Shown: positions 1-64,000 of the stretch, one piece after another
Numbering within the stretch: the first letter of the stretch is position 1
Layout: each line of letters opens with the position of its first letter
Assembly: GCA_037440465.1 (NCBI GenBank)
Contig: JBBIUB010000007.1
Location: 1 to 64,000, forward strand
Reading direction: 5' to 3'
DNA from: Coprothermobacterota bacterium
GTDB lineage: Bacteria; Coprothermobacterota; HKB111
DNA: 64,000 nt
Notes under the pieces: generated by a model
Databases searched by the model: none
What the model was told of the DNA's origin: nothing
What the model saw: only the letters and a program-made list of their open reading frames with translations
Made by a program: the position numbers and the translations under genes

Positions 1-598
1 TATTGAAAAACTCGCTCAATTTAGATTGATGAATTACGGGCACTTTAGGGGAAAACACCTTAAGCTCAACATTTGGCTTAGTAAATACAACTATTGTGTT
101 AACCCAAATATTAAAACCGCTTTCCTTAAGATATTTGCTTAATGCTACTGAATGTCCTGCCCCCTGCTTAACAGGATTATAAAACGGTTTCGTATAAAAT
201 TTGATAACCTGATGCCATTTTTGTTTTTCTGCATTACCATATATAGTGCCTCGATAATTTTTTGTCTCTATGGTATATACACCTTTAGGACAAACGACTA
301 TGTGGTCAATTTGAGAACTCCCAACAATCATGTCATTAAACACGTACCAATTGTCTGGAAAACTAGACAGCACTTTAGTTACGAGATTTTCTCCAGTTGC
401 TCCAATATGAAAGTTAAGTCCACTAAGCATAAGGCTACTCCCCACAATTAAAAAAAATATTCCAACTAATGCTAATTCCCATAGATTGAAAGATGCTATT
501 ATCATTATCACGCCTATAACAAAGAGCACTAAACCAGCTCCTGCTCTTTTCTTGAAAGCAGATTTAAGACTTTCTTGCTGCTTCATTATTCTTGCCAT
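1..598 (-). CDS. NERD (nuclease-related domain) protein with N-terminal transmembrane segments; 3' end runs off the window
   Basis: Absent from the ORF track. Hand translation from ATG 598 is open to the edge: MARIMKQQ...GATGENLV...WYVFND...QIDHIVVCPKGVYTIETKNYRG...FYNPVKQ, the NERD GE / IDH / IETK / NPxxQ pattern. Confidence 0.85.
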   Translation of the reverse strand, partial: MARIMKQQESLKSAFKKRAGAGLVLFVIGVIMIIASFNLWELALVGIFFLIVGSSLMLSGLNFHIGATGENLVTKVLSSFPDNWYVFNDMIVGSSQIDHIVVCPKGVYTIETKNYRGTIYGNAEKQKWHQVIKFYTKPFYNPVKQGAGHSVALSKYLKESGFNIWVNTIVVFTKPNVELKVFSPKVPVIHQSKLSEFFN

Positions 599-645
599 AA
601 TGTTCTTAACTCTTAACAGCACACATTTTTATAAAATTGACGTAG

Positions 646-696
646 TTTCGCCTAACTCGTTCATATCCGCAGTACTTCGTCTATACTGCTGATATG
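646..696 (-). other. Integron attI-like (or degenerate attC) recombination site upstream of the NERD gene
   Basis: Minus-strand GTTAGGC core (GTTRRRY). 646-662 is identical over 17 bp to 54993-55009. Adjacent inverted repeat CATATC-GCAGTA / TACTGC-GATATG at 662-696. Confidence 0.5.
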
Positions 697-814
697 GAAG
701 TATATGAAAACTATAACTGCAATCCTTCATCATGTCTCGCTTCCTTTGACTCTGTCAATTCCTCCCTTACAATATACTATTTTCCCAAGTGTTGGTTCAC
801 GAGATATAAGGTCT

Positions 815-2071
815 TTATAGGCTGATAAAGTCATCTTCGTAGGGATTCTTTGTGGCCAGCTCTTTGTATAATAATGCACTCTTTCTTGGTTTTCTTTCCT
901 GGGTTCGGAAATCCACTTCAAAGAGACCAAAACGCATAGAATAACCCTCCACCCATTCAAAATTATCCATCAGGGACCAGTACATATAACCAATGAGTTC
1001 AACACCTTCTTTTATTGCCTTAACCATTGCTTTCACACTTTCCCTTAGAAATTCGGACCTTAATTTATCTTCTCTATCAGCTATACCGTTTTCTGTAATC
1101 ATTATAGGTAGGTTGAAGGGCTTTAACTTCATAATAGCTTCGTGTAATCCCTGGGGATAATACTCATAACCAAAGTCGGTGAGAGGGAAATCTTTTTTAA
1201 CTTCTACAGGTCCTTTTAATGTGAACTTGATAAAACCCCTCGTATAATAATTTAAACCTATATAATCCAGTTTATTTTTAAGATTGGGATTGAATTCATT
1301 ATTACCAAGTGGTCTTCTGATAATACCGTCTGTAAATGGATTTAAAAAAGCAATATTAAAATAATTATTTACTAATTTAGCCAGCCAGATGTCCAGAGGA
1401 TTACAGGAAGCTGGATTAAAAATTACTATGTTATGGGCAATGGAAATCATACTATCTGGTTTTACTTCTTTTATTATGTCATATGCCTTAGCATGCGCAA
1501 AAAGAAGGTTTCTCATTACCTTAAATGCCCGTCTCATATTTTTAATTCCAGGAGGCCATGCACCTGTTAAGTAACCCATATAGGCTAAAATGACTGGCTC
1601 ATTTATAGTTATCCAATATTTAACATAATCTTTAAAATATGGAATTACTCTTTTCACAAATGATGCAAAAATAGCTGGGAATTCTTTACTTTCTACACCA
1701 CCGATATTTTTAAGCCAAAGTGGGATTGTAAAGTGATGTAAGGTTAAAACAGGTTCAATATCCTGTTTTCTTAACTCTTCTAGCATTTCAACATAGTGTT
1801 CTATCTCCTTTTCATCAAACTCACCCTGTTCAGGTTCTATTCGTGACCACTCAATTGAAAACCTGTAGGAATTATTATTCAAAAACTTTATCATGGAATA
1901 ATCTTCTTTAAACCTGTGATAATGATTGCATGCTACATATGATGAATCACCTGTCTTTATCTTCCCCATCTTTTCCCATTCCCACCAGTCATTGTTAAAG
2001 TTTCCACCTTCAACCTGATGGCTTGAAGTAGCAGAACCCCATAAAAAGTTTTTCTTTGTGTTTTTTTTCAT
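815..2071 (-). CDS. Glycoside hydrolase family 1 beta-glucosidase
   Basis: FLWGSATSSHQVEG, RFSIEWSRI, TINEP (acid/base), ITENG (nucleophile), WSLMDNFEW. Confidence 0.95.
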   Translation of the reverse strand: MKKNTKKNFLWGSATSSHQVEGGNFNNDWWEWEKMGKIKTGDSSYVACNHYHRFKEDYSMIKFLNNNSYRFSIEWSRIEPEQGEFDEKEIEHYVEMLEELRKQDIEPVLTLHHFTIPLWLKNIGGVESKEFPAIFASFVKRVIPYFKDYVKYWITINEPVILAYMGYLTGAWPPGIKNMRRAFKVMRNLLFAHAKAYDIIKEVKPDSMISIAHNIVIFNPASCNPLDIWLAKLVNNYFNIAFLNPFTDGIIRRPLGNNEFNPNLKNKLDYIGLNYYTRGFIKFTLKGPVEVKKDFPLTDFGYEYYPQGLHEAIMKLKPFNLPIMITENGIADREDKLRSEFLRESVKAMVKAIKEGVELIGYMYWSLMDNFEWVEGYSMRFGLFEVDFRTQERKPRKSALLYKELATKNPYEDDFISL

Positions 2072-3003
2072 TTCTTATAATTTTTTACCTCCTCAATATA
2101 TGTTGAAGCCAAAATATTTTGGAAATAATTCAAATTAACCCTCCCACCTTCATAAAGCGTTACATTGCTCATTGATGCAGCAAGGGCTTTTTTGCAAGCT
2201 TCAAATAATGATTCATTAAGAGAAAGAAAGTAAACTAATGAGCCCAGGAATGAATCGCCGGTACCTACAGGGTTGACTACAGGGACAGTATAATCAGTAG
2301 AAATCTTATACAAGTAATTATTGTTAAACAATAAAGCTCCCTCTTTCCCCATAGTCAAGCAGATGTTAGGTATTTTATATCTATTAGAAATATCTTTTAA
2401 GGTATCATCAAGGTCATTTTTCTTTACCATAAAACTATCCATAAACTCTTTCTTGTTCAACTTTAGTAAAAAGATATTCCCATTTTTCAAGGTTTCCAGT
2501 AGAGGTTTTCCGGTTAAATCTAGAAAAATCATTTTTCCATCCAGGTCTTCTATAAGATTTCTTACATAACCATCAGGTAATCCTGTGGCAAGGCTACCAG
2601 AAAAAACAAAATAATCAAATAATGAAGATATGTCCTTAAAAAATCTTAGATAATCAGAATAGATCATTTCATTTATTAAAGGTCCCTCTTCATAAATTTC
2701 TGTAATTATTCCATCTTCCTGTATGATTATTAGGCAAACTCTATTTTCTTCTTTTATCTCCTGAAAGATCGGGTTGATTCCTTCTCTAACAAGAGATTCT
2801 TCAATAAATCTACCATTAAATCCACCCTTAAACCCTGTAGTTGAGACAGTTCCCCCCAGTGATTTAATGGCTCGAGCTACATTCACACCCTTCCCACCAG
2901 GTAGAGAAGAAACCAGTTTTATTCTGTTGATTTCTCCTCTTTTAAACCTTTTTACTAAGGCAACCTTGTCTATAGCAAGATTAAGAGTTACTGTAAGTAT
3001 CAT
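2068..3003 (-). CDS. 1-phosphofructokinase / tagatose-6-phosphate kinase family (PfkB) sugar kinase
   Basis: MILTVTLNLAID, GGKGVNVA, SGSL, NPVGTGDSF motifs. Confidence 0.9.
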   Translation of the reverse strand: MILTVTLNLAIDKVALVKRFKRGEINRIKLVSSLPGGKGVNVARAIKSLGGTVSTTGFKGGFNGRFIEESLVREGINPIFQEIKEENRVCLIIIQEDGIITEIYEEGPLINEMIYSDYLRFFKDISSLFDYFVFSGSLATGLPDGYVRNLIEDLDGKMIFLDLTGKPLLETLKNGNIFLLKLNKKEFMDSFMVKKNDLDDTLKDISNRYKIPNICLTMGKEGALLFNNNYLYKISTDYTVPVVNPVGTGDSFLGSLVYFLSLNESLFEACKKALAASMSNVTLYEGGRVNLNYFQNILASTYIEEVKNYKK

Positions 3004-4712
3004 TGCTTTATGAACAGCCTGGTTTCAAAAGGCAAGAGAGTATCGCTATTTTTGTCTCCAAATATTTCATTGAATCCTTCTTCCCTGATAATTTTTCCAA
3101 TGGTTGGGAATATATTTATCCATCCACTGACTTCACCCACATTAGAATATCCTTTAAAATGAAATATTTTAGTGTGAAATCTTCCATCTGTTAGAGTGAA
3201 ATCCCTATAGTCTTGAAGCTTTTTCAGTAAACTAAGTGAATCATGAGTTATTAAATCAATTGGGTCAGAAAAAGAAAAGTAGGGAGCAAGAAAGTAGTTA
3301 CTTATGATCAGAGTCCTTTTTTGTTCTTTTAATAGAGAGGAGTCTCTAAGTATAGCTACATCAGGGTCATTAAGGAAGAAATGCCCATTTAAGAAATGAC
3401 GGGTCAAAGTATTTTGAAGACAGTTAAAAGCTGAGACCATTCCTTCAAAACCTAAAATCTTACCAAGAGGATCTATCCATTTATTTGATATATCAGGTCC
3501 AATTCTTAGTATATCGTAAAAATTATCTGATAGTATAAGAGGCGCCCCACAACCTAAAAGTTTTTCTTCCCCTACGCTCTCTCTAAGTATACGCATACCT
3601 GCATCAAAAATCTCTCTACGGGAGAGATTCTTCATAAAGTGGCTACCCTTTATGCAAAGAGAGTAAAGGAAGTCAAATTTAAAGAGTTCAAAGCCACAAT
3701 TTTTCAGATAACCTATCCTGTCTTGTAAATAAGCTATTACTTCTGGATGGGTGGGGTCTAAAGCATAAAAAAAACCACTCCAGAGAGGATTGAAACCAGC
3801 TATTTTAAATCTGCCCTTTGAATCTTTCAATATCCAGTCTTTTTTATTTTTAAGTAAAGATGATTTTTTTTCAACCACGAAAGGTGCCATCCAGATGCCT
3901 GGTTTAACGTTTTTGTCTTTTATCTTATTTACTAATTCTAATAGACCACCCTTAAATTTTTCATTTTCATACCAATCACCAATGTTTTTTTCCCAGCCAT
4001 CATCTATTTGAAAATAATCAAGTTTTATTGGTAAAAGGTCAAGGAGATTAAGGTTTTTCAGAATTATTTCATCTGTTATTCTTGTATAGTAATAATACCA
4101 ACTACACCAGGTAGTGGTCTTCTCGGGTTGTTTAGGAGTAGAACTTACTTGAAATGAATTGCTCCATATAAGATTTAGAAACTTAAAATCTCCTTCTATT
4201 TCTTTATCAATCTCCACTATCAATTTAAGAATCTTATCTTCTGGTTGATACAAAAAGTGATTTAAAGTTATGCTATTATCGAGAGGGATTAAATATAGAA
4301 ATTCTTCATCATTTCTCAGATAAGTAAAGAAATGGCTCAAGTATGATTCCTTTTCTTCTCTTATAAATTCAGCTGGGTCGTAGCAATGAAGCTTGAGAGC
4401 AGGGAACCAGCTTTTAGGAAATCTTTCTGTTCCTTTAACCTCCATAGATGGAGACCAGGATTGAAAGCCATTTCTGAAAAAAAGAAACTGACTGGGTTTT
4501 ACTATTTTAAAGGTTAAAATTATTCTATTTACATGAGTTCTTTCCTTTACTGAAAGAAAACCAATTAGATTACGATTATTCTGGTGAAAGGTGGCTTGTA
4601 GTTCATCACCATTTATCATCTGGTCTTTCGTTTTAATTCGTTTTTTATCGGTTTCAATAGAAAGAGATTTTAGTTGTAATAGAAATTTATTGATTTCTAT
4701 TGCCATAATCAT
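3000..4712 (-). CDS. Glycoside hydrolase family 36 alpha-galactosidase
   Basis: WCSWYYY, QIDDGW, PGIWMAPF, FKFDF (nucleophile), RIGPD, NDPD. Confidence 0.88.
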   Translation of the reverse strand: MIMAIEINKFLLQLKSLSIETDKKRIKTKDQMINGDELQATFHQNNRNLIGFLSVKERTHVNRIILTFKIVKPSQFLFFRNGFQSWSPSMEVKGTERFPKSWFPALKLHCYDPAEFIREEKESYLSHFFTYLRNDEEFLYLIPLDNSITLNHFLYQPEDKILKLIVEIDKEIEGDFKFLNLIWSNSFQVSSTPKQPEKTTTWCSWYYYYTRITDEIILKNLNLLDLLPIKLDYFQIDDGWEKNIGDWYENEKFKGGLLELVNKIKDKNVKPGIWMAPFVVEKKSSLLKNKKDWILKDSKGRFKIAGFNPLWSGFFYALDPTHPEVIAYLQDRIGYLKNCGFELFKFDFLYSLCIKGSHFMKNLSRREIFDAGMRILRESVGEEKLLGCGAPLILSDNFYDILRIGPDISNKWIDPLGKILGFEGMVSAFNCLQNTLTRHFLNGHFFLNDPDVAILRDSSLLKEQKRTLIISNYFLAPYFSFSDPIDLITHDSLSLLKKLQDYRDFTLTDGRFHTKIFHFKGYSNVGEVSGWINIFPTIGKIIREEGFNEIFGDKNSDTLLPFETRLFIKQ

Positions 4713-6079
4713 TTTTTATTATTTTGCTCCATCTCTTTTCTTACTTCTTCCATAGTTTTATTAACTCTTTCAATATCTTTTGATAAGGTTAAAGTTAGAA
4801 CAAAAAAGAGGATTCCGCAGGGTATCCAGAATAGTGCTGATGTCCTCATCGCAAAATCTAAACCAAAAGAAGCAGAGAGTAAGCCTCCGATAAATGGCCC
4901 AAAACCAGCTCCTATGGAGTCTGTAAGATTAAATATGGAAGATATTCCTCCTCTGTGCTCAGGCAGGTTAACATTTGTAAGCATAGCATGAACATTAGGA
5001 CCAGCTACAGCTATTAAAGAAGCGCCCAGAAATCCCATAAGAGCAGGAGGTAATATGTCAGTAAATCCGGGATTTAACGGTGCTTTCCAGGCAAGAGTGG
5101 CAATAATTGGAATAACTCCTACCAATTGGGCTACTCCACAGAAAACAGGAAGATATCTTCTGTCTTTTAGATATAACCAATTCCCTATAATACCTCCAAA
5201 AATGTTTCCAAAAATAACTCCCAGGCCAAGTATAAGCAAAAGAACCGTTGCCATTTCAACTGATAAGTTTTTGTACCTTACATAAAAAGCTATAAGAAAG
5301 TAGGGGATTATTCCCCAGGCTACTGTCCCCGGTATACCCTGGATAAAAAGCCAGATATTTGATGGAATTTTGATCATTCTTACATAATCTTTTAACTCCA
5401 GAGTTCTTGCATACTCTTTACCACTAAGAACCAGGTCTTTTACAGCCAGTTCTCCACCACCTCTTTTTGGTTCTTTACCACCTAAAATCATAGCCAGAAT
5501 GAAGAAAAAGTTTGGAACAGACACGATAATAAAAGGCAATCTCCAACCATAGGTAGGTCCTATAAAACCTGCAACCAGCATACCAATAAGAACTCCTACC
5601 GCTCCCATAGCCTGATACCAGGCTTGAGCCCTCGGTCTCTGTTTCTCGGTGAATAAATCACCTAACATTGAAAAAGCTATTGGTACTAAACCACCAATAC
5701 CTACACCAGTTAAAATACGCAAAATAAGGAGTTCTTCATAGTTTCTGGCGAAGGCAGTTAATAAACAGGGGATTTCACCTACTAAAATTGCAGCTATGAG
5801 AAGCCATTTCCTGGAATATTTATCACTTAAATATCCCCAAAGAATAGTAACTACCGCAGCTACTAAGGTAAAAGCAGAGCCTACCAAACCGATCTCTCTA
5901 TCCCCTATTTGAAATTCTTTCTGTATAGCTGGTATTGCAGGAGACATTACCATCTGATCAGCTCGTAAAATTATCAACATGAAAAATAGTAGAGCAAAAG
6001 TTCTTATTATCCCTTTTTCAAAACTGTAAATTTCACTTAATCCTAATCTTTTAAAAATTTTCAAAGTATCAACCTCCAA
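4709..6079 (-). CDS. MFS transporter
   Basis: About 12 hydrophobic segments; motif A-like GYLSDKYSRK; RILTGVG. Confidence 0.92.
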   Translation of the reverse strand: MEVDTLKIFKRLGLSEIYSFEKGIIRTFALLFFMLIILRADQMVMSPAIPAIQKEFQIGDREIGLVGSAFTLVAAVVTILWGYLSDKYSRKWLLIAAILVGEIPCLLTAFARNYEELLILRILTGVGIGGLVPIAFSMLGDLFTEKQRPRAQAWYQAMGAVGVLIGMLVAGFIGPTYGWRLPFIIVSVPNFFFILAMILGGKEPKRGGGELAVKDLVLSGKEYARTLELKDYVRMIKIPSNIWLFIQGIPGTVAWGIIPYFLIAFYVRYKNLSVEMATVLLLILGLGVIFGNIFGGIIGNWLYLKDRRYLPVFCGVAQLVGVIPIIATLAWKAPLNPGFTDILPPALMGFLGASLIAVAGPNVHAMLTNVNLPEHRGGISSIFNLTDSIGAGFGPFIGGLLSASFGLDFAMRTSALFWIPCGILFFVLTLTLSKDIERVNKTMEEVRKEMEQNNKK

Positions 6080-7721
6080 TATTATTTATATTTTTTGAAA
6101 TTATTACTTCATAAGGTTTCATTGTAATATAGTCAGAGTTTATCAAACCACTTCTCCTGGAATTTAAAGAAAGGCAGATTGATAATTCTTGAACTTCACT
6201 AAACCGGATTACCTCCTCTTTTTCTGATAAATTTAGCAAAATAATTGTGAATTCATTATCTATTGTACGCTTGTAGCTAAGTACTTTACTATTATTTGAA
6301 TTCAAAAACTCTAAAGATCCACTCTTCAAAACAGGTGAATTTTTTCTAAGCCAGATGAGTTTACGATAGGTATTGAGAAGGCTTTCCGGCTCTTTATCCT
6401 GAGTTAATACATTATTGATTCTAAAATCTGAATTAATCGGAAGCCAGGGAAGTCGGGTGGAAAAACCAGCATTAGGTGTATCGTCCCATTGCATTGGAGT
6501 CCTACAACCATCACGTCCCTTGTAAAGGGGCCAGAACTTTTTTCCTGGTGGGTCTTTTATCATTTTTCTGGGGATTTTTCCTTCTCTCATTCCTATCTCT
6601 TCTCCATAATAAATAACTGGAGTACCACGTAAAGTTAATAGCATTGTTATAGCAACTTTGGCTATTGCTACTGAGTTTGCACTTTTTCCATACCTGGAAA
6701 TATGGCGGACTATATCGTGGTTACTTAATACATAAGTAGGCCAGGCCCAGGATGGCAGAGCCTTCTCCCATTCCTGTATGATTTTTTTAAAAGACTCAGA
6801 TTTCCAGGGAGAGTGTAGAAAATCAAAATTAAAAGATAGGTGAAGTCCATCATTGTCTTTGCCATAATATTTAGTTGCCATTTCTGTATTATTATCACTA
6901 CCAACTTCTCCAAGAAGAAGTTTTTCTCCATAGGAATCTACCAGCTCCCTCATTTCTTTGAGAAGATCATACATTTCTTCCTGGTCTTTATCATATAAGT
7001 GAATTTGGCTTCCATAGGGATATAAAAAGTTTGTTATCCAATCTTTAATATTATCTGGTTTCTTCATAGGATTATTTCGAAAAAGAGCATCCTTAAAATA
7101 AAAATTAACCACATCCAGTCTGAAACCATCTACTCCCATTTCTAACCAGAATTTTATTATGTCGTAGACAGCTTCTTTTACTTGAGGGTTTCTCCAGTTT
7201 AAATCAGGTTGTTCTTTAAGAAAGGAATGAAGATAGTATTCTTCAGTATTTGCATTATATTCCCACGCAGGACCACCAAAGCATGATTGCCAGTTATTGG
7301 GGGGGTTTCTCTTGATACCAGTGTGCCATATATACCAATCGTGTTTAGGATTATTCTTTGAACTACGCGATTCTAAAAACCAAGGATGCTGGTCTGAAGT
7401 GTGATTAACTACTAAATCCATAATGACCTTGATATTGCGCTTATGACATTCATCCAGAAGTATTTTGAAATCAGAGGTGTTTCCAAATATGGGGTCAATG
7501 CTTCTATAGTCAGAAATATCATAACCAAAATCCTGCATTGGTGATGAATTCACAGGAGACAGCCAGATAGCATCAATCCCCAAAGATTTATCGGTTCCGT
7601 CGTTGAGATAATCAAGTTTATCAATTATTCCTGGTATATCACCTATTCTGTCATCATTAGTATCCTTGTAACTTCGAGGATATATTTGATAGATGACCCC
7701 TTCTTTCCACCAGGTTTTCAT
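6069..7721 (-). CDS. GH13 alpha-glucosidase / oligo-1,6-glucosidase
   Basis: WWKEGVIYQIYPRS, DLVVNHTS, QPDLNW, GFRLDVVN, SNHD, RDGCRTPMQW. Confidence 0.95.
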   Translation of the reverse strand: MKTWWKEGVIYQIYPRSYKDTNDDRIGDIPGIIDKLDYLNDGTDKSLGIDAIWLSPVNSSPMQDFGYDISDYRSIDPIFGNTSDFKILLDECHKRNIKVIMDLVVNHTSDQHPWFLESRSSKNNPKHDWYIWHTGIKRNPPNNWQSCFGGPAWEYNANTEEYYLHSFLKEQPDLNWRNPQVKEAVYDIIKFWLEMGVDGFRLDVVNFYFKDALFRNNPMKKPDNIKDWITNFLYPYGSQIHLYDKDQEEMYDLLKEMRELVDSYGEKLLLGEVGSDNNTEMATKYYGKDNDGLHLSFNFDFLHSPWKSESFKKIIQEWEKALPSWAWPTYVLSNHDIVRHISRYGKSANSVAIAKVAITMLLTLRGTPVIYYGEEIGMREGKIPRKMIKDPPGKKFWPLYKGRDGCRTPMQWDDTPNAGFSTRLPWLPINSDFRINNVLTQDKEPESLLNTYRKLIWLRKNSPVLKSGSLEFLNSNNSKVLSYKRTIDNEFTIILLNLSEKEEVIRFSEVQELSICLSLNSRRSGLINSDYITMKPYEVIISKNINNIGG

Positions 7722-7764
7722 TCAAAATCATCCTTTATCTTATTCATTTTTTCAATCATAGGAA

Positions 7765-8739
7765 CTATATTTCTTCACCTCTTGTTTTTAAAAATGCTAA
7801 CTTTGCAGCACCCATTACACCAGCATTTAAACCTAATGAGGATTTTACTATCCTGGCACTCTGAAAGGGTATATCTAAAGAGTATAGTTGCGATACACTC
7901 ATTATTCCCGGATAGATAATATCCCAGGTTTCAGTTATACCACCACCAATGATTACTTTTTCTGGATTAAAAATATTGATTAGATAAGATATAACCAGGC
8001 CTGTATAGTGTGCAGACATCTCAAAGGCTTCCAAACTTAATCTATCACCTTTTCGAGCAGCTTCTGCGATTATAGAAGTGTTTATTTTGTTTTCATCTCC
8101 ATCAACTAAGTCAAAAAGAATAGTTTTTCTTTTCTTTTTAATTCCATAAAGCACATTATTTAAAATTGCTTTCCCTGAAGCTAGCGATTCGTAACATCCT
8201 TTTTTACCGCAACCACATTCTATTCCTCTCTCTTGAAGCGTAATATGGCCTATCTCTCCAGAAAGGTTGTCTGCTCCTCTATAAAGTTTTCCATCTATAA
8301 ATATTGCTCCACCAATACCAGTCCCAAGGGTAATAAATATGAAATTTCTTACGTCTCTTCCTTCACCGTAGATTTTTTCACCTAAAGCACCCATTTTGAC
8401 ATCATTGTCTAAAAAGGTCTCTAATCCTGTTGTTTCTTCAATAAAGCATTTCATTGGAAAATTTCTAACAAAAGAAATGTTTGCGGATTCATGAACAATA
8501 CCTTTTTGATGATCAACTAAACCAGCAGACCCTAACCCAAGTGCTACGGGATTCATTGATTTGAGAGAAGCAATATTCTTGATTTCTTTTATTAACTCTA
8601 TGAGATTTGAAATATTGTCTCCTGTAAAAGATATTTTAGTAAGGTAAATAATACCCTCCTTATCCATTAGAATTCCTTTTATCTTTGTTCCTCCAAAATC
8701 AATTCCTATGGCTACATCTTTCATATACCCCTTCCTCAC
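7765..8739 (-). CDS. ROK family sugar kinase (glucokinase-like), no HTH domain
   Basis: GIDFGGTKI, LGTGIGG, GEIGH, CGCGKKGCYE zinc motif. Confidence 0.92.
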   Translation of the reverse strand: MRKGYMKDVAIGIDFGGTKIKGILMDKEGIIYLTKISFTGDNISNLIELIKEIKNIASLKSMNPVALGLGSAGLVDHQKGIVHESANISFVRNFPMKCFIEETTGLETFLDNDVKMGALGEKIYGEGRDVRNFIFITLGTGIGGAIFIDGKLYRGADNLSGEIGHITLQERGIECGCGKKGCYESLASGKAILNNVLYGIKKKRKTILFDLVDGDENKINTSIIAEAARKGDRLSLEAFEMSAHYTGLVISYLINIFNPEKVIIGGGITETWDIIYPGIMSVSQLYSLDIPFQSARIVKSSLGLNAGVMGAAKLAFLKTRGEEI

Positions 8740-8965
8740 TTTCTATCAATATTACCTTTTGATAGTTATTTCTTGAGTTTTGTTACGACCTCTGTACGTT
8801 TATTACACAGGGTTGTAATTACTTTTATATTATAAGGTTTTTATAGTAGAGATAGTTAAGGTGTTTAAGATATGTTTGCGTAAAAGCCTGGAAGGTTATG
8901 TTATATAATAAAATAAGGGGTTTTGGATTAACCCTTTAGATTACCACAAAGGAGTGTGTAAAGGT

Positions 8966-11230
8966 ATGAAGAAATGGTTAATGGTGTTGATGGTAAGTTT
9001 GTTAGTCATTACGCTGGTAGATTTTGCACCTCTTGCCTTTTCTCAGGTTATCCTCAAAGACATCAAGGATCACGAGTTCGAGTTTGAGATCAAGAAGTTA
9101 GTGGAATTTGGAATCGTCAAAGGTTTTCCTGATGGAACCTTCAGACCGGAGGCTCTGATCACCAGGGCTGAGGCAGCAGTAATCTTAGCCGGGATTAAGA
9201 AGCTCTCTCCTGTCAAACCTGAGGTAAGCCCTTTCAAAGATGTAGCACCCACTCACTGGGCTTATGGACATATCGTAGCTATACAGAGAGCTGGTCTCAT
9301 GAAGGGTTATCCAGATGGAACCTTCAGGCCTAGCGCCAACATCCTGAGAGCAGAACTGGCGGCCCTTCTGGGTCAAGCTAAGGGCTTAGAGAAGGAAGCA
9401 GTTAAGATAACAGAGCCTTTAGCATTAGCCAATGATGAAGGGATCATTCCTAAATGGGCGATAGGCTGGGTAACGTTAGGTACATTCCCCGAGCATCAGT
9501 TCTTAACTTACAGAAGGCCGAGAATGACCGCTCCATTAGCCCCTGCTACCAGGGGAGAAGTAGCCTACGGAGCCTATATGGTACATACTCCGCCGGTGGT
9601 CGGTGGAGAGATAAAAATAGGTATAGGTGCTGAACCAACAAGCCTGTGCCAGTGGTTTACCACCGACGCACTGAGATGGGACATTAACGCAGCCACCCAC
9701 TCATACTCCACCTACCTGGATCACCACTGGGATCGCTATCCTCAAATCCTGAGGGAGATTCCCACCGTGGAGAATGGCCTGGTAAAAGTTATAGGAGAAA
9801 CAGTGGAGATCACCTACAGATTTCGCCCCAGACTTAAGTTTAGCGATGGTACTCCTATGACCGTAGATGACTGGGCTTACTCCTTCATGGTCTTCATGGA
9901 CCGCATGGTGCCGGTATGGGGCAGGACGTTGGAAGAATCTATTGATTTTACTAAAGGAGTCGGTGCTCACGGAATCAAGGGATTTGACATCCTGGATGCC
10001 TACTCTGTTAAAGTTTACTATTTCCAGATCGACTACACAGCCAATGTTTTCCATCCTGGAGGAGAAGCAGTTCTATCCAGGCAGGTCCTAGAGCCAGCCT
10101 ATAAGAAGATGAAAGAGACAGGAGTAATAGACCACCTCACCAAAGCGGAAAATATAGCTCGAATGCCTGTCCAGATTGGCTACTTTCGTCAGGTAATCTG
10201 GGCGCCGGGAGTTCGCTTCGTCCATGAAAGAAACCCTCATTCACCTTTCGGTAGACCCCTTTTGGATCGGGTCATCTACGAGGTCGTTCCGGATACCACT
10301 GCTCGCCTGGCTCAAGTTATAGCTGGAGCACTGGATATCTCTGGTATTACCTTCGATGACGCCATGGTTCTGGACGAACGAATCGATGCGTTAAAGAAAG
10401 AAGGTAAGGTCTGGCACGGTCGTGCATGGTATGTGCCTGGCTTCTTTGTAGAAAATATCTTCTTCAACTTAGAAAACCCCCTCATGGCTGATATCAGAAT
10501 CAGAAAGGCTATTGCCTATGGCATTGACCGGCAGGCAATGGTGGATGCATTCTTTAAAGGAAGACAAAAGGTGGCTCACAGCTATATTGTTCCTCACCAC
10601 TGGGCTTATAGCGACGATGTAGTAAAATACCCCTATGACCCGGAGAGAGCCAAAGCCCTGCTGGAAGAGGCTGGCTGGAAGGTAGGTCCTGATGGGGTCA
10701 GGGTTAAGGACAGGGTAAGATTGACAATTGAACTGGTAACCAACTCCGGTCATAGAACAAGAGAAATGACCCAGGCTATCTTTAAAGAACAATTAAAGAA
10801 GGTTGGGATTGACCTGGATATTAGCAAGAATTTGCCCTGGGCTGCTTACTTTGCCCGCGACCATCTCTTCAGGAGAAGGTTCAATCATTTAGCCATGCAT
10901 GGCATGAGTCCGGGCATCCTGGGGGTATTCGATATGCGTTTCAGGGCAGATAGCATCCCGAGAGCAGAAAATGCTTGGACAGGCTCCAACTTTATGGCCT
11001 ATGAGAACTGGGAAGTTAACGAGCTCTACAAGGCGGTTAGGAAGGAGATGAGCGAACCAGAACGGAAGAAACTGATGGCTAAATTACTTAGGATTCTATC
11101 AGAGGAGCTTCCTACCATTCCTTTATATGTAACAGTTTCCACCTTCTACAGCAAGCACAAGATAGGAAACTATACCAGTTATGCCTGGTATTATGGTCAC
11201 TGGTGGTGGCGCAAGGACGGTAAGCTATAA
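8966..11230 (+). CDS. SLH-domain protein fused to a family-5 (peptide/nickel-type) ABC solute-binding domain
   Basis: Signal peptide without a lipobox; SLH repeats (GFPDGTFRPEALITRAE, GYPDGTFRPSANILRAE, degenerate third ATRGE); SBP5 motifs FSDGTPMTVDD, IRKAIAYGIDR, YDPERAKALLEEAGW, ELPTIPLY. ATG 8966 follows AAAGGAG. Confidence 0.88.
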   Translation: MKKWLMVLMVSLLVITLVDFAPLAFSQVILKDIKDHEFEFEIKKLVEFGIVKGFPDGTFRPEALITRAEAAVILAGIKKLSPVKPEVSPFKDVAPTHWAYGHIVAIQRAGLMKGYPDGTFRPSANILRAELAALLGQAKGLEKEAVKITEPLALANDEGIIPKWAIGWVTLGTFPEHQFLTYRRPRMTAPLAPATRGEVAYGAYMVHTPPVVGGEIKIGIGAEPTSLCQWFTTDALRWDINAATHSYSTYLDHHWDRYPQILREIPTVENGLVKVIGETVEITYRFRPRLKFSDGTPMTVDDWAYSFMVFMDRMVPVWGRTLEESIDFTKGVGAHGIKGFDILDAYSVKVYYFQIDYTANVFHPGGEAVLSRQVLEPAYKKMKETGVIDHLTKAENIARMPVQIGYFRQVIWAPGVRFVHERNPHSPFGRPLLDRVIYEVVPDTTARLAQVIAGALDISGITFDDAMVLDERIDALKKEGKVWHGRAWYVPGFFVENIFFNLENPLMADIRIRKAIAYGIDRQAMVDAFFKGRQKVAHSYIVPHHWAYSDDVVKYPYDPERAKALLEEAGWKVGPDGVRVKDRVRLTIELVTNSGHRTREMTQAIFKEQLKKVGIDLDISKNLPWAAYFARDHLFRRRFNHLAMHGMSPGILGVFDMRFRADSIPRAENAWTGSNFMAYENWEVNELYKAVRKEMSEPERKKLMAKLLRILSEELPTIPLYVTVSTFYSKHKIGNYTSYAWYYGHWWWRKDGKL

Positions 11231-11265
11231 GCAAATAGCTTTAATACCTGGAGTCATTCAAGCAT

Positions 11266-11293
11266 GGGAGGCGCGAAAAGCGCCTCCCTTTTT
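11266..11293 (+). terminator. Rho-independent terminator
   Basis: GGGAGGCGC-GAAAA-GCGCCTCCC followed by TTTTT. Confidence 0.9.
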
Positions 11294-11383
11294 CGGGTTC
11301 TGGACGAATAAAAGCCATGAAAGGTAATCTATGATTTTTGGTGTATAATTTATTTAGGTTTTTAAGTTAAAGGAGGCTTGTAG

Positions 11384-13024
11384 ATGATTGTTATTACACC
11401 TGATAACTTTAAAACTGAGGTATTAGATTCTTCCACGCCGGTTGTTTTAGATTGCTGGAGACCGGGCTGTCATATCTGCGAGGAATTAATGCCTCAGGTG
11501 GAAGTATTAGCAGAAGATTTCCCGGGTAAGGTAAAGCTGGCATCTTTAAATGTTAGCGAACATCGTAATTTTGCCCTGGCAAATCTTGAAAAGAGGATCA
11601 TGTATCCTACCTACTACTTTTTCCTAAACGGGAAAATAGTAGATAAAACTTATGGTACGGAATGCACTCTTAACGCTATAAAAGAAAAAACCAAAAAGGT
11701 TGTGGAAATGGCAGAGAATAAGAATATCTCAAAAACAGTTTCCCTTAAGTTTGGCATGTACTATATTAAGGATGTCCAATTTGGAAACAAAACAGAAATC
11801 AAGAATCAAGTCCTTTTCGTCGACAAAGAGGATTTGATAAACCTGTTGAAAACTGATTCGCGCCTTAAAGGGGTTGATGTAGATATAGCCAAACCTGGAG
11901 AGTCTGTACGTATTCTCCCCGTGAAAGATGTAGTGGAGCCCAGGATTAAAGTAGAGGGTGGAAAAAAGTATTTTGCTGGCATCCTTGGAGAACTTACTCC
12001 TGTAGGCGAAGGATTGACCAATGTTCTCAAGGGAGTAGCTGTGATTACTGTAGGGAGAATGGTCGCTTTTCAAGAAGGTGTAATAGACATGAGTGGTCCC
12101 GGTGCTGATTACTCTCCTTTTTCAAGGAATTTGAATGTCTGTCTTTTGCTGGAACCCGTAGTTGGTATTACCCGACATGCCCATGAAGAGGCATTAAGGT
12201 TAGCAGGTTTAAAAGCTGCTACCTATCTGGCAGGAGCTACTATAGGTATTGAACCCGATGAAGAAAAGAAGTATGTAAGAGAGCCTATTACAGAGCTGGT
12301 TGGCAAATATCCAGAATTACCAAAGGTAGGTTATGTAAAGTTAATACTGGCTCAAGGACTTCTTCACGATACCTATGTTTACGGCGTGGACGCCAAAAGA
12401 ATCATCCCAACAATTATGGAGCCTTTGGAAGCGGTAGATGGATCTATAGTGAGTGGTAATTGTGTTTCGTCTTGCGATAAAAGCACTACTTATCACCATC
12501 AAAATGATCCTGTGATAATAGAGCTCCTGCAAAAGCACGGCAAAGAGGTAAATTTCCTGGGTACAATTGTAGCTTCTGAAGGAGTTACTCTTGATGAAAA
12601 GAAACGCTCTACTTATATGGCTGCAAAAATAGCTAAATCACTTGGCTTAGACGGAGCCATTGTCACTCAGGAAGGATTTGGAAACCCTGACACTGATCTT
12701 ATGCTTACCTGTAAGAACCTTGAGAAATATGGGATAAAGACCGTGCTCGTAACTGATGAATATGCTGGAAGGGATGGTTCATCCCAATCATTGGCAGATG
12801 CTACTCCCGAAGCAACTGGTGTAGTTAGCTCGGGTAATGCAAATGAACTTATAAAGCTCCAACCTATGGATAGAATTATCGGCGATAAGAATAGTATTAA
12901 TGTAATGGCTGGTGGTTTTGAGGATTCACTTAAAGATGATGGAAGTATGGTTGTTGAATTGCAGGTTATTGTTGGTGCTACTAACCAGTTAGGTTTGACT
13001 AACCTTTCTGCCAAAACTGTTTAA
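11384..13024 (+). CDS. grdE: Thioredoxin fused to glycine/sarcosine reductase component B proprotein (GrdE/GrdG type)
   Basis: Residues ~1-108 look like thioredoxin (LDCWRPGCHIC); then IKDVQFG, PGESVRILPVKDVVEPR, FQEGVIDMSGPG, SGNCVSSCDKSTTYHHQN, EGFGNPDTDL, TDEYAGRDG in one frame. Confidence 0.92.
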   Translation: MIVITPDNFKTEVLDSSTPVVLDCWRPGCHICEELMPQVEVLAEDFPGKVKLASLNVSEHRNFALANLEKRIMYPTYYFFLNGKIVDKTYGTECTLNAIKEKTKKVVEMAENKNISKTVSLKFGMYYIKDVQFGNKTEIKNQVLFVDKEDLINLLKTDSRLKGVDVDIAKPGESVRILPVKDVVEPRIKVEGGKKYFAGILGELTPVGEGLTNVLKGVAVITVGRMVAFQEGVIDMSGPGADYSPFSRNLNVCLLLEPVVGITRHAHEEALRLAGLKAATYLAGATIGIEPDEEKKYVREPITELVGKYPELPKVGYVKLILAQGLLHDTYVYGVDAKRIIPTIMEPLEAVDGSIVSGNCVSSCDKSTTYHHQNDPVIIELLQKHGKEVNFLGTIVASEGVTLDEKKRSTYMAAKIAKSLGLDGAIVTQEGFGNPDTDLMLTCKNLEKYGIKTVLVTDEYAGRDGSSQSLADATPEATGVVSSGNANELIKLQPMDRIIGDKNSINVMAGGFEDSLKDDGSMVVELQVIVGATNQLGLTNLSAKTV

Positions 13025-13038
13025 AGGAGGATTAGGTA

Positions 13039-13515
13039 GTGGGAATATTTTCTGGAAAAAAAATATGTGCCATTGGTGAACGAGATGGTATCCCTGGACC
13101 CTCGTTAGAAGCTTGCGTAAGTTCTATGGGTGGAAATGTGGTATTCTCTACCTCGGAATGTTTCGTCTGAACTGCTGCTGGATCAATGGACTTAGAAAAT
13201 CAGAATAGGGTTAAAGAAATTGCAGAAACATATGGCGTAGAAAACGTCGTAGTTGTACTTGGCAATTTAGACCCTGGTGGCGCTGAAGTATTTGCTGAGA
13301 CAGTCACTAAGGGAGACCCTACTTATGCAGGTCCATTGGCAGGAGTTTCGTTGGAACTCCCGGTTTATCATATTTTCGAGTTGAAGGAAGAAGTAGATAA
13401 AGATATATGGCAAGATAATGTAGCAATGATGGAGCTTGTTCTGGATGTAGAAGGCCTTATCAGCACAGTAAAAAACATAAGAAATATTTACAGTAAAAAT
13501 ATTATCCCGGTTTAA
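13039..13515 (+). CDS. grdA: Glycine reductase selenoprotein A (Sec at UGA 13168-13170)
   Basis: GTG 13039 after AGGAGG; GERDGIPGP...ECFV-UGA-TAAGSMDLENQ is in frame with track ORF 13186-13515 (GDPTYAGPLAGV). CxxU at codon 44; 158 aa. Confidence 0.95.
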
Positions 13516-13528
13516 GGAGGTGGATTGC

Positions 13529-14839
13529 ATGGGAAAATATCGCGTTGTTCACTACATAAACCAGTTCTTCGGAGGAATAGGCGGAGAAGATAAGGCAGGA
13601 CTACTTCCACAGGTAAGATCCGGGAAAGCAGGACCTGGAATAGCCCTCCAGAATTATCTTGGGGAAGAATTTGAGATAGTAGCGACTATTGTATGTGGAG
13701 ATAATTATTTTGCTGAAAACACAGTCAAGGCTACCAGTGAAATTCTGAATATGATTAAAGAGTATAAACCTGATATTTTCTTCGCTGGACCAGCATTTAA
13801 TGCTGGTAGATATGGTATTGCTTGTGGAGCTATTTGTGAAACTGTACAGGAAACATTCAAAATACCCGCTGTTATGGGTGTATATCCTGGAAGCCCTGCT
13901 GCAGATATGTATGCCAGGGTATTAACTTTGGCTGCTACTGCTGATTCAGCCCGTGGCATGGAAGAAGCTATAAAAAGAATGGTTTATATTGGACTCAAGC
14001 TTTTCAGGAATGAGTCTCTTGCTGACCCGGAGGTAGATAATTACATACCAAGAGGAATTAGGAAAAACATCCTTCTTCCAGATATAGGTGCTAAAAGAGC
14101 TGTAGAAATGCTGGTTAAGAAGCTAAAAGGAGAGTCCTTTATAACTGAATATCCCATGCCTGTCTTTGATAGGGTTCCACCTGCTCATCCTATAATAGAC
14201 CTTTCTCAAGCGGTTATAGGTTTGACCGGTTGCGGAGGAATTGTACCCAAAGGGAATCCTGATAGAGTAGAGGCTTCCAGTGCCACTAAATATGGCACTT
14301 ACAGTATCGCAGGTATTGATAACTTGACTGGAGATCAGTTTGAATCTGCCCATGGTGGATACGATACAACCTACGCGAATGAAGATCCTGACAGAGTACT
14401 ACCAGTAGATGTATTAAGAGAAATGGAAAAAGAAGGTAAGATCAAAAAGCTTCATGACATATTTTATTCTACAGTTGGAAATGGAACTTCAGTTGATAAC
14501 GCCAGGAAGTATGGCCAGGAAATTGCTCAAAAATTTAAAGACTCTGCAGTTAACGCTGTTATTGTAACCTCTACTTGAGGAACCTGCACGCGTTGCGGTG
14601 CAACGCTAGTGAAAGAAATAGAACGGTTGGATATTCCAGTTGTACATGTAGCCACTGTTGTACCCATATCTCAAACAGTTGGAGCAAATAGAATTGTTCC
14701 AGCTGTGGCCATACCTCACCCACTGGGTAATCCCAGGCTTTCGAAAGATGAAGAATATAACCTGAGAAAAAAAATAGTAGAAAAGTGCCTTAAAGCATTA
14801 AGTACCCACATAGATACGCAAACAGTCTTTACAGATTAG
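13529..14839 (+). CDS. grdB: Glycine/sarcosine reductase component B selenoprotein (Sec at UGA 14576-14578)
   Basis: HYINQFFGGIGGE...TST-UGA-GTCTRCGATLVKEIER joins two track ORFs in frame. UxxCxxC at codon 350; 436 aa. Confidence 0.95.
14587..14611 (+). promoter_or_regulatory. Candidate bacterial SECIS hairpin of grdB
   Basis: GCGTTGC-GGT-GCAACGC stem starts 12 nt after the UGA and extends by CAC/GTG; loop contains G. Confidence 0.7.
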
Positions 14840-14860
14840 ACTTAGATACATAATTTGATT

Positions 14861-14890
14861 AAAAAAGGGGGGGAGGTTCGTCTCCCCCCT
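14861..14890. terminator. Strong stem-loop between grdB and grdCD; U-tract only on the minus strand
   Basis: AAAAAA-GGGGGGGAGG-TTCG-TCTCCCCCCT with a UUCG loop. Confidence 0.65.
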
Positions 14891-14918
14891 CATCAAGATG
14901 AAGGAGGTGTTTTTATAA

Positions 14919-17489
14919 TTGAAACCAGTTGTTAGGGGGGTTGCCTTATCTCTTGTTCATGTTCCAAATCTAATGTCTCACTATGGTAACATTCCTTATT
15001 ATGAGAGTAAATTTAGACCTGAATCAGAGTATCTAAATAATCTGCCTATCAACCTTAGAACCTATGAGGAGGCTGTGGCGTATGCTCCAAACCAGGTATT
15101 TATTGGAAATCTACAACCAGAAAAACTTAGAGAGATAAAAAGACCCTGGCATAATAATCCTATTCCATCAGCCAGAAGAGAAGGTGAGTGGGGAGAAATT
15201 ATACCTGAAGAAGAATTTTATGCCTGGCTAAAAATCTCAGATTCATTTGACCTTGTCTGGTTGAAAAAAGATTATATATTACAGATAAAAGAGAAAATTA
15301 GTAATCATTCTTTGATTCAATCATCAGATTTTAAGGATCTCGGTGAAGGGAAAACCGTAGATGATATAGAAAAATTAATATCCGATGGAACAGCAATTAG
15401 ACTCTGGTTAAATAATCAATTTATTGGTTGCATAAGAAATGCTCACTCTTATGACGAAAATCTTAAAGGATACCCACTTTTAGAGAAATTATCTAACAAA
15501 GCCACAGCTGTCATTGTTTTAAGACAACTAATTAAATACACTGGTTTAAATCCTTCGGATATTGACTTTATTCTGGAGTCATCTGAAGAAGCTGTTGGAG
15601 ATATGTTTCAACCCGGAGGAGGAGATTTAGCAAAATCTATAGCAGAGAAAGCCTTCTGTATTAATGCTAATGGTATGGATGTTAGAGCTTTTTGTGCTGG
15701 TCCTGCTGGAGCTGTAATTTTAGCAGCTTCTATGGTTAAGGCTGGTATATGTAAAAACATTGTGGTTATCGGTGGTGGTTCAGTACCTAAGCTTGGCATG
15801 AACTCAAAAGAACATATAGCAAAAGGTATAAAAGCTTTAGAAGATTGTCTTGGTGCAGCAGCAGTTTTGATAAGTGAAAACGATGGTTTATCACCAGTGA
15901 TCAATACAGATTCTATAGGACGCCACAAGGTTGGATCAGGAGCTTCTCCTCAAGCCATAACTTCTGCTTTAGTTTTAGAACCCCTTAAGAAGTTGGGTCT
16001 TAAATTTTCAGACATAGATATATATGCTCCGGAACTTCACAATCCTGATATAACTGAACCTGCTGGAGCTGGTGATGTTCCCCTTGCCAACATTAAAATG
16101 ATCGCTGCTTTGGCTGTTATGCAGGGGGAATTAAAAAGAGAAGAGATGGACAACTTTATAATAGAAAAGGGGGTTATAGGTTTTTCACCGACTCAAGGTC
16201 ACATCCCTTCAGGTATTCCCATTTTAGGTTGGGTAAGAAAGGAGATTATAAATAAAAAAATTAATAGAGCAATGGTGGTAGGTAAAGGGAGCCTATTCCT
16301 CGCAAGGATGACCAACCTTGCTGAAGGCTTCTCCTTCATAGTTGAAAATAATTCAACTGAGAAAATTGACATGCTAAAAAGTATTCTTCCTATAACAGTA
16401 AAAGAATCATTCAAAATCGGAATTACTCTTCCTGGAAATGAATTTGGTCCTCAGGAGATTATCAAAGGTGCTGAAATGGCAGCCAGAGATAATCGTTCCC
16501 TTGAGATAATCCTGATAGGAAACAAAAACTATGGTTCACATTTGTCTCTAATTGAAACTGAAGATAATCTTAAAAGTTGTCATCAGAAAATGGAATCTAT
16601 GTTAGATTCTAGTCAATTAGACGGAGCAGTTACTTTACATTATGATTTCCCTATAGGTATTACAACTGTTGGGAAGGTAAAAACCCCAGGAAGAGGTAAG
16701 GATGTGTATGTCTCAACAACTACAGGTTTTTCTGCTATTAGCAGGGTAGAAGCTATGATTTTAAATACTATTTATGGGATAGCAATTGCCAAGGCTCATG
16801 GTATATCTTCACCTACTGTAGGCATTATTAATGTAGAAGGCTCCCGTCTTGTAGAAAAAGCTCTTCAGGAACTTTATGCTAATGGATACCCTATAAATCC
16901 AGGACATTCGTTAAGAGCTGACGGAGGGATGGTCCTACGAGGAAATGATCTTTTAGCTGGCTCAACAGATGTGATGATATGCGACTCTTTAACTGGAAAT
17001 ATTCTAACTAAAATCTTTTCAGCCTTTTTAACAGGAGGGGATTATGAAGGAATAGGATATGGTTATGGACCTGCAGTTGGAAGAGGATCTAAGAGAAAAA
17101 TATCAATAGTTTCTCGTGCCTCAGGAGCTTCAGCTATTAAAGGAGCTATAGAAGACCTTCTTCATTGCATTAGAGGTGATTACCTTTCATTTGTGGAAAA
17201 AGAACTGTCGCTGGCTGAAAATGCGGGTCTTCAAGAGATAATAGAGAAACATATCCTCATATGTCAAGAGCCAAAAGTGGAAAGAGTAAAACTCATAGTA
17301 TCACCTAAACCCTGCGATGAGGAAATACCCGGAATTGACGTTCTTATGATAGATACAGCAGTGGATTTACTTATGGTGGAAGGTATATATGCTGAACCAT
17401 GTATGGGTTGTACAGGGCCTGCTGTGAGGATTAATAAAGATGATAAAGAAAAGGCTGTAAAAGCCCTTAAAAATCGAGGTTTAATTTAG
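14919..17489 (+). CDS. grdCD: Fused glycine reductase component C (GrdC beta + GrdD alpha)
   Basis: N-part: SEEAVGDMFQPGGG, DVRAFCAGP, PKLGMN, PTQGHIPSG, GKGSLFLARMTNL (GrdC). C-part: KIGITLPGNE, HYDFPIG, RADGGMVLRGNDLL, GYGYGP, SRASGA, MGCTGP (GrdD). One 856-aa ORF. Confidence 0.92.
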   Translation: MKPVVRGVALSLVHVPNLMSHYGNIPYYESKFRPESEYLNNLPINLRTYEEAVAYAPNQVFIGNLQPEKLREIKRPWHNNPIPSARREGEWGEIIPEEEFYAWLKISDSFDLVWLKKDYILQIKEKISNHSLIQSSDFKDLGEGKTVDDIEKLISDGTAIRLWLNNQFIGCIRNAHSYDENLKGYPLLEKLSNKATAVIVLRQLIKYTGLNPSDIDFILESSEEAVGDMFQPGGGDLAKSIAEKAFCINANGMDVRAFCAGPAGAVILAASMVKAGICKNIVVIGGGSVPKLGMNSKEHIAKGIKALEDCLGAAAVLISENDGLSPVINTDSIGRHKVGSGASPQAITSALVLEPLKKLGLKFSDIDIYAPELHNPDITEPAGAGDVPLANIKMIAALAVMQGELKREEMDNFIIEKGVIGFSPTQGHIPSGIPILGWVRKEIINKKINRAMVVGKGSLFLARMTNLAEGFSFIVENNSTEKIDMLKSILPITVKESFKIGITLPGNEFGPQEIIKGAEMAARDNRSLEIILIGNKNYGSHLSLIETEDNLKSCHQKMESMLDSSQLDGAVTLHYDFPIGITTVGKVKTPGRGKDVYVSTTTGFSAISRVEAMILNTIYGIAIAKAHGISSPTVGIINVEGSRLVEKALQELYANGYPINPGHSLRADGGMVLRGNDLLAGSTDVMICDSLTGNILTKIFSAFLTGGDYEGIGYGYGPAVGRGSKRKISIVSRASGASAIKGAIEDLLHCIRGDYLSFVEKELSLAENAGLQEIIEKHILICQEPKVERVKLIVSPKPCDEEIPGIDVLMIDTAVDLLMVEGIYAEPCMGCTGPAVRINKDDKEKAVKALKNRGLI

Positions 17490-17517
17490 TAACCTACTTA
17501 ATCACTTACATTTTAGA

Positions 17518-17546
17518 TTGACCCTTCAGGGTTTAGATGTTAAAAT
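17518..17546 (+). promoter_or_regulatory. Sigma70-type promoter of the kor-gdh operon
   Basis: TTGACC-N17-TAAAAT with extended -10 TG. Confidence 0.7.
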
Positions 17547-17590
17547 AAATATTGAACCTATACAAAAAAATAACCAATTAGAGAGGTAAT

Positions 17591-18709
17591 ATGAGAAAAT
17601 TATTGCAAGGAAATGAGGCTTGTGCCCTTGCTTCAATAAAAGCTGGGCTCAAGTTTTTCGCTGGTTATCCTATAACACCTTCCTCAGAAATTGCTGAGAT
17701 TTTATCAAAGTATCTCCCTTTAGAAGGAGGTACTTTTATTCAGATGGAAGATGAGTTGGCAAGTATCAATGCTATAATTGGCGCCTCATTAGCAGGAACT
17801 AAATCCATGACTGCCACTTCAGGACCAGGGTTCTCTCTTATGCAAGAGGGTATTGGTTATGCAGCCATGGTCGAAGCCCCTATTTTAATAGTAAATGTTC
17901 AAAGAGGTGGTCCAAGTACAGGCCTTCCAACAGAGGTATCTCAGGGAGACTTAATGCAATCCCGATGGGGTAGCCATGGCGATTATCTTACTATTGTTCT
18001 TAGTCCTTCTTCAGTAAAAGAAATGTATACTATGACTTTTGAAGCTTTCAATCTTGCTGAGCGTTTTCGTGTACCGGTTATTTTACTTTCTGATGAAGTA
18101 GTTGGACATCTTAGAGAGGGTATAGACTTGGATGAAATCTCCATACCTCCTATAATAAACAGAACAATACCAATTGCGCTTCCAGAAAAATATTATCCTT
18201 TTGATGCAACAAGAGATGAAGTCCCTGCTTTACCTGAGTTTGGTTCGGGTTATAGATTTCATGTAACAGGATTATTTCACAATAAAAAAGGTTTTCCCAC
18301 AAGTAATCGAAGTGAAATTGCTTTTCTTACAGAAAGGCTTCACGAAAAAGTAAAATCTCATATCAAAGAATTTTTTAGAATTGATGAGTACTTAACTGAA
18401 GACACCGAGATACTGTTTGTATCCTATGGCATAACAGCAAGGTCTGCTCTTGAAGCATGTAATATATTGAGGAGTAAAGGGATAAAAGCTGGTAATCTTA
18501 GGTTGTTAATATTAAATCCAATGGATGATGATTTTCTAAAAGAAAAAATGGAGAAGGCGAGTACTATTTTTGTCCCAGAATTGAATAGGGGGCAATTAGT
18601 TTTAGACATCAAACGCCTTGCTTGTAATAAAAAAATAATACCTATCAATCGATTTGATGGGGATATTTTTACACCCGAAGAGCTAGTCAACAGAGTGCTT
18701 CAGAATTGA
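17591..18709 (+). CDS. korA: 2-oxoacid:ferredoxin oxidoreductase alpha subunit
   Basis: GNEACA, FAGYPITPSSEI, QMEDE, TATSGPGFSL, QRGGPSTG. Confidence 0.92.
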   Translation: MRKLLQGNEACALASIKAGLKFFAGYPITPSSEIAEILSKYLPLEGGTFIQMEDELASINAIIGASLAGTKSMTATSGPGFSLMQEGIGYAAMVEAPILIVNVQRGGPSTGLPTEVSQGDLMQSRWGSHGDYLTIVLSPSSVKEMYTMTFEAFNLAERFRVPVILLSDEVVGHLREGIDLDEISIPPIINRTIPIALPEKYYPFDATRDEVPALPEFGSGYRFHVTGLFHNKKGFPTSNRSEIAFLTERLHEKVKSHIKEFFRIDEYLTEDTEILFVSYGITARSALEACNILRSKGIKAGNLRLLILNPMDDDFLKEKMEKASTIFVPELNRGQLVLDIKRLACNKKIIPINRFDGDIFTPEELVNRVLQN

Positions 18710-18718
18710 GGTGTAATT

Positions 18719-19546
18719 ATGAAGATAATTGATTATTTAAGAAAAGATTTTTTCCCCAATATCTGGTGCCCTGGATGTGGGAATGGCATTGTTTTACGTG
18801 CTACCATAGAAGCAATTTCATCATTAGATATACCAAAGGACTCCATAGCTATGATTTCAGGAATTGGTTGTTCTTCCAGAGCTACAGGTTATATAGATTT
18901 TCACACAATCCACTCTCTTCATGGGAGAGCCATACCTGTTGCTACAGGTGTTAAAGCTGCAAAACCTGATATGAAAGTTTTTGTGCTTACTGGTGATGGA
19001 GATGCATCTTCTATTGGAGGAAATCATCTTATTCATGCAGCCCGGAGAAATATTGATTTAACTACAATAGTATTTAATAATAATATTTACGGGATGACTG
19101 GTGGACAGGTATCTCCGACAACTCCTTATGCTGCAAGAACTACTACCACTCCCCATGGAAACCCTGAAAAATCTTTTGATATTTGTTCTCTGGCAATGGG
19201 TGCGGGAGCTACTTATGTTGGCAGGGGAACTATTTTTCATATTCATCAACTGATAAAACTAATTAAAGAAGCAATTAACCATCATGGATTCTCTTTGATT
19301 GATGTTGTTACAACATGCCCGGTCTATTATGGAAGGATGAATCGATACGATGATGCCATTGCTTTGATAGAAGATATCAAAAACAGGACCATACCCTTTG
19401 AGAAAGCACAGGAAATGGACATTAAAGAACTTGAAGGAAAGATTATCACAGGATTATTCAAAAAAGAAGAAAAAGGTGAATTTATCGATTCATACAACAT
19501 ATTTCACAATATACATAAAAGAGGTAAAGATGAAACTTCAGTTTAG
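18719..19546 (+). CDS. korB: 2-oxoacid:ferredoxin oxidoreductase beta subunit (TPP-binding)
   Basis: WCPGCG, SGIGCS, LHGRA, GDGD, YGMTGGQ. Confidence 0.93.
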   Translation: MKIIDYLRKDFFPNIWCPGCGNGIVLRATIEAISSLDIPKDSIAMISGIGCSSRATGYIDFHTIHSLHGRAIPVATGVKAAKPDMKVFVLTGDGDASSIGGNHLIHAARRNIDLTTIVFNNNIYGMTGGQVSPTTPYAARTTTTPHGNPEKSFDICSLAMGAGATYVGRGTIFHIHQLIKLIKEAINHHGFSLIDVVTTCPVYYGRMNRYDDAIALIEDIKNRTIPFEKAQEMDIKELEGKIITGLFKKEEKGEFIDSYNIFHNIHKRGKDETSV

Positions 19547-20063
19547 ATTTGCTGGAAGTGGTGGCCAGGGAATTGGAGTAATGGGTATCATATTCGCTGA
19601 AGCAGCTGCTATGGAAGGTAAAGAGGTTGCTTTTTCACAATCCTATGGACCTGAAGCCAGGGGGGGTGAATCACGTTCAGATGTAGTTATATGTGACACA
19701 GCTATATACTATCCGAGAGTAACTAACCCCGACTACCTAGTAATATTAAGCCCAGCTTCTTATGAGCGTTATATTAAGAAAGATAAAGCTAAAGGAACTA
19801 TCATTGTAGATAGCTCGTTGGATATCCAGAGCTGTGGAGATGAACAGAAATGTATTTCTCTTCCAATTATAGAATCAACAATTAGGCTTCTTAAAAAACC
19901 ATTCTTCTCAAATGTTTTTGCTTTAGGCTCTCTGGTGGCTATTTCTAAAGTTATTTCGCTTAGAAATGCAGAAGAAGCTATAAAGAGAAGAATGGGAGAA
20001 CGATATTTAAAAGAAAATCTGCAGGCATTGAAAGCAGGTTTTGATTTAGGTAATAAAACTTAA
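19530..20063 (+). CDS. korC: 2-oxoacid:ferredoxin oxidoreductase gamma subunit
   Basis: FAGSGGQG, SYGPEARGG; ATG 19530 after GAGG. Confidence 0.9.
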   Translation: MKLQFRFAGSGGQGIGVMGIIFAEAAAMEGKEVAFSQSYGPEARGGESRSDVVICDTAIYYPRVTNPDYLVILSPASYERYIKKDKAKGTIIVDSSLDIQSCGDEQKCISLPIIESTIRLLKKPFFSNVFALGSLVAISKVISLRNAEEAIKRRMGERYLKENLQALKAGFDLGNKT

Positions 20064-20087
20064 AAATATAGGAGGTTTTAAAAATTA

Positions 20088-21335
20088 ATGGATAAGTTAA
20101 ATGCTTTTGAAATGGCTCAGAGACAAGTTGACAATGCAGCATCTATCCTAAATCTCCATCCAGGAATCCATGAGATACTCCGTTGGCCAAAAAGAGTTCT
20201 TTATGTAAGTATCCCTGTCAAAATGGATGATGGATCAATAAAAGTATTTAAGGGTTACAGATCTCAACATACTGATGTCCTTGGACCTTCAAAAGGAGGA
20301 ATCCGTTTCCATCCAGATGTTACTATGGATGAAACCATAGCCCTTTCAATATGGATGACCTTTAAGTGTGGAGTTATTGGGTTACCTTATGGTGGTGGTA
20401 AAGGTGGTGTAGCCTGTAATCCTAAGGAATTGTCCCAGGGTGAAATCGAAAGGTTAAGTAGAGGATATATCAGAGCCATAGCTCCAATAATTGGTCCTGA
20501 AAAAGATATTCCAGCTCCAGATGTTTACACTACTCCACAAATTATGGCTTGGATGATGGATGAATTTAGCGAACTTAAGGGTTATTATTGTCCTGGTGTA
20601 ATTACAGGTAAACCTGTACTAACAGGAGGTTCTCTGGGAAGAGATGTAGCTACTGCTCTTGGTACAATCTTTATAATTAGAGAAGCATTGAAAACTCTTG
20701 GAAAAAACTTCAAAGACTCAACCGCGGCAGTGCAGGGATATGGTAATGCAGGTTTCCATGCAGCTCGGTTACTAAATGAGCAGGGTAGTAAATTAATAGC
20801 TGTAAGCGATTCCAAAGGTGGTATATACAACCCTGAGGGTTTAAACCCTCATTTAGTTTTAGAACACAAGGAAAAAACAGGTTCTGTTGTTAATTATTCT
20901 GGAAGTACTCCTATTACTAATGAAGAATTATTAGAATTTGATTGCGATATATTGGTTCCTGCAGCCTTAGAAGGTGTAATCACAGAAAAGAATGCAATGA
21001 ATATAAAAACCAGGATAGTTGCAGAGGCAGCTAACGGTCCTACCACTCCTGAGGCTGATGAGATTTTATTTAAAAAAGGAGTATTTGTATTGCCGGACAT
21101 ATTAGCAAATGCTGGTGGTGTTACAGTATCTTATTTTGAATGGGTACAGAACTTGACAAACTATTATTGGACAAAAAAAGAAGTAGAAAGCAGGCTGGAT
21201 GAAAAGATGTCAGCAGCTTTTGAGCAGGTGTATAAAACCAGTAGGGATTACAAAGTTGACATGAGGACTGCTGCTTATCTCTTTTCCATTAAAAGATTGG
21301 CAGAAGCAATCAAATTACGTGGTTGGGCTGGTTAA
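20088..21335 (+). CDS. gdhA: Glutamate dehydrogenase (Glu/Leu/Phe/Val family)
   Basis: GPSKGGIRF, GGGKGG, DIPAPDV, QGYGNAG, EAANGP, NAGGVTVSYFEW. Confidence 0.95.
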   Translation: MDKLNAFEMAQRQVDNAASILNLHPGIHEILRWPKRVLYVSIPVKMDDGSIKVFKGYRSQHTDVLGPSKGGIRFHPDVTMDETIALSIWMTFKCGVIGLPYGGGKGGVACNPKELSQGEIERLSRGYIRAIAPIIGPEKDIPAPDVYTTPQIMAWMMDEFSELKGYYCPGVITGKPVLTGGSLGRDVATALGTIFIIREALKTLGKNFKDSTAAVQGYGNAGFHAARLLNEQGSKLIAVSDSKGGIYNPEGLNPHLVLEHKEKTGSVVNYSGSTPITNEELLEFDCDILVPAALEGVITEKNAMNIKTRIVAEAANGPTTPEADEILFKKGVFVLPDILANAGGVTVSYFEWVQNLTNYYWTKKEVESRLDEKMSAAFEQVYKTSRDYKVDMRTAAYLFSIKRLAEAIKLRGWAG

Positions 21336-21365
21336 AAACATAAATGATGGAGATGTATTAACGTT

Positions 21366-22781
21366 TTGACAAGCATTTTGGAAGGTAAAACAAAAATTAT
21401 CGCAACCCTTGGACCTTCTTGTAGCTCTAAGGAAATAATAGAAGGAATGCTGCTACATGGAGTAGATGTCTTCAGGCTTAATTTCTCCCATGATACTTAC
21501 TATGAGCATAAAAAAAGACTTCAACTAACAAGAAAGGTAGCTCATAGGTTTGGAAAGCATATAGCAATAATCCAGGATTTATGTGGACCAAAAATTCGTC
21601 TGGGAGAGATTGAAGAAGTTATTATTAAGACTGGAGAACAAATTATTCTTGGAGAAAAAGGCTTACCTATCACTATCCCTCATATATTAGCTGATTTAAA
21701 AAAGGGCGACCTTGTTTACATAGACGATGGAAAAGTCGTCCTTTTTGTAATTGAAAGCGATGGTCAATCTGCTAGTTGCCAGGTAACAAGAGGAGGATTT
21801 ATTGCTTCCCACAAAGGAGTAAATATAAGAGCAGGCCTTTCTTCTTTAAAATCTCTTACAGATAAGGACCTTGAAGATCTCGATTTTGCTATAAATGAGG
21901 GAATAGACTATGTGGCGCTTTCATTTGTTAGATCGGAAGATGATATTATAAACCTTAGAAAAGAACTTGAAAAAAGAGGAAAAAATATTCCTATTATAGC
22001 CAAAATAGAAAAGGCAGAAGCTTTGAAGAAACTTAGTAATATTATTGATAGTTCAGATGCAATAATGATAGCAAGGGGTGATTTAGGTATAGAAGCTACT
22101 CTTGAAGAGGTTCCCATAGCTCAAAGGGAGATAATCAGTAAATCGAGAGCAAAGGGGAAACCTGTTATAGTAGCTACACAAATCATGGAATCCATGATAA
22201 ACAACCCTTATCCTACACGCGCAGAAGTAAATGACATAGCTACAGCTATCCTCCAGGGAGCAGATGCAATCTTGTTTAGTGCTGAAACTGCTGTAGGTAA
22301 ATATCCTGTAGAAGTCATTAAAACTGTTAACCAAGTATGTCTTAGAACTGAAGAGGAATTAATAAAAGATGAAGGAATAAACTTTTCTCTAAGAGAAGTG
22401 AACAACCTTGATGTGGTTTCTGCAATTTCATTTTCAGCAAGTAAACTGGCTACTAATCTCATAGTAAAAGGAATTATTGTGCCAACGGAAACAGGAAGAA
22501 CAGCTAAAATGGTATCCAGATTCAGGCCCCTTCCAAAGATAATTGCTTTAACGACAAAAAAAAGCATAGCTCAAGAATTGTGCCTGGTATGGGGAGTGAT
22601 CCCTCTAATCATGCCTGAAGCGACTTCGGTTGAAGATATGTACCAACAAGCAGAGAAGTTGATTCTGGAAAAAGGATTGCTTGAATCTGGAGATGCTGTA
22701 ATTTTTACTTCAGGTTCAATGATTGGTCTTTCTGGCAGTACGAATACTATTAAATACCATATCTTGAGAAAATACAATTGA
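21366..22781 (+). CDS. pyk: Pyruvate kinase
   Basis: TKIIATLGP, RLNFSH, IIAKIE, MIARGDLGIE, PTRAEVND. Confidence 0.95.
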   Translation: MTSILEGKTKIIATLGPSCSSKEIIEGMLLHGVDVFRLNFSHDTYYEHKKRLQLTRKVAHRFGKHIAIIQDLCGPKIRLGEIEEVIIKTGEQIILGEKGLPITIPHILADLKKGDLVYIDDGKVVLFVIESDGQSASCQVTRGGFIASHKGVNIRAGLSSLKSLTDKDLEDLDFAINEGIDYVALSFVRSEDDIINLRKELEKRGKNIPIIAKIEKAEALKKLSNIIDSSDAIMIARGDLGIEATLEEVPIAQREIISKSRAKGKPVIVATQIMESMINNPYPTRAEVNDIATAILQGADAILFSAETAVGKYPVEVIKTVNQVCLRTEEELIKDEGINFSLREVNNLDVVSAISFSASKLATNLIVKGIIVPTETGRTAKMVSRFRPLPKIIALTTKKSIAQELCLVWGVIPLIMPEATSVEDMYQQAEKLILEKGLLESGDAVIFTSGSMIGLSGSTNTIKYHILRKYN

Positions 22782-23053
22782 AAAGATTTCTTTTTTTAGC
22801 CTTAGAAATATTACTTTGGGTTCTCGTTGTGGCAACATTTATGAGAACTGTAGTAGTTTATAACAATCTAAGAGCTTTAAGGTTAGAAATAAAATCCATA
22901 GAAGAGGATATAAATAGGGAAAAAGCAGTCATTTCTAATATAGAGTTAGAAATTTCCAGAGCAAGAACTGAAGAAGGAATAGAGAAGATAATTAGAGAAA
23001 CATTACTCTTTGTAAAACCGGGAGAAAGCATTATAATTCTTGATAATCCATGA
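22778..23053 (+). CDS. FtsB/DivIC septum formation initiator family
   Basis: One TM helix, coiled coil, IEKIIRETLLFVKPGE; precedes an S1 protein as in divIC-yabR. Confidence 0.7.
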   Translation: MKRFLFLALEILLWVLVVATFMRTVVVYNNLRALRLEIKSIEEDINREKAVISNIELEISRARTEEGIEKIIRETLLFVKPGESIIILDNP

Positions 23054-23334
23054 AAGGAATTGTTTCTGAAATAACCAAAAAAGGAATATTAGTTATCATT
23101 GAGGATGGCAACTTTGGCTTGATCCCGGGGGATAAAGTGAAAGAGTTTGAAGTTTTTAAAATCGGTCAACTTATAGAAGTAATGGTATCTGGGAATGATG
23201 AGAAAGGAAAAATTACCCTATCTCTGAATACTAAGGAAAAGGAAGGTTTCGAAGATAAAATGCAGCGTTTTCTAAAAGAAAGCACTAGAGAGTATCTTGA
23301 TTTTCAAAAAAGAAAGCTGAAGAAAAAAAGGTAG
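23050..23334 (+). CDS. S1 RNA-binding domain protein (YabR-like)
   Basis: GIVSEIT...KIGQ...GKITLSL...FEDKMQRFLKES. Confidence 0.75.
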   Translation: MKGIVSEITKKGILVIIEDGNFGLIPGDKVKEFEVFKIGQLIEVMVSGNDEKGKITLSLNTKEKEGFEDKMQRFLKESTREYLDFQKRKLKKKR

Positions 23335-23340
23335 TGCATC

Positions 23341-24159
23341 ATGGATTCTATATTAACTCTATTTGCAAAAACATTTCCAGATTTACAGCTTGCACCTATC
23401 TGGAAAGTATTCGGACATATAGCAGATGTACTTCTTGTAGGTTACTTAACTTATAGAGTTTTAATTTTATTCAAAGGAAGCCGTGCTATACAATTAATAA
23501 AAGGTATTATGGTTTTAGCCCTATGCATAAGTGCTATTTCTTTAATGGCTAACCAATGGGGTATTTTCCTGACATCAAACTGGATAATAAAAAATTTAGC
23601 TACCATGTTATTAGTTGCTATTCCTATAGTATTTCAGCCAGAACTTAGGAGAGGGTTAGAATATCTGGGACGTGGAAAGCCTGTCTTTTCTTCACCTACT
23701 ACCTCATTGGGTATAGACGAGATAGTAAAAGCTGTAAGCGCCTTAAGCCTTAAAAAAATTGGATCTCTCATTGTTGTAGAAAGACAGATCGGGTTGAGAG
23801 AATACCTTGTTCAGGGAGTTATTATTAACAGTGATATAAATGCTGAATTAATTTTATCAATTTTTTCTGAAGCTTCTCCTTTACACGACGGAGCAATAAT
23901 AATAAAAGGAGACCGAATAATTGGAGCTCGTTGTATACTCCCTATATCTAAAGAGATAACCCCTGGAGGAGAAGAGCTCGGGCTCAGACATAGAGCTGCT
24001 CTGGGAATATCAGAAGAGACAGACAGTATTACAATAGTTGTATCTGAAGAGAATGGTTCTGTTTCAGTAGCATTAGAAGGCAAGCTAATGAAATTCCTTT
24101 CCCCTCATGAGATAAGAGATCTTCTTAGAGTCCTATATCCTAAAATTTCAAAAACCTAA
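23341..24159 (+). CDS. dacA: Diadenylate cyclase
   Basis: TM helices, VFQPELRRGLE, PLHDGA, LGLRHRAA, VSEE. Confidence 0.95.
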   Translation: MDSILTLFAKTFPDLQLAPIWKVFGHIADVLLVGYLTYRVLILFKGSRAIQLIKGIMVLALCISAISLMANQWGIFLTSNWIIKNLATMLLVAIPIVFQPELRRGLEYLGRGKPVFSSPTTSLGIDEIVKAVSALSLKKIGSLIVVERQIGLREYLVQGVIINSDINAELILSIFSEASPLHDGAIIIKGDRIIGARCILPISKEITPGGEELGLRHRAALGISEETDSITIVVSEENGSVSVALEGKLMKFLSPHEIRDLLRVLYPKISKT

Positions 24160-24163
24160 AATA

Positions 24164-25336
24164 ATGTATACCTCCAGATTAACTTGGACCCTGATATTAT
24201 TAGCCTTTTTAATTGCTTTGTTTTTATTTTTTTATGTATACTCAGAAGGCGGATTGGAAATTGAAAAAAGCCTGAAAGTAGATGTGAAAATTACAGGTTT
24301 GGCAAGGGGTTTGATAGCCTTAGACTATCCTTCAAAGATTGAGATTCGTATTAAAGGTCCCAGTAGAAGAGTGTGGGCTGTTACTCCTGATGATATTAAA
24401 GTTTTTATAGATTTACGGAATAAAAAAGCTGGCGAATACATGGTTAACATCGATTCAAGCTTACCTCCCAGAATCAGGTTACTGGAAATGAGTCAGGATA
24501 AATTTCTCGTTAATATTGAAAAGATAGTTTATAGAGATTTTGAAGTAGAAGTGAAATTTATTGGCAAACCTGTTGATGGTATTTACCTTTATCCTCCGAT
24601 TATTCGTCCATCAACTATAGAAATAAGAGGTCCTGAAAGCTCTGTGAGCGAAGCTTATAATGTAATAGTAGAAGCTAATGTAGATTTATTATCACAAGAT
24701 TTTTCAGATAGTTTAATTCCAAAAATATTAAATACCCATGGTGATGAAATTCTAAATCTTGAATCTATTCCAGAAAAAATCCATGTTCTAATTCCCGCAA
24801 AATTAGAAGCAATATCAAAGGGTGTTCCTATAATACCAAATTTAAAAGGTAGGCCAGCATCATACTTTTATATAAGCTTAGTGGAAACAGAACCAAAAGT
24901 AATTTTTATAAAAGGATTACCAGAAAAGTTACGGGAGTTAAACTCTGTAACTACAGAACCTATCTTTATAGATGGCTTATCTGAAAATTCCACAATTGAA
25001 GCTAAACTAAAAAAGATTGAAGGCATAGAATATATACATGGGGGTACAATTAGAGTTACAATTAAAGTCAACCAATTAACCTACAAACAATTTTCTAATA
25101 TAAAAATCTCTAATGATGAAAATGTTTTTATTCAACCAGATTCAGTAGAGTTGATGGTATTGGGGAGGGAAGAGGAGATAAAAAATCTAAAACAGAAAGA
25201 CATCCGAGTAACATTAAGCTCTCCTATACTTAATCTTGGCAAAGAATCCAGGGATCTTGTGGTTGAGCTTCCTGAGGGAGTATATTTAGTATGGCTTAAC
25301 CCAACAAAAGTCAATGTGAGAAGGGAGTCTTTATGA
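24164..25336 (+). CDS. cdaR: CdaR/YbbR regulator of DacA
   Basis: N-terminal TM and repeated YbbR-like units; lies between dacA and glmM. Confidence 0.85.
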   Translation: MYTSRLTWTLILLAFLIALFLFFYVYSEGGLEIEKSLKVDVKITGLARGLIALDYPSKIEIRIKGPSRRVWAVTPDDIKVFIDLRNKKAGEYMVNIDSSLPPRIRLLEMSQDKFLVNIEKIVYRDFEVEVKFIGKPVDGIYLYPPIIRPSTIEIRGPESSVSEAYNVIVEANVDLLSQDFSDSLIPKILNTHGDEILNLESIPEKIHVLIPAKLEAISKGVPIIPNLKGRPASYFYISLVETEPKVIFIKGLPEKLRELNSVTTEPIFIDGLSENSTIEAKLKKIEGIEYIHGGTIRVTIKVNQLTYKQFSNIKISNDENVFIQPDSVELMVLGREEEIKNLKQKDIRVTLSSPILNLGKESRDLVVELPEGVYLVWLNPTKVNVRRESL

Positions 25337-26673
25337 AGAAAAAGTCAATATTTGGTACAGATGGCATTAGAGGTATAGCCGGTAGTGAATTAACACCAAC
25401 ATTAGCTCTTGCATTAGGTTTATCAGCTGGTTCAGTTCTGGGGGTTGAAGGTGGTAAAGCAATTATTGGAAAAGATTCTCGAGTTTCTGGTGATATGCTC
25501 TCTTTAGCTCTTGCTTCTGGATTAATGGCTATTGGTATTGATGTTTATGACGCCTTTATCCTGCCAACTCCTGCTATATCCTTATTGACAAGAGAATTAG
25601 GTTTTGATTTTGGTGTTGTTGTATCTGCTTCCCATAACCCAGTTGAAGATAATGGATTCAAGTTTTTTGAATCTAAAGGTTTTAAGATAGATCAAAAACT
25701 TGAAGATGAAATAGAAGTTCTTCTAAATGTAACTGATACCATTCAAATAAAAGAAGGAATTCATGTAGGGCGAAGGAAAGAATACAATGATGCTAAAGAT
25801 TTTTATATAGATTATTTATTAGGGTTATTTCCCATTAACCTCCATAATATGAAGATTATTGTGGATACAGCCTACGGAGCTACCTCTTTAGTAGTTCCAC
25901 AACTTTTTTCCAGATTAGGGGCTGATGTTGTAACTTTGCACGGTGAACCTGATGGAAACTTAATTAATGTAGATTGTGGATCGACCTATCCAGGTAAATT
26001 GCAGGAATTTGTTATGGAACTTAATGCCGATATAGGCTTAGCCTATGATGGAGATGGAGATAGGGTTATAGCAATTGATGAGAAAGGTGAAATTGTCAAT
26101 GGAGATCAAATACTGGGTATAATGGCAAATTCATTTTTAAAAGAAGGACGCATGAAGGAACCTGTGGTAGTCGGTACCATACTTACAAACCAAAGACTTG
26201 AATATTTTCTTTCCGAATTAGGAGGTAAACTAATAAGAGTTGATGTTGGAGATAGAAATATAATTCACGCTATGAACAAAAATGAGCTTATCCTTGGAGG
26301 TGAAAGGTCAGGTCACATTATTTTCAGAGACCGTTCACCTTCTGGTGATGGTATTATTACTTCTCTGGAGATCCTGAGTCTTATGAAGAAAGAGTCTGCC
26401 AGCTTATATAATCTCAAAACCATATTTGAAGAGTATCCTCAAATTGAAAAGAATATACCCTCTAAGAAAAAACATGAGCTTCTTAGTCACCCCCTACTAA
26501 TAGAAAAGTTGAATTTACTAAACGAGTCTTTTGGAAAACAAGGCAGGATAGTTGTAAGAGCATCAGGTACAGAGCCTGTTGTAAGAGTTATGGTAGAATT
26601 TAAGGAGAGAGAAACTGCTCAGAGAATAATAAATGAGATTACAGACCTCATAATAAAAACAGAGGAGTCTTAA
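25333..26673 (+). CDS. glmM: Phosphoglucosamine mutase
   Basis: FGTDGIRG, SASHNP, DGDGDR, RASGTEP. Confidence 0.95.
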   Translation: MKKKSIFGTDGIRGIAGSELTPTLALALGLSAGSVLGVEGGKAIIGKDSRVSGDMLSLALASGLMAIGIDVYDAFILPTPAISLLTRELGFDFGVVVSASHNPVEDNGFKFFESKGFKIDQKLEDEIEVLLNVTDTIQIKEGIHVGRRKEYNDAKDFYIDYLLGLFPINLHNMKIIVDTAYGATSLVVPQLFSRLGADVVTLHGEPDGNLINVDCGSTYPGKLQEFVMELNADIGLAYDGDGDRVIAIDEKGEIVNGDQILGIMANSFLKEGRMKEPVVVGTILTNQRLEYFLSELGGKLIRVDVGDRNIIHAMNKNELILGGERSGHIIFRDRSPSGDGIITSLEILSLMKKESASLYNLKTIFEEYPQIEKNIPSKKKHELLSHPLLIEKLNLLNESFGKQGRIVVRASGTEPVVRVMVEFKERETAQRIINEITDLIIKTEES

Positions 26674-28485
26674 ATGTGCGGAATTATAGCTTATATTGGA
26701 GATAAACAAGTTATACCTATTTTAACTCAAGGCTTACAGAGATTGGAATACAGAGGATATGACTCCGCTGGCATAGCTTTCCCTGAGGAGGGAGAGCTTA
26801 AAGTGATAAAAACATTTGGTGCAGTAGACCGTTTATTATCTATTGTTGAAAGAGAAGAACATCAAGCCAGCTATGGCATTGGTCATACACGCTGGGCTAC
26901 TCATGGAGTTCCTTCGGATTATAATGCTCACCCACACCTGGACTGCAAAAACAGTATTGCTGTTGTTCATAATGGTATAGTTGAAAACTATAGAGAACTC
27001 AAAGAAGAATTAAATAAATCAGGTCATGTTTTTACCTCCGATACTGATTCAGAAGTTATTGCTCATTTATTTGAAGAACACTATGATGGAGATCTTGAGA
27101 AAGCTGTGTTGAAGGCAATTCCACGGCTGCATGGTGCTTATGCTATAGCTACTGTATCCGCTAAAGAAAAAAAGATAATCCTTATTAGGAAACAAAGTCC
27201 TTTAATCATCGGGCTGGGGAAAGATGAATATTATTCTGCCTCCGATATTCCTGCCATTCTTCCTTTTACTAAAGACATCGTGATTCTTGAAGATGGAGAG
27301 GTTGGGATAATCACTTCGAATGATTTTAGAGTTTTAAAACCTGATGGTACCGAGAAAATACCCTTAATAACCAGTGTAGAGTGGGATATTACCCTGGCAG
27401 AAAGGGGAGGGTATCCACATTATATGCTAAAAGAAATATCTGAACAGCCAACAATACTAAAAGACACATTAAGAGAACGGTTAATTTTAGGAAAATTATA
27501 CCTGGAGGAAGCTGAATTAGGTAATATGATTCAGGGCCTTAATAAAATATATTTTGGTGCTTGTGGAACTGCCTATCATGCATCTCTCATTGGAAAAAAT
27601 TATTTTGAAACTCTGGCAGGGATTGAAGCTGATTCTGAGGTTGCTTCAGAATTCAGATATAGAGATATTGCTTGGGTTAATCCCGGTGTTGGGATAATAA
27701 TTAGTCAATCTGGAGAAACCGCAGATACTCTGGCTGCTCTTTATCGTCTCAAAGAAAAAGGTTATCATACACTTGGTATCACAAATGTGGTTGGAAGTAG
27801 TGTAGCACGTGAAGTAGACAGAGTTATTTATACCAGAGCAGGACCAGAGATAAGTGTAGCTTCAACAAAGGCCTATACGAGCCAGATATTAGGGTTATTT
27901 ATGATAGCTCTGCTCTGGGCAAGAAAAAGGAACTACTTAAATGAAAGAAAAGAAGAATATTATATCCGGGAACTTGAGGACCTACCTTACAAAGCTCAAC
28001 AGTTATTAGATGACTCTAAGGTATTTATGGATTTAGGGAAGAGTCTGAAGGATTCACAGAAAATATTTTTTATTGGTAGGCTGACAGATTATAAAGTAGC
28101 CATGGAAGGCGCTCTTAAGATGAAAGAGATTTCCTACATCCACGCTGAAGCTTACGCTGCTGGAGAACTAAAACATGGACCTTTAGCCTTGATTGAAGAT
28201 GGTACACCTGTAATTGCCTTGTTGACTAATCCTACTATAGCTCCAAAACTTCTATCCAACTTAGAGGAAATTAAAAGCAGGAGAGGCAAGGTAATTCTAT
28301 TAACCACAATTGATATAAAACCAGGAGAAGGTATAGAGGTTCTAAAAATACCTTCAACTGATCAGCTTCTCAGTCCTGTAATCAGTGGAATTGCCCTCCA
28401 GCTTCTGGCTTATTATACTGCCAGAGAATGCGGTGCTTCAATAGACAAACCGCGAAATTTAGCTAAATCTGTTACTGTGGAGTGA
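26674..28485 (+). CDS. glmS: Glutamine-fructose-6-phosphate aminotransferase
   Basis: MCGI, LEYRGYDSAG, HTRWATHG, SQSGET, PRNLAKSVTVE. Confidence 0.97.
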   Translation: MCGIIAYIGDKQVIPILTQGLQRLEYRGYDSAGIAFPEEGELKVIKTFGAVDRLLSIVEREEHQASYGIGHTRWATHGVPSDYNAHPHLDCKNSIAVVHNGIVENYRELKEELNKSGHVFTSDTDSEVIAHLFEEHYDGDLEKAVLKAIPRLHGAYAIATVSAKEKKIILIRKQSPLIIGLGKDEYYSASDIPAILPFTKDIVILEDGEVGIITSNDFRVLKPDGTEKIPLITSVEWDITLAERGGYPHYMLKEISEQPTILKDTLRERLILGKLYLEEAELGNMIQGLNKIYFGACGTAYHASLIGKNYFETLAGIEADSEVASEFRYRDIAWVNPGVGIIISQSGETADTLAALYRLKEKGYHTLGITNVVGSSVAREVDRVIYTRAGPEISVASTKAYTSQILGLFMIALLWARKRNYLNERKEEYYIRELEDLPYKAQQLLDDSKVFMDLGKSLKDSQKIFFIGRLTDYKVAMEGALKMKEISYIHAEAYAAGELKHGPLALIEDGTPVIALLTNPTIAPKLLSNLEEIKSRRGKVILLTTIDIKPGEGIEVLKIPSTDQLLSPVISGIALQLLAYYTARECGASIDKPRNLAKSVTVE

Positions 28486-28808
28486 AAATGAGTCAAGGAA
28501 AAATTATTATCACAGAGAAAGCTATTGAATGTATTATTTTTGAAGCTTTAAAAGATTGTTATGGTGTGGTAGGTTTTCACCAACCCAGCATCCTTAGTAA
28601 AGTACACCTACAACCACAAGGACTTTCAATAAAAATCAAAAACGGAGAAGTGTTTCTTCGAATTCCCTTAATAGTCGACCCTCAAGTACCCTTTCAGGAA
28701 GTAGGTAGAAATACTATACACACTCTAAAGTATGTCCTAAGTAGAATGTTAGGACACAATAAAGAAAATATTAAAGTTAAACTCTTCCTTTATAAAGCTA
28801 AAATATGA
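28482..28808 (+). CDS. Asp23/Gls24 family protein (YloU-like)
   Basis: GKIIITEKAI...DCYGVVG; directly upstream of the DAK2 gene as in yloU-yloV. Confidence 0.7.
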   Translation: MKMSQGKIIITEKAIECIIFEALKDCYGVVGFHQPSILSKVHLQPQGLSIKIKNGEVFLRIPLIVDPQVPFQEVGRNTIHTLKYVLSRMLGHNKENIKVKLFLYKAKI

Positions 28809-28814
28809 AAATAG

Positions 28815-29024
28815 GATTCAAGGGGTCGAGGAATGAATAAATATAGGGTTCAAGGGTCCAAGGAGAAAAAGGTTCAAGTGAAATGATAAAAAACTACAAA
28901 GAATTAAAGGTTAGGCAGAAGTCTTATCTGAAATGTTCAAGCGGTCAAGGAGATGTTTTTTATGATTTTCACCCGAACCTTGGAACCCTCGAATCCTCGA
29001 ACCTTGCTTACTAAACCCTCGAAC
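28815..29024. repeat. Inverted arrays of 8-nt repeats (GGTTCAAG-type left, CTCGAACC-type right)
   Basis: Left: GATTCAAG, GGGTCGAG, GGTTCAAG, GGTCCAAG, GGTTCAAG. Right: CCCGAACC, TTGGAACC, CTCGAATC, CTCGAACC. Confidence 0.8.
28883..28927 (+). pseudogene. 5' remnant of a four-helix-bundle (23S rRNA IVS protein-like) gene
   Basis: MIKNYKELKVRQKSY resembles the family N-terminus (...YKELKVWQKSY); similarity stops after 15 codons. Confidence 0.6.
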
Positions 29025-29058
29025 ACCACTCTGTAAATAAATTGGAGAAGAGACAAGC

Positions 29059-30657
29059 ATGAAAGCGTTAAATTTAACAACCCTGATAAGAATGATAGAA
29101 AGAGCTTACGATGAGCTTTCTCTTCATAAAGAAGAAGTGAATATATTAAATGTTTTTCCTGTTCCTGATGGAGATACAGGTATTAATATGGTTTTAACAC
29201 TTCAATCTTCTGTAAATGAAATCATGAAAACAAATCCATTATCAATAAAAGACTTTTCTCTAGCACTAAGAAGAGGTTCTCTAATGGGAGCCAGGGGTAA
29301 TTCCGGGGTAATCTTGTCACAGATATTTTTAGGTTTTACTCAGGCCTTTGATGAAAAAGAAGAGATTGATAATGATATCTTAAAAAAAGCTTTTAAACAG
29401 GGAACTGATGTCGCTTATAGAGCTGTTATGCGACCTGTTGAAGGAACTATGTTAACAATAATTAAAGCTATGTCCAATAAAGCTCAAACTGTTGAATCTA
29501 ATAATATTGAAGATACTTTAATCGCTTCTATTGAAGCAGGAGAAGAAGCTCTGAAAAAAACACCTGATCTATTACCAGTATTAAAAGAAGCAGGAGTTGT
29601 GGACGCTGGTGGGCTTGGCTTAATTTATGTGTTCAAGGGAATGTTAAAAGCTTTTGACGGAAAAAAACCTCATAAAAAGAAAGTACCTGAAATTTTAACT
29701 TTACAACAGGAAAAAAAGATAGTGGAGGAAGAATTGGAATATCTCTATTGCACAGAACTACTAATTAATAACCCAAAAAAAACTATTGCTGAACTTGAAC
29801 AAGCTCTTGACCTTATTGGGGGTAGTCTCCTGGTTGTAGGTGATGAATCACTAATTAAACTTCATATGCACACAAATGATCCTGACAAAGTACTAATGCT
29901 TGCCTTAAATACAGGGGAGATTCAGGATATAAAAATTGATAACATGCGTATTCAGCATGGTGAGTATATAATTAAAAATCATATTAACCATCAAGAATCT
30001 AAAAAAGAATGGGGAATAGTAGTAGTAGCTCAAGGAAAGGGTTTAGAAGAAATATTCAAGAATAATGGTGCCGACATGATTATCCCTGGTGGTCAGACTA
30101 TGAATCCCAGTGTTGAGCAAATAATTACAACCCTTAATAAACTTAATACTAATAAGATTCTTTTTTTTGTAAATAATAAAAATATTACCCTGGCTGCAGA
30201 AGAAGCAATAAAATATATTGAGGAAAAGGAAGTCTGTCTGGTTAAGACTACTCATATGATTGAAGGCATAAACGCACTTTTAAGATTCAATCCAGATGTT
30301 TCACCAGAAGAAAACCTCTTGAGGATTGATGAAGCCCGAAAAGAGATACAAATAATCGATATAACTAAAGCTCAAAGAGATGGTAGTATGAATAGTATCT
30401 ACTATTCATACGGTGATTATATAGCTCTATTTGGTAAAGATGAGATTATTGCAGTTTCAAAAGATTTAAGAGATATTGTTGTTAAAGCTTTAGAAAAACT
30501 CAATATTAAGAATGGCTCTCTCATTACAATTTATGCTGGAGAAGATTTAGAAGAAGATTCATACCTAAAAGAAGAATTATCAAGGAAGTTTAACGCAGAG
30601 GTAGAATGGTATTATGGTGGACAACCACACTATCTTTATTATATTTCAATAGAATAG
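29059..30657 (+). CDS. fakA: DAK2-domain fatty acid kinase subunit A
   Basis: LNVFPVPDGDTG, GARGNSGVILSQ, PVEGTMLT, VVDAGG, YCTE, GGQTMNPS, GGQPHY. Confidence 0.93.
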   Translation: MKALNLTTLIRMIERAYDELSLHKEEVNILNVFPVPDGDTGINMVLTLQSSVNEIMKTNPLSIKDFSLALRRGSLMGARGNSGVILSQIFLGFTQAFDEKEEIDNDILKKAFKQGTDVAYRAVMRPVEGTMLTIIKAMSNKAQTVESNNIEDTLIASIEAGEEALKKTPDLLPVLKEAGVVDAGGLGLIYVFKGMLKAFDGKKPHKKKVPEILTLQQEKKIVEEELEYLYCTELLINNPKKTIAELEQALDLIGGSLLVVGDESLIKLHMHTNDPDKVLMLALNTGEIQDIKIDNMRIQHGEYIIKNHINHQESKKEWGIVVVAQGKGLEEIFKNNGADMIIPGGQTMNPSVEQIITTLNKLNTNKILFFVNNKNITLAAEEAIKYIEEKEVCLVKTTHMIEGINALLRFNPDVSPEENLLRIDEARKEIQIIDITKAQRDGSMNSIYYSYGDYIALFGKDEIIAVSKDLRDIVVKALEKLNIKNGSLITIYAGEDLEEDSYLKEELSRKFNAEVEWYYGGQPHYLYYISIE

Positions 30658-30683
30658 AATGAATTAAATAAAAGGAGGTACAA

Positions 30684-31538
30684 ATGGAAATTGGTTTAGT
30701 GACTGATGGAACATGTGATTTACCACCTGAAATTGTAGAAAAAATGAATATAGAAGTAGTAGACGTCCATCTTACCACTGAAGAAGGAGAACCCGTTCAT
30801 CTACAAGGTAAGGCATACTATGAATTCTTGCGAAATACAAAAAAAAGACTCTTCACATCTCAGCCTTCTGTAGGTCAATTTGTGGAGACTTATAATAAAC
30901 TCGGAAAAATATATTCATCTTTATTATCAATTCATCTTACAGCTGCTCGTAGTGGTACAATCCAAAGCGCTGAAATGGCAAAAGAAGCCATACCTGATTT
31001 GGATATTACAATCATTGACTCTAAACAAACCTCACTTGGTTTAGGACTTCTTGTATTGGAAGCAAAAAGGTTGATAGACCTTGGTAAAAGTAAAGCAGAG
31101 ATTATAAACAACATCCTTTCAATCGTTCCAAAAATTAAAACTTCAATTTCTCTTGATACATTAGAATTCGCACTTAAAGGTGGGCGAGTTGAAGGTTTAA
31201 AGCTCATCGTTGGAACAATATTAAACCTTAAACCTATTCTTTCCTTTCAGGAAGGTATTCCAAAAGTGAAAGAAGTTATTCGGGGTCGAATCAATTCCTT
31301 GGAAAGGGCTTTTGAAGTTTTTAAAAGTGATCTAGATACAGCCCTAAAAGAATGTCAAGAAGTTACTGTTGGTATTGCTCATGCAGATATACCTGATATA
31401 GCTTTAGATATTAAGAATAAATTATTAACTCTTTTTCCGAATATAAAAATTATTGAAACTTATGCTGGCCCTGCTTTAGGAGCACATGCAGGACCTGGAG
31501 CAGTTGGTCTTTTTCTTGTACCCTGTGCCCGAACATAA
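30684..31538 (+). CDS. DegV family fatty acid-binding protein (FakB)
   Basis: VTDGTCDL, TSQPS, SGT, KGGR, AHAGPG. Confidence 0.93.
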   Translation: MEIGLVTDGTCDLPPEIVEKMNIEVVDVHLTTEEGEPVHLQGKAYYEFLRNTKKRLFTSQPSVGQFVETYNKLGKIYSSLLSIHLTAARSGTIQSAEMAKEAIPDLDITIIDSKQTSLGLGLLVLEAKRLIDLGKSKAEIINNILSIVPKIKTSISLDTLEFALKGGRVEGLKLIVGTILNLKPILSFQEGIPKVKEVIRGRINSLERAFEVFKSDLDTALKECQEVTVGIAHADIPDIALDIKNKLLTLFPNIKIIETYAGPALGAHAGPGAVGLFLVPCART

Positions 31539-33903
31539 CACAATACAAGAGATAAAAAAACTTATTGCTGAAGAAATAAAAAGTAGCTATCTAAACAAAT
31601 TATCTTCAGGAAAATTCTCAGACCAAATATTTAATTTACTGTACTTTCTTAGAGAAAGAGTAAACGACCCTGATACTCTTGAGAGAATTGATTTTATGGT
31701 ACGAGTTACCCGAGGATACTCAGATAAAACTCCCCCTCTAAGAAAAAAAATAGTCAAGGATTTAATTGTACAGATAAAAAATTATGAAGTAGAAAAACAA
31801 AAGACCACTAATACAACCAAAAAAGAAAAAACAATAACCATCGAACCAGCGATTACTCTTAAAGATCCTTTAAGCAACATTAAAGGCGTTGGACCCTATA
31901 AAGCGAAGGCTCTATCAAGAATTAACTTATATAGTATTGAAGATTTGCTATATTTCTTCCCTCGCTACTATATTGATAGGACCCATATTAAAGAGGTTAG
32001 AACATTGGAGGTAGGAAAAGACCAAACAGTTTCAGCTGTTCTTATTAACTGGGAAAGAAATATTGAAAAAAGAGGCCTAAATATCATTAAGGGATTATTT
32101 AAAGATGGTAGTGGATATATTTATGGTGTCTGGTTTAACCAGCCATACATTAAGAAAAGCATTCCAGTCAATTCCACAGTACTACTCAGCGGAAAAGTCG
32201 AGCGTTTTGGAAGTCAATTGCAGATAACTTCTCCTGAATGGGAGCTAATGGGAGAAGAAGAACCGCTTGAACATGGAAGAATTGTTCCTGTATATGGACT
32301 AACAAGCGGTTTAAGTCAGCGTTTCTTGAGGAACTTAACTCATAAATACTTAAGTCTAACAGAAAAGAAGATAGAAGATTATTTGCCAGATAATCAAAAA
32401 GAAAGACTTCAACTTATAAACTTAAGTCAAGCTCTAAAAGATATGCATTTTCCTGTGAATTTAGTTGATCAAAAACAAGCACGTTTCCGTTTGGCCTTTG
32501 AGGAATTGTTCCGATTGCAGCTAAAAATAATGTTTAGAAAAGAAGAGATAAAAACTTCTTCAGCCTTACCCTTAAATACCACCGGTTTATTGTTTAGACC
32601 TTTCCTAAATAATTTACCTTTTACACTAACAATAGATCAATTAAAGTGTATAGAAGATATTAAAATAGATTTAGCTAAACCAGTTCCCATGAATAGACTT
32701 CTCCATGGAGAAGTAGGTTCAGGGAAAACAGTAGTAGCCTTAGCTGCAACCATGATTGCCATAGAAAATTGTGTTCAAGTAGCCTTTATGGCTCCTACCG
32801 AAGTGCTAGCGCTCCAACATTATGAGGTCATTAGAGAGCTTTTACCTGAAAGCATTAGCTGTTCTCTTCTTATAGGAAGTACACCTGCGAAAGAACGAAG
32901 AATAATTCTTGAAAATCTTTTATCGGGAAGCATAAGCTTGCTTATTGGAACCCATGCTCTCATACAAGAAGATGTAGAATTTCCAAAATTAGGCCTGGTT
33001 ATAATCGATGAACAACACCGATTTGGAGTAACCCAAAGGTGGAAAATAAAAACAAAAGGGGAAAACCCTCATCTACTTATCATAAGCGCAACACCTATTC
33101 CTCGCACCTTAGCACTGACTCTTTATGGTGACCTCGAAATTTCATCATTAAAGAGCCTACCATTGGACAGAGGGAAGATAATAACTATATGGGTAGGTAC
33201 CGAAAGCAGGAATAAGGTTTATGGTTTTTTAAGAGAACAAGTAAAGCGTGGTAGACAGGCATTTGTAGTTTGCCCAACTATTGAAGACTCCCCCCAGATG
33301 GAAGTTAAAGCTGTTACTTCACTCTTTGAGAACCTAAAAGAAGGAACTCTTAGTGATTTAAGGTTAACAATGATACATGGAAGAATGCCCACAAGACAGG
33401 TCGGTAAGATTATGGAAGACTTTAAAAAAGGTGATATTGATGTTCTTGTATCAACTTCCATTATTGAAGTAGGGGTCGATGTTAAAAATGCAACTTTTCT
33501 AGTCGTGGAAGATGCTCAAAGGTTTGGTCTTTCTCAGCTTCACCAACTCAGAGGTAGAGTAAGAAGAAGCATAAATGATGCTTACTGTTTTCTTATCTCA
33601 GACCCATCAAGTGAGGATGCTATAAAACGTCTTAAGGTTATATCTTCAACTTTGGATGGTTTTTTGATAGCTGAAGAAGACCTAAAAATTAGAGGAAGCG
33701 GGGAATTTCTTGGTTTAAAACAGCATGGTATATCTGAATTAAAAATAGCAAATCCAATTCAGGATTTACATATCCTTGAAATAGCAAAAAAAGAGGTAAC
33801 CGACATTCTTAAGAAAGACCCAAATCTGGTTTACGAGGAAAACAGAATTTTGAAAAAACTTCTTTTAGAAGATATGGAAAAAATCGATTTAGCGAGGATA
33901 TGA
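31486..33903 (+). CDS. recG: ATP-dependent DNA helicase RecG with N-terminal extension (start uncertain, GTG 31525 possible)
   Basis: IKGVGP, GEVGSGKT, MAPTEVLA, IDEQHRFG, SATPIPRTL, LHQLRGRV. Confidence 0.95.
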   Translation: MQDLEQLVFFLYPVPEHNTIQEIKKLIAEEIKSSYLNKLSSGKFSDQIFNLLYFLRERVNDPDTLERIDFMVRVTRGYSDKTPPLRKKIVKDLIVQIKNYEVEKQKTTNTTKKEKTITIEPAITLKDPLSNIKGVGPYKAKALSRINLYSIEDLLYFFPRYYIDRTHIKEVRTLEVGKDQTVSAVLINWERNIEKRGLNIIKGLFKDGSGYIYGVWFNQPYIKKSIPVNSTVLLSGKVERFGSQLQITSPEWELMGEEEPLEHGRIVPVYGLTSGLSQRFLRNLTHKYLSLTEKKIEDYLPDNQKERLQLINLSQALKDMHFPVNLVDQKQARFRLAFEELFRLQLKIMFRKEEIKTSSALPLNTTGLLFRPFLNNLPFTLTIDQLKCIEDIKIDLAKPVPMNRLLHGEVGSGKTVVALAATMIAIENCVQVAFMAPTEVLALQHYEVIRELLPESISCSLLIGSTPAKERRIILENLLSGSISLLIGTHALIQEDVEFPKLGLVIIDEQHRFGVTQRWKIKTKGENPHLLIISATPIPRTLALTLYGDLEISSLKSLPLDRGKIITIWVGTESRNKVYGFLREQVKRGRQAFVVCPTIEDSPQMEVKAVTSLFENLKEGTLSDLRLTMIHGRMPTRQVGKIMEDFKKGDIDVLVSTSIIEVGVDVKNATFLVVEDAQRFGLSQLHQLRGRVRRSINDAYCFLISDPSSEDAIKRLKVISSTLDGFLIAEEDLKIRGSGEFLGLKQHGISELKIANPIQDLHILEIAKKEVTDILKKDPNLVYEENRILKKLLLEDMEKIDLARI

Positions 33904-33906
33904 CCC

Positions 33907-34461
33907 ATGTTAAGAATTGCAGGAGGTCGACTTAAAGGTATAACTATTAAAGGAAGTGGAAAGAGTGTAAAACCAACCTCTGAATTGGTTAGACTCTCTC
34001 TCTTTAATATATTAGAGCCATATACGAAAGATTCTTATTTACTTGACCTTTACGCTGGAAGTGGTGCAATTGGAATTGAAGCACTTAGTAGAGGTGCAGC
34101 AAAAGTAGTTTTTGTCGACTCAAATAACGAATCTCTAAAACTCATCAGAGATAACCTTACCAAAACCAACCTTTTAGCTCAGGGCACCATAATAAAAAGT
34201 ATACTTCCTAAAGAAATTGGGAAGCTAAAAATAATTGCACCCTTTGACATAATTATTATGGACCCCCCTTATGAAAAAAACCTTGTAGAAAAAACATTAA
34301 TCGACATAGATAGTCTCGTTCTGTTAAAAGACGGAGGTATTTTGGCAGTAGAACATTCAACGAGAGAAACTGCACCTATTAGGATTGGTTCTCTGATTAT
34401 GGTAAAATCATATGGTTATGGAGATACTAAAATAACAATCTTCCGGGAAGAGGTTATTTAA
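33907..34461 (+). CDS. rsmD: 16S rRNA m2G966 methyltransferase
   Basis: LDLYAGSGAIGIEALSRGA, MDPPY. Confidence 0.92.
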   Translation: MLRIAGGRLKGITIKGSGKSVKPTSELVRLSLFNILEPYTKDSYLLDLYAGSGAIGIEALSRGAAKVVFVDSNNESLKLIRDNLTKTNLLAQGTIIKSILPKEIGKLKIIAPFDIIIMDPPYEKNLVEKTLIDIDSLVLLKDGGILAVEHSTRETAPIRIGSLIMVKSYGYGDTKITIFREEVI

Positions 34462-34463
34462 TA

Positions 34464-34958
34464 ATGAAGAAAGCAGTTTACGCTGGTACTTTTGATCCAA
34501 TAACTCTGGGTCACCTTGATGTTATAGAAAGAAGTGCTAAAATTTTCGACCTCATATATATAGGTGTAGCTGCCAGAGTAAAGAAAAACACTCTTTTAGA
34601 TGTAAATAATAGATATGATCTGGTTGTAGAGTCTGTAAAACATCTAAATAATGTGCATGTTACCATATTTAATGGTCTTCTTGTTGATTTTGTACGAGAA
34701 TGCCAGGCTTCAGTTATAGTAAGAGGTCTTCGGGTGTTATCCGACTTTGAGTACGAATTTGAGATGGCTAGTGCCAATAAAAAACTTTATCCTGATGTAG
34801 AAACTATGTTTTTACCAACTTCATTAGAATACAGCTTTTTAAGCTCATCTCTTGTTAAGGAAGTAGCTTGTCTGGGTGGAGATATAAGTATCTGGGTACC
34901 ACTTTGTGTTAGTAAAACCCTTGAAAATATTTATAAAAAGACAGGCAATAATGGATAG
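34464..34958 (+). CDS. coaD: Phosphopantetheine adenylyltransferase
   Basis: GTFDPITLGH, RGLR, DFEYE, LSSSLVKE. Confidence 0.96.
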   Translation: MKKAVYAGTFDPITLGHLDVIERSAKIFDLIYIGVAARVKKNTLLDVNNRYDLVVESVKHLNNVHVTIFNGLLVDFVRECQASVIVRGLRVLSDFEYEFEMASANKKLYPDVETMFLPTSLEYSFLSSSLVKEVACLGGDISIWVPLCVSKTLENIYKKTGNNG

Positions 34959-35379
34959 TATTCAAAAAACAATTAGTTATTTAGAAGAAGCTATCTTGAA
35001 TGGGAAGCGGGGTCTTTTCACAAATAAAGTTTTGGTGGATCAAAAGCTAATTTTAGAACTCATTGATGATTTAAAAACTATACTACCTCAAGAAATTACT
35101 CAGGCAAAAAAAATCGTATCTGAAAAGCAAAAAGTGCTCGAAGATGCCAGGAAAGAAGCAAATAAAATCTTGGAAAGAGCAAAATCAGAAGCAAGTAGGA
35201 TGGTAGATGAATCAAACATAACCCAATCCGCCAAGGAACAAGCAAAGGAGATTATAAAAGCTGGAGAAAATGAAGCTAAAGTTTACACGATGAATGTCAT
35301 TTCACAACTCCAGTCAGTCATAGAAAGACTTTTAGATAATCTCAATAAAGAAAAAAATAAACTCGAAAAAACCCTTTAG
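34951..35379 (+). CDS. Conserved coiled-coil protein (ATP synthase b / DivIVA-like) usually found after coaD
   Basis: LPQEITQAKKIV...ARKEANKILERAK coiled coil; gene position. Confidence 0.6.
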   Translation: MDSIQKTISYLEEAILNGKRGLFTNKVLVDQKLILELIDDLKTILPQEITQAKKIVSEKQKVLEDARKEANKILERAKSEASRMVDESNITQSAKEQAKEIIKAGENEAKVYTMNVISQLQSVIERLLDNLNKEKNKLEKTL

Positions 35380-35387
35380 GAAAGCCA

Positions 35388-36614
35388 ATGCTGATCTTAG
35401 TATTAAATTGCGGAAGCTCTTCATTGAAGTATCAATTGGTTGATATTCCACCCTATAGAATTCTTAGTAAAGGAGTGGTAGAGAGGATAGGTTTGCCTGA
35501 TTCAGTTTTAAAATACCAAGCAGTTCACACTGATGTTAAAGAAATAGAATTAGAAGAAATAAATAATCACAAGTCTGCTCTCAGGTTGATTTTCAATACC
35601 CTGTTAGATAAAGATTTAGGTGTAATTCCTTCAGTAGATTTAATTGAAGCAGTAGGGCACAGAGTAGTACATGGTGGTGAAGAATTTTCTGATTCTATTT
35701 TGATAAATAATATTGTTATTAGAATCCTGGAAGAGAACACAATGTTAGCTCCACTTCACAACCCACCCAATCTGATGGGAATATATGCTTGCATGGAATT
35801 ATTACCTGAAATACCACAGGTGGCTGTTTTCGATACAGCTTTTCATCACTCCATACCACCTGAAGCTTACCTTTATGGGTTGCCTTATGAGTTTTATAAA
35901 CGTGAAAGTGTCAGACGCTATGGTTTTCATGGTTCTTCCCATCGTTATATCACCAGAAGAGCCATTGAACTTAGCGGAATACCATTAGAGAAATCAAAAG
36001 TAATATCATGTCATCTGGGTGGAGGAGCAAGTCTGGCTGCAGTAAAAGGCGGATTATCAATTGATACTTCTATGGGTTACACACCTTTGGAAGGTGTATT
36101 AATGGCTACAAGATGCGGAGATGTTGACCCTTTCATACCACTCTATCTCATGCGAAGTCATGATATGTCATTAGAAGAAGCTAATGATTTTTTAAATAAA
36201 AATAGTGGCGTTATTGGATTAAGTGGTATAAATGGAGATATGCTTGATGTTGAAATAGCTGCATTAAATGGAAACAATCGCGCAGAGCTGGCTATCAATA
36301 CTTATTGTTATAGAATAAAAAAATATATAGGTGCTTATATGGCCATAATGGGTGGTCTTGATTTAATTGTTTTTGCTGGAGGAGTTGGCGAGAACTCTTC
36401 TATTATTAGAGAGAAGATACTGGGAGGACTTGATTTTATAGGAGTTGTTCTGGACCATGAAAAAAATAAAAAACTTCGTGGAGAGGGTGATATTAGCGGT
36501 CGTCCTTCAAAGGTAAAGATATGGGTCATACCAACTAATGAAGAATTTATCATCGCTAATGACACCTTTACCTTAGTTAACAAAAACAAAAAATTTCTAA
36601 CTGCAATAATATGA
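35388..36614 (+). CDS. ackA: Acetate kinase
   Basis: LNCGSSSLKY, GHRVVHGG, APLHNP, VFDTAFH, RYGFHG, PTNEE. Confidence 0.96.
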   Translation: MLILVLNCGSSSLKYQLVDIPPYRILSKGVVERIGLPDSVLKYQAVHTDVKEIELEEINNHKSALRLIFNTLLDKDLGVIPSVDLIEAVGHRVVHGGEEFSDSILINNIVIRILEENTMLAPLHNPPNLMGIYACMELLPEIPQVAVFDTAFHHSIPPEAYLYGLPYEFYKRESVRRYGFHGSSHRYITRRAIELSGIPLEKSKVISCHLGGGASLAAVKGGLSIDTSMGYTPLEGVLMATRCGDVDPFIPLYLMRSHDMSLEEANDFLNKNSGVIGLSGINGDMLDVEIAALNGNNRAELAINTYCYRIKKYIGAYMAIMGGLDLIVFAGGVGENSSIIREKILGGLDFIGVVLDHEKNKKLRGEGDISGRPSKVKIWVIPTNEEFIIANDTFTLVNKNKKFLTAII

Positions 36615-37084
36615 AAATTAAAATAAAAGATTTAACTGATTCTCCAACGCAAAGTAAAACAATATTTTTAAATAACTTTGAAGTTAAAATAGACACTTCT
36701 TTAAATGTTATTGTTAATGGAAATATTGAGATTAACTATGAAGTATCTCAGGTTAAGGCTAAGGGTAAGCTGGTTGGTTTTCCAACATTTACGTGTTCAA
36801 GATGTACCAGGGAGTATCAGGAAAAAATTGAAGTTGAAATTGATGAAGTTTTTAAGGAAGAACCGCTCAATAAATTGTCAGCAAAAGATATAGATTGGGA
36901 TAGGAATAATATTAACGTTTTCCCTCTTAAAGAAGGGGCCGTTGATCTTATTGAAGTCATCAGGGATAATGTTATAATCTCTCTACCTATGAAACCCTTG
37001 TGTAGTATTGATTGTCAGGGTTTCGAAATAAGTAACAAAAAAGGAGGTGATACCAATGGGAGTACCAATAAAAAAAGTAACTAG
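36611..37084 (+). CDS. DUF177/YceD family protein
   Basis: CSRC, LPMKPLCSIDCQG; precedes rpmF. Confidence 0.85.
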   Translation: MKIKIKDLTDSPTQSKTIFLNNFEVKIDTSLNVIVNGNIEINYEVSQVKAKGKLVGFPTFTCSRCTREYQEKIEVEIDEVFKEEPLNKLSAKDIDWDRNNINVFPLKEGAVDLIEVIRDNVIISLPMKPLCSIDCQGFEISNKKGGDTNGSTNKKSN

Positions 37085-37256
37085 AAAGACAATATCAACA
37101 AGACAAAGTACTCATAAGAAAAATCATTCTGGTCTTGTTAAGTGTCCTAATTGCTCTAACTTGATTTCTCCTCATACAGTGTGCAGTTTTTGTGGACATT
37201 ACAAGGGTCGTAAAGCCCTTGAGATAAAGGTAAAAGAAAAGAAGGAGGCTAAATAA
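37056..37256 (+). CDS. rpmF: 50S ribosomal protein L32
   Basis: MGVP..., CPNC...PHTVCSFCGHYKGR; ATG after AGGAGGTGA. Confidence 0.92.
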   Translation: MGVPIKKVTRKTISTRQSTHKKNHSGLVKCPNCSNLISPHTVCSFCGHYKGRKALEIKVKEKKEAK

Positions 37257-37258
37257 AG

Positions 37259-38248
37259 GTGGTTAATATAGTAGTAGATGGTGAAGGTGGCGACTTTGCT
37301 CCCAATGAAGTGGTCAAGGGGGTCTTGGAAGCATCTGACAAGGCTCCCTTCCGTATTCTGATTACTGGGAGAGAATCTATCCTTAAACTCTATGAGAAAG
37401 ATATAAATACAATTTACTGTAGTGACCCAGCACCTACTGATGAATCTCCAACTGAAGCCTTCAGAATGAAGAGGAATTCTTCATTATTTAGTGCATTAGA
37501 ACTTCTTAAAGAGGGTAAGGCTGACGCTTTTATAACTGCTGGTAGTACAGGAAATCTCCTGGTAGGAGCCACTATGATACTGGGTCGTATGAAGAATATT
37601 GAAAGACCAGCTCTGGGGGTATTTTTACCTACTTCTACCGGAAAAAAAAATTTTTTTATCGACATTGGTGCTAATCCCGATATTAAACCTGCACATCTTA
37701 GAGGATTAGCGATATTAAGTCAGGTATTTTTCCAGGTTAGTACGGGTACAAACACCCCACCAATTGCTCTTTTGTCTAATGGCATAGAAGAAGATAAAGG
37801 GAATTACTTCACAAGAGAAGCCAGAAAATTCCTTGAAGATTTACCCGGTTTTATCGGTTACGCAGAAGGATTTGATATTTTTAGCGAACCATCTAAGATT
37901 CTTCTTACTGATGGATTTACTGGTAACTTAATAATTAAATCCCTTGAAGGACTGGGAGACTTCATAAAAAATGGTCTCTTTGATATCCAAAAAACTTATA
38001 GAGGAAAAATCGGTCTACTTCTACTGAAACCCAACTTAAAAGCTATTTTAAAATCTTTAGATTATTCAGAATATGGTGGCGCTCCTCTCCTTGGAATTAA
38101 TGGTATATGCATTAAAGCTCATGGTCGTTCTAAAGCTAAAAGTATTTCTAAAGCAATCTGGTTAGCATATAAACTCATTGAAAAAGGGTATATGCAACAT
38201 GTAAAGAACCGATTGGATTTTGAGGAAAGCCGTTCTGAAAGCATTTAA
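37259..38248 (+). CDS. plsX: Phosphate acyltransferase
   Basis: DGEGGDFAP, AGSTG, IERPAL, DIGAN, DGFTGN, GGAPLLG, KAHGRS. Confidence 0.93.
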   Translation: MVNIVVDGEGGDFAPNEVVKGVLEASDKAPFRILITGRESILKLYEKDINTIYCSDPAPTDESPTEAFRMKRNSSLFSALELLKEGKADAFITAGSTGNLLVGATMILGRMKNIERPALGVFLPTSTGKKNFFIDIGANPDIKPAHLRGLAILSQVFFQVSTGTNTPPIALLSNGIEEDKGNYFTREARKFLEDLPGFIGYAEGFDIFSEPSKILLTDGFTGNLIIKSLEGLGDFIKNGLFDIQKTYRGKIGLLLLKPNLKAILKSLDYSEYGGAPLLGINGICIKAHGRSKAKSISKAIWLAYKLIEKGYMQHVKNRLDFEESRSESI

Positions 38249-38873
38249 AAAACAGATAGAAAAGATGATCAATATCCAAGTTAATAACCTGTCTTTAATA
38301 AAAGATGCCCTTACTCATAAATCGGAAAGACAGGAACAATTAGAGTTCATCGGAGATGCTGTTCTGGGACTGGTGATATCAAAAATGCTTTGCCAGACTC
38401 ATCCTGAATTTGGAGAAGGGAATTTAACTATAGCTCGAAGTAACCTTGTAAACAAAAAGTATTTATGCAATAAATTTAGAGAGATTGGATTAAACAAGTT
38501 CCTTGATCTCCAGACAGGCGTTGAAGAAACAGAAAGAATAATGGGAGATGCTTTTGAAGCTTTGATTGGCGCGATATTTATAGATAAAGGATTTGAGGTA
38601 ATATCTGATCTTATTAATAAATGGTTTAAATTGGATATTATTGATGCTTCTATACTTCTTGAAAGAGATTACAAAACAGAACTTCAGGAATATCTTCAAA
38701 AAAAGGGGTTATCACTCCCTCAATATATAAGTATAGAGAAAGAGAAACTTTTTCATACCTCAATATTTATTAACAATAAAATGATTTCAACAGGAAAGGG
38801 GCTAACAAAGAAAGCAGCAGAACAAGAAGCTGCTTCTCAAGCTCTTTACATCATTAAAGAAACTACCTATTAA
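38220..38873 (+). CDS. rnc: Ribonuclease III
   Basis: LEFIGDAVL, DAFEALIGAIFID, DYKTELQE, KKAAEQEAA (dsRBD). Confidence 0.93.
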   Translation: MRKAVLKAFKKQIEKMINIQVNNLSLIKDALTHKSERQEQLEFIGDAVLGLVISKMLCQTHPEFGEGNLTIARSNLVNKKYLCNKFREIGLNKFLDLQTGVEETERIMGDAFEALIGAIFIDKGFEVISDLINKWFKLDIIDASILLERDYKTELQEYLQKKGLSLPQYISIEKEKLFHTSIFINNKMISTGKGLTKKAAEQEAASQALYIIKETTY

Positions 38874-38888
38874 CAAAATCAAAAAAAC

Positions 38889-38917
38889 TTGACATTAATT
38901 ATGGAATAATGTAAACT
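38889..38917 (+). promoter_or_regulatory. Sigma70-type promoter of the ylxM-rpsP operon
   Basis: TTGACA-N17-TAAACT. Confidence 0.75.
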
Positions 38918-38939
38918 ATTACCTGTAAAGGAGATATAC

Positions 38940-39293
38940 TTGACATTATTTGAAAGGAGTTTAGAAAAATTCGAAAGACTTGGTGAGCTTTACGATTTCT
39001 ATGGAGTACTTTTAACCCTTAAAGAGAACCTTCTAATTGAGAAATTCCTATATGAAGGTTTATCAATATCGGAAATTGCCCGAGAGATAGGATGTAGTAG
39101 ACAAGGAGTGTATGACATGCTTCATAGAATAGAAAAAAAACTCCAGAATTTTGAAGAAAAAATGGGATTAGCCAGAAAAGAAAAGATGCTATTAGAATTG
39201 TTTTCAAAATTTAAAAACAGAATGCCTGAAGAGCTCAGGCAAGAAATTGAAGAACTTATTTTTTCACCAGGAGGTGATCAAGCTGGCAGTTAA
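38940..39293 (+). CDS. ylxM: YlxM family HTH protein (SRP accessory)
   Basis: LYDFYGVLLT, LSISEIA, SRQGVYD, FEEKMGL. Confidence 0.9.
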   Translation: MTLFERSLEKFERLGELYDFYGVLLTLKENLLIEKFLYEGLSISEIAREIGCSRQGVYDMLHRIEKKLQNFEEKMGLARKEKMLLELFSKFKNRMPEELRQEIEELIFSPGGDQAGS

Positions 39294-39531
39294 GATTAGG
39301 TTAAAAAGAGTAGGTCGTAAACAACAAGCTGCCTTCAGGTTGGTGGCAGCAGATAGCAAAAGTCCAAGAGATGGTAAATTTCTTGAATTATTGGGTTTCT
39401 ATGATCCTAAACAAGATCCACCTAAAATCATCATTAAAGAGGATAGGGTTATTTACTGGCACAGGAAAGGAGCAAAACCTACTCCATCCAGTTATGCCCT
39501 TATTAAGAAAGCAGGAATTACCCTTTCATGA
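39283..39531 (+). CDS. rpsP: 30S ribosomal protein S16 (probable CTG start)
   Basis: AVKIRLKRVG, RDGKFLELLGFYDP, GAKPT; CTG sits 8 nt after AGGAGG. Confidence 0.93.
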   Translation: MAVKIRLKRVGRKQQAAFRLVAADSKSPRDGKFLELLGFYDPKQDPPKIIIKEDRVIYWHRKGAKPTPSSYALIKKAGITLS

Positions 39532-39773
39532 AAGAATTACTAAATTATATTGTAGAAAATATACTCCCTAAAGAAGCAAACTTTTCAATAGAGGAGCAGA
39601 TTATTGACGAAGCTATTATTTATAACATTCTAGTAAGTCATGATATGGTAGGAATTTTAGTTGGGAAAGAGGGTAATTTGATTAGGGCTATAAAAACCCT
39701 TCTCAAAGCAAGCCCTCATTCTAAAAACCAAGAAATAGTAATCCGTGTTGACAAGATGGAGGAAGCTAAATAA
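39528..39773 (+). CDS. khpA: KH-domain RNA-binding protein
   Basis: MKELLNYIV, DMVGILVGKEG..IRAI; follows rpsP. Confidence 0.85.
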   Translation: MKELLNYIVENILPKEANFSIEEQIIDEAIIYNILVSHDMVGILVGKEGNLIRAIKTLLKASPHSKNQEIVIRVDKMEEAK

Positions 39774-40189
39774 TGAAGGGAAAATCTTTGTGGGCAAAAA
39801 GAAGCTTTTTAGTAAAAGCTATAACAACAGAGGGCTTAAGAGAGGAACTTGCAATTCAACTTCATGAAAACCAAAAAAGAATTGACCTTGAATTGGAAAA
39901 GTTAACCTATCAAGGTAATAAGCTACTTATAGAATCTTCTCTTGATATTAGAGAAAATATGGCTTTAAGAAAAAAAATTGAAGAAGAAAAAAGAGAAGGG
40001 GAGTTAGTGAAAAGTCAGATCTCAAGAAAAATTAAAGAGGTAAAAGAACTCGAATTAGGAACACTTTATCCAATTGGTGTTCTTGAAGGAATTGTTGAGC
40101 TTAAAGTAGGTGATAACCTTTGGGAAAAAGTGAACAGTGCAGAAGTTATAATCAAAGATGGAGTAATTCAGGATATTCATAATATATGA
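39773..40189 (+). CDS. YlqD family protein
   Basis: VKAITTE, coiled coil, LELG..., VELKVGDN, EVIIKDGVI. Confidence 0.75.
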   Translation: MKGKSLWAKRSFLVKAITTEGLREELAIQLHENQKRIDLELEKLTYQGNKLLIESSLDIRENMALRKKIEEEKREGELVKSQISRKIKEVKELELGTLYPIGVLEGIVELKVGDNLWEKVNSAEVIIKDGVIQDIHNI

Positions 40190-40950
40190 GAATTGATATA
40201 GTTACTGCCTTCCCTGAATACTTTTATAGCCCATTAGAAGTCGGGCTCATGCGCAGAGCTCTGGAACATGGCTATCTCAAGGTAGAGCTTCACAACCTAA
40301 GAGACTACTCCGAGAATAAACATGGGAAAATCGATGATTATCCCTATAGCGGAGGTCCTGGAATGGTTTTGCAAGCTCCACCCATTTTAAAAACTGTAGA
40401 AGAGTTAGGCAAAAATTTACCCTACAAACCTGAAATTATACTTTTTTCATCTACAGGTATACCTCTAAATTCATCTCTGGCAGAGGACCTTAGTAATAGG
40501 GAAGGTTTGCTGATAATTTGTGGTCACTATGAAGGAATTGATGAGAGAGTAAAGGAAAGTCTTTCACCACTTGAGATATCCCTCGGTGATTATATTATAA
40601 GCGGAGGCGAAGCAGCATCTCTTATCTTAATAGAGGCAATAGCAAGGTTCATCCCTGGCATAATAAGTGAAGAGTCTTTAGAAGAAGAGTCCTTTGCAGA
40701 AAACCTTCTTGAATATCCGCAATATACAAGGCCCGTTGAATGTGAGGGTTTAACAGTTCCAAATATTCTCATTTCTGGAAATCATAACAAATTTAAAAGA
40801 TGGATGATGAAAGAATCTCTTAAAAGAACATTAGTTTTGAGACCAGATTTATTAAAGAAAAGGTCTCTTAGTAAAGATGATTTAATAACAATTAAAGAGA
40901 TTATTTCTGAAATCATATCGCTGGTGGATGGATTAAATTCACCTAACTAA
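40186..40950 (+). CDS. trmD: tRNA m1G37 methyltransferase
   Basis: [42 protein letters not shown]. Confidence 0.96.
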
Positions 40951-40963
40951 AGGAGGAAATCTT

Positions 40964-41302
40964 ATGAACGAAGATATAAAAATATTAGTAGAACAAGAAC
41001 CTAAAAACCATGTTTTTAAGGTTGGAGACACTGTGAAGGTTCATCTAAAAGCTTTAGCAGGTGGGCCTACAAGTGGACAGATTTTTGAGGGGATAGTAAT
41101 TGCACGCAAACATGGTGGAGCTAATGAAACATTCACTGTAAGAAAGATATCTTCTGGTATCGGGGTTGAGCAGATATTCCCTTATAACTCACCAAGAATA
41201 TCAAAAATAGAAGTTGTAAGAAAAGGTAATGTAAGAAGAGCTAAATTATTTTACTTAAGGAAACTATCGGGAAAGAAAGCCCGAGTAAAAGAGGAACGTT
41301 AG
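40964..41302 (+). CDS. rplS: 50S ribosomal protein L19
   Basis: [37 protein letters not shown]. Confidence 0.96.
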
Positions 41303-41308
41303 TTTCAA

Positions 41309-41833
41309 ATGAAGCATTTACCTATATTTGATGAGATATTCGAATGGGTAAAAACCATTTTAATTGCAGTAGTTATTGCCCTACTTTTAAGAGGTTTAGT
41401 AATTTCACCATTCAAAGTATCAATGACTTCAATGTACCCAACCTTACAACCTGACGATCTCATCCTTGTAGATAAATTAACTTATAAATTTCGTCTACCA
41501 ATGCCAGGCGATATCATAGTTTTCCATTCTCCGTTGGGAGAGAGTAAAGACTTTGTGAAAAGAGTAATTGCTGTTGGTGGAGATGAGATAGAAGGGGTAA
41601 ATGGACAATTATTTGTAAATAAAGAGCTATTAAAAGAGCCCTATCTTTCTAATAATCCAAATATTTCTTTCCCTTCTCAAGTAATTGAGGATGGAAAATA
41701 TTTTGTTATGGGAGACAACAGAGATAACAGTCTGGATAGTCGTAGTTTTGGTCCTATAGAAAAAAAAGAGATAGTAGGGCGTGTGTTGTTAATTTTCTGG
41801 CCTTTTAATAGATGGGAAAGAATCTGGCTTTAA
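41309..41833 (+). CDS. lepB: Signal peptidase I
   Basis: SMYPTL, FVKRVI, MGDNRDNSLDSR. Confidence 0.95.
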   Translation: MKHLPIFDEIFEWVKTILIAVVIALLLRGLVISPFKVSMTSMYPTLQPDDLILVDKLTYKFRLPMPGDIIVFHSPLGESKDFVKRVIAVGGDEIEGVNGQLFVNKELLKEPYLSNNPNISFPSQVIEDGKYFVMGDNRDNSLDSRSFGPIEKKEIVGRVLLIFWPFNRWERIWL

Positions 41834-41849
41834 AAACCAGCTCAACATA

Positions 41850-42392
41850 ATGCTTATAGGTGGTATAGACGAAGCAGGAAGGGGTTCTCTTGCTGGTCCG
41901 GTAGTTAGTGCTATCGTTGCCTGGCATCCAGCCCGATTTCTTGCAAAGGACTCTAAATCTTTATCTCCAAAGATAAGGGATGAATATTTTATATACATTA
42001 AAAACTCTGCTCTTGGTTTAGGTATAGGGTTAGCAAGCGTTGAAGAGATTGATATAATGAACATTCAACAAGCTACATTATTATCTATGAAGAGAGCGCT
42101 ATTGAACATGGACTTGGCGGTTGATGTCCTTATCATAGATGGCATTAATCTTCTACCAGGAATAGAAATAACCCAGATAGCTTTTCCCAAAGGAGATCTT
42201 CATATACCTGTAGTAAGCGCTGCTTCAATAGTAGCTAAAGTTGTAAGAGATGAAATAATGAAAAATCTTTCTTATAATTTTCCAGAATATGGATGGGAGA
42301 AAAATAAAGGTTATGGCACTAACTTACACCGAGAAAGTATCCTGCGGTGGGGTCCTTGCATCCACCACCGAAAGTCATTTCTTCATGAATAA
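41850..42392 (+). CDS. rnhB: Ribonuclease HII
   Basis: GIDEAGRG, DSK, IDG, AASIVAKV, KGYGT, HRKSF. Confidence 0.95.
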   Translation: MLIGGIDEAGRGSLAGPVVSAIVAWHPARFLAKDSKSLSPKIRDEYFIYIKNSALGLGIGLASVEEIDIMNIQQATLLSMKRALLNMDLAVDVLIIDGINLLPGIEITQIAFPKGDLHIPVVSAASIVAKVVRDEIMKNLSYNFPEYGWEKNKGYGTNLHRESILRWGPCIHHRKSFLHE

Positions 42393-42747
42393 AAAAGAGT
42401 TAGGTAAATGGGGTGAGGATTATGCCCTTACCAAACTAAAAAAAGAAGGCTATTCGTTAATAGTACGAAACTTTACCTCTCCCTACGGGGAGCTTGATCT
42501 TGTAATGAAGAAAGATCGTTCACTATGTTTTGTAGAAGTAAAAACAAAACGTGGGCTTGAGTTCGGACTTCCAAGAGAAGAGGTAACAGAAAAGAAACTA
42601 AATCATATAAAAAAAGCTGTCCTTTATTACCTTAATCGGAACTCTAATAATCTTAACCCTATCTTCTTATATGTGGCTGAAGTAATTATCCTGCCAGAAG
42701 AAATCAAATTTGAACTTATCCAGGTGGTAAAAATACATGATAGCTAA
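42385..42747 (+). CDS. YraN family endonuclease-like protein
   Basis: LGKWGE, RNF...GELDLV, FVEVKT. Confidence 0.88.
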   Translation: MNKKELGKWGEDYALTKLKKEGYSLIVRNFTSPYGELDLVMKKDRSLCFVEVKTKRGLEFGLPREEVTEKKLNHIKKAVLYYLNRNSNNLNPIFLYVAEVIILPEEIKFELIQVVKIHDS

Positions 42748-44251
42748 AACATTTTCAGCAACAAACTGGGGTATGGAAGTTATTCCTGTTGAAGTCGAAG
42801 TAGAAATTAGTAAAGGATTACCTAATTTTATTATTGTTGGCTTACCTGATCAAGCAGTCCAGGAATCTACAGAAAGAGTCCGTTCAGCATTAAAAAATAT
42901 GGGTATGGCTTTTCCCCCTGGAAGAATAGTCATAAATATGGCACCTGCTGACTTAAGGAAAAAAGGTCCTAACCTTGATTTATCAGTAGCTATCGCTATA
43001 TTAATTCATGAAGGTGTTATCTCAGCTAAACAGGTAAATGGTAGGCTATTCATAGGTGAACTTTCTCTAAGCGGAGAATTGCGCTCTGTCGAAGGTGTTC
43101 TTCCCATTGCTTTAAGTCTACCTAATCATCATGTAAGCGAAATAATAGTTCCAATGGCTAATTTAGAAGAAGCAAGGCTTGCACGCAAAGTACCCTCTTT
43201 AGGTTTTAACAACCTTCAGGAGGTAGTATCTTTCCTAAAAGACGGTATACCTCCAGAACAAATTATTGATACTATTGTAGATTCTGATATTACAACTGAA
43301 ATTGACTTTACAGATATTAAAGGGCAACCTCTTGCAAAAAGAGTGTTAGAGATATCTGGTGCTGGCGGACATAATACTCTTCTGGTAGGAAGTCCTGGTA
43401 GTGGTAAAACACTACTATGTAGAGCATATCCTGGTATTCTTCCCATTCTTACTGAAGGCGAATCTATAGAAGTATCAAAGATTTTTAGCATAGCTGGTTA
43501 TTTAAAAAAAGGAAAGCTCATAAACATACCACCATTTAGATCACCTCACCACACAATATCTACTATAGGCTTAATAGGTGGAGGAAGTATTCCAAAACCA
43601 GGTGAGATAACCTTAAGCCATAGAGGGGTTCTTTTCATGGATGAGTTGACAGAGTTTAAAAGAGAAGCACTTGAAGCATTAAGGCAACCATTAGAATCTT
43701 CCACTGTTACAATTGCCAGAGCATCAGGCAGCTTAACTTATCCTTCTAAATTCATATTACTGTCTGCTATAAACCCATGTCCATGTGGTTATTACGGAGA
43801 CACTATTAAAGATTGTCGCTGTAGTCCAGGCGAAATAAAAAAGTATCGGTCAAAAATATCTGGACCAATTTTAGATAGAATCGACCTTCATCTTGAGATG
43901 CCTTCTTTAAAGATAGAGGAGCTCAAAGAAACCGGTAACGCAGAACCCTCAAGTGAAGTAAGAAAAAGAGTAGAAAAGGCTCGGAAAATCCAAAGGGAAA
44001 GATATAAAGATGAAAAGTTCTCTTTAAACTCTGAGCTAAACCCCAGGACAATAAAAAAATATCTTGATATAACCAGAGAAGGGAAGCAACTTTTAGAAAT
44101 GGGAGCAAGGCGGCTTGGTTTAACTGGTAGGGCTTACGACAAAGTAATAAAAGTTGCTATGACTATTGGCAATCTAAATAATTCCACTACAGTCAGATCA
44201 GAACACATAGGTGAAGCTTTAACTTACAGAGAAAGCACTTTTTATGAATAA
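42737..44251 (+). CDS. comM: YifB/ComM family AAA+ ATPase
   Basis: VGLPD, NMAPADL, GSPGSGKT, FRSPHHT, LFMDE, SGPILDRID. Confidence 0.92.
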   Translation: MIAKTFSATNWGMEVIPVEVEVEISKGLPNFIIVGLPDQAVQESTERVRSALKNMGMAFPPGRIVINMAPADLRKKGPNLDLSVAIAILIHEGVISAKQVNGRLFIGELSLSGELRSVEGVLPIALSLPNHHVSEIIVPMANLEEARLARKVPSLGFNNLQEVVSFLKDGIPPEQIIDTIVDSDITTEIDFTDIKGQPLAKRVLEISGAGGHNTLLVGSPGSGKTLLCRAYPGILPILTEGESIEVSKIFSIAGYLKKGKLINIPPFRSPHHTISTIGLIGGGSIPKPGEITLSHRGVLFMDELTEFKREALEALRQPLESSTVTIARASGSLTYPSKFILLSAINPCPCGYYGDTIKDCRCSPGEIKKYRSKISGPILDRIDLHLEMPSLKIEELKETGNAEPSSEVRKRVEKARKIQRERYKDEKFSLNSELNPRTIKKYLDITREGKQLLEMGARRLGLTGRAYDKVIKVAMTIGNLNNSTTVRSEHIGEALTYRESTFYE

Positions 44252-45311
44252 CTGCCTTATTGCTTTACATTACTCAAATATATTTTCATATAAAGAACTA
44301 AAATGCTTAGAAGAAAAATACGGAGATTATGAACAAGCCTGGATTAAGCTTGAATATCAGCAACCCTTATTTAGGGATCCTTTGGAAGAAAAAAATATTA
44401 AAGAATTTATCAGAAAGAATAAACCAGAAGACTTAATTTCAAAACTAAGGTATCAGAATATCAATCCTATTACTATTTATGATACTAATTATCCATCCTT
44501 ATTAAAAGAAAGCAAAAATCCCCCTCTGGTTCTTTATACAAGAGGAGAATTAAGCCTATTTCAGGAAAATATGTTGGCCATTGTTGGCACCAGATCGCCT
44601 ACACCCTATGGTAGAAAAGTAGCCTACGAGTTATCCTCTGATTTATCAGGCCAATTAACCATAGTAAGCGGATTAGCACTTGGGATAGATAGTGAGGCTC
44701 ATAAAGGAGCCATTAAAGGAATAAAAAAGACAATTGCTATCCTGGGGTCTGGTTTAAACCACCCTTACCCACCTCAGAACATAAATCTTTTCAAAGAGAT
44801 AGTTTTGCATGGTGGACTTTTGTTATCTGAATATCCACCATTTATTAAACCAGAAGCCTGGAGATTTCCTCTTAGAAACAGGATTATTGCTTCCATAAGC
44901 CTGGGAACTGTGGTTATAGAAGCTGGTAATAGAAGCGGTGCGTTAATTACTGCCCGAATTGCTCTTGATGAAGGAAGAGAGGTCATGGCAGTGCCTGGCC
45001 TTGTAACCAATCCTAAAGCAACTGGCTCCAATGCTCTTATAAAAGATGGAGCTCATCTCATTTCTTCCTCTGTAGATATCATGGAATTATTCTCTTTTCT
45101 GCCAATGTTTTTAAAACAAAAAAACGCAAAAGAAAAAGACGAAAACGAACTTACTTCTCTTCTTTCTGGTGGACCTTTATCAGTCGAAGAATTATCTACC
45201 CTATCAAAGAAATCACTTGAGTACATTCTTTATGACCTTACTCTTCTCGAATTAAAAGGCGATATCAAGAGAGAGGGTGGGTTATATTACCGCTTAAAAG
45301 GTTTAGAGTAA
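44244..45311 (+). CDS. dprA: DNA processing protein
   Basis: AIVGTR, VSGLALGIDSEAH, FPLRNRII, SGALITA, GREVMAVPG. Confidence 0.95.
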   Translation: MNNCLIALHYSNIFSYKELKCLEEKYGDYEQAWIKLEYQQPLFRDPLEEKNIKEFIRKNKPEDLISKLRYQNINPITIYDTNYPSLLKESKNPPLVLYTRGELSLFQENMLAIVGTRSPTPYGRKVAYELSSDLSGQLTIVSGLALGIDSEAHKGAIKGIKKTIAILGSGLNHPYPPQNINLFKEIVLHGGLLLSEYPPFIKPEAWRFPLRNRIIASISLGTVVIEAGNRSGALITARIALDEGREVMAVPGLVTNPKATGSNALIKDGAHLISSSVDIMELFSFLPMFLKQKNAKEKDENELTSLLSGGPLSVEELSTLSKKSLEYILYDLTLLELKGDIKREGGLYYRLKGLE

Positions 45312-45313
45312 AT

Positions 45314-45748
45314 TTGAAAAAATTATTATACATTCCAGTCATTATTCTTTTAATCTCACTTGACCAATTAATTAAATATTATTTTAATTCTAACCCCGAA
45401 AAGTTAATCCATTTTTGGTTTCTAGAATTAAACCTTCTTAAAAATTATGGTGGGCTTTTTGGCTTACCACTTTTTGGAGGAATCTTTGGCCAAATTATAA
45501 TCCTGACCATCATTACTCTGCTATGGTTTTGGGTAATGACTACAAAAAGCTCTTATTTTCTTACTTGTGGTACTTCATTGATTCTAAGTGGTGGTTTCTC
45601 TAACCTTATTGACCGCATATATCAAGGTTATGTTATAGATTATATTAATCCCGGCTTCTGGCCCGTTTTTAATCTGGGAGATGCCTATATATCTATAGGT
45701 GTAGTAGTAATCATCTGGGTAGTATTATTTGGAAAATTTCATAATTAA
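45314..45748 (+). CDS. lspA: Lipoprotein signal peptidase
   Basis: LDQLIK, NYGG, NLIDR, VIDYI, PVFNLGD. Confidence 0.9.
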   Translation: MKKLLYIPVIILLISLDQLIKYYFNSNPEKLIHFWFLELNLLKNYGGLFGLPLFGGIFGQIIILTIITLLWFWVMTTKSSYFLTCGTSLILSGGFSNLIDRIYQGYVIDYINPGFWPVFNLGDAYISIGVVVIIWVVLFGKFHN

Positions 45749-46619
45749 CGAGACTGATCGTATTGATATTCTCATAACTAAAAACCTATCTATTCCGCGG
45801 ACTTTAGCACAAAAGCTTATTAAAGATGGAAATGTAAATATTGAGGGGATAACCATATATAAACCCTCATATAAAGGCAAGATTGGTGGGGTTGTATCTA
45901 TTAATATTCCTCCACCTGTTGTTTTGGGAGAAGGGAAAGAATATCCATTAAAGATAGTCTACGAAGATAAATACCTTTTAGTAGTTGATAAACCAGCAGG
46001 ATTAATTACTCATAGAGGCGTAGGAATCAAATCTACTACTCTTGTTGATGCCCTAATCTGGAAAGGAATTGAACTTCCTATTTGTGGTAGGCCATTTAGG
46101 CCGGGTATTGTCCATAGACTTGATAAAGATACATCAGGATTAATTGTGGTTGCAAAAAATGATGAAACATATTTCAAACTTGTAAACATGATTAAAAAAA
46201 GAGAAGTAACAAGAAGCTACCTTGCTCTGGTTAAAGGCAATCCTCCTTCTAAGGGTATCATAAAACTACCACTTAGTAGAGACTGGCGAAGAAAGACAAC
46301 TATGACCGTTAATTTAGGTGGTAGAGAAGCATTAACATATTTTGATACCATTGAATACATCAATGATTTTACTCTTTTAAGACTTATATTAGAAACGGGT
46401 AGAACTCATCAGATTAGAGTACACTTGAAGTATTCAGGTTTTCCAATAGTTGGAGATACTGTGTACGGTTTCTCTACACCCCTTCTTCCCAGACAATTTC
46501 TGCATGCTTTCAGACTTAGCTTTTTGCATCCTGAAACAAATGTAAATAGAACCTTTTTCAGCCCATTACCCTTAGACTTACGATTACTATTAAAGATATT
46601 ACGGGATAAGAAGAGTTGA
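45729..46619 (+). CDS. RluA/RluD family pseudouridine synthase
   Basis: S4-like N-terminus, KPAG, HRLDKDTSG, TGRTHQIRVH, GDTVYG. Confidence 0.93.
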   Translation: MENFIINETDRIDILITKNLSIPRTLAQKLIKDGNVNIEGITIYKPSYKGKIGGVVSINIPPPVVLGEGKEYPLKIVYEDKYLLVVDKPAGLITHRGVGIKSTTLVDALIWKGIELPICGRPFRPGIVHRLDKDTSGLIVVAKNDETYFKLVNMIKKREVTRSYLALVKGNPPSKGIIKLPLSRDWRRKTTMTVNLGGREALTYFDTIEYINDFTLLRLILETGRTHQIRVHLKYSGFPIVGDTVYGFSTPLLPRQFLHAFRLSFLHPETNVNRTFFSPLPLDLRLLLKILRDKKS

Positions 46620-47461
46620 GCAGGCTCGGTGTCCACCTTTCATTAGCTTCAGGGATTCCTCATTTGTTGAAGGAGATACAATATCTTAATATCAACGCTT
46701 TACAAATCTTCAGTGGAAACCCAAGAAGTTATCGATATTCTTCAACACTCAATGAAGAAAGACTTTCTGTTTTAAGAAAAAGCTTGCGAGAGATGGGAAT
46801 TTATCCTTTAATTATCCATTCGCCTTATGTACTTAATCTCGGTAGCTTAAAAGAAGAAGTTGCAGTTAAATCTGCTTACACATTAGAAAATGAGTTAAGA
46901 ACTCTTGAGATTCTTGATGGCAGCTATCTCGTATTTCACGCTGGAAGTAGTAGAAGTCCAATAAATGAAAAAAGGTTCCTATTCTTACTTGAAGGTCTTC
47001 TCGACCAGATTGCTCCCAGGATAAGTATTCTTCTGGAAAATTGCAGTGGTGGTCAAACTTCAGATATAAGTTTCTTAAAAACGCTTATTGTGAGGTCTGG
47101 AAAATCAAAAAACCTTGGGTTATGCTTAGACACCTGCCATCTTTTTGCGGCTGGTTATGATATTAGAAAAATGGAGAATGTAAAAAGGGTTTTTGAAGAA
47201 GCTAACGGATTTATAAAGTTGATTCACTTAAATAATTCCAAGGCACCAGCTGGGTCTAAAATAGATAGACATGAACACCTTGGTAAAGGTTTGATAGGAA
47301 ATATTGGACTTAGTCAGTTTCTACATTATCCTGCAATTAAGAACATACCTGTCATTCTTGAAACTCCAAAGGACCATCCTCAGGCTGATAATGATAATTT
47401 AAAAATTGCCCGACATATTTTAGGAATAGATTCAATATCTGTTGACATATTGACTAATTGA
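46616..47461 (+). CDS. nfo: Endonuclease IV
   Basis: GVHLS, HSPYVLNL, LEN, CLDTCH, DRHEH, ILETP. Confidence 0.92.
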   Translation: MSRLGVHLSLASGIPHLLKEIQYLNINALQIFSGNPRSYRYSSTLNEERLSVLRKSLREMGIYPLIIHSPYVLNLGSLKEEVAVKSAYTLENELRTLEILDGSYLVFHAGSSRSPINEKRFLFLLEGLLDQIAPRISILLENCSGGQTSDISFLKTLIVRSGKSKNLGLCLDTCHLFAAGYDIRKMENVKRVFEEANGFIKLIHLNNSKAPAGSKIDRHEHLGKGLIGNIGLSQFLHYPAIKNIPVILETPKDHPQADNDNLKIARHILGIDSISVDILTN

Positions 47462-47478
47462 TGTATACTTACTATAAT
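47442..47478 (+). promoter_or_regulatory. Two overlapping sigma70-type promoters upstream of the spoVS pair
   Basis: TTGACA-N16-TATACT (47442-47469) and TTGACT-N17-TATAAT (47450-47478). Confidence 0.7.
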
Positions 47479-47525
47479 TATCTTAAATTACCTTAAGGCT
47501 ATTGCTATAAAGGAGGCATTGTAAG

Positions 47526-47786
47526 ATGGAAACTTTAAAGGTAGGCAAGAACTCAGAACCAAAAGGTGTAGCAGGTGCTATTGCAGCGGTGATCAGACAG
47601 AGTAAAAAAGTTGAGATTCAAGCTATCGGAGCAGGTGCAGTAAACCAGGCTGTAAAAGCCATAATAATTGCCAGGGGTTATCTATCCCCTAATGGCATGA
47701 ATCTATTTTGCACACCGTCCTTTGCAGATGTCCAGATTGACAGCGAGGAAAGAACAGCTATTAGATTTCTTGTTGAAGTCAAGTAA
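47526..47786 (+). CDS. spoVS: SpoVS family protein, copy 1
   Basis: LKV..VAGAIA..QAIGAGAVNQAVKAI...ERTAI. Confidence 0.95.
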   Translation: METLKVGKNSEPKGVAGAIAAVIRQSKKVEIQAIGAGAVNQAVKAIIIARGYLSPNGMNLFCTPSFADVQIDSEERTAIRFLVEVK

Positions 47787-47798
47787 AGGAGGCAAGAA

Positions 47799-48068
47799 AT
47801 GTCAGAAGTAGAAATATTAAAAATTGCAGCCACATCAGCACCCAAAGCAGTAGCAGGGGCATTAGCCACAGTAATACGAAATAACAAACAAGTAGAACTG
47901 CAAGCTATCGGAGCAGGTGCAGTAAATCAAGCTGTAAAAGCCATAATAATAGCCAGAGGATCACTTTCTCCCAATGGGATTGAGATAGCTTTTGCCCCCT
48001 CCTTTGCTAATGTTGAGATTGATGGTGAGGAGAGAACAGCTCTTCGTTTTACTATCGAGAAGAAGTAA
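47799..48068 (+). CDS. spoVS: SpoVS family protein, copy 2
   Basis: LKI..VAGALA..QAIGAGAVNQAVKAI...EERTAL. Confidence 0.95.
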   Translation: MSEVEILKIAATSAPKAVAGALATVIRNNKQVELQAIGAGAVNQAVKAIIIARGSLSPNGIEIAFAPSFANVEIDGEERTALRFTIEKK

Positions 48069-48109
48069 CCCTTTATAAAGAATTTGGTTATTAACACTGT
48101 TTTTAAAAT

Positions 48110-48147
48110 ATATGAGCCCCTTAAACTGGGGCTCATATTTCTTATTT
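48110..48147 (+). terminator. Rho-independent terminator after the spoVS pair
   Basis: ATATGAGCCCC-TTAAACT-GGGGCTCATAT then a T-rich tail. Confidence 0.8.
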
Positions 48148-48149
48148 AA

Positions 48150-49463
48150 ATGAGTAAAAAATATTATTTTTTTACCTACGGCTGTCAGATGAATTTCTAT
48201 GACTCAAGTGTTGTCGAGAAAATCCTGATTGATCGTGGTTTTACAAAATCTTCCTCTCCCCAGGAAGCTAATGTAATTCTGGTGAATACTTGCTCTGTAA
48301 GAGCTCATGCTGAAGAAAGAGCTTGGGGGACAATAGGAAGTCTAAAGAGAATTAAAGAAAATAACCCTGATTTAAAAATTGTAGTCATGGGATGTATGGG
48401 AGAAAGGTTGGGGAGAAAAGTCATAGAACGCGCTCCATATGTAAATTTAGTATTAGGAACTCATCATTTCAAAGATGTAAATCTTATACTTGATTTAGAA
48501 TTCGCAGAAAAAAGAATGATAACAAAAGTAGGTGAGGTTGAATCGCCCTATCAAGGACTTCAAGCAGTGCAGGGAAACTCTGTCTTAGCAAATATAGGTG
48601 TCATGAAAGGATGTAATTCATTTTGCGCCTATTGTGTTGTACCTTATACGCGGGGAAGGGAAGAGAGTAGGCCTATTCAAGATATAGCAAACGAAGTAAA
48701 AGAAATTGTTGAAAAACAGGACAAGGAAATACTTCTTCTGGGGCAGAATATCTTAGCTTATGGGAGAGACCTAAATTTGAAAAATGGATTCTTGAACCTA
48801 TTAGAAGAGGTTCACAATGTAGGTGGAGTTATACGGTTAAGATATCTTACTTCTCATCCAAAAGATTTAACACCTTTCATCATAGAAGGATTAAAATATT
48901 TACCCAAGGTTCCAGAACATTTTCATCTTCCCATTCAGAGTGGTGATGATGATATGTTAAAAGCAATGAATAGGGGTTACACTACGACTGATTACCTAAA
49001 ATTAATTGATAAAATCAGGGAGGAGTTTCCAGATTCTTCCATATCCACCGATATTATTGTGGGTTTTCCCACTGAAACAGAAACTTCCTTCTTAAATACA
49101 CTCAATTTCTTTAGGAAGGTTGAATTCGATTATGCCTTCGCTGCTATTTATTCTCACAGACCTGAAGCAATGGCGAGTAAATTATACCCTCAGGAAATTC
49201 CTCTTGATGAAAAGAAAAAAAGGCTTAAAGATTTTAATCAATTACAAGAAGAGATTACCTTTAAAAAGAATCAGAAACTCATAGGTCAAGTAGTAGAAAT
49301 CCTGGTTGAAGAATTTTCAAGGAAGCACCGTGCCTTTTCTGGTAGGACCCGAACTAATAAAATCGTAGCCTTCACTTCGTTAAAAACAGATCTAATAGGA
49401 CGATTAGTAAAAGTTCGTGTAAAAGAAGCTGGTTCCTGGGTGATAAAGGGTGAGGAAATTTAA
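48150..49463 (+). CDS. miaB: tRNA-2-methylthio-N6-dimethylallyladenosine synthase
   Basis: TYGCQMN, NTCSVR, GCNSFCAYC, HLPIQSG, TDIIVGFP, TRAM domain. Confidence 0.95.
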   Translation: MSKKYYFFTYGCQMNFYDSSVVEKILIDRGFTKSSSPQEANVILVNTCSVRAHAEERAWGTIGSLKRIKENNPDLKIVVMGCMGERLGRKVIERAPYVNLVLGTHHFKDVNLILDLEFAEKRMITKVGEVESPYQGLQAVQGNSVLANIGVMKGCNSFCAYCVVPYTRGREESRPIQDIANEVKEIVEKQDKEILLLGQNILAYGRDLNLKNGFLNLLEEVHNVGGVIRLRYLTSHPKDLTPFIIEGLKYLPKVPEHFHLPIQSGDDDMLKAMNRGYTTTDYLKLIDKIREEFPDSSISTDIIVGFPTETETSFLNTLNFFRKVEFDYAFAAIYSHRPEAMASKLYPQEIPLDEKKKRLKDFNQLQEEITFKKNQKLIGQVVEILVEEFSRKHRAFSGRTRTNKIVAFTSLKTDLIGRLVKVRVKEAGSWVIKGEEI

Positions 49464-50376
49464 TAATTATATTGCACTTCTGGGACCTACTTCTTCTGGA
49501 AAATCTAAACTTGCCATTGATATAGCAAAAAAAACAGGTGGAGAAATACTAAACATAGATTCCGTAACTTTATATAAACACCTCAGTATTGGCACTGCTA
49601 AGCCTTCTTATGAAGAAAGAAAAGTAGTAAAACACTACCTTTTAGATACCCTAGAGCCTGATGAAAAAATTACCGTTGTGGAATTTGTCCAGATGGCTGA
49701 GGAAGTCATAAAGCAAATGACAAATGATAATATAAAACCTATCTTCGTGGCAGGAAGTCCTCTTTATTTCTACTCCTTAACTAAAGATACCTTTCAGCCT
49801 CCTCCAACAGACTCCGTGATAAGAAAAAACCTTCTGGAAAGAACTGATACTGAAGAATTAATTGTTCTATATTCAGAATTAAAAGAAAAAGATCCTTACT
49901 ATGCTACTAAAATTAATCAACAGGATAAAAAAAGAATTATTAGAGCACTTGAAGTGATTCAACTTACGGGTAAACCTTTTTCCTCTTTTGGTAAGAGTAT
50001 TTTGTATGGAAAAGAAAGGTACAACCTACTTAAAATAGGCTTGAATCCTGAAAGGATTTATTTGAAAGAAAGAATTTACAATAGAACTATTAAAATGATT
50101 GAAGCTGGTTTAATAGAAGAAGTAAGATATTTGATGAAATCAGGTATATCTTCCGAGTCTCCCTGTTTTGAAGCTATTGGATACAGGGAAGCCCTGGCAT
50201 TAATCAAAAATGAAATCTCTTTAGAAGAGTTAGTTACTTTAATAAACAAACGAACCTTCGCCTATGCTAAACATCAGATGACCTGGTTTAAAAGAGATTT
50301 GAACATTAATTGGTTTTCTTACAAAAATGAAAATGAATTTAATTTAATATCAAAAGAGATACTAAGATTATGCTGA
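49450..50376 (+). CDS. miaA: tRNA dimethylallyltransferase
   Basis: GPTSSGKS, IGTAKP, RIIRALEV, AIGYRE, YAKHQMTWF. Confidence 0.95.
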   Translation: MRKFNNYIALLGPTSSGKSKLAIDIAKKTGGEILNIDSVTLYKHLSIGTAKPSYEERKVVKHYLLDTLEPDEKITVVEFVQMAEEVIKQMTNDNIKPIFVAGSPLYFYSLTKDTFQPPPTDSVIRKNLLERTDTEELIVLYSELKEKDPYYATKINQQDKKRIIRALEVIQLTGKPFSSFGKSILYGKERYNLLKIGLNPERIYLKERIYNRTIKMIEAGLIEEVRYLMKSGISSESPCFEAIGYREALALIKNEISLEELVTLINKRTFAYAKHQMTWFKRDLNINWFSYKNENEFNLISKEILRLC

Positions 50377-51503
50377 ATTCTAACCTCATTCATATAGAGA
50401 AGCCTGCTATTCTAGTTCAAGTTCTTACTCCAAAAGAAAGGAAGCTTGAAGAAGAGCACGGAGAGGAACTCTTACATCTCTCAGAAGTAGCAGGATATAA
50501 GGTTACAACAGTAATCAAACAGAGAATAACAGCCCCAAGACCACCATATTATATAGGAAAGGGTAAGTTGGAAGAAGTTAAAGACCTCGTGCATTTGAAT
50601 AAAGCCCAAACTGTAATTTTTGGAGTAAACACCCTTTCGCCTTCATTCAAGAACAAGCTGGAAGATTTTCTTAAAACGGAAGTAGTAGATAGAACACAAT
50701 TAACCCTTTCGATATTTGAACTTCATGCTTCCTCTAAAGAAAGCAAAATCCAGATAGAGTTAGCTCGGTTGAGGTACGAATTACCGCGTTTGAGAGGAAG
50801 GGGAGAGGAGCTCTCCCGGTTGGGAGGTGGTATTGCAACAAGGGGACCTGGAGAAATGGAAATTGAAAAAGAGAGAAGGATTATTAGAAAAAGGATTAAC
50901 TTTCTGGAGAAAACCATTGAAAGCATAATGAGAAATAGGAAAACTCTTGGACAACCCCGAAAAAGACAGGGCCTAAAACTGGTAGCCATTCTTGGCTATA
51001 CTAACGCTGGAAAAACTAGTCTTTTTAATCTTCTAACTAAAAGCCAATTTGAAGTAGCTCCACGAGCTTTCACTACTCTGGACCCACGTATCCGTTTTGG
51101 GTATCTGGGTAATGAAATAGGGGTTATTTTTAGCGATACGGTGGGTTTTATAAGGGATCTACCCTTAGAACTATTCACAGCTTTTAAAGCGACCTTAGAA
51201 GAGGCAAAAGAGGCCGATTATCTTCTGCTGGTTGTTGATATTTCTCAGAGTTCTATAGAAGAACACCTCTCTGCTATCTATAAGACCCTTAATGATCTTG
51301 GAATTCAAGATAAGCCATCTGTCCTCATTGCAAACAAGGTTGATTTATTAGAAAACCCAGAAGTTTCTATTGCTAAACTCAAGATGATTTATAATGATGA
51401 TGTGATAGGAACCTCAACTGAAACTTATTTTGGGATAGATGATGTAAAATCTTTATTAAGGAAGAAACTCCAACATGAAAAGCTTTTCACATATAAATCT
51501 TAA
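50370..51503 (+). CDS. hflX: GTPase HflX
   Basis: IGKGK, RGPGE, GYTNAGKT, FTTLD, DTVGFI, NKVD. Confidence 0.95.
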   Translation: MLNSNLIHIEKPAILVQVLTPKERKLEEEHGEELLHLSEVAGYKVTTVIKQRITAPRPPYYIGKGKLEEVKDLVHLNKAQTVIFGVNTLSPSFKNKLEDFLKTEVVDRTQLTLSIFELHASSKESKIQIELARLRYELPRLRGRGEELSRLGGGIATRGPGEMEIEKERRIIRKRINFLEKTIESIMRNRKTLGQPRKRQGLKLVAILGYTNAGKTSLFNLLTKSQFEVAPRAFTTLDPRIRFGYLGNEIGVIFSDTVGFIRDLPLELFTAFKATLEEAKEADYLLLVVDISQSSIEEHLSAIYKTLNDLGIQDKPSVLIANKVDLLENPEVSIAKLKMIYNDDVIGTSTETYFGIDDVKSLLRKKLQHEKLFTYKS

Positions 51504-52701
51504 CTCTATTACTCTCGATATAGAAAAAGCTCTTTACTCTGAATTTAAGAGTATTGAAGAAATTCGTTCTCTTAATGTTAAAAAAGTTCATGAAAGTATT
51601 ATTAAATCTGATGTATCTGACATAGACCTGGCTCCATCTGCTGGTTATGGTTATGGTGATTGGGGAAGAGAAAAGATAGAGGAAGTATTCGCCAGGGTAT
51701 TTGGTGGAGAAGATAGTCTTGTTAGGCCACAAATATCTACAGGTACTCAAGCTCTTTATCTATCTTTAATGGGGACTCTGATACCGAGCAAAAGAAAGAA
51801 GCAAAAAGATGTTCTTATTCTTACAGGCGAGCCGTACCCCACAATTCTACCTACCTTCAACTTTTTAAAAGATTCAGGTGTTAATGTTAATAAAGCAGAT
51901 ATTAGCACTACTCCTTTGGAGGAAATCCTCTCAAAATATGAATCACTTGATCTAATCTTTATTCAAAGATCTAAGGGTTACAGCCTTAAGAATTCTTTGA
52001 GTATTTCCATGATTGAAGAAATAATCAGGCTGATACGTATATATTATAGTAGTAATGTAATTATTTTAGTTGATAATTGCTATTCAGAATTTGTAGCAGT
52101 TAAAGAACCAGGTCAGATCGGAGCAGATATAATTGTTGGTTCACTTATGAAAAATCCAGGTGGTGGCATAGTTTCAACAGGTGGGTATATAGTCGGCAAG
52201 AAAGACTTGGTGCAGGATATAGCAAGTTTTTTATACGGTGCTGGGGTAGGGAAGGGGTTAGGTCCAATTCACAATAAGAAAGAGATTCTTCTTGGCTTAT
52301 ATCTGGCTCCATTAGTAGTCAGTGAATCACTAAAAGGAGTGTTATTCGGTAGCCATCTTTTCCATAAACTAAGTATGAAAGTTATACCAAAGCCAGGTGA
52401 AGAGTTAGCTGACATAGTCCTGGCAGTTGAGTTGGGGTCTAAAGAAAAAGTATTGAAGGCATTAAAGGAGGTTCAATCTATGGGACCCTTGAATCCAAGT
52501 GCATTACCAGAAGGGTCACTTCTTCCAGGATACTCTGATGAAGTTGCTATGGCTGGTGGAACTTTCACTCCAGGCTCTTCAATAGAATTAAGCGCTGATG
52601 CTTTATTAACTTCTCCTTGGGTTTTATATTTGCAAGGTAGCTTCTATTATGAATTATTCAGGGAAACCTGTTTAAAGATAGCCCAAACCATATTATTTTA
52701 G
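51475..52701 (+). CDS. YnbB / aluminium-resistance family PLP-dependent protein (methionine gamma-lyase-like)
   Basis: GYGYGDWGRE, QRSKGY, VDNCY, GSLMKNPGGG, MAGGTF..GSSIELSAD. Confidence 0.88.
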   Translation: MKSFSHINLNSITLDIEKALYSEFKSIEEIRSLNVKKVHESIIKSDVSDIDLAPSAGYGYGDWGREKIEEVFARVFGGEDSLVRPQISTGTQALYLSLMGTLIPSKRKKQKDVLILTGEPYPTILPTFNFLKDSGVNVNKADISTTPLEEILSKYESLDLIFIQRSKGYSLKNSLSISMIEEIIRLIRIYYSSNVIILVDNCYSEFVAVKEPGQIGADIIVGSLMKNPGGGIVSTGGYIVGKKDLVQDIASFLYGAGVGKGLGPIHNKKEILLGLYLAPLVVSESLKGVLFGSHLFHKLSMKVIPKPGEELADIVLAVELGSKEKVLKALKEVQSMGPLNPSALPEGSLLPGYSDEVAMAGGTFTPGSSIELSADALLTSPWVLYLQGSFYYELFRETCLKIAQTILF

Positions 52702-52707
52702 ATTTCT

Positions 52708-53535
52708 TTAAAGTTCCGCTGCTAAGGGGAAATAACTCTCTACCAGAACTTCTCTTAAATTCTTATCTATATAAAATCCTTTATATCCTAATGCTTGTCT
52801 AACTAAATCAGGTTGACAACCAATATTAATTAGATGATTTAAATATAAGGAACGTAACCTTTGAGGAGTACATATTATCCCTGTTTTTTCCTTTATTAAG
52901 TGGACTTCTCTGGTTATATGCGACTTCTTTATGTTAAACATTCTTTTTTCATTAACTCTCTTAATTACTAAATTAAGCAGTTCCTTTGCTGTTATTTCAT
53001 CTATAACAGGTGCTAACCTTTCCTTACCATCAAGTGATATTACCCTCATAAACACATGATTCTTTATAATTACAATATCAGTTGGTGAAAGTTTAAAAAT
53101 CTCATTTATTTTTAATCCTGCATATAACATTAATAAAAAAGTAAGTTTTAAATCTGCAGGGAGGAAATATATATGTGTTAGAATAATCTCTATTTCTTTA
53201 TTTATAGAAGTATTCTCTGGTTTTTCATTCTTTACTTTGATCTTTTTTATGTTTACAGGATTTCCTTGTACTTGACCAGTATCGGTTAGATAATCATAAA
53301 AACCCTTTAGTACTGTTATACATAAGTTTATAGTAGTTGGTTTTAATCCTAATCCAGAAAGGTAAGGGGTATATCTTTTGCAATCTTCTCCACTTACATT
53401 TTTAAACCATAATTTTTCTTTTTTACACCAATTAATAAAATATTCTAAAGCAAACTCATAAGTCGAAATAGTTTTCTTAGACCTGTTTGCTTTTATAAGT
53501 TCTCCTAAATAATTTTTTATGTATCTTCTAAGCAT
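52708..53535 (-). CDS. XerC/D-like tyrosine recombinase with a degenerate catalytic site
   Basis: Core-binding N-domain (SKKTISTY, LKPTTIN..TVLKGFYDYL..GNP); GLKINE, KER, TPQRLRSL and ALGY align with Xer boxes but catalytic positions are substituted. Confidence 0.8.
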   Translation of the reverse strand: MLRRYIKNYLGELIKANRSKKTISTYEFALEYFINWCKKEKLWFKNVSGEDCKRYTPYLSGLGLKPTTINLCITVLKGFYDYLTDTGQVQGNPVNIKKIKVKNEKPENTSINKEIEIILTHIYFLPADLKLTFLLMLYAGLKINEIFKLSPTDIVIIKNHVFMRVISLDGKERLAPVIDEITAKELLNLVIKRVNEKRMFNIKKSHITREVHLIKEKTGIICTPQRLRSLYLNHLINIGCQPDLVRQALGYKGFYIDKNLREVLVESYFPLAAEL

Positions 53536-53630
53536 TATTCATTTTTTTTAACTAATAAATAATTAGTATAAATAATAGTTGATTATAACACAGGCAGACT
53601 TATTTATCCAAATTCACACTGAAAATTATC

Positions 53631-53658
53631 ACTTCTGATAATATATCTTATGTTAAAT
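53631..53658 (+). other. dif chromosome-dimer resolution site
   Basis: ACTTCTGATAA-TATATC-TTATGTTAAAT, 11+6+11 layout. Right arm equals the E. coli XerD arm; left arm resembles the B. subtilis arm ACTTCCTAGAA. Intergenic, and gene orientation flips around it. Confidence 0.85.
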
Positions 53659-53764
53659 TGATATTTTGAAATTGTCCAAAATCATCATATATTAAGCTCA
53701 AGGAAATTTAAAATATGTTTTTCAATGTGTTTTATGAATTTCAAATTAAATCTTTTACTAATAA

Positions 53765-53861
53765 CTCATTACTTATTACATATTAAATTTTTTAAATCTG
53801 AACTTGTTTCAGCATATCATCTTAAATCCTTTTCAAATCACTCATTACACATTACATATTA
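53765..53861. repeat. Two short tandem heptamer arrays (consensus CWYATTA)
   Basis: CTCATTA CTTATTA CATATTA (53765-53785); CAAATCA CTCATTA CACATTA CATATTA (53834-53861). Confidence 0.6.
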
Positions 53862-54170
53862 CGACTTTTTAACTTCCAAACACCCCAAAACCCCCTCTAT
53901 TTACCACCTAATTAAACATATTCTGCATGTGTTATGCATTTCCTACTTGACTCACAAAACTACCAAATAAAGCATTCTATGGGGTATTTCAGTTACATAG
54001 CCATTCCCAGAAGATATAATCATTGGATCTTTCCATCCTTCCTCCCAGCCAATTTAAAATTCCTTTACCAACGTTATGTAAGAGGGCGCACCAGCGATAT
54101 ATAATGAATCAGAAACCTACTTTGCGGGATTGAAGACTAAGGGGTTAGTGTTACCACACCCCAAAATTGC

Positions 54171-54251
54171 AGATAACGGTTGAGGATAAAAGAAGTTTGG
54201 CAAATCCGAATTTGGACGAAGCGAAGTGGAGTCTTTTACAACATGTTAGAT
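54171..54251 (-). other. Integron attC-like site closing the methyltransferase cassette
   Basis: Minus strand: ATCTAAC (RYYYAAC), TAAAAGA ... TCTTTTA inverted boxes, GTTATCT. 81 bp, beginning 34 bp after the stop codon. Confidence 0.65.
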
Positions 54252-54285
54252 AAAGTGCCACATCTTTATGCATTATCTGTTCAAT

Positions 54286-54951
54286 CTATCTTTCTGCTAA
54301 AGCAATTTGAAAAAAATCCCAGCTTGTCACACCAGTTCTAATTATCCTAAATCCTGCTCTTTTGATTTCATTTGCCAGTCCGCATTTCAGCAGATCTTTA
54401 TAGGTCGTGTATTCAGGGTTAAAACGCTCCATAAAATCAAACAACAATGCCTTCCATCTTCGGTCTGGTTTATTATGTTCAACGAGGACTATCTTGCCTC
54501 CCAGTCTGATGACCCTATAAGCTTCCGATAAAACATTCTGTCGCACTTCTTGAGGCATCTCATGGAGTGCACCACAAATGACACTCTTATCAAAATAGCT
54601 ATCAGAAAAGGGAATATCTTGAGCATCACCCTCTATGAGAGAGAGCCCATCAGGTTCTCTCTTTTTCCGGGCAATCCTTAATTGAGCAGGAGAAAGTTCA
54701 ATACCCACCACCTCTCCTGTCCCTGCAAGTCTTTTAGCAAGCATTATGGTTAAAGTGCCCGTGCCACAGCAAATGTCCAGTATCTTTTCGCCAGGTTGAG
54801 GGTTGATCCATTCGATTATTAACTCCCGCCATCTCCGTTCACCACCAAAACCTCCGTTAAGAAAGAAGAAGAGTACTTTCATAAAGGGATCGTAAATGTG
54901 AGCAAACCAACTATACCATTTTTCATAGGCACTACGATAATAATCTGGCAT
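54286..54951 (-). CDS. Class I SAM-dependent methyltransferase (UbiE-like), cassette-borne
   Basis: ILDICCGTG, GDAQDIPF, ALHEMP, RVIRLGG. ATG 54951 preferred because the track's longer start runs through the attI-like site. Confidence 0.85.
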   Translation of the reverse strand: MPDYYRSAYEKWYSWFAHIYDPFMKVLFFFLNGGFGGERRWRELIIEWINPQPGEKILDICCGTGTLTIMLAKRLAGTGEVVGIELSPAQLRIARKKREPDGLSLIEGDAQDIPFSDSYFDKSVICGALHEMPQEVRQNVLSEAYRVIRLGGKIVLVEHNKPDRRWKALLFDFMERFNPEYTTYKDLLKCGLANEIKRAGFRIIRTGVTSWDFFQIALAER

Positions 54952-54992
54952 TTCTATCCTATTTTTAACTTTTTTTACATGGTAATGTAGCA

Positions 54993-55070
54993 TTTCGCCT
55001 AACTCGTTCCTATTCGAACTGTTCGGATATCTTTTTAATTGAGTAATATAGACAAACTCGGTTCGCATAT
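54993..55070 (-). other. Second integron attI-like site
   Basis: Minus strand: ATATGCGAAC ... ATATCCGAAC-A-GTTCGAATAGGAACGA-GTTAGGC; shares 17 bp with the site at 646-662. Confidence 0.55.
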
Positions 55071-55229
55071 GCTTCCCCTTGCCTGAATGCCAATTCCTTT
55101 ATCATCAAATATCATCTCACAATTTATTATATACTCCTGATAAGAGCAAGGATTGTGGGGCAATTGCTCTTTTGAGATATGTATCCAAATGCTTTGACTT
55201 CTGCTTTCATATTCTGGAACTTACTTTTC

Positions 55230-55379
55230 CTAGTCTTCAGGATAATCAAAGCCATAACTGAGTTTATGGTCATAAACCTGAATATACCCTGCGGTTACTG
55301 GTGTTATTGGTGAGGAAACAAAAGTTTGTTCTAATAACTGTCTTTCTTTAAATAGCAAAACAAAGGAGGTAAGCACTAA
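55230..55379 (-). pseudogene. Possible startless gene fragment (membrane-anchored, PsbP-like motif)
   Basis: LVLTSFVLLF...YDHKLSYGFDYPED-stop; no start codon. Resemblance judged by eye only. Confidence 0.25.
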
Positions 55380-55380
55380 A

Positions 55381-56163
55381 TTAGAAGATAATAGATAAGC
55401 ATGTTAAACCACCATCACCCTTCCTAAATTCTGACATCGGGATTTCAATAGTGGTAAAACCTTCATCTTTGATGAATTTTTTAGTTATAGGATATCCTTC
55501 AGGAATAAGTACCTTTCCATTTATTGATAGACAGTTAGTACTATATTCGTATTTTTTGGGAACAATGATTTTTTTAAATTCAGAAAAATATTTGTCATCA
55601 AAATACCCAGGAGTTATTAGGATATAATCATTTCCTAAGTAAGTGCAGGCTGATTTTAAGTGAAATATCTCATTTATTTTTACTGGAATTACTTGGTAAC
55701 CATCATTTGAAACAATAGATTGTACTTGCTTAATTGCCTGTTCGTTAGTTCTCGGAGAAATGCCAATGAAAATTTTATCTTTGATTTTTAATACATCTCC
55801 CCCTTCTATTGTTGCCGGTGATTTAATCTCGAAGATTTCCTTATAGTTTGCAAGGATTTTCTTGACTTCTATTTCTTCACCAACTCGTGATTTAACTCCC
55901 ATGTATGAAATAATTGCTTTGTCTCCGATTATTATCGCTGTGTCTTCCACAAAGCAACAATCTGGGAGTTTATCATCAGTCTCTATTCTTATCAATGTGA
56001 GACCTAATTGTCTTAGGGTTTCGCAATATAGACTATGTTGTTCCTTTGCTAAATTAAAGTCTATCTCTTTTTTTGGTATACGAGTCTTAATGCACCTGTC
56101 ATAGGTATCCGGCACATCTCGTATTACCGCATAATTACCTTTAGGTGTGCTCGTCTTCTTCAT
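55381..56163 (-). CDS. Dimethylargininase (DDAH) / amidinotransferase superfamily
   Basis: PDCCFVEDTA, SRVGE, EGGDVL, RTN, HLKS, KGDGGLTCLS (catalytic Cys). Domain starts near ATG 56163; the track adds 63 aa upstream. Confidence 0.88.
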   Translation of the reverse strand: MKKTSTPKGNYAVIRDVPDTYDRCIKTRIPKKEIDFNLAKEQHSLYCETLRQLGLTLIRIETDDKLPDCCFVEDTAIIIGDKAIISYMGVKSRVGEEIEVKKILANYKEIFEIKSPATIEGGDVLKIKDKIFIGISPRTNEQAIKQVQSIVSNDGYQVIPVKINEIFHLKSACTYLGNDYILITPGYFDDKYFSEFKKIIVPKKYEYSTNCLSINGKVLIPEGYPITKKFIKDEGFTTIEIPMSEFRKGDGGLTCLSIIF

Positions 56164-56648
56164 CTCTTTATCCCTGAATTCATTTAACTCTAATATTTCC
56201 GACATCAATGTTGTATATCTTCCCATATCGAAATAATATCTGAAGTTTTCTTCAATTATACCCTCTTTTATTTGGAATAGAGACTTTGAGGAATGCCACC
56301 CTCCGTTTGAAAATCCAGAGATCTTCTCTTTTGCCATGACAAATTTTACCATGTATCGCCCTTTTTTATAAGATTTAGACCTTCCTCCAAAAGACCTTCC
56401 AGAAAAAGGACTTTTTCCTCAAAATTTAACTTCCTTAAAAGGGAGAGTCTGAGCTATCTCATCTTTTACATGTTCCCATTTGCCTAAGCTCATGGTGCGT
56501 CAGTGCCAAATATGCCAATTCATAAAGAGGAGTAATGGATTGGGTTTTGAGAGATGTTTATGGCTTTATTGAGATTCTGGTTTAATTTATGTTATCCTTT
56601 AGTTAATTACCTTAAATAGGTAACATTATGAAATTAGCGAGGTGAATA

Positions 56649-58328
56649 ATGTTTAAGGGTAAAATTTGGATGTGGGTATTTGTTGGTCTGGTAATGGTCT
56701 CGCTCTTACTTTTTGCTCACAGTAATCTTACTTATGCAGCCCAGGAAGAGGAAGCAGTGGAATATGGATGGTTATCTTTATTACCTGCCATAATTGCCAT
56801 AGGACTTTGTTTTATTACTAAACAACCTCTTCCATCTCTTATGATTGGTGTTTTTGTGGGAGCAACTATCACCAAAAATTGGAACCCCTTAGCTGGTTAT
56901 ACGCGTACCCTTGAAGTAGCTGTAGAACAGATGACAGACAGCTGGAAAGCAGCCATCATGCTCTTTACCCTGATAATCGGTGGACTTGTTGGATTGGTGT
57001 TTTTAGGTGGGGGCGTTTACGCTTTTGCTGAATCCATGAAAACCAGGTTAAGAAACTCAAAAATGGGTCAATTGACATCCTTTCTCCTGGGTTGGATTAT
57101 CTTTTTTGACGATTACACCAACACTGTTGCTGTAGGTAATTCTCTAAGAGGTGTCTCAGATGCATTGAGGATATCCCGGGAAAAATTTTCTTATATCGTT
57201 GACTCCACTGCTGCCCCAGTGGCAACCATCGCTCTGGTAAGTTCCTGGATAGGTTATGAGGTAGGGCTTATCAAAGAGGCCTTAGAAGCAGCCGGTTCAA
57301 CTATTTCTGCCTACAAAGTTTTCATTGATTCTCTACCCTTGAAATTCTACAGTATCTTTGCCCTGGTTCTTCTCTTGATGGTTGTTCTTTCTGGGCGTAA
57401 CTTCGGCCCCATGCTTAAAGCAGAATATCGTGCCCGGACTACTGGTAAAGTATTTGCAGATGGTGCGAGACCCCTTTCAGGTGGGGTAACCCTTAAGATA
57501 AAAGAAGGTATCCCTTATAAGGTTTCTAACATGGTAGTGCCTATTTTATCCCTGTTAGTTATTACTATGTTTAGCCTATGGTGGACTGGAGGCGGTCCTG
57601 AGGTTCCTTTTGGGGAGGCTATTTCCAATACAGATGCTGCTAAATCCCTCCTCTGGGGATCTATGGGGGCGGTGGTAGTAACTATTTTCTATTTTTCTCT
57701 GCAACGCCTGGCCAATCTCAGTGAAATGATGGATTCCTTTATTGATGGGGCTAAGATGATGCTGATAGGTTTACTTATTTTAATTACTGCCTGGTCAATT
57801 GGCGCCATTACCTCAGAAATGGGAGCCGGTCCATTTGTAGTAGGGTTAACCAAAGACCTACCAATTGAGATTGTTCCTATTGGTATGTTCATAATATGCT
57901 GTTTCATTTCCTTTGCCACAGGCACCTCCTGGGGTACCATGGCTATAGGAATACCTATAGCAATTCCTCTTGGCCTGGCTGTAGGTATTAATCCTGCTGT
58001 TATTTCTTCCGCAGTTTTAACGGGGGCTATTTTTGGTGACCATTGCTCTCCCATATCAGATACAACTGTTATGTCCTCTATATTCGCCGGTTCAGACCTT
58101 ATGGATCACGTCAATACCCAGATTCCTTTTGCTTTATTAGCTGCTTTTGCTACTGTCATTGGCTATATAATAATGGGAGTTACAGGATTTAATTACTGGT
58201 TCTGGCCTATAATCTGGGCAGTTGGATTAATATTCATGTGGTTAGCCTTGGTATATCTTTCTAATAGAAGTGCCAGGAAACTGGGCTTAACTCCTGAAAA
58301 GGAACTGTGGGAAAAGTTAAGTAGTTAG
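56649..58328 (+). CDS. Na+/H+ antiporter NhaC family transporter (often amino-acid transporters)
   Basis: FFDDY, SREKFSYIVDSTAAP, SSW, SFATGTSWGT, GDHCSPISDTT, HVNTQ. Confidence 0.9.
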   Translation: MFKGKIWMWVFVGLVMVSLLLFAHSNLTYAAQEEEAVEYGWLSLLPAIIAIGLCFITKQPLPSLMIGVFVGATITKNWNPLAGYTRTLEVAVEQMTDSWKAAIMLFTLIIGGLVGLVFLGGGVYAFAESMKTRLRNSKMGQLTSFLLGWIIFFDDYTNTVAVGNSLRGVSDALRISREKFSYIVDSTAAPVATIALVSSWIGYEVGLIKEALEAAGSTISAYKVFIDSLPLKFYSIFALVLLLMVVLSGRNFGPMLKAEYRARTTGKVFADGARPLSGGVTLKIKEGIPYKVSNMVVPILSLLVITMFSLWWTGGGPEVPFGEAISNTDAAKSLLWGSMGAVVVTIFYFSLQRLANLSEMMDSFIDGAKMMLIGLLILITAWSIGAITSEMGAGPFVVGLTKDLPIEIVPIGMFIICCFISFATGTSWGTMAIGIPIAIPLGLAVGINPAVISSAVLTGAIFGDHCSPISDTTVMSSIFAGSDLMDHVNTQIPFALLAAFATVIGYIIMGVTGFNYWFWPIIWAVGLIFMWLALVYLSNRSARKLGLTPEKELWEKLSS

Positions 58329-58347
58329 TCTGTTTATTAACTTAGGA

Positions 58348-58378
58348 AAAGAGGGGAGATTAAAAAACTCCCCTCTTT
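58348..58378. terminator. Bidirectional terminator between convergent genes
   Basis: AAAGAGGGGAG-N9-CTCCCCTCTTT. Confidence 0.8.
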
Positions 58379-59219
58379 ATTTTTTCATCTCCCGATAGGT
58401 TTTTAAGAAATTACGGGCAAATTTATCTTTCCCAAGAAGTAAATCACAAGCGAGAACAGTCTGGCGGGTAAGGAAGGGGTCGGTTATCAAACAGGTAACA
58501 CCTTCAGCCAGAACCATGGAAATAAAGGAGCAGTTGATAACCTGCCTTAATGGTAAGCCAAAGGAGATATTACTTATACCCAACACCTGATTAACTCCCA
58601 TTTCCTTTTTTATTAACCTGATGGTCTCAAGAGTTTTCGAGGCTGCCTGAATATCAGTGCCAACCGTTAAAGTTAGACTGTCTATTATGATATTTTCTCT
58701 GGGAATACCCATCTCCTGGGCGCGATTTACAATCTTCCAGGTAATTTCCAGACGTTTATAGGGTTCCTGGGGGATACCCTGATCATCTATGGTTAAACCA
58801 ATAACAGCAGTATTAAATCTCTTAACCAGGGGTAGAACCTCCTGAAGAGACTGCTCCTGGCCGGTAACTGAATTAATCAAAGGTTTACCAATATAAACCT
58901 TTAGAGCTGCCTCCAGGCAACGAGGGTTAGCACTATCAATACATAGTGGAACATCAACACTTTCCATAACCGTTTTCAACACTTCGGGAAGCAGGGCTTT
59001 TTCATCCAGTCCCGGGACACAAGCATTTACATCCAGAATGTGGGCACCTACCTTTACCTGTCTGAGGGCTTCGTCACTGATGAAGGAAAAATCCCTCTCC
59101 TGGAGAGCCTTAACCATTCTTACCTTCCCGGTGGGATTAATACTTTCTCCAATTATTATAGTGGGTTGATTATCACCTATAACTACTTCTTTTGAACTGC
59201 TGGTAACTATTGTTTTCAC
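58377..59219 (-). CDS. Methylcorrinoid:tetrahydrofolate methyltransferase (pterin-binding, MT2/AcsE-like)
   Basis: IIGESINPTGK, LDVN, PLCIDS, PLINSV, LGISNISFGLP. Confidence 0.88.
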   Translation of the reverse strand: MKTIVTSSSKEVVIGDNQPTIIIGESINPTGKVRMVKALQERDFSFISDEALRQVKVGAHILDVNACVPGLDEKALLPEVLKTVMESVDVPLCIDSANPRCLEAALKVYIGKPLINSVTGQEQSLQEVLPLVKRFNTAVIGLTIDDQGIPQEPYKRLEITWKIVNRAQEMGIPRENIIIDSLTLTVGTDIQAASKTLETIRLIKKEMGVNQVLGISNISFGLPLRQVINCSFISMVLAEGVTCLITDPFLTRQTVLACDLLLGKDKFARNFLKTYREMKK

Positions 59220-59225
59220 TGATCT

Positions 59226-59930
59226 TCACCTCTCTGATGGTCCTGATGATTTATTATATCTACATTTACCCTGCCCCTCGCAATAAGTACATAGAGGATT
59301 ATCTGTTTGGTTAAAGGGATTAGCACTTGAACCAATAACCATGGAAAGGGATTTTCGAGGGTCTAACATTAAATGAGAAGTCAAAGAGATATTCGTGTTT
59401 TGAGCTTTTGCCAGCTTATATATATTACCTTGCTCTTCCAGAGGGAAGCCCCGAAGCCCTGGTGTGAGGGGTTTACTAGTATAATATCCTTTCTTCTCAG
59501 CATTTAAACCAACTATCTGACAGATATTAATTGCCAGGAGATTAAGGGCAAAATTGCCAATATCATCCATTAAAACTGCTTTAACCATCTTTTTTTTCCG
59601 ATAATAATGCTCAACTTCCCTTTCCAGATCCTTTCCTATCGTACAAACTAGGGTGATAACCTCCTCAGCTAATTTAAGTAAGTGAGAGGGTAAGGTTCCT
59701 CTTAGGACCTCCCCTCCCTCAAGATAGATTTTGTCATTATCAATTTCAGTTATTCTGTAAGTTTCGAAAATAGCCTGGGGTTTCAAAATCCTGTGGTTAT
59801 TTATCTCGTAGACCAACTCATTGATAATAACTCTGCTTTGCAAACCTGCCTTTTCTCTGTTAAAAAAAGGGATAAATTTAAGGACCTCTTGGGCTTCTAT
59901 GATAGTTTCTGGGGTAAATATTTCGGACAT
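59226..59930 (-). CDS. Stand-alone B12 methionine-synthase activation-domain-like protein
   Basis: VCTIGKDLE, TPG...LEEQ, LMLDPRKSLSMVIG, C-terminal CTYC...C; sits inside the corrinoid operon. Confidence 0.65.
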   Translation of the reverse strand: MSEIFTPETIIEAQEVLKFIPFFNREKAGLQSRVIINELVYEINNHRILKPQAIFETYRITEIDNDKIYLEGGEVLRGTLPSHLLKLAEEVITLVCTIGKDLEREVEHYYRKKKMVKAVLMDDIGNFALNLLAINICQIVGLNAEKKGYYTSKPLTPGLRGFPLEEQGNIYKLAKAQNTNISLTSHLMLDPRKSLSMVIGSSANPFNQTDNPLCTYCEGQGKCRYNKSSGPSER

Positions 59931-59962
59931 GGCAAATAGGTAGATGGAAGTCTTTTTAAAAA

Positions 59963-60604
59963 TTAGCGGGTTCTTTCGACCAATTCCCGGGCTAATCTCA
60001 CAGCAGCACTGGCATTGGAACCGTAACCATCAGCACCAATCATCTCGGCATATCTATCGCTGGCAGCTGCCCCACCAATCATCACTTTTACTTTATCTGT
60101 CAGATTTGCTTCTTTCAGTTTTTTAATAACTTCTAAAAACTGAAGAGCAGTGGTACTCAAAAAAGCGGACATGCCTACTACCTCTGCTTTCTCCTGCTTA
60201 ATTTTTTCTATGAAGGTTTGGGCAGGAACATCTACCCCGAGGTCAAACACCTCAAAACCGGCTCCCTCTAACATCATACACACTATCTGCTTACCTATGT
60301 CGTGTATATCTCCCTCAACAGTTCCCATCACAACTTTACCGGCTTTTGGTACTCCTGTTTTTACCAGAAGGGGTTTAAGGATTTCCATAGCTCCTTTAAG
60401 GGTCTCTGCTGACATCAACATCTCAGGTAGGAATAGATTTCCTTTTTCATATTCCTGACCTACATAATCCATGGCCGGAGTAAGAGCCTCATAGATGATT
60501 TTTTCAGGTTCAAGGTTATTTTCCAGAGCTTTTTTGGTAAACTCTATAACCATTTCACTATCCGTGTTTTTGATGCTTTCTTTTATTTTTTCTAGATAAT
60601 CCAT
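59963..60604 (-). CDS. Corrinoid (cobalamin-binding) protein
   Basis: FLPEML, GTVEGDIHDIGK (DxHxxG), DLGVDV, VMIGGA. Confidence 0.95.
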   Translation of the reverse strand: MDYLEKIKESIKNTDSEMVIEFTKKALENNLEPEKIIYEALTPAMDYVGQEYEKGNLFLPEMLMSAETLKGAMEILKPLLVKTGVPKAGKVVMGTVEGDIHDIGKQIVCMMLEGAGFEVFDLGVDVPAQTFIEKIKQEKAEVVGMSAFLSTTALQFLEVIKKLKEANLTDKVKVMIGGAAASDRYAEMIGADGYGSNASAAVRLARELVERTR

Positions 60605-60631
60605 TTTTTTCCTCCTAAGTTAGAATTTATT

Positions 60632-60667
60632 TCACCCTCCCCCTAATCCCCTCCCTTCCAGGAGGGG
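60632..60667. repeat. REP-like palindromic element, copy 1
   Basis: TCACCCTCCCCCTAATCCCCTCCCTTCCAGGAGGGG; 34/36 identical to 62253-62288. Confidence 0.8.
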
Positions 60668-60675
60668 AGATGTTT

Positions 60676-62160
60676 TCATGCAAGAACAGGTAAATGATCC
60701 AGGCCATATTTTCTAGCATCTTGAAGCATTATCTTGTTAAGCTCGTTTTCTGTATCTGTATCAAGGGGGACTGGTTTATGAGTTGAGAGAATCTTTTTAA
60801 CCTCAGCCTGGGCTCTTTGTTGAGAATTGGTGGCACCCTTTTTAATCCAGGCCTGATCATCTTCCCGACTAATTACTGTCCCAGGGTAAAAGTATTCTTT
60901 TTTGAACCACTTGAGGGTGCTGGGGGAAAGGAGAAAATGTTTACCATCATATAAACCATCTGTGAAAAGGTCTTCTGCCAGTACCTCCCCGTGGCAGGAT
61001 ATCCCCTGGACAAGACGTCTGGCCATACCACAGATTTCATTGTCAATAACAAGTTTTTCCAGACTCTGGGTAGTTTCAAAGTTCATCATACCTGCTCCGG
61101 TAATGATATTTATACCTGCTAAAGCGCCAAGAAGGGTTCCTGAAGCAGTTTCAAGACCGGTCTGAACATCAATACATTTGGAATCACTCATACCGATATA
61201 AGCCTGAGTGGGGATATTTAAATATTTTCCAATCTCACAGTAGGCTATATCAAACATTATGGTTTCAATAGCCCCCATAGGTGTGGTTCCATAATGCATA
61301 TCAAAAGCTGAAGGTGATCCTCCCCAGATTAAGGGAGCTCCTTCCCTGGTCAGTTGACTTATAACCACCCCACTTAAACTCTCCGCTGTATGCTGTACCA
61401 GGCTCCCCCCGAGGGTAATTGGAGCAGTTACCCCTGTTAAGGGCATGGAGATTAAAATAATGGGGATACCATATTTAGCTCCCTCCATTAAATCATGACA
61501 GGTCAGGTCACTCCACTTTAAGGGTGGGGAGGGACAGGCAGCTAAAGCACAGAGAGGTTTTTCTCTCAGGTTTTTCTCGCTTCCTCTGATAGCTATCAGC
61601 AGGTTCTTTTCTACCTGGAAACCATCCATCGTAAAGGTTCCACCGTTGGTAGTGGGTTTGGTGGAATATTTAAGACTGAGAAACAACCTGAATCTATCCC
61701 TGATTTCCACAGGGACATCGGTGGGAACAACTCCTCCACCAAGTCCATCAATATAGGGTAAATAGTCAGCTACAATAAAATGCTCAATGGTATCTGATGT
61801 TAAAGGATCCCTGATTACCTTTTTTTCTTCATCCCAAACCTTGGTAGCAGCACTCCCTGGTTCAAAATAGAAGCTGTCACCTTTAAGTTCAATGCAAAGT
61901 TTTTCGCTTCTATCGTAAAATAATATTTCTGAAGGAACTGTTTTTAAATGTTTTTCAACCAGGTCTCTGTTAATATAGATTCTATTGCTGGTAGGTTCAA
62001 CTCTTTCACCGGAATCACTCAACAATTCAAGGGCAGGTTTATAATCTACCCATACCCCTGTTTTTTCCAGTACATCCATAGCTTCATCAATAATTTTTTC
62101 TATAAAATCTCTGGATAATAATTTAACAGTTGGTCTGATAGTTGGTATTTCCCCTTTCAC
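60676..62160 (-). CDS. Non-pyrrolysine trimethylamine methyltransferase (MttB) superfamily protein
   Basis: VLEKTGV, PSPPLKW, APITLGGSLVQHTAE, GMSDSKCIDVQTGLE, GAGMM, LVIDNEI; no in-frame TAG. Confidence 0.92.
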   Translation of the reverse strand: MKGEIPTIRPTVKLLSRDFIEKIIDEAMDVLEKTGVWVDYKPALELLSDSGERVEPTSNRIYINRDLVEKHLKTVPSEILFYDRSEKLCIELKGDSFYFEPGSAATKVWDEEKKVIRDPLTSDTIEHFIVADYLPYIDGLGGGVVPTDVPVEIRDRFRLFLSLKYSTKPTTNGGTFTMDGFQVEKNLLIAIRGSEKNLREKPLCALAACPSPPLKWSDLTCHDLMEGAKYGIPIILISMPLTGVTAPITLGGSLVQHTAESLSGVVISQLTREGAPLIWGGSPSAFDMHYGTTPMGAIETIMFDIAYCEIGKYLNIPTQAYIGMSDSKCIDVQTGLETASGTLLGALAGINIITGAGMMNFETTQSLEKLVIDNEICGMARRLVQGISCHGEVLAEDLFTDGLYDGKHFLLSPSTLKWFKKEYFYPGTVISREDDQAWIKKGATNSQQRAQAEVKKILSTHKPVPLDTDTENELNKIMLQDARKYGLDHLPVLA

Positions 62161-62218
62161 AGAATTCCTCCTTTTTCATATTATTCGGATAATGAATAAT
62201 CATCACCGGACTATTTTT

Positions 62219-62247
62219 AATATAACTTAAAACCAAAAGCCTGTCAA
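62219..62247 (-). promoter_or_regulatory. Sigma70-type promoter of the mttB operon
   Basis: Minus strand TTGACA-N17-TATATT. Confidence 0.7.
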
Positions 62248-62252
62248 TGTTA

Positions 62253-62288
62253 TCACCCTCCCCTTAATCCCCTCCTTTCCAGGAGGGG
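62253..62288. repeat. REP-like palindromic element, copy 2
   Basis: TCACCCTCCCCTTAATCCCCTCCTTTCCAGGAGGGG with hairpin CCCCTCCT-TTCC-AGGAGGGG. Confidence 0.8.
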
Positions 62289-62475
62289 TTGAAAAGGAAG
62301 TAATCACCTCCCTTCACAGACTGTATCACAATTCTCGCCTTTGAAAGCAAGTGGTACAAATGTGACTAAAAAGTAACAAATAATAGTAGTTATTGGTACA
62401 TAAGGGGGGTATATTCCATTTCAGTGCCTTGGTTGAGAGCAACACTTTAATGGTATAATCAAGTAATTAACAGCA

Positions 62476-64000
62476 ATGTCCAACTCCTTTAAAATTACCA
62501 TTCATCCTTATAACAGGGAAGTTACCGCTTCTCCTAAGACAGATTTTTTAGATGTCCTTCTCCAATCAGGTATTAAGGTTGAAAGTGATTGCGGGGGTAA
62601 AGGAACCTGCGGTAAATGCAGGGTGAAAATATTATCTGGAAAAGTCAAAGCTAATCCCGCCCACCATAAGAAACATTTATCAAAAAGTGATATTAAATCT
62701 GGCGTTGTGTTAGCTTGTCAGGTGAAGGTGCTTAGCAACCTGGAAGTAAAAATTGAAAAGCTAATTGAAAGTGTTATCCCTAAAAAATCCCTGAATATCT
62801 CTCAGGTATCTTTAAAACCCGAACCCCTGGTTAAGAAGTTGTATATCAAACTCAAACCTCCCTCTCCTGAAGATACAACACCTGACTTAGACCGACTGCT
62901 TGCCTGTTTGCCAGTGAACACAGAGGTTTCAGATTATAACATTCTTCCTAATTTAACCGAAAAAATCAGGCAAGAAGATTTTAAAATAACTGCTGTCACC
63001 TCTGGCAACCGTCTTCTGTCAGTGGAACCCTTAGATACAACAAACCAGCTTTATGGCATTGCCTTTGATCTGGGTACAACCACACTGATGGGAGCACTCC
63101 TGGACCTAAATACAGGAAAAACTGTACAGGTCTTAGCCAGGGATAACCCCCAGATGGTTTTTGGTTCTGATGTGATATCAAGGGCAGACTACGCCCTTAA
63201 GAAAAAGGATGGTATTTTCAAACTTAAACAAACCTTGGTAAAGGTGTTAAATGATATAATAAATAAACTTGCCCTACTGCAAAACATCAAAAATGATGAT
63301 ATCTATGAAATAACTGTTGTGGGCAACACCATGATGACTCATTTGTTCCTGGGTCTCAACCCTTACTACCTAGTTCGTTCCCCCTTTATTTCTGTACATA
63401 GTAAGATGTTGATATTCTATGCCCGAGAGACCGGTTTAGAGATAAACTCAACGGGTCAGGTAGTTGTTTTACCCAATGTGGCAGCCTTCGTTGGTTCAGA
63501 TATCCTGGGAGCTTTAATCGCCTGTGAATTTGACAGGCCAGAGGAAAGGACAAAACTCCTCATTGACCTGGGCACCAATAGTGAAATAGCCTTATCAACT
63601 AAAAACAGAGTCCTTGTTTGCTCAACAGCTGCCGGACCTGCCTTTGAGGGAGCTCATATAAAATCTGGAATGAGAGCCCTGGAAGGTGCTATTGAAAACA
63701 TCGAACTAAACTATCCTCCAAACTTAAAGGTTATAGGGAACAGCAAACCTAGGGGAATCTGCGGATCTGGACTGGTAAATATTGTGGCTAAGTTTCTGGA
63801 TGCAGGATTGATTTCCGTTAGTGGACGCTTTACAGAGATCTCCCACTGGAAAGGTTACCCAGCACTAATAAACAGATTTAGAAAGGGCGGTAAAACAGAA
63901 TATTTTATAATCTCACACCGGGAGCATAATGCCATTGATGAGAATATTGTGCTAATGCAGAAGGACATAAGAGAGCTCCAGATGGCAAAAGCAGCTATTC
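62476..64000 (+). CDS. ATP-dependent reductive activator of corrinoid proteins (RACE/RACo, 2Fe-2S + ASKHA); runs off the window
   Basis: Absent from the ORF track. Hand translation: CGGKGTCGKC...LACQ, DLGTTT, FGSDVISR, IDLGTNSE, AAGPAFEG, GICGSG, QKDIRELQMAKAAI. Confidence 0.92.
   Translation, partial: MSNSFKITIHPYNREVTASPKTDFLDVLLQSGIKVESDCGGKGTCGKCRVKILSGKVKANPAHHKKHLSKSDIKSGVVLACQVKVLSNLEVKIEKLIESVIPKKSLNISQVSLKPEPLVKKLYIKLKPPSPEDTTPDLDRLLACLPVNTEVSDYNILPNLTEKIRQEDFKITAVTSGNRLLSVEPLDTTNQLYGIAFDLGTTTLMGALLDLNTGKTVQVLARDNPQMVFGSDVISRADYALKKKDGIFKLKQTLVKVLNDIINKLALLQNIKNDDIYEITVVGNTMMTHLFLGLNPYYLVRSPFISVHSKMLIFYARETGLEINSTGQVVVLPNVAAFVGSDILGALIACEFDRPEERTKLLIDLGTNSEIALSTKNRVLVCSTAAGPAFEGAHIKSGMRALEGAIENIELNYPPNLKVIGNSKPRGICGSGLVNIVAKFLDAGLISVSGRFTEISHWKGYPALINRFRKGGKTEYFIISHREHNAIDENIVLMQKDIRELQMAKAAI

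Follow-up and report, generated by a model that had tools for sequence, protein, structure and literature searches.

A retained pseudo-recombinase gene linked to the dif site in a lineage of Coprothermobacterota

Few systems of site-specific recombination are understood as well as that of Xer at dif. The known accessory control of this system is exerted by FtsK and, on plasmids and phages, by unrelated proteins. Here, we ask why a gene for a Xer-like protein that has apparently lost its active site is located next to a dif site in Coprothermobacterota bacterium, i.e. whether this protein is indeed catalytically dead, whether it is maintained, where it came from and whether it might act at dif. 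The locus lies in a stretch of 64,000 nucleotides (assembly GCA_037440465.1, contig JBBIUB010000007.1, positions 1 to 64,000), referred to as the window in the following. The features of the locus are:

52708..53535, minus strand: pseudo-recombinase gene, intact ORF, five of the six catalytic positions replaced
53582..53610, minus strand: promoter-like site, TGGATA, 17-nt spacer and TG-extended TATAAT (10/12 plus TG; consensus match only)
53625..53642, no strand: perfect 7-4-7 palindrome, ATTATCA/TGATAAT, overlapping the left dif arm and reaching 6 nt past this arm toward the gene
53631..53658, plus strand: dif site of the XerCD type, 28 bp, ACTTCTGATAA-TATATC-TTATGTTAAAT, 11-6-11
53631-53641: left arm of dif (XerC-type)
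53642-53647: centre of dif, 6 bp
53648-53658: right arm of dif (XerD-type)

The original prediction, which was made without database searches, described an intact Xer-like ORF of 275 aa, and this is what we find: the minus-strand ORF at 52708..53535 has an ATG start, is free of internal stops and encodes 275 aa. A conserved housekeeping gene ends 6 nt from the 3' end of this ORF. The protein comprises a SAM-like core-binding domain (approximately residues 1-95) and a C-terminal domain of the recombinase fold (approximately residues 110-275). In Pfam, the N-terminal SAM-like family PF02899 matches with 37.3 bits (cut-off 22.3); the catalytic domain PF00589 scores 26.0 bits, which is barely below its cut-off of 27.1, and 27.6 bits when the protein is read in the genome frame. 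The top NCBIfam match is archaeal XerA (NF040815) with 86.3 bits at a cut-off of 220, and the scores for XerD (TIGR02225; 70.5 bits) and XerC (TIGR02224; 54.0 bits) lie below the equivalog cut-offs of 329.6 and 335.15, respectively. An AlphaFold2 model generated from a 114-row alignment has a mean pLDDT of 93 and a pTM of 0.79, with the helices in residues 2-85 at a pLDDT of 95-98. The sole weak stretch comprises approximately residues 251-264 (pLDDT ~60 for residues 251-260), and here the position of the Tyr helix is modelled without a helix. In a Foldseek search against the PDB, XerA (5hxy/4a8e) and XerH (5jk0) were the best matches with a probability of 1.00, followed by Tn1549 Int, lambda Int and Cre, likewise with a probability of 1.00. 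This ranking identifies the predicted fold as that of a two-domain simple tyrosine recombinase.

To locate the catalytic columns, we used HMMER alignments to XerA (4a8e) and XerD (1a0p) together with MAFFT alignments that include 23 or 107 further recombinases. All alignments agree that the six columns read K, L, Q, R, Y and L in the window protein. Specifically, the RI position is K142 (in AGLKINE), the position of the beta-hairpin Lys is L168 (in ISLDGKER), HII is Q225, HIII is Y251 and the position of the nucleophilic Tyr is L260, while R228 at RII is the sole catalytic residue kept. From LGY/LGH to the C-terminus, the window protein aligns without gaps with its nearest active relatives, and the replacement of Tyr by Leu is, therefore, called independently of gap placement. 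Thus, the original reading that five of the six catalytic positions are changed is correct at every residue. In the 107 comparison proteins, the same columns contain R in 99, K in 97, H in 95, R in 106, H in 99 and Y in 101; all six residues are present in 92 of these proteins, and at least one column is changed in the other 15. The window protein does not have the R-K-H-R-H/W set and the nucleophilic Tyr that characterize a tyrosine recombinase enzyme, and the alignments support that it is without a recombinase active site.

Proteins of this kind are rare. Among 5.8 billion proteins covered by a word-indexed search, we found only three close relatives, with 54, 40 and 40% identity. A profile search that covered 1.84 billion representatives returned the family at 418-476 bits, then a gap, and then the nearest matches outside the family (P0011-P0029) at 125-187 bits. 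In total, the family has seven distinct proteins, four of which have a DNA context, while P0002-P0004 are known as proteins only. All three remaining genomes of this taxonomic family (G001-G003), which represent a second genus, have an orthologue with ~42% identity; the other 37 genomes sampled gave weak matches to canonical Xer proteins only and no orthologue. A scan in which each species was represented by a single genome recovered the family from Candidatus Lithacetigena glycinireducens, Candidatus Psychracetigena formicireducens and a "Coprothermobacterota bacterium". The proteins of these three species records are identical to those of G001-G003 and were counted once. The Psychracetigena-type sequence is also present on two metagenome contigs. 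The scan gave 19 further matches, 11 of which were read out and look active (nine canonical XerD-type proteins from "Bacilli" with all motifs and two from Bathyarchaeia); these were not assigned to the family.

Conservation of the substitutions in relatives had been proposed as a check on the original prediction. It holds for the loss itself, with four to six of the six catalytic columns changed in each of the seven members, but not for the replacing residues, which vary. Across the seven members, RI reads K/K/S/S/S/S/L, the column of the beta-hairpin Lys L/K/S/F/S/S/S and the Tyr column L/V/S/S/A/T/S. This variability is as expected for these three columns if they represent positions that are no longer under constraint. 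By contrast, the Tyr that replaces HIII is invariant in all seven members and RII is retained in six of the seven, and Y255 is common to the window protein and P0002. These residues would be in line with a protein that is still an active recombinase and has an unconventional active site in which Y251, Y255 or Y268 serves as the nucleophile. We consider such an enzyme highly improbable: RI, HII and the beta-hairpin Lys have been lost and their columns vary, and the four of the 107 other proteins that have a Tyr at HIII are all degenerate elsewhere as well. Moreover, both Y255 and Y268 are missing in five of the seven members. In these five proteins, all of the second-genus type, the Tyr-helix segment containing GFY is a gap (6 columns in alignment A2 and 10 in alignment A1), and ESY of the window protein is replaced by EDL. 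Thus, neither GFY nor ESY, in which a repositioned Tyr had been envisaged as completing an active site, is a feature of the family.

A protein that is no longer an enzyme could also be a decaying relic without function. All seven members are full length, and no stop codon or frameshift is present in any of them, even at 40-54% identity. Within the second genus, where dS is unsaturated (0.34-0.61), the dN/dS of the pseudo-recombinase gene is 0.22-0.23 (Nei-Gojobori), and that of the neighbouring 408-aa gene in the same comparison is 0.12-0.14. Between the two genera, synonymous sites are saturated, and the proteins are 48% identical in the core-binding domain, which is thus the part with the highest conservation, and 38% identical in the C-terminal domain. 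The seven members have a pI of 9.5-9.9 and a net charge of +14 to +23 and are as basic as active recombinases; the median pI of 105 comparison proteins is 9.61. By these measures, the family keeps the character of a DNA-binding protein, and the gene is under purifying selection, with a constraint that is real but somewhat relaxed, i.e. with a dN/dS approximately twofold that of the neighbouring housekeeping gene. This weaker constraint fits a functionless relic, as does the tiny size of the family in searches of 5.8 and 1.84 billion proteins. Nevertheless, the intact reading frames in seven of seven members, the dN/dS of 0.22-0.23 and the confidently predicted fold (pLDDT 93) all argue against decay, and a relic is disfavoured to the point of being scarcely credible. 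In agreement with the original prediction, then, the gene is retained with a dN/dS below one and its homologues are not decaying. Taking the catalytic columns and the selection data together, we are confident that the window protein is both dead and selectively maintained.

The second component of the locus is the dif site. It is located upstream of the pseudo-recombinase gene, with 95 nt between dif and the start codon, which bears out the adjacency that was first read as 96 bp. A search for ATAA-N6-TTATGTTAAAT with zero or one mismatch in the right arm gave a single match in the whole genome of 1,280,068 bases (1.28 Mb in 35 contigs, 94.5% complete). The site is in an intergenic gap at which the gene strand switches from plus to minus and the GC skew changes sign, with a cumulative maximum at ~52-54 kb. 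Because the skew in the window follows the coding strand, with a second flip near 9 kb, we rejected it as proof of the terminus and regard it as supportive only. No Rfam family matches positions 52000-55500 at E <= 0.1.

In a sister family of the same phylum, ACTTCCGATAA-TGTGCA-TTATGTTACAT is present once in each of two genomes (G007 and G006), with arms that are the same as those of the dif site in the window. These sites are located 693,750 bases (G007; genome ~1.4 Mb, rounded size) and 653,888 bases (G006; genome ~1.2 Mb, rounded size) from dnaA, i.e. about half a chromosome away and roughly opposite the origin. None of their neighbours in the two genomes match the dif-adjacent genes of the window; one distal ORF (L145 2234-3019) matches a window gene ~6 kb from dif, and the closest Xer-like matches to the window protein are ~51-53 kb from dif. 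Because the same arms are present in the sister family with no such gene beside them, dif predates the association with the gene. Thus, the site in the window is the ordinary XerCD-type dif of this lineage and is older than its association with the pseudo-recombinase gene. It has the features of this type of site, namely a 28-bp 11-6-11 sequence, a single copy in the genome, an intergenic position at the terminus and conservation in relatives, and it is putatively cleaved by XerC and XerD.

The relatives with a DNA context keep the linkage to dif. In all four genomes with a DNA context, dif is located 95-121 nt upstream of the gene and in the same orientation (95 nt in the window and 118-121 nt in the three relatives), and dif is identical at 26-28 of 28 positions in the three relatives of the same family. 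Thus, the retained pseudo-recombinase gene is linked to dif. The four linked loci represent one ancestral arrangement and count as a single evolutionary event. On the gene side, synteny between the two genera includes the 408-aa gene, HflX and two more genes; on the side of dif away from the gene, nothing matches between the genera. In alignments of the spacer, dif and ~10 nt of its gene-side flank form the only conserved block.

These observations cut both ways with respect to the main rival explanation, according to which the domesticated protein simply binds specific DNA sequences that have nothing to do with dimer resolution, for example as a regulator of transcription or as a nucleoid protein, and its adjacency to dif is a frozen accident that reflects the landing site of the ancestral element. 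That all dif-linked loci trace to one ancestor means that the linkage could be inherited synteny. Moreover, there is no array of dif half-sites or XDS-like sites around the locus: neither arm, with zero or one mismatch, is denser on the contig of the window than on other contigs, and the number of arm matches per 100 kb is within the range of the latter. Against an accident, gene and dif remained paired despite rearrangement on the far side of dif, and conservation in the spacer is confined to dif and the flank that faces the gene. On balance, and including the data on the origin of the family given below, we regard a frozen accident as unlikely, yet as the alternative to be taken most seriously.

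To trace the origin of the family, we used a maximum likelihood tree of 114 proteins (quick search, LG+G4). The seven members form one clade (SH-aLRT 98), which is nested in a clade of 57 rows (SH-aLRT 98) of small recombinases that include the nearest active matches. XerC and XerD of the host are in the other half of the tree, and this bipartition also has an SH-aLRT of 98. We, therefore, rejected the idea that the window protein is a recent copy of the host XerC or XerD. The nearest matches outside the family resemble it in length (~275-290 aa), in the GNP linker motif and in a C-terminal tail of the "LPE..F.LAA" type; unlike the family, they have kept the catalytic residues R, K, H-x-x-R, H and Y, with one changed column in P0015 only. 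The ESM Atlas cluster of the nearest active relative is labelled "tyrosine-type recombinase/integrase", with Bacillota as the commonest phylum, and a scan of viral contigs together with a tblastn search of plasmids for the nearest active relatives gave generic matches only, at <=33% identity. Descent from a branch other than XerC/XerD is in line with the frozen accident, since it implies that the DNA specificity of the protein need not be that of dif. In the same tree, other rows with lost residues (e.g. P0043, P0063, P0080, P0089, P0104, P0111 and P0135) are spread over several clades, and the loss of catalytic residues, therefore, recurs independently. With at least one changed column in 15 of 107 rows, such domestication is thus common and need not involve dif, which also speaks for an accident.

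Based on the data reported here, the explanation that we favor, with a confidence that stops just short of even, is that the gene encodes a domesticated, catalytically dead simple (Xer-like) tyrosine recombinase. In this scenario, the ancestor would have been an active recombinase of small size, from a branch outside XerC/XerD, and would have reached the XerCD dif before the split of the two genera of the family; most simply, it would have been the integrase of a dif-targeting element. The active site has since been lost and, in most members, also the segment with the nucleophilic Tyr. Purifying selection has kept the basic charge, the C-terminal tail and the two DNA-binding domains. The dead protein would then bind DNA sequence-specifically without cutting it, at or just beside dif. 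The bound protein could modulate, limit or time the access of XerC and XerD, or of elements that exploit dif, and would probably control, and could repress, its own transcription. Action of the protein at dif or in its immediate vicinity is a tentative part of this scenario, and we put it somewhat below an even chance.

The likely place of binding would be the side of the left arm, which is overlapped by a palindrome that is specific to the family and lies next to the promoter of the gene. The palindrome directly borders the -35 region of the top promoter-like site (53610-53582), and the flank past the left arm is largely common to the window and the other genus (alignment A3). No such palindrome was found beside the same arms in the two sister-family genomes. 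The palindrome is short, AT-rich and was picked after viewing the data and, therefore, has low statistical weight; together, the family-specific flank and the palindrome amount to ~10 AT-rich bases in two independent lineages. As for the promoter, the gene had been suggested to have its own extended -10 element. The sequence in question, TGTTATAAT, is indeed present on the minus strand at 53582-53590, but promoter-like sites in this AT-rich region are not above chance (13 versus 10.2 +/- 3.8 in shuffles).

An inventory of Xer genes, which had been proposed together with the original prediction, yielded two canonical genes in each of the four genomes: in the genome of the window (G000), these are two recombinases with all motifs (C28, 302 aa, and C22, 290 aa), and G001-G003 have two each. 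FtsK with a gamma domain is present in the genome of the window. With the queries used, SMC was not found above the family cut-off in any of the four genomes; the best SMC-like match in the genome of the window has 761 aa and a CPLC hook and is SbcC/Rad50-like. Similarly, ScpA was not found in the genome of the window and ScpB in none of the four genomes. Because the four genomes are 83-95% complete, these absences are not proof. We speculate that dif is guarded in this lineage, i.e. that the XerCD-dif system of a lineage seemingly without SMC-ScpAB includes the pseudo-recombinase as a third component, which is dedicated to this system but not catalytic. The dif-bound Xer-fold protein would occupy or mask the left arm and would thereby set the timing or order of XerC and XerD action, or shield dif from elements that exploit Xer. 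This more specific idea is doubtful on present evidence.

A non-recombination role of a Xer protein at the terminus has a precedent. In B. subtilis, XerD unloads SMC-ScpAB at XDS sites without a need for recombination, according to a paper that cites this result (PMC11840125, citing Karaboja et al. 2021). B. subtilis XerD resembles the protein proposed here in that a Xer-fold protein functions as a DNA-bound factor at the terminus rather than as a recombinase. The two cases differ in that B. subtilis uses its normal, active XerD with SMC-ScpAB as the partner, while the dead protein of the window is a paralogue in its own right, and our searches gave no SMC, ScpA or ScpB as detailed above. Because of the latter, a function as a terminus organizer that unloads SMC-ScpAB at dif-like XDS sites is very unlikely for the window protein, even though the gene is located at the terminus and such a role of XerD has been described; the SbcC/Rad50-like nature of the best SMC-like match and the lack of a cluster of half-sites point in the same direction.

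The arrangement in which a recombinase gene is located beside its own site is known from xerS/difSL in streptococci and lactococci (PMC5357621) and from xerH/difH in Campylobacter and Helicobacter (PMC2731167). In these modules, as in the window, a gene of the Xer family adjoins the chromosomal dimer-resolution site, with which it forms one module. XerS and XerH are active, are the sole Xer of the cell and act on atypical sites. By contrast, the window has a protein without an active site, two canonical Xer genes in the genome and a classical 11-6-11 dif that is common to relatives without the gene. Thus, the locus shares the adjacency with the single-recombinase dif modules, but in none of the four genomes is the adjacent gene that of a sole active Xer. 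A different would-be precedent, for a retained Xer paralogue that does not recombine, is the streptococcal XerD-like protein. This short Xer-like protein (NF002685) is said to take no part in difSL recombination and is not known to be linked to dif. The window protein is not a member of this group (17.8 bits, cut-off 178). In a search of literature listings and abstracts, with subscription journals mostly outside its coverage, we saw no account of a gene for a dead Xer-fold protein in linkage with a dif site of the classical XerCD type. The window contains a lineage-restricted, conserved pseudo-recombinase beside dif that is akin to the dif-linked Xer modules, the non-catalytic Xer roles and domesticated integrases.

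We also considered the locus as an element integrated at dif (IMEX-type). Among the linked loci, there is no bracketing second dif or half-copy that is common to them, and no other element genes are present; we, therefore, rejected this assignment. Moreover, and different from IMEX-type elements, the arrangement in the window predates the split of the two genera.

If binding to dif is true, the protein would be a natural example of a recombinase that has turned into a site-bound regulator, and it would provide a simple system for the effect of one-arm occupancy of dif on dimer resolution and on the entry of elements that exploit dif. A guarded dif, if true, would be a previously undescribed module. 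If the linkage is merely historical, the locus still documents the domestication of an integrase parked at dif. For this uncultured group, which has small genomes and is poorly known, the gene is also an additional lineage-specific trait. As a minor observation, the gene in the window, and only this one, contains a collapsed 17-mer that resembles dif.

The replacement of the third-position His by Tyr is invariant in the pseudo-recombinase family to which the window protein belongs. Among the 107 comparison rows of other recombinases, the same replacement occurs in four, and all four are degenerate at further catalytic positions too. More broadly, nine metagenomic Xer-like proteins (P0043, P0056, P0063, P0080, P0089, P0104, P0111, P0135 and P0150) have between two and six of the six catalytic columns changed, and these altered proteins are spread over several separate clades.

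Within the pseudo-recombinase gene itself lies a short sequence that resembles dif without its central 11 bases: the left arm is represented by its initial 6 bases alone, and these directly abut the right arm, with one mismatch:

Window 52923-52939, plus strand: dif-like 17-mer, ACTTCTTTATGTTAAAC

This 17-mer and dif are 708 bases apart and share the same orientation. With spacers of 0-14 scanned, it is the sole match of its type in the window's genome besides dif, and the orthologues of the pseudo-recombinase gene in the other genus lack it. Because roughly one match of this type per genome is expected by chance (a rough estimate), what is odd about the 17-mer is limited to its position.

Two features lie across dif from the gene, one in the window and one in a relative:

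Window 53659-54285: AT-rich stretch of ~630 bases immediately past dif
L027 (dif-bearing stretch of a relative) 2289-2299, and the same place in L158: second right-arm-like motif, TTATGATAAAT, one mismatch, inverted orientation

The AT-rich stretch contains no ORF of at least 100 aa, no Rfam match and no trace of the acetyltransferase-like gene that neighbours dif in the other genus, where the corresponding gap is only ~127 bases. The right-arm-like motif, which is present in one relative only and has a poor left arm, lies ~1.55 kb from dif in L027, and an EndoIII-like ORF is located between the two.

A search of four genomes of the taxonomic family (83-95% complete) for condensin components gave no SMC above the family cut-off and no ScpB in any of them, and no ScpA was found in the window's genome, to which that search was limited. 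The SMC-like ORF at C16:24615-26897 of the window's genome is SbcC/Rad50-like and carries a CPLC hook. The lineage may be without an SMC-ScpAB-type condensin.

Three further features concern the assembly of the window's genome:

Contig C34: 3900 bases, 62% G+C
Contig C35: 4316 bases, 69% G+C
Contig C21, 14002-14151, minus strand: 78-aa open frame at the end of the 14,202-base contig

All remaining contigs have 31-42% G+C, and C34 and C35 are probably foreign to the bin. The open frame on C21 has a 48.6-bit match to the catalytic domain of recombinases, covering the final third of that domain, and looks like a fourth recombinase gene truncated by the contig end.
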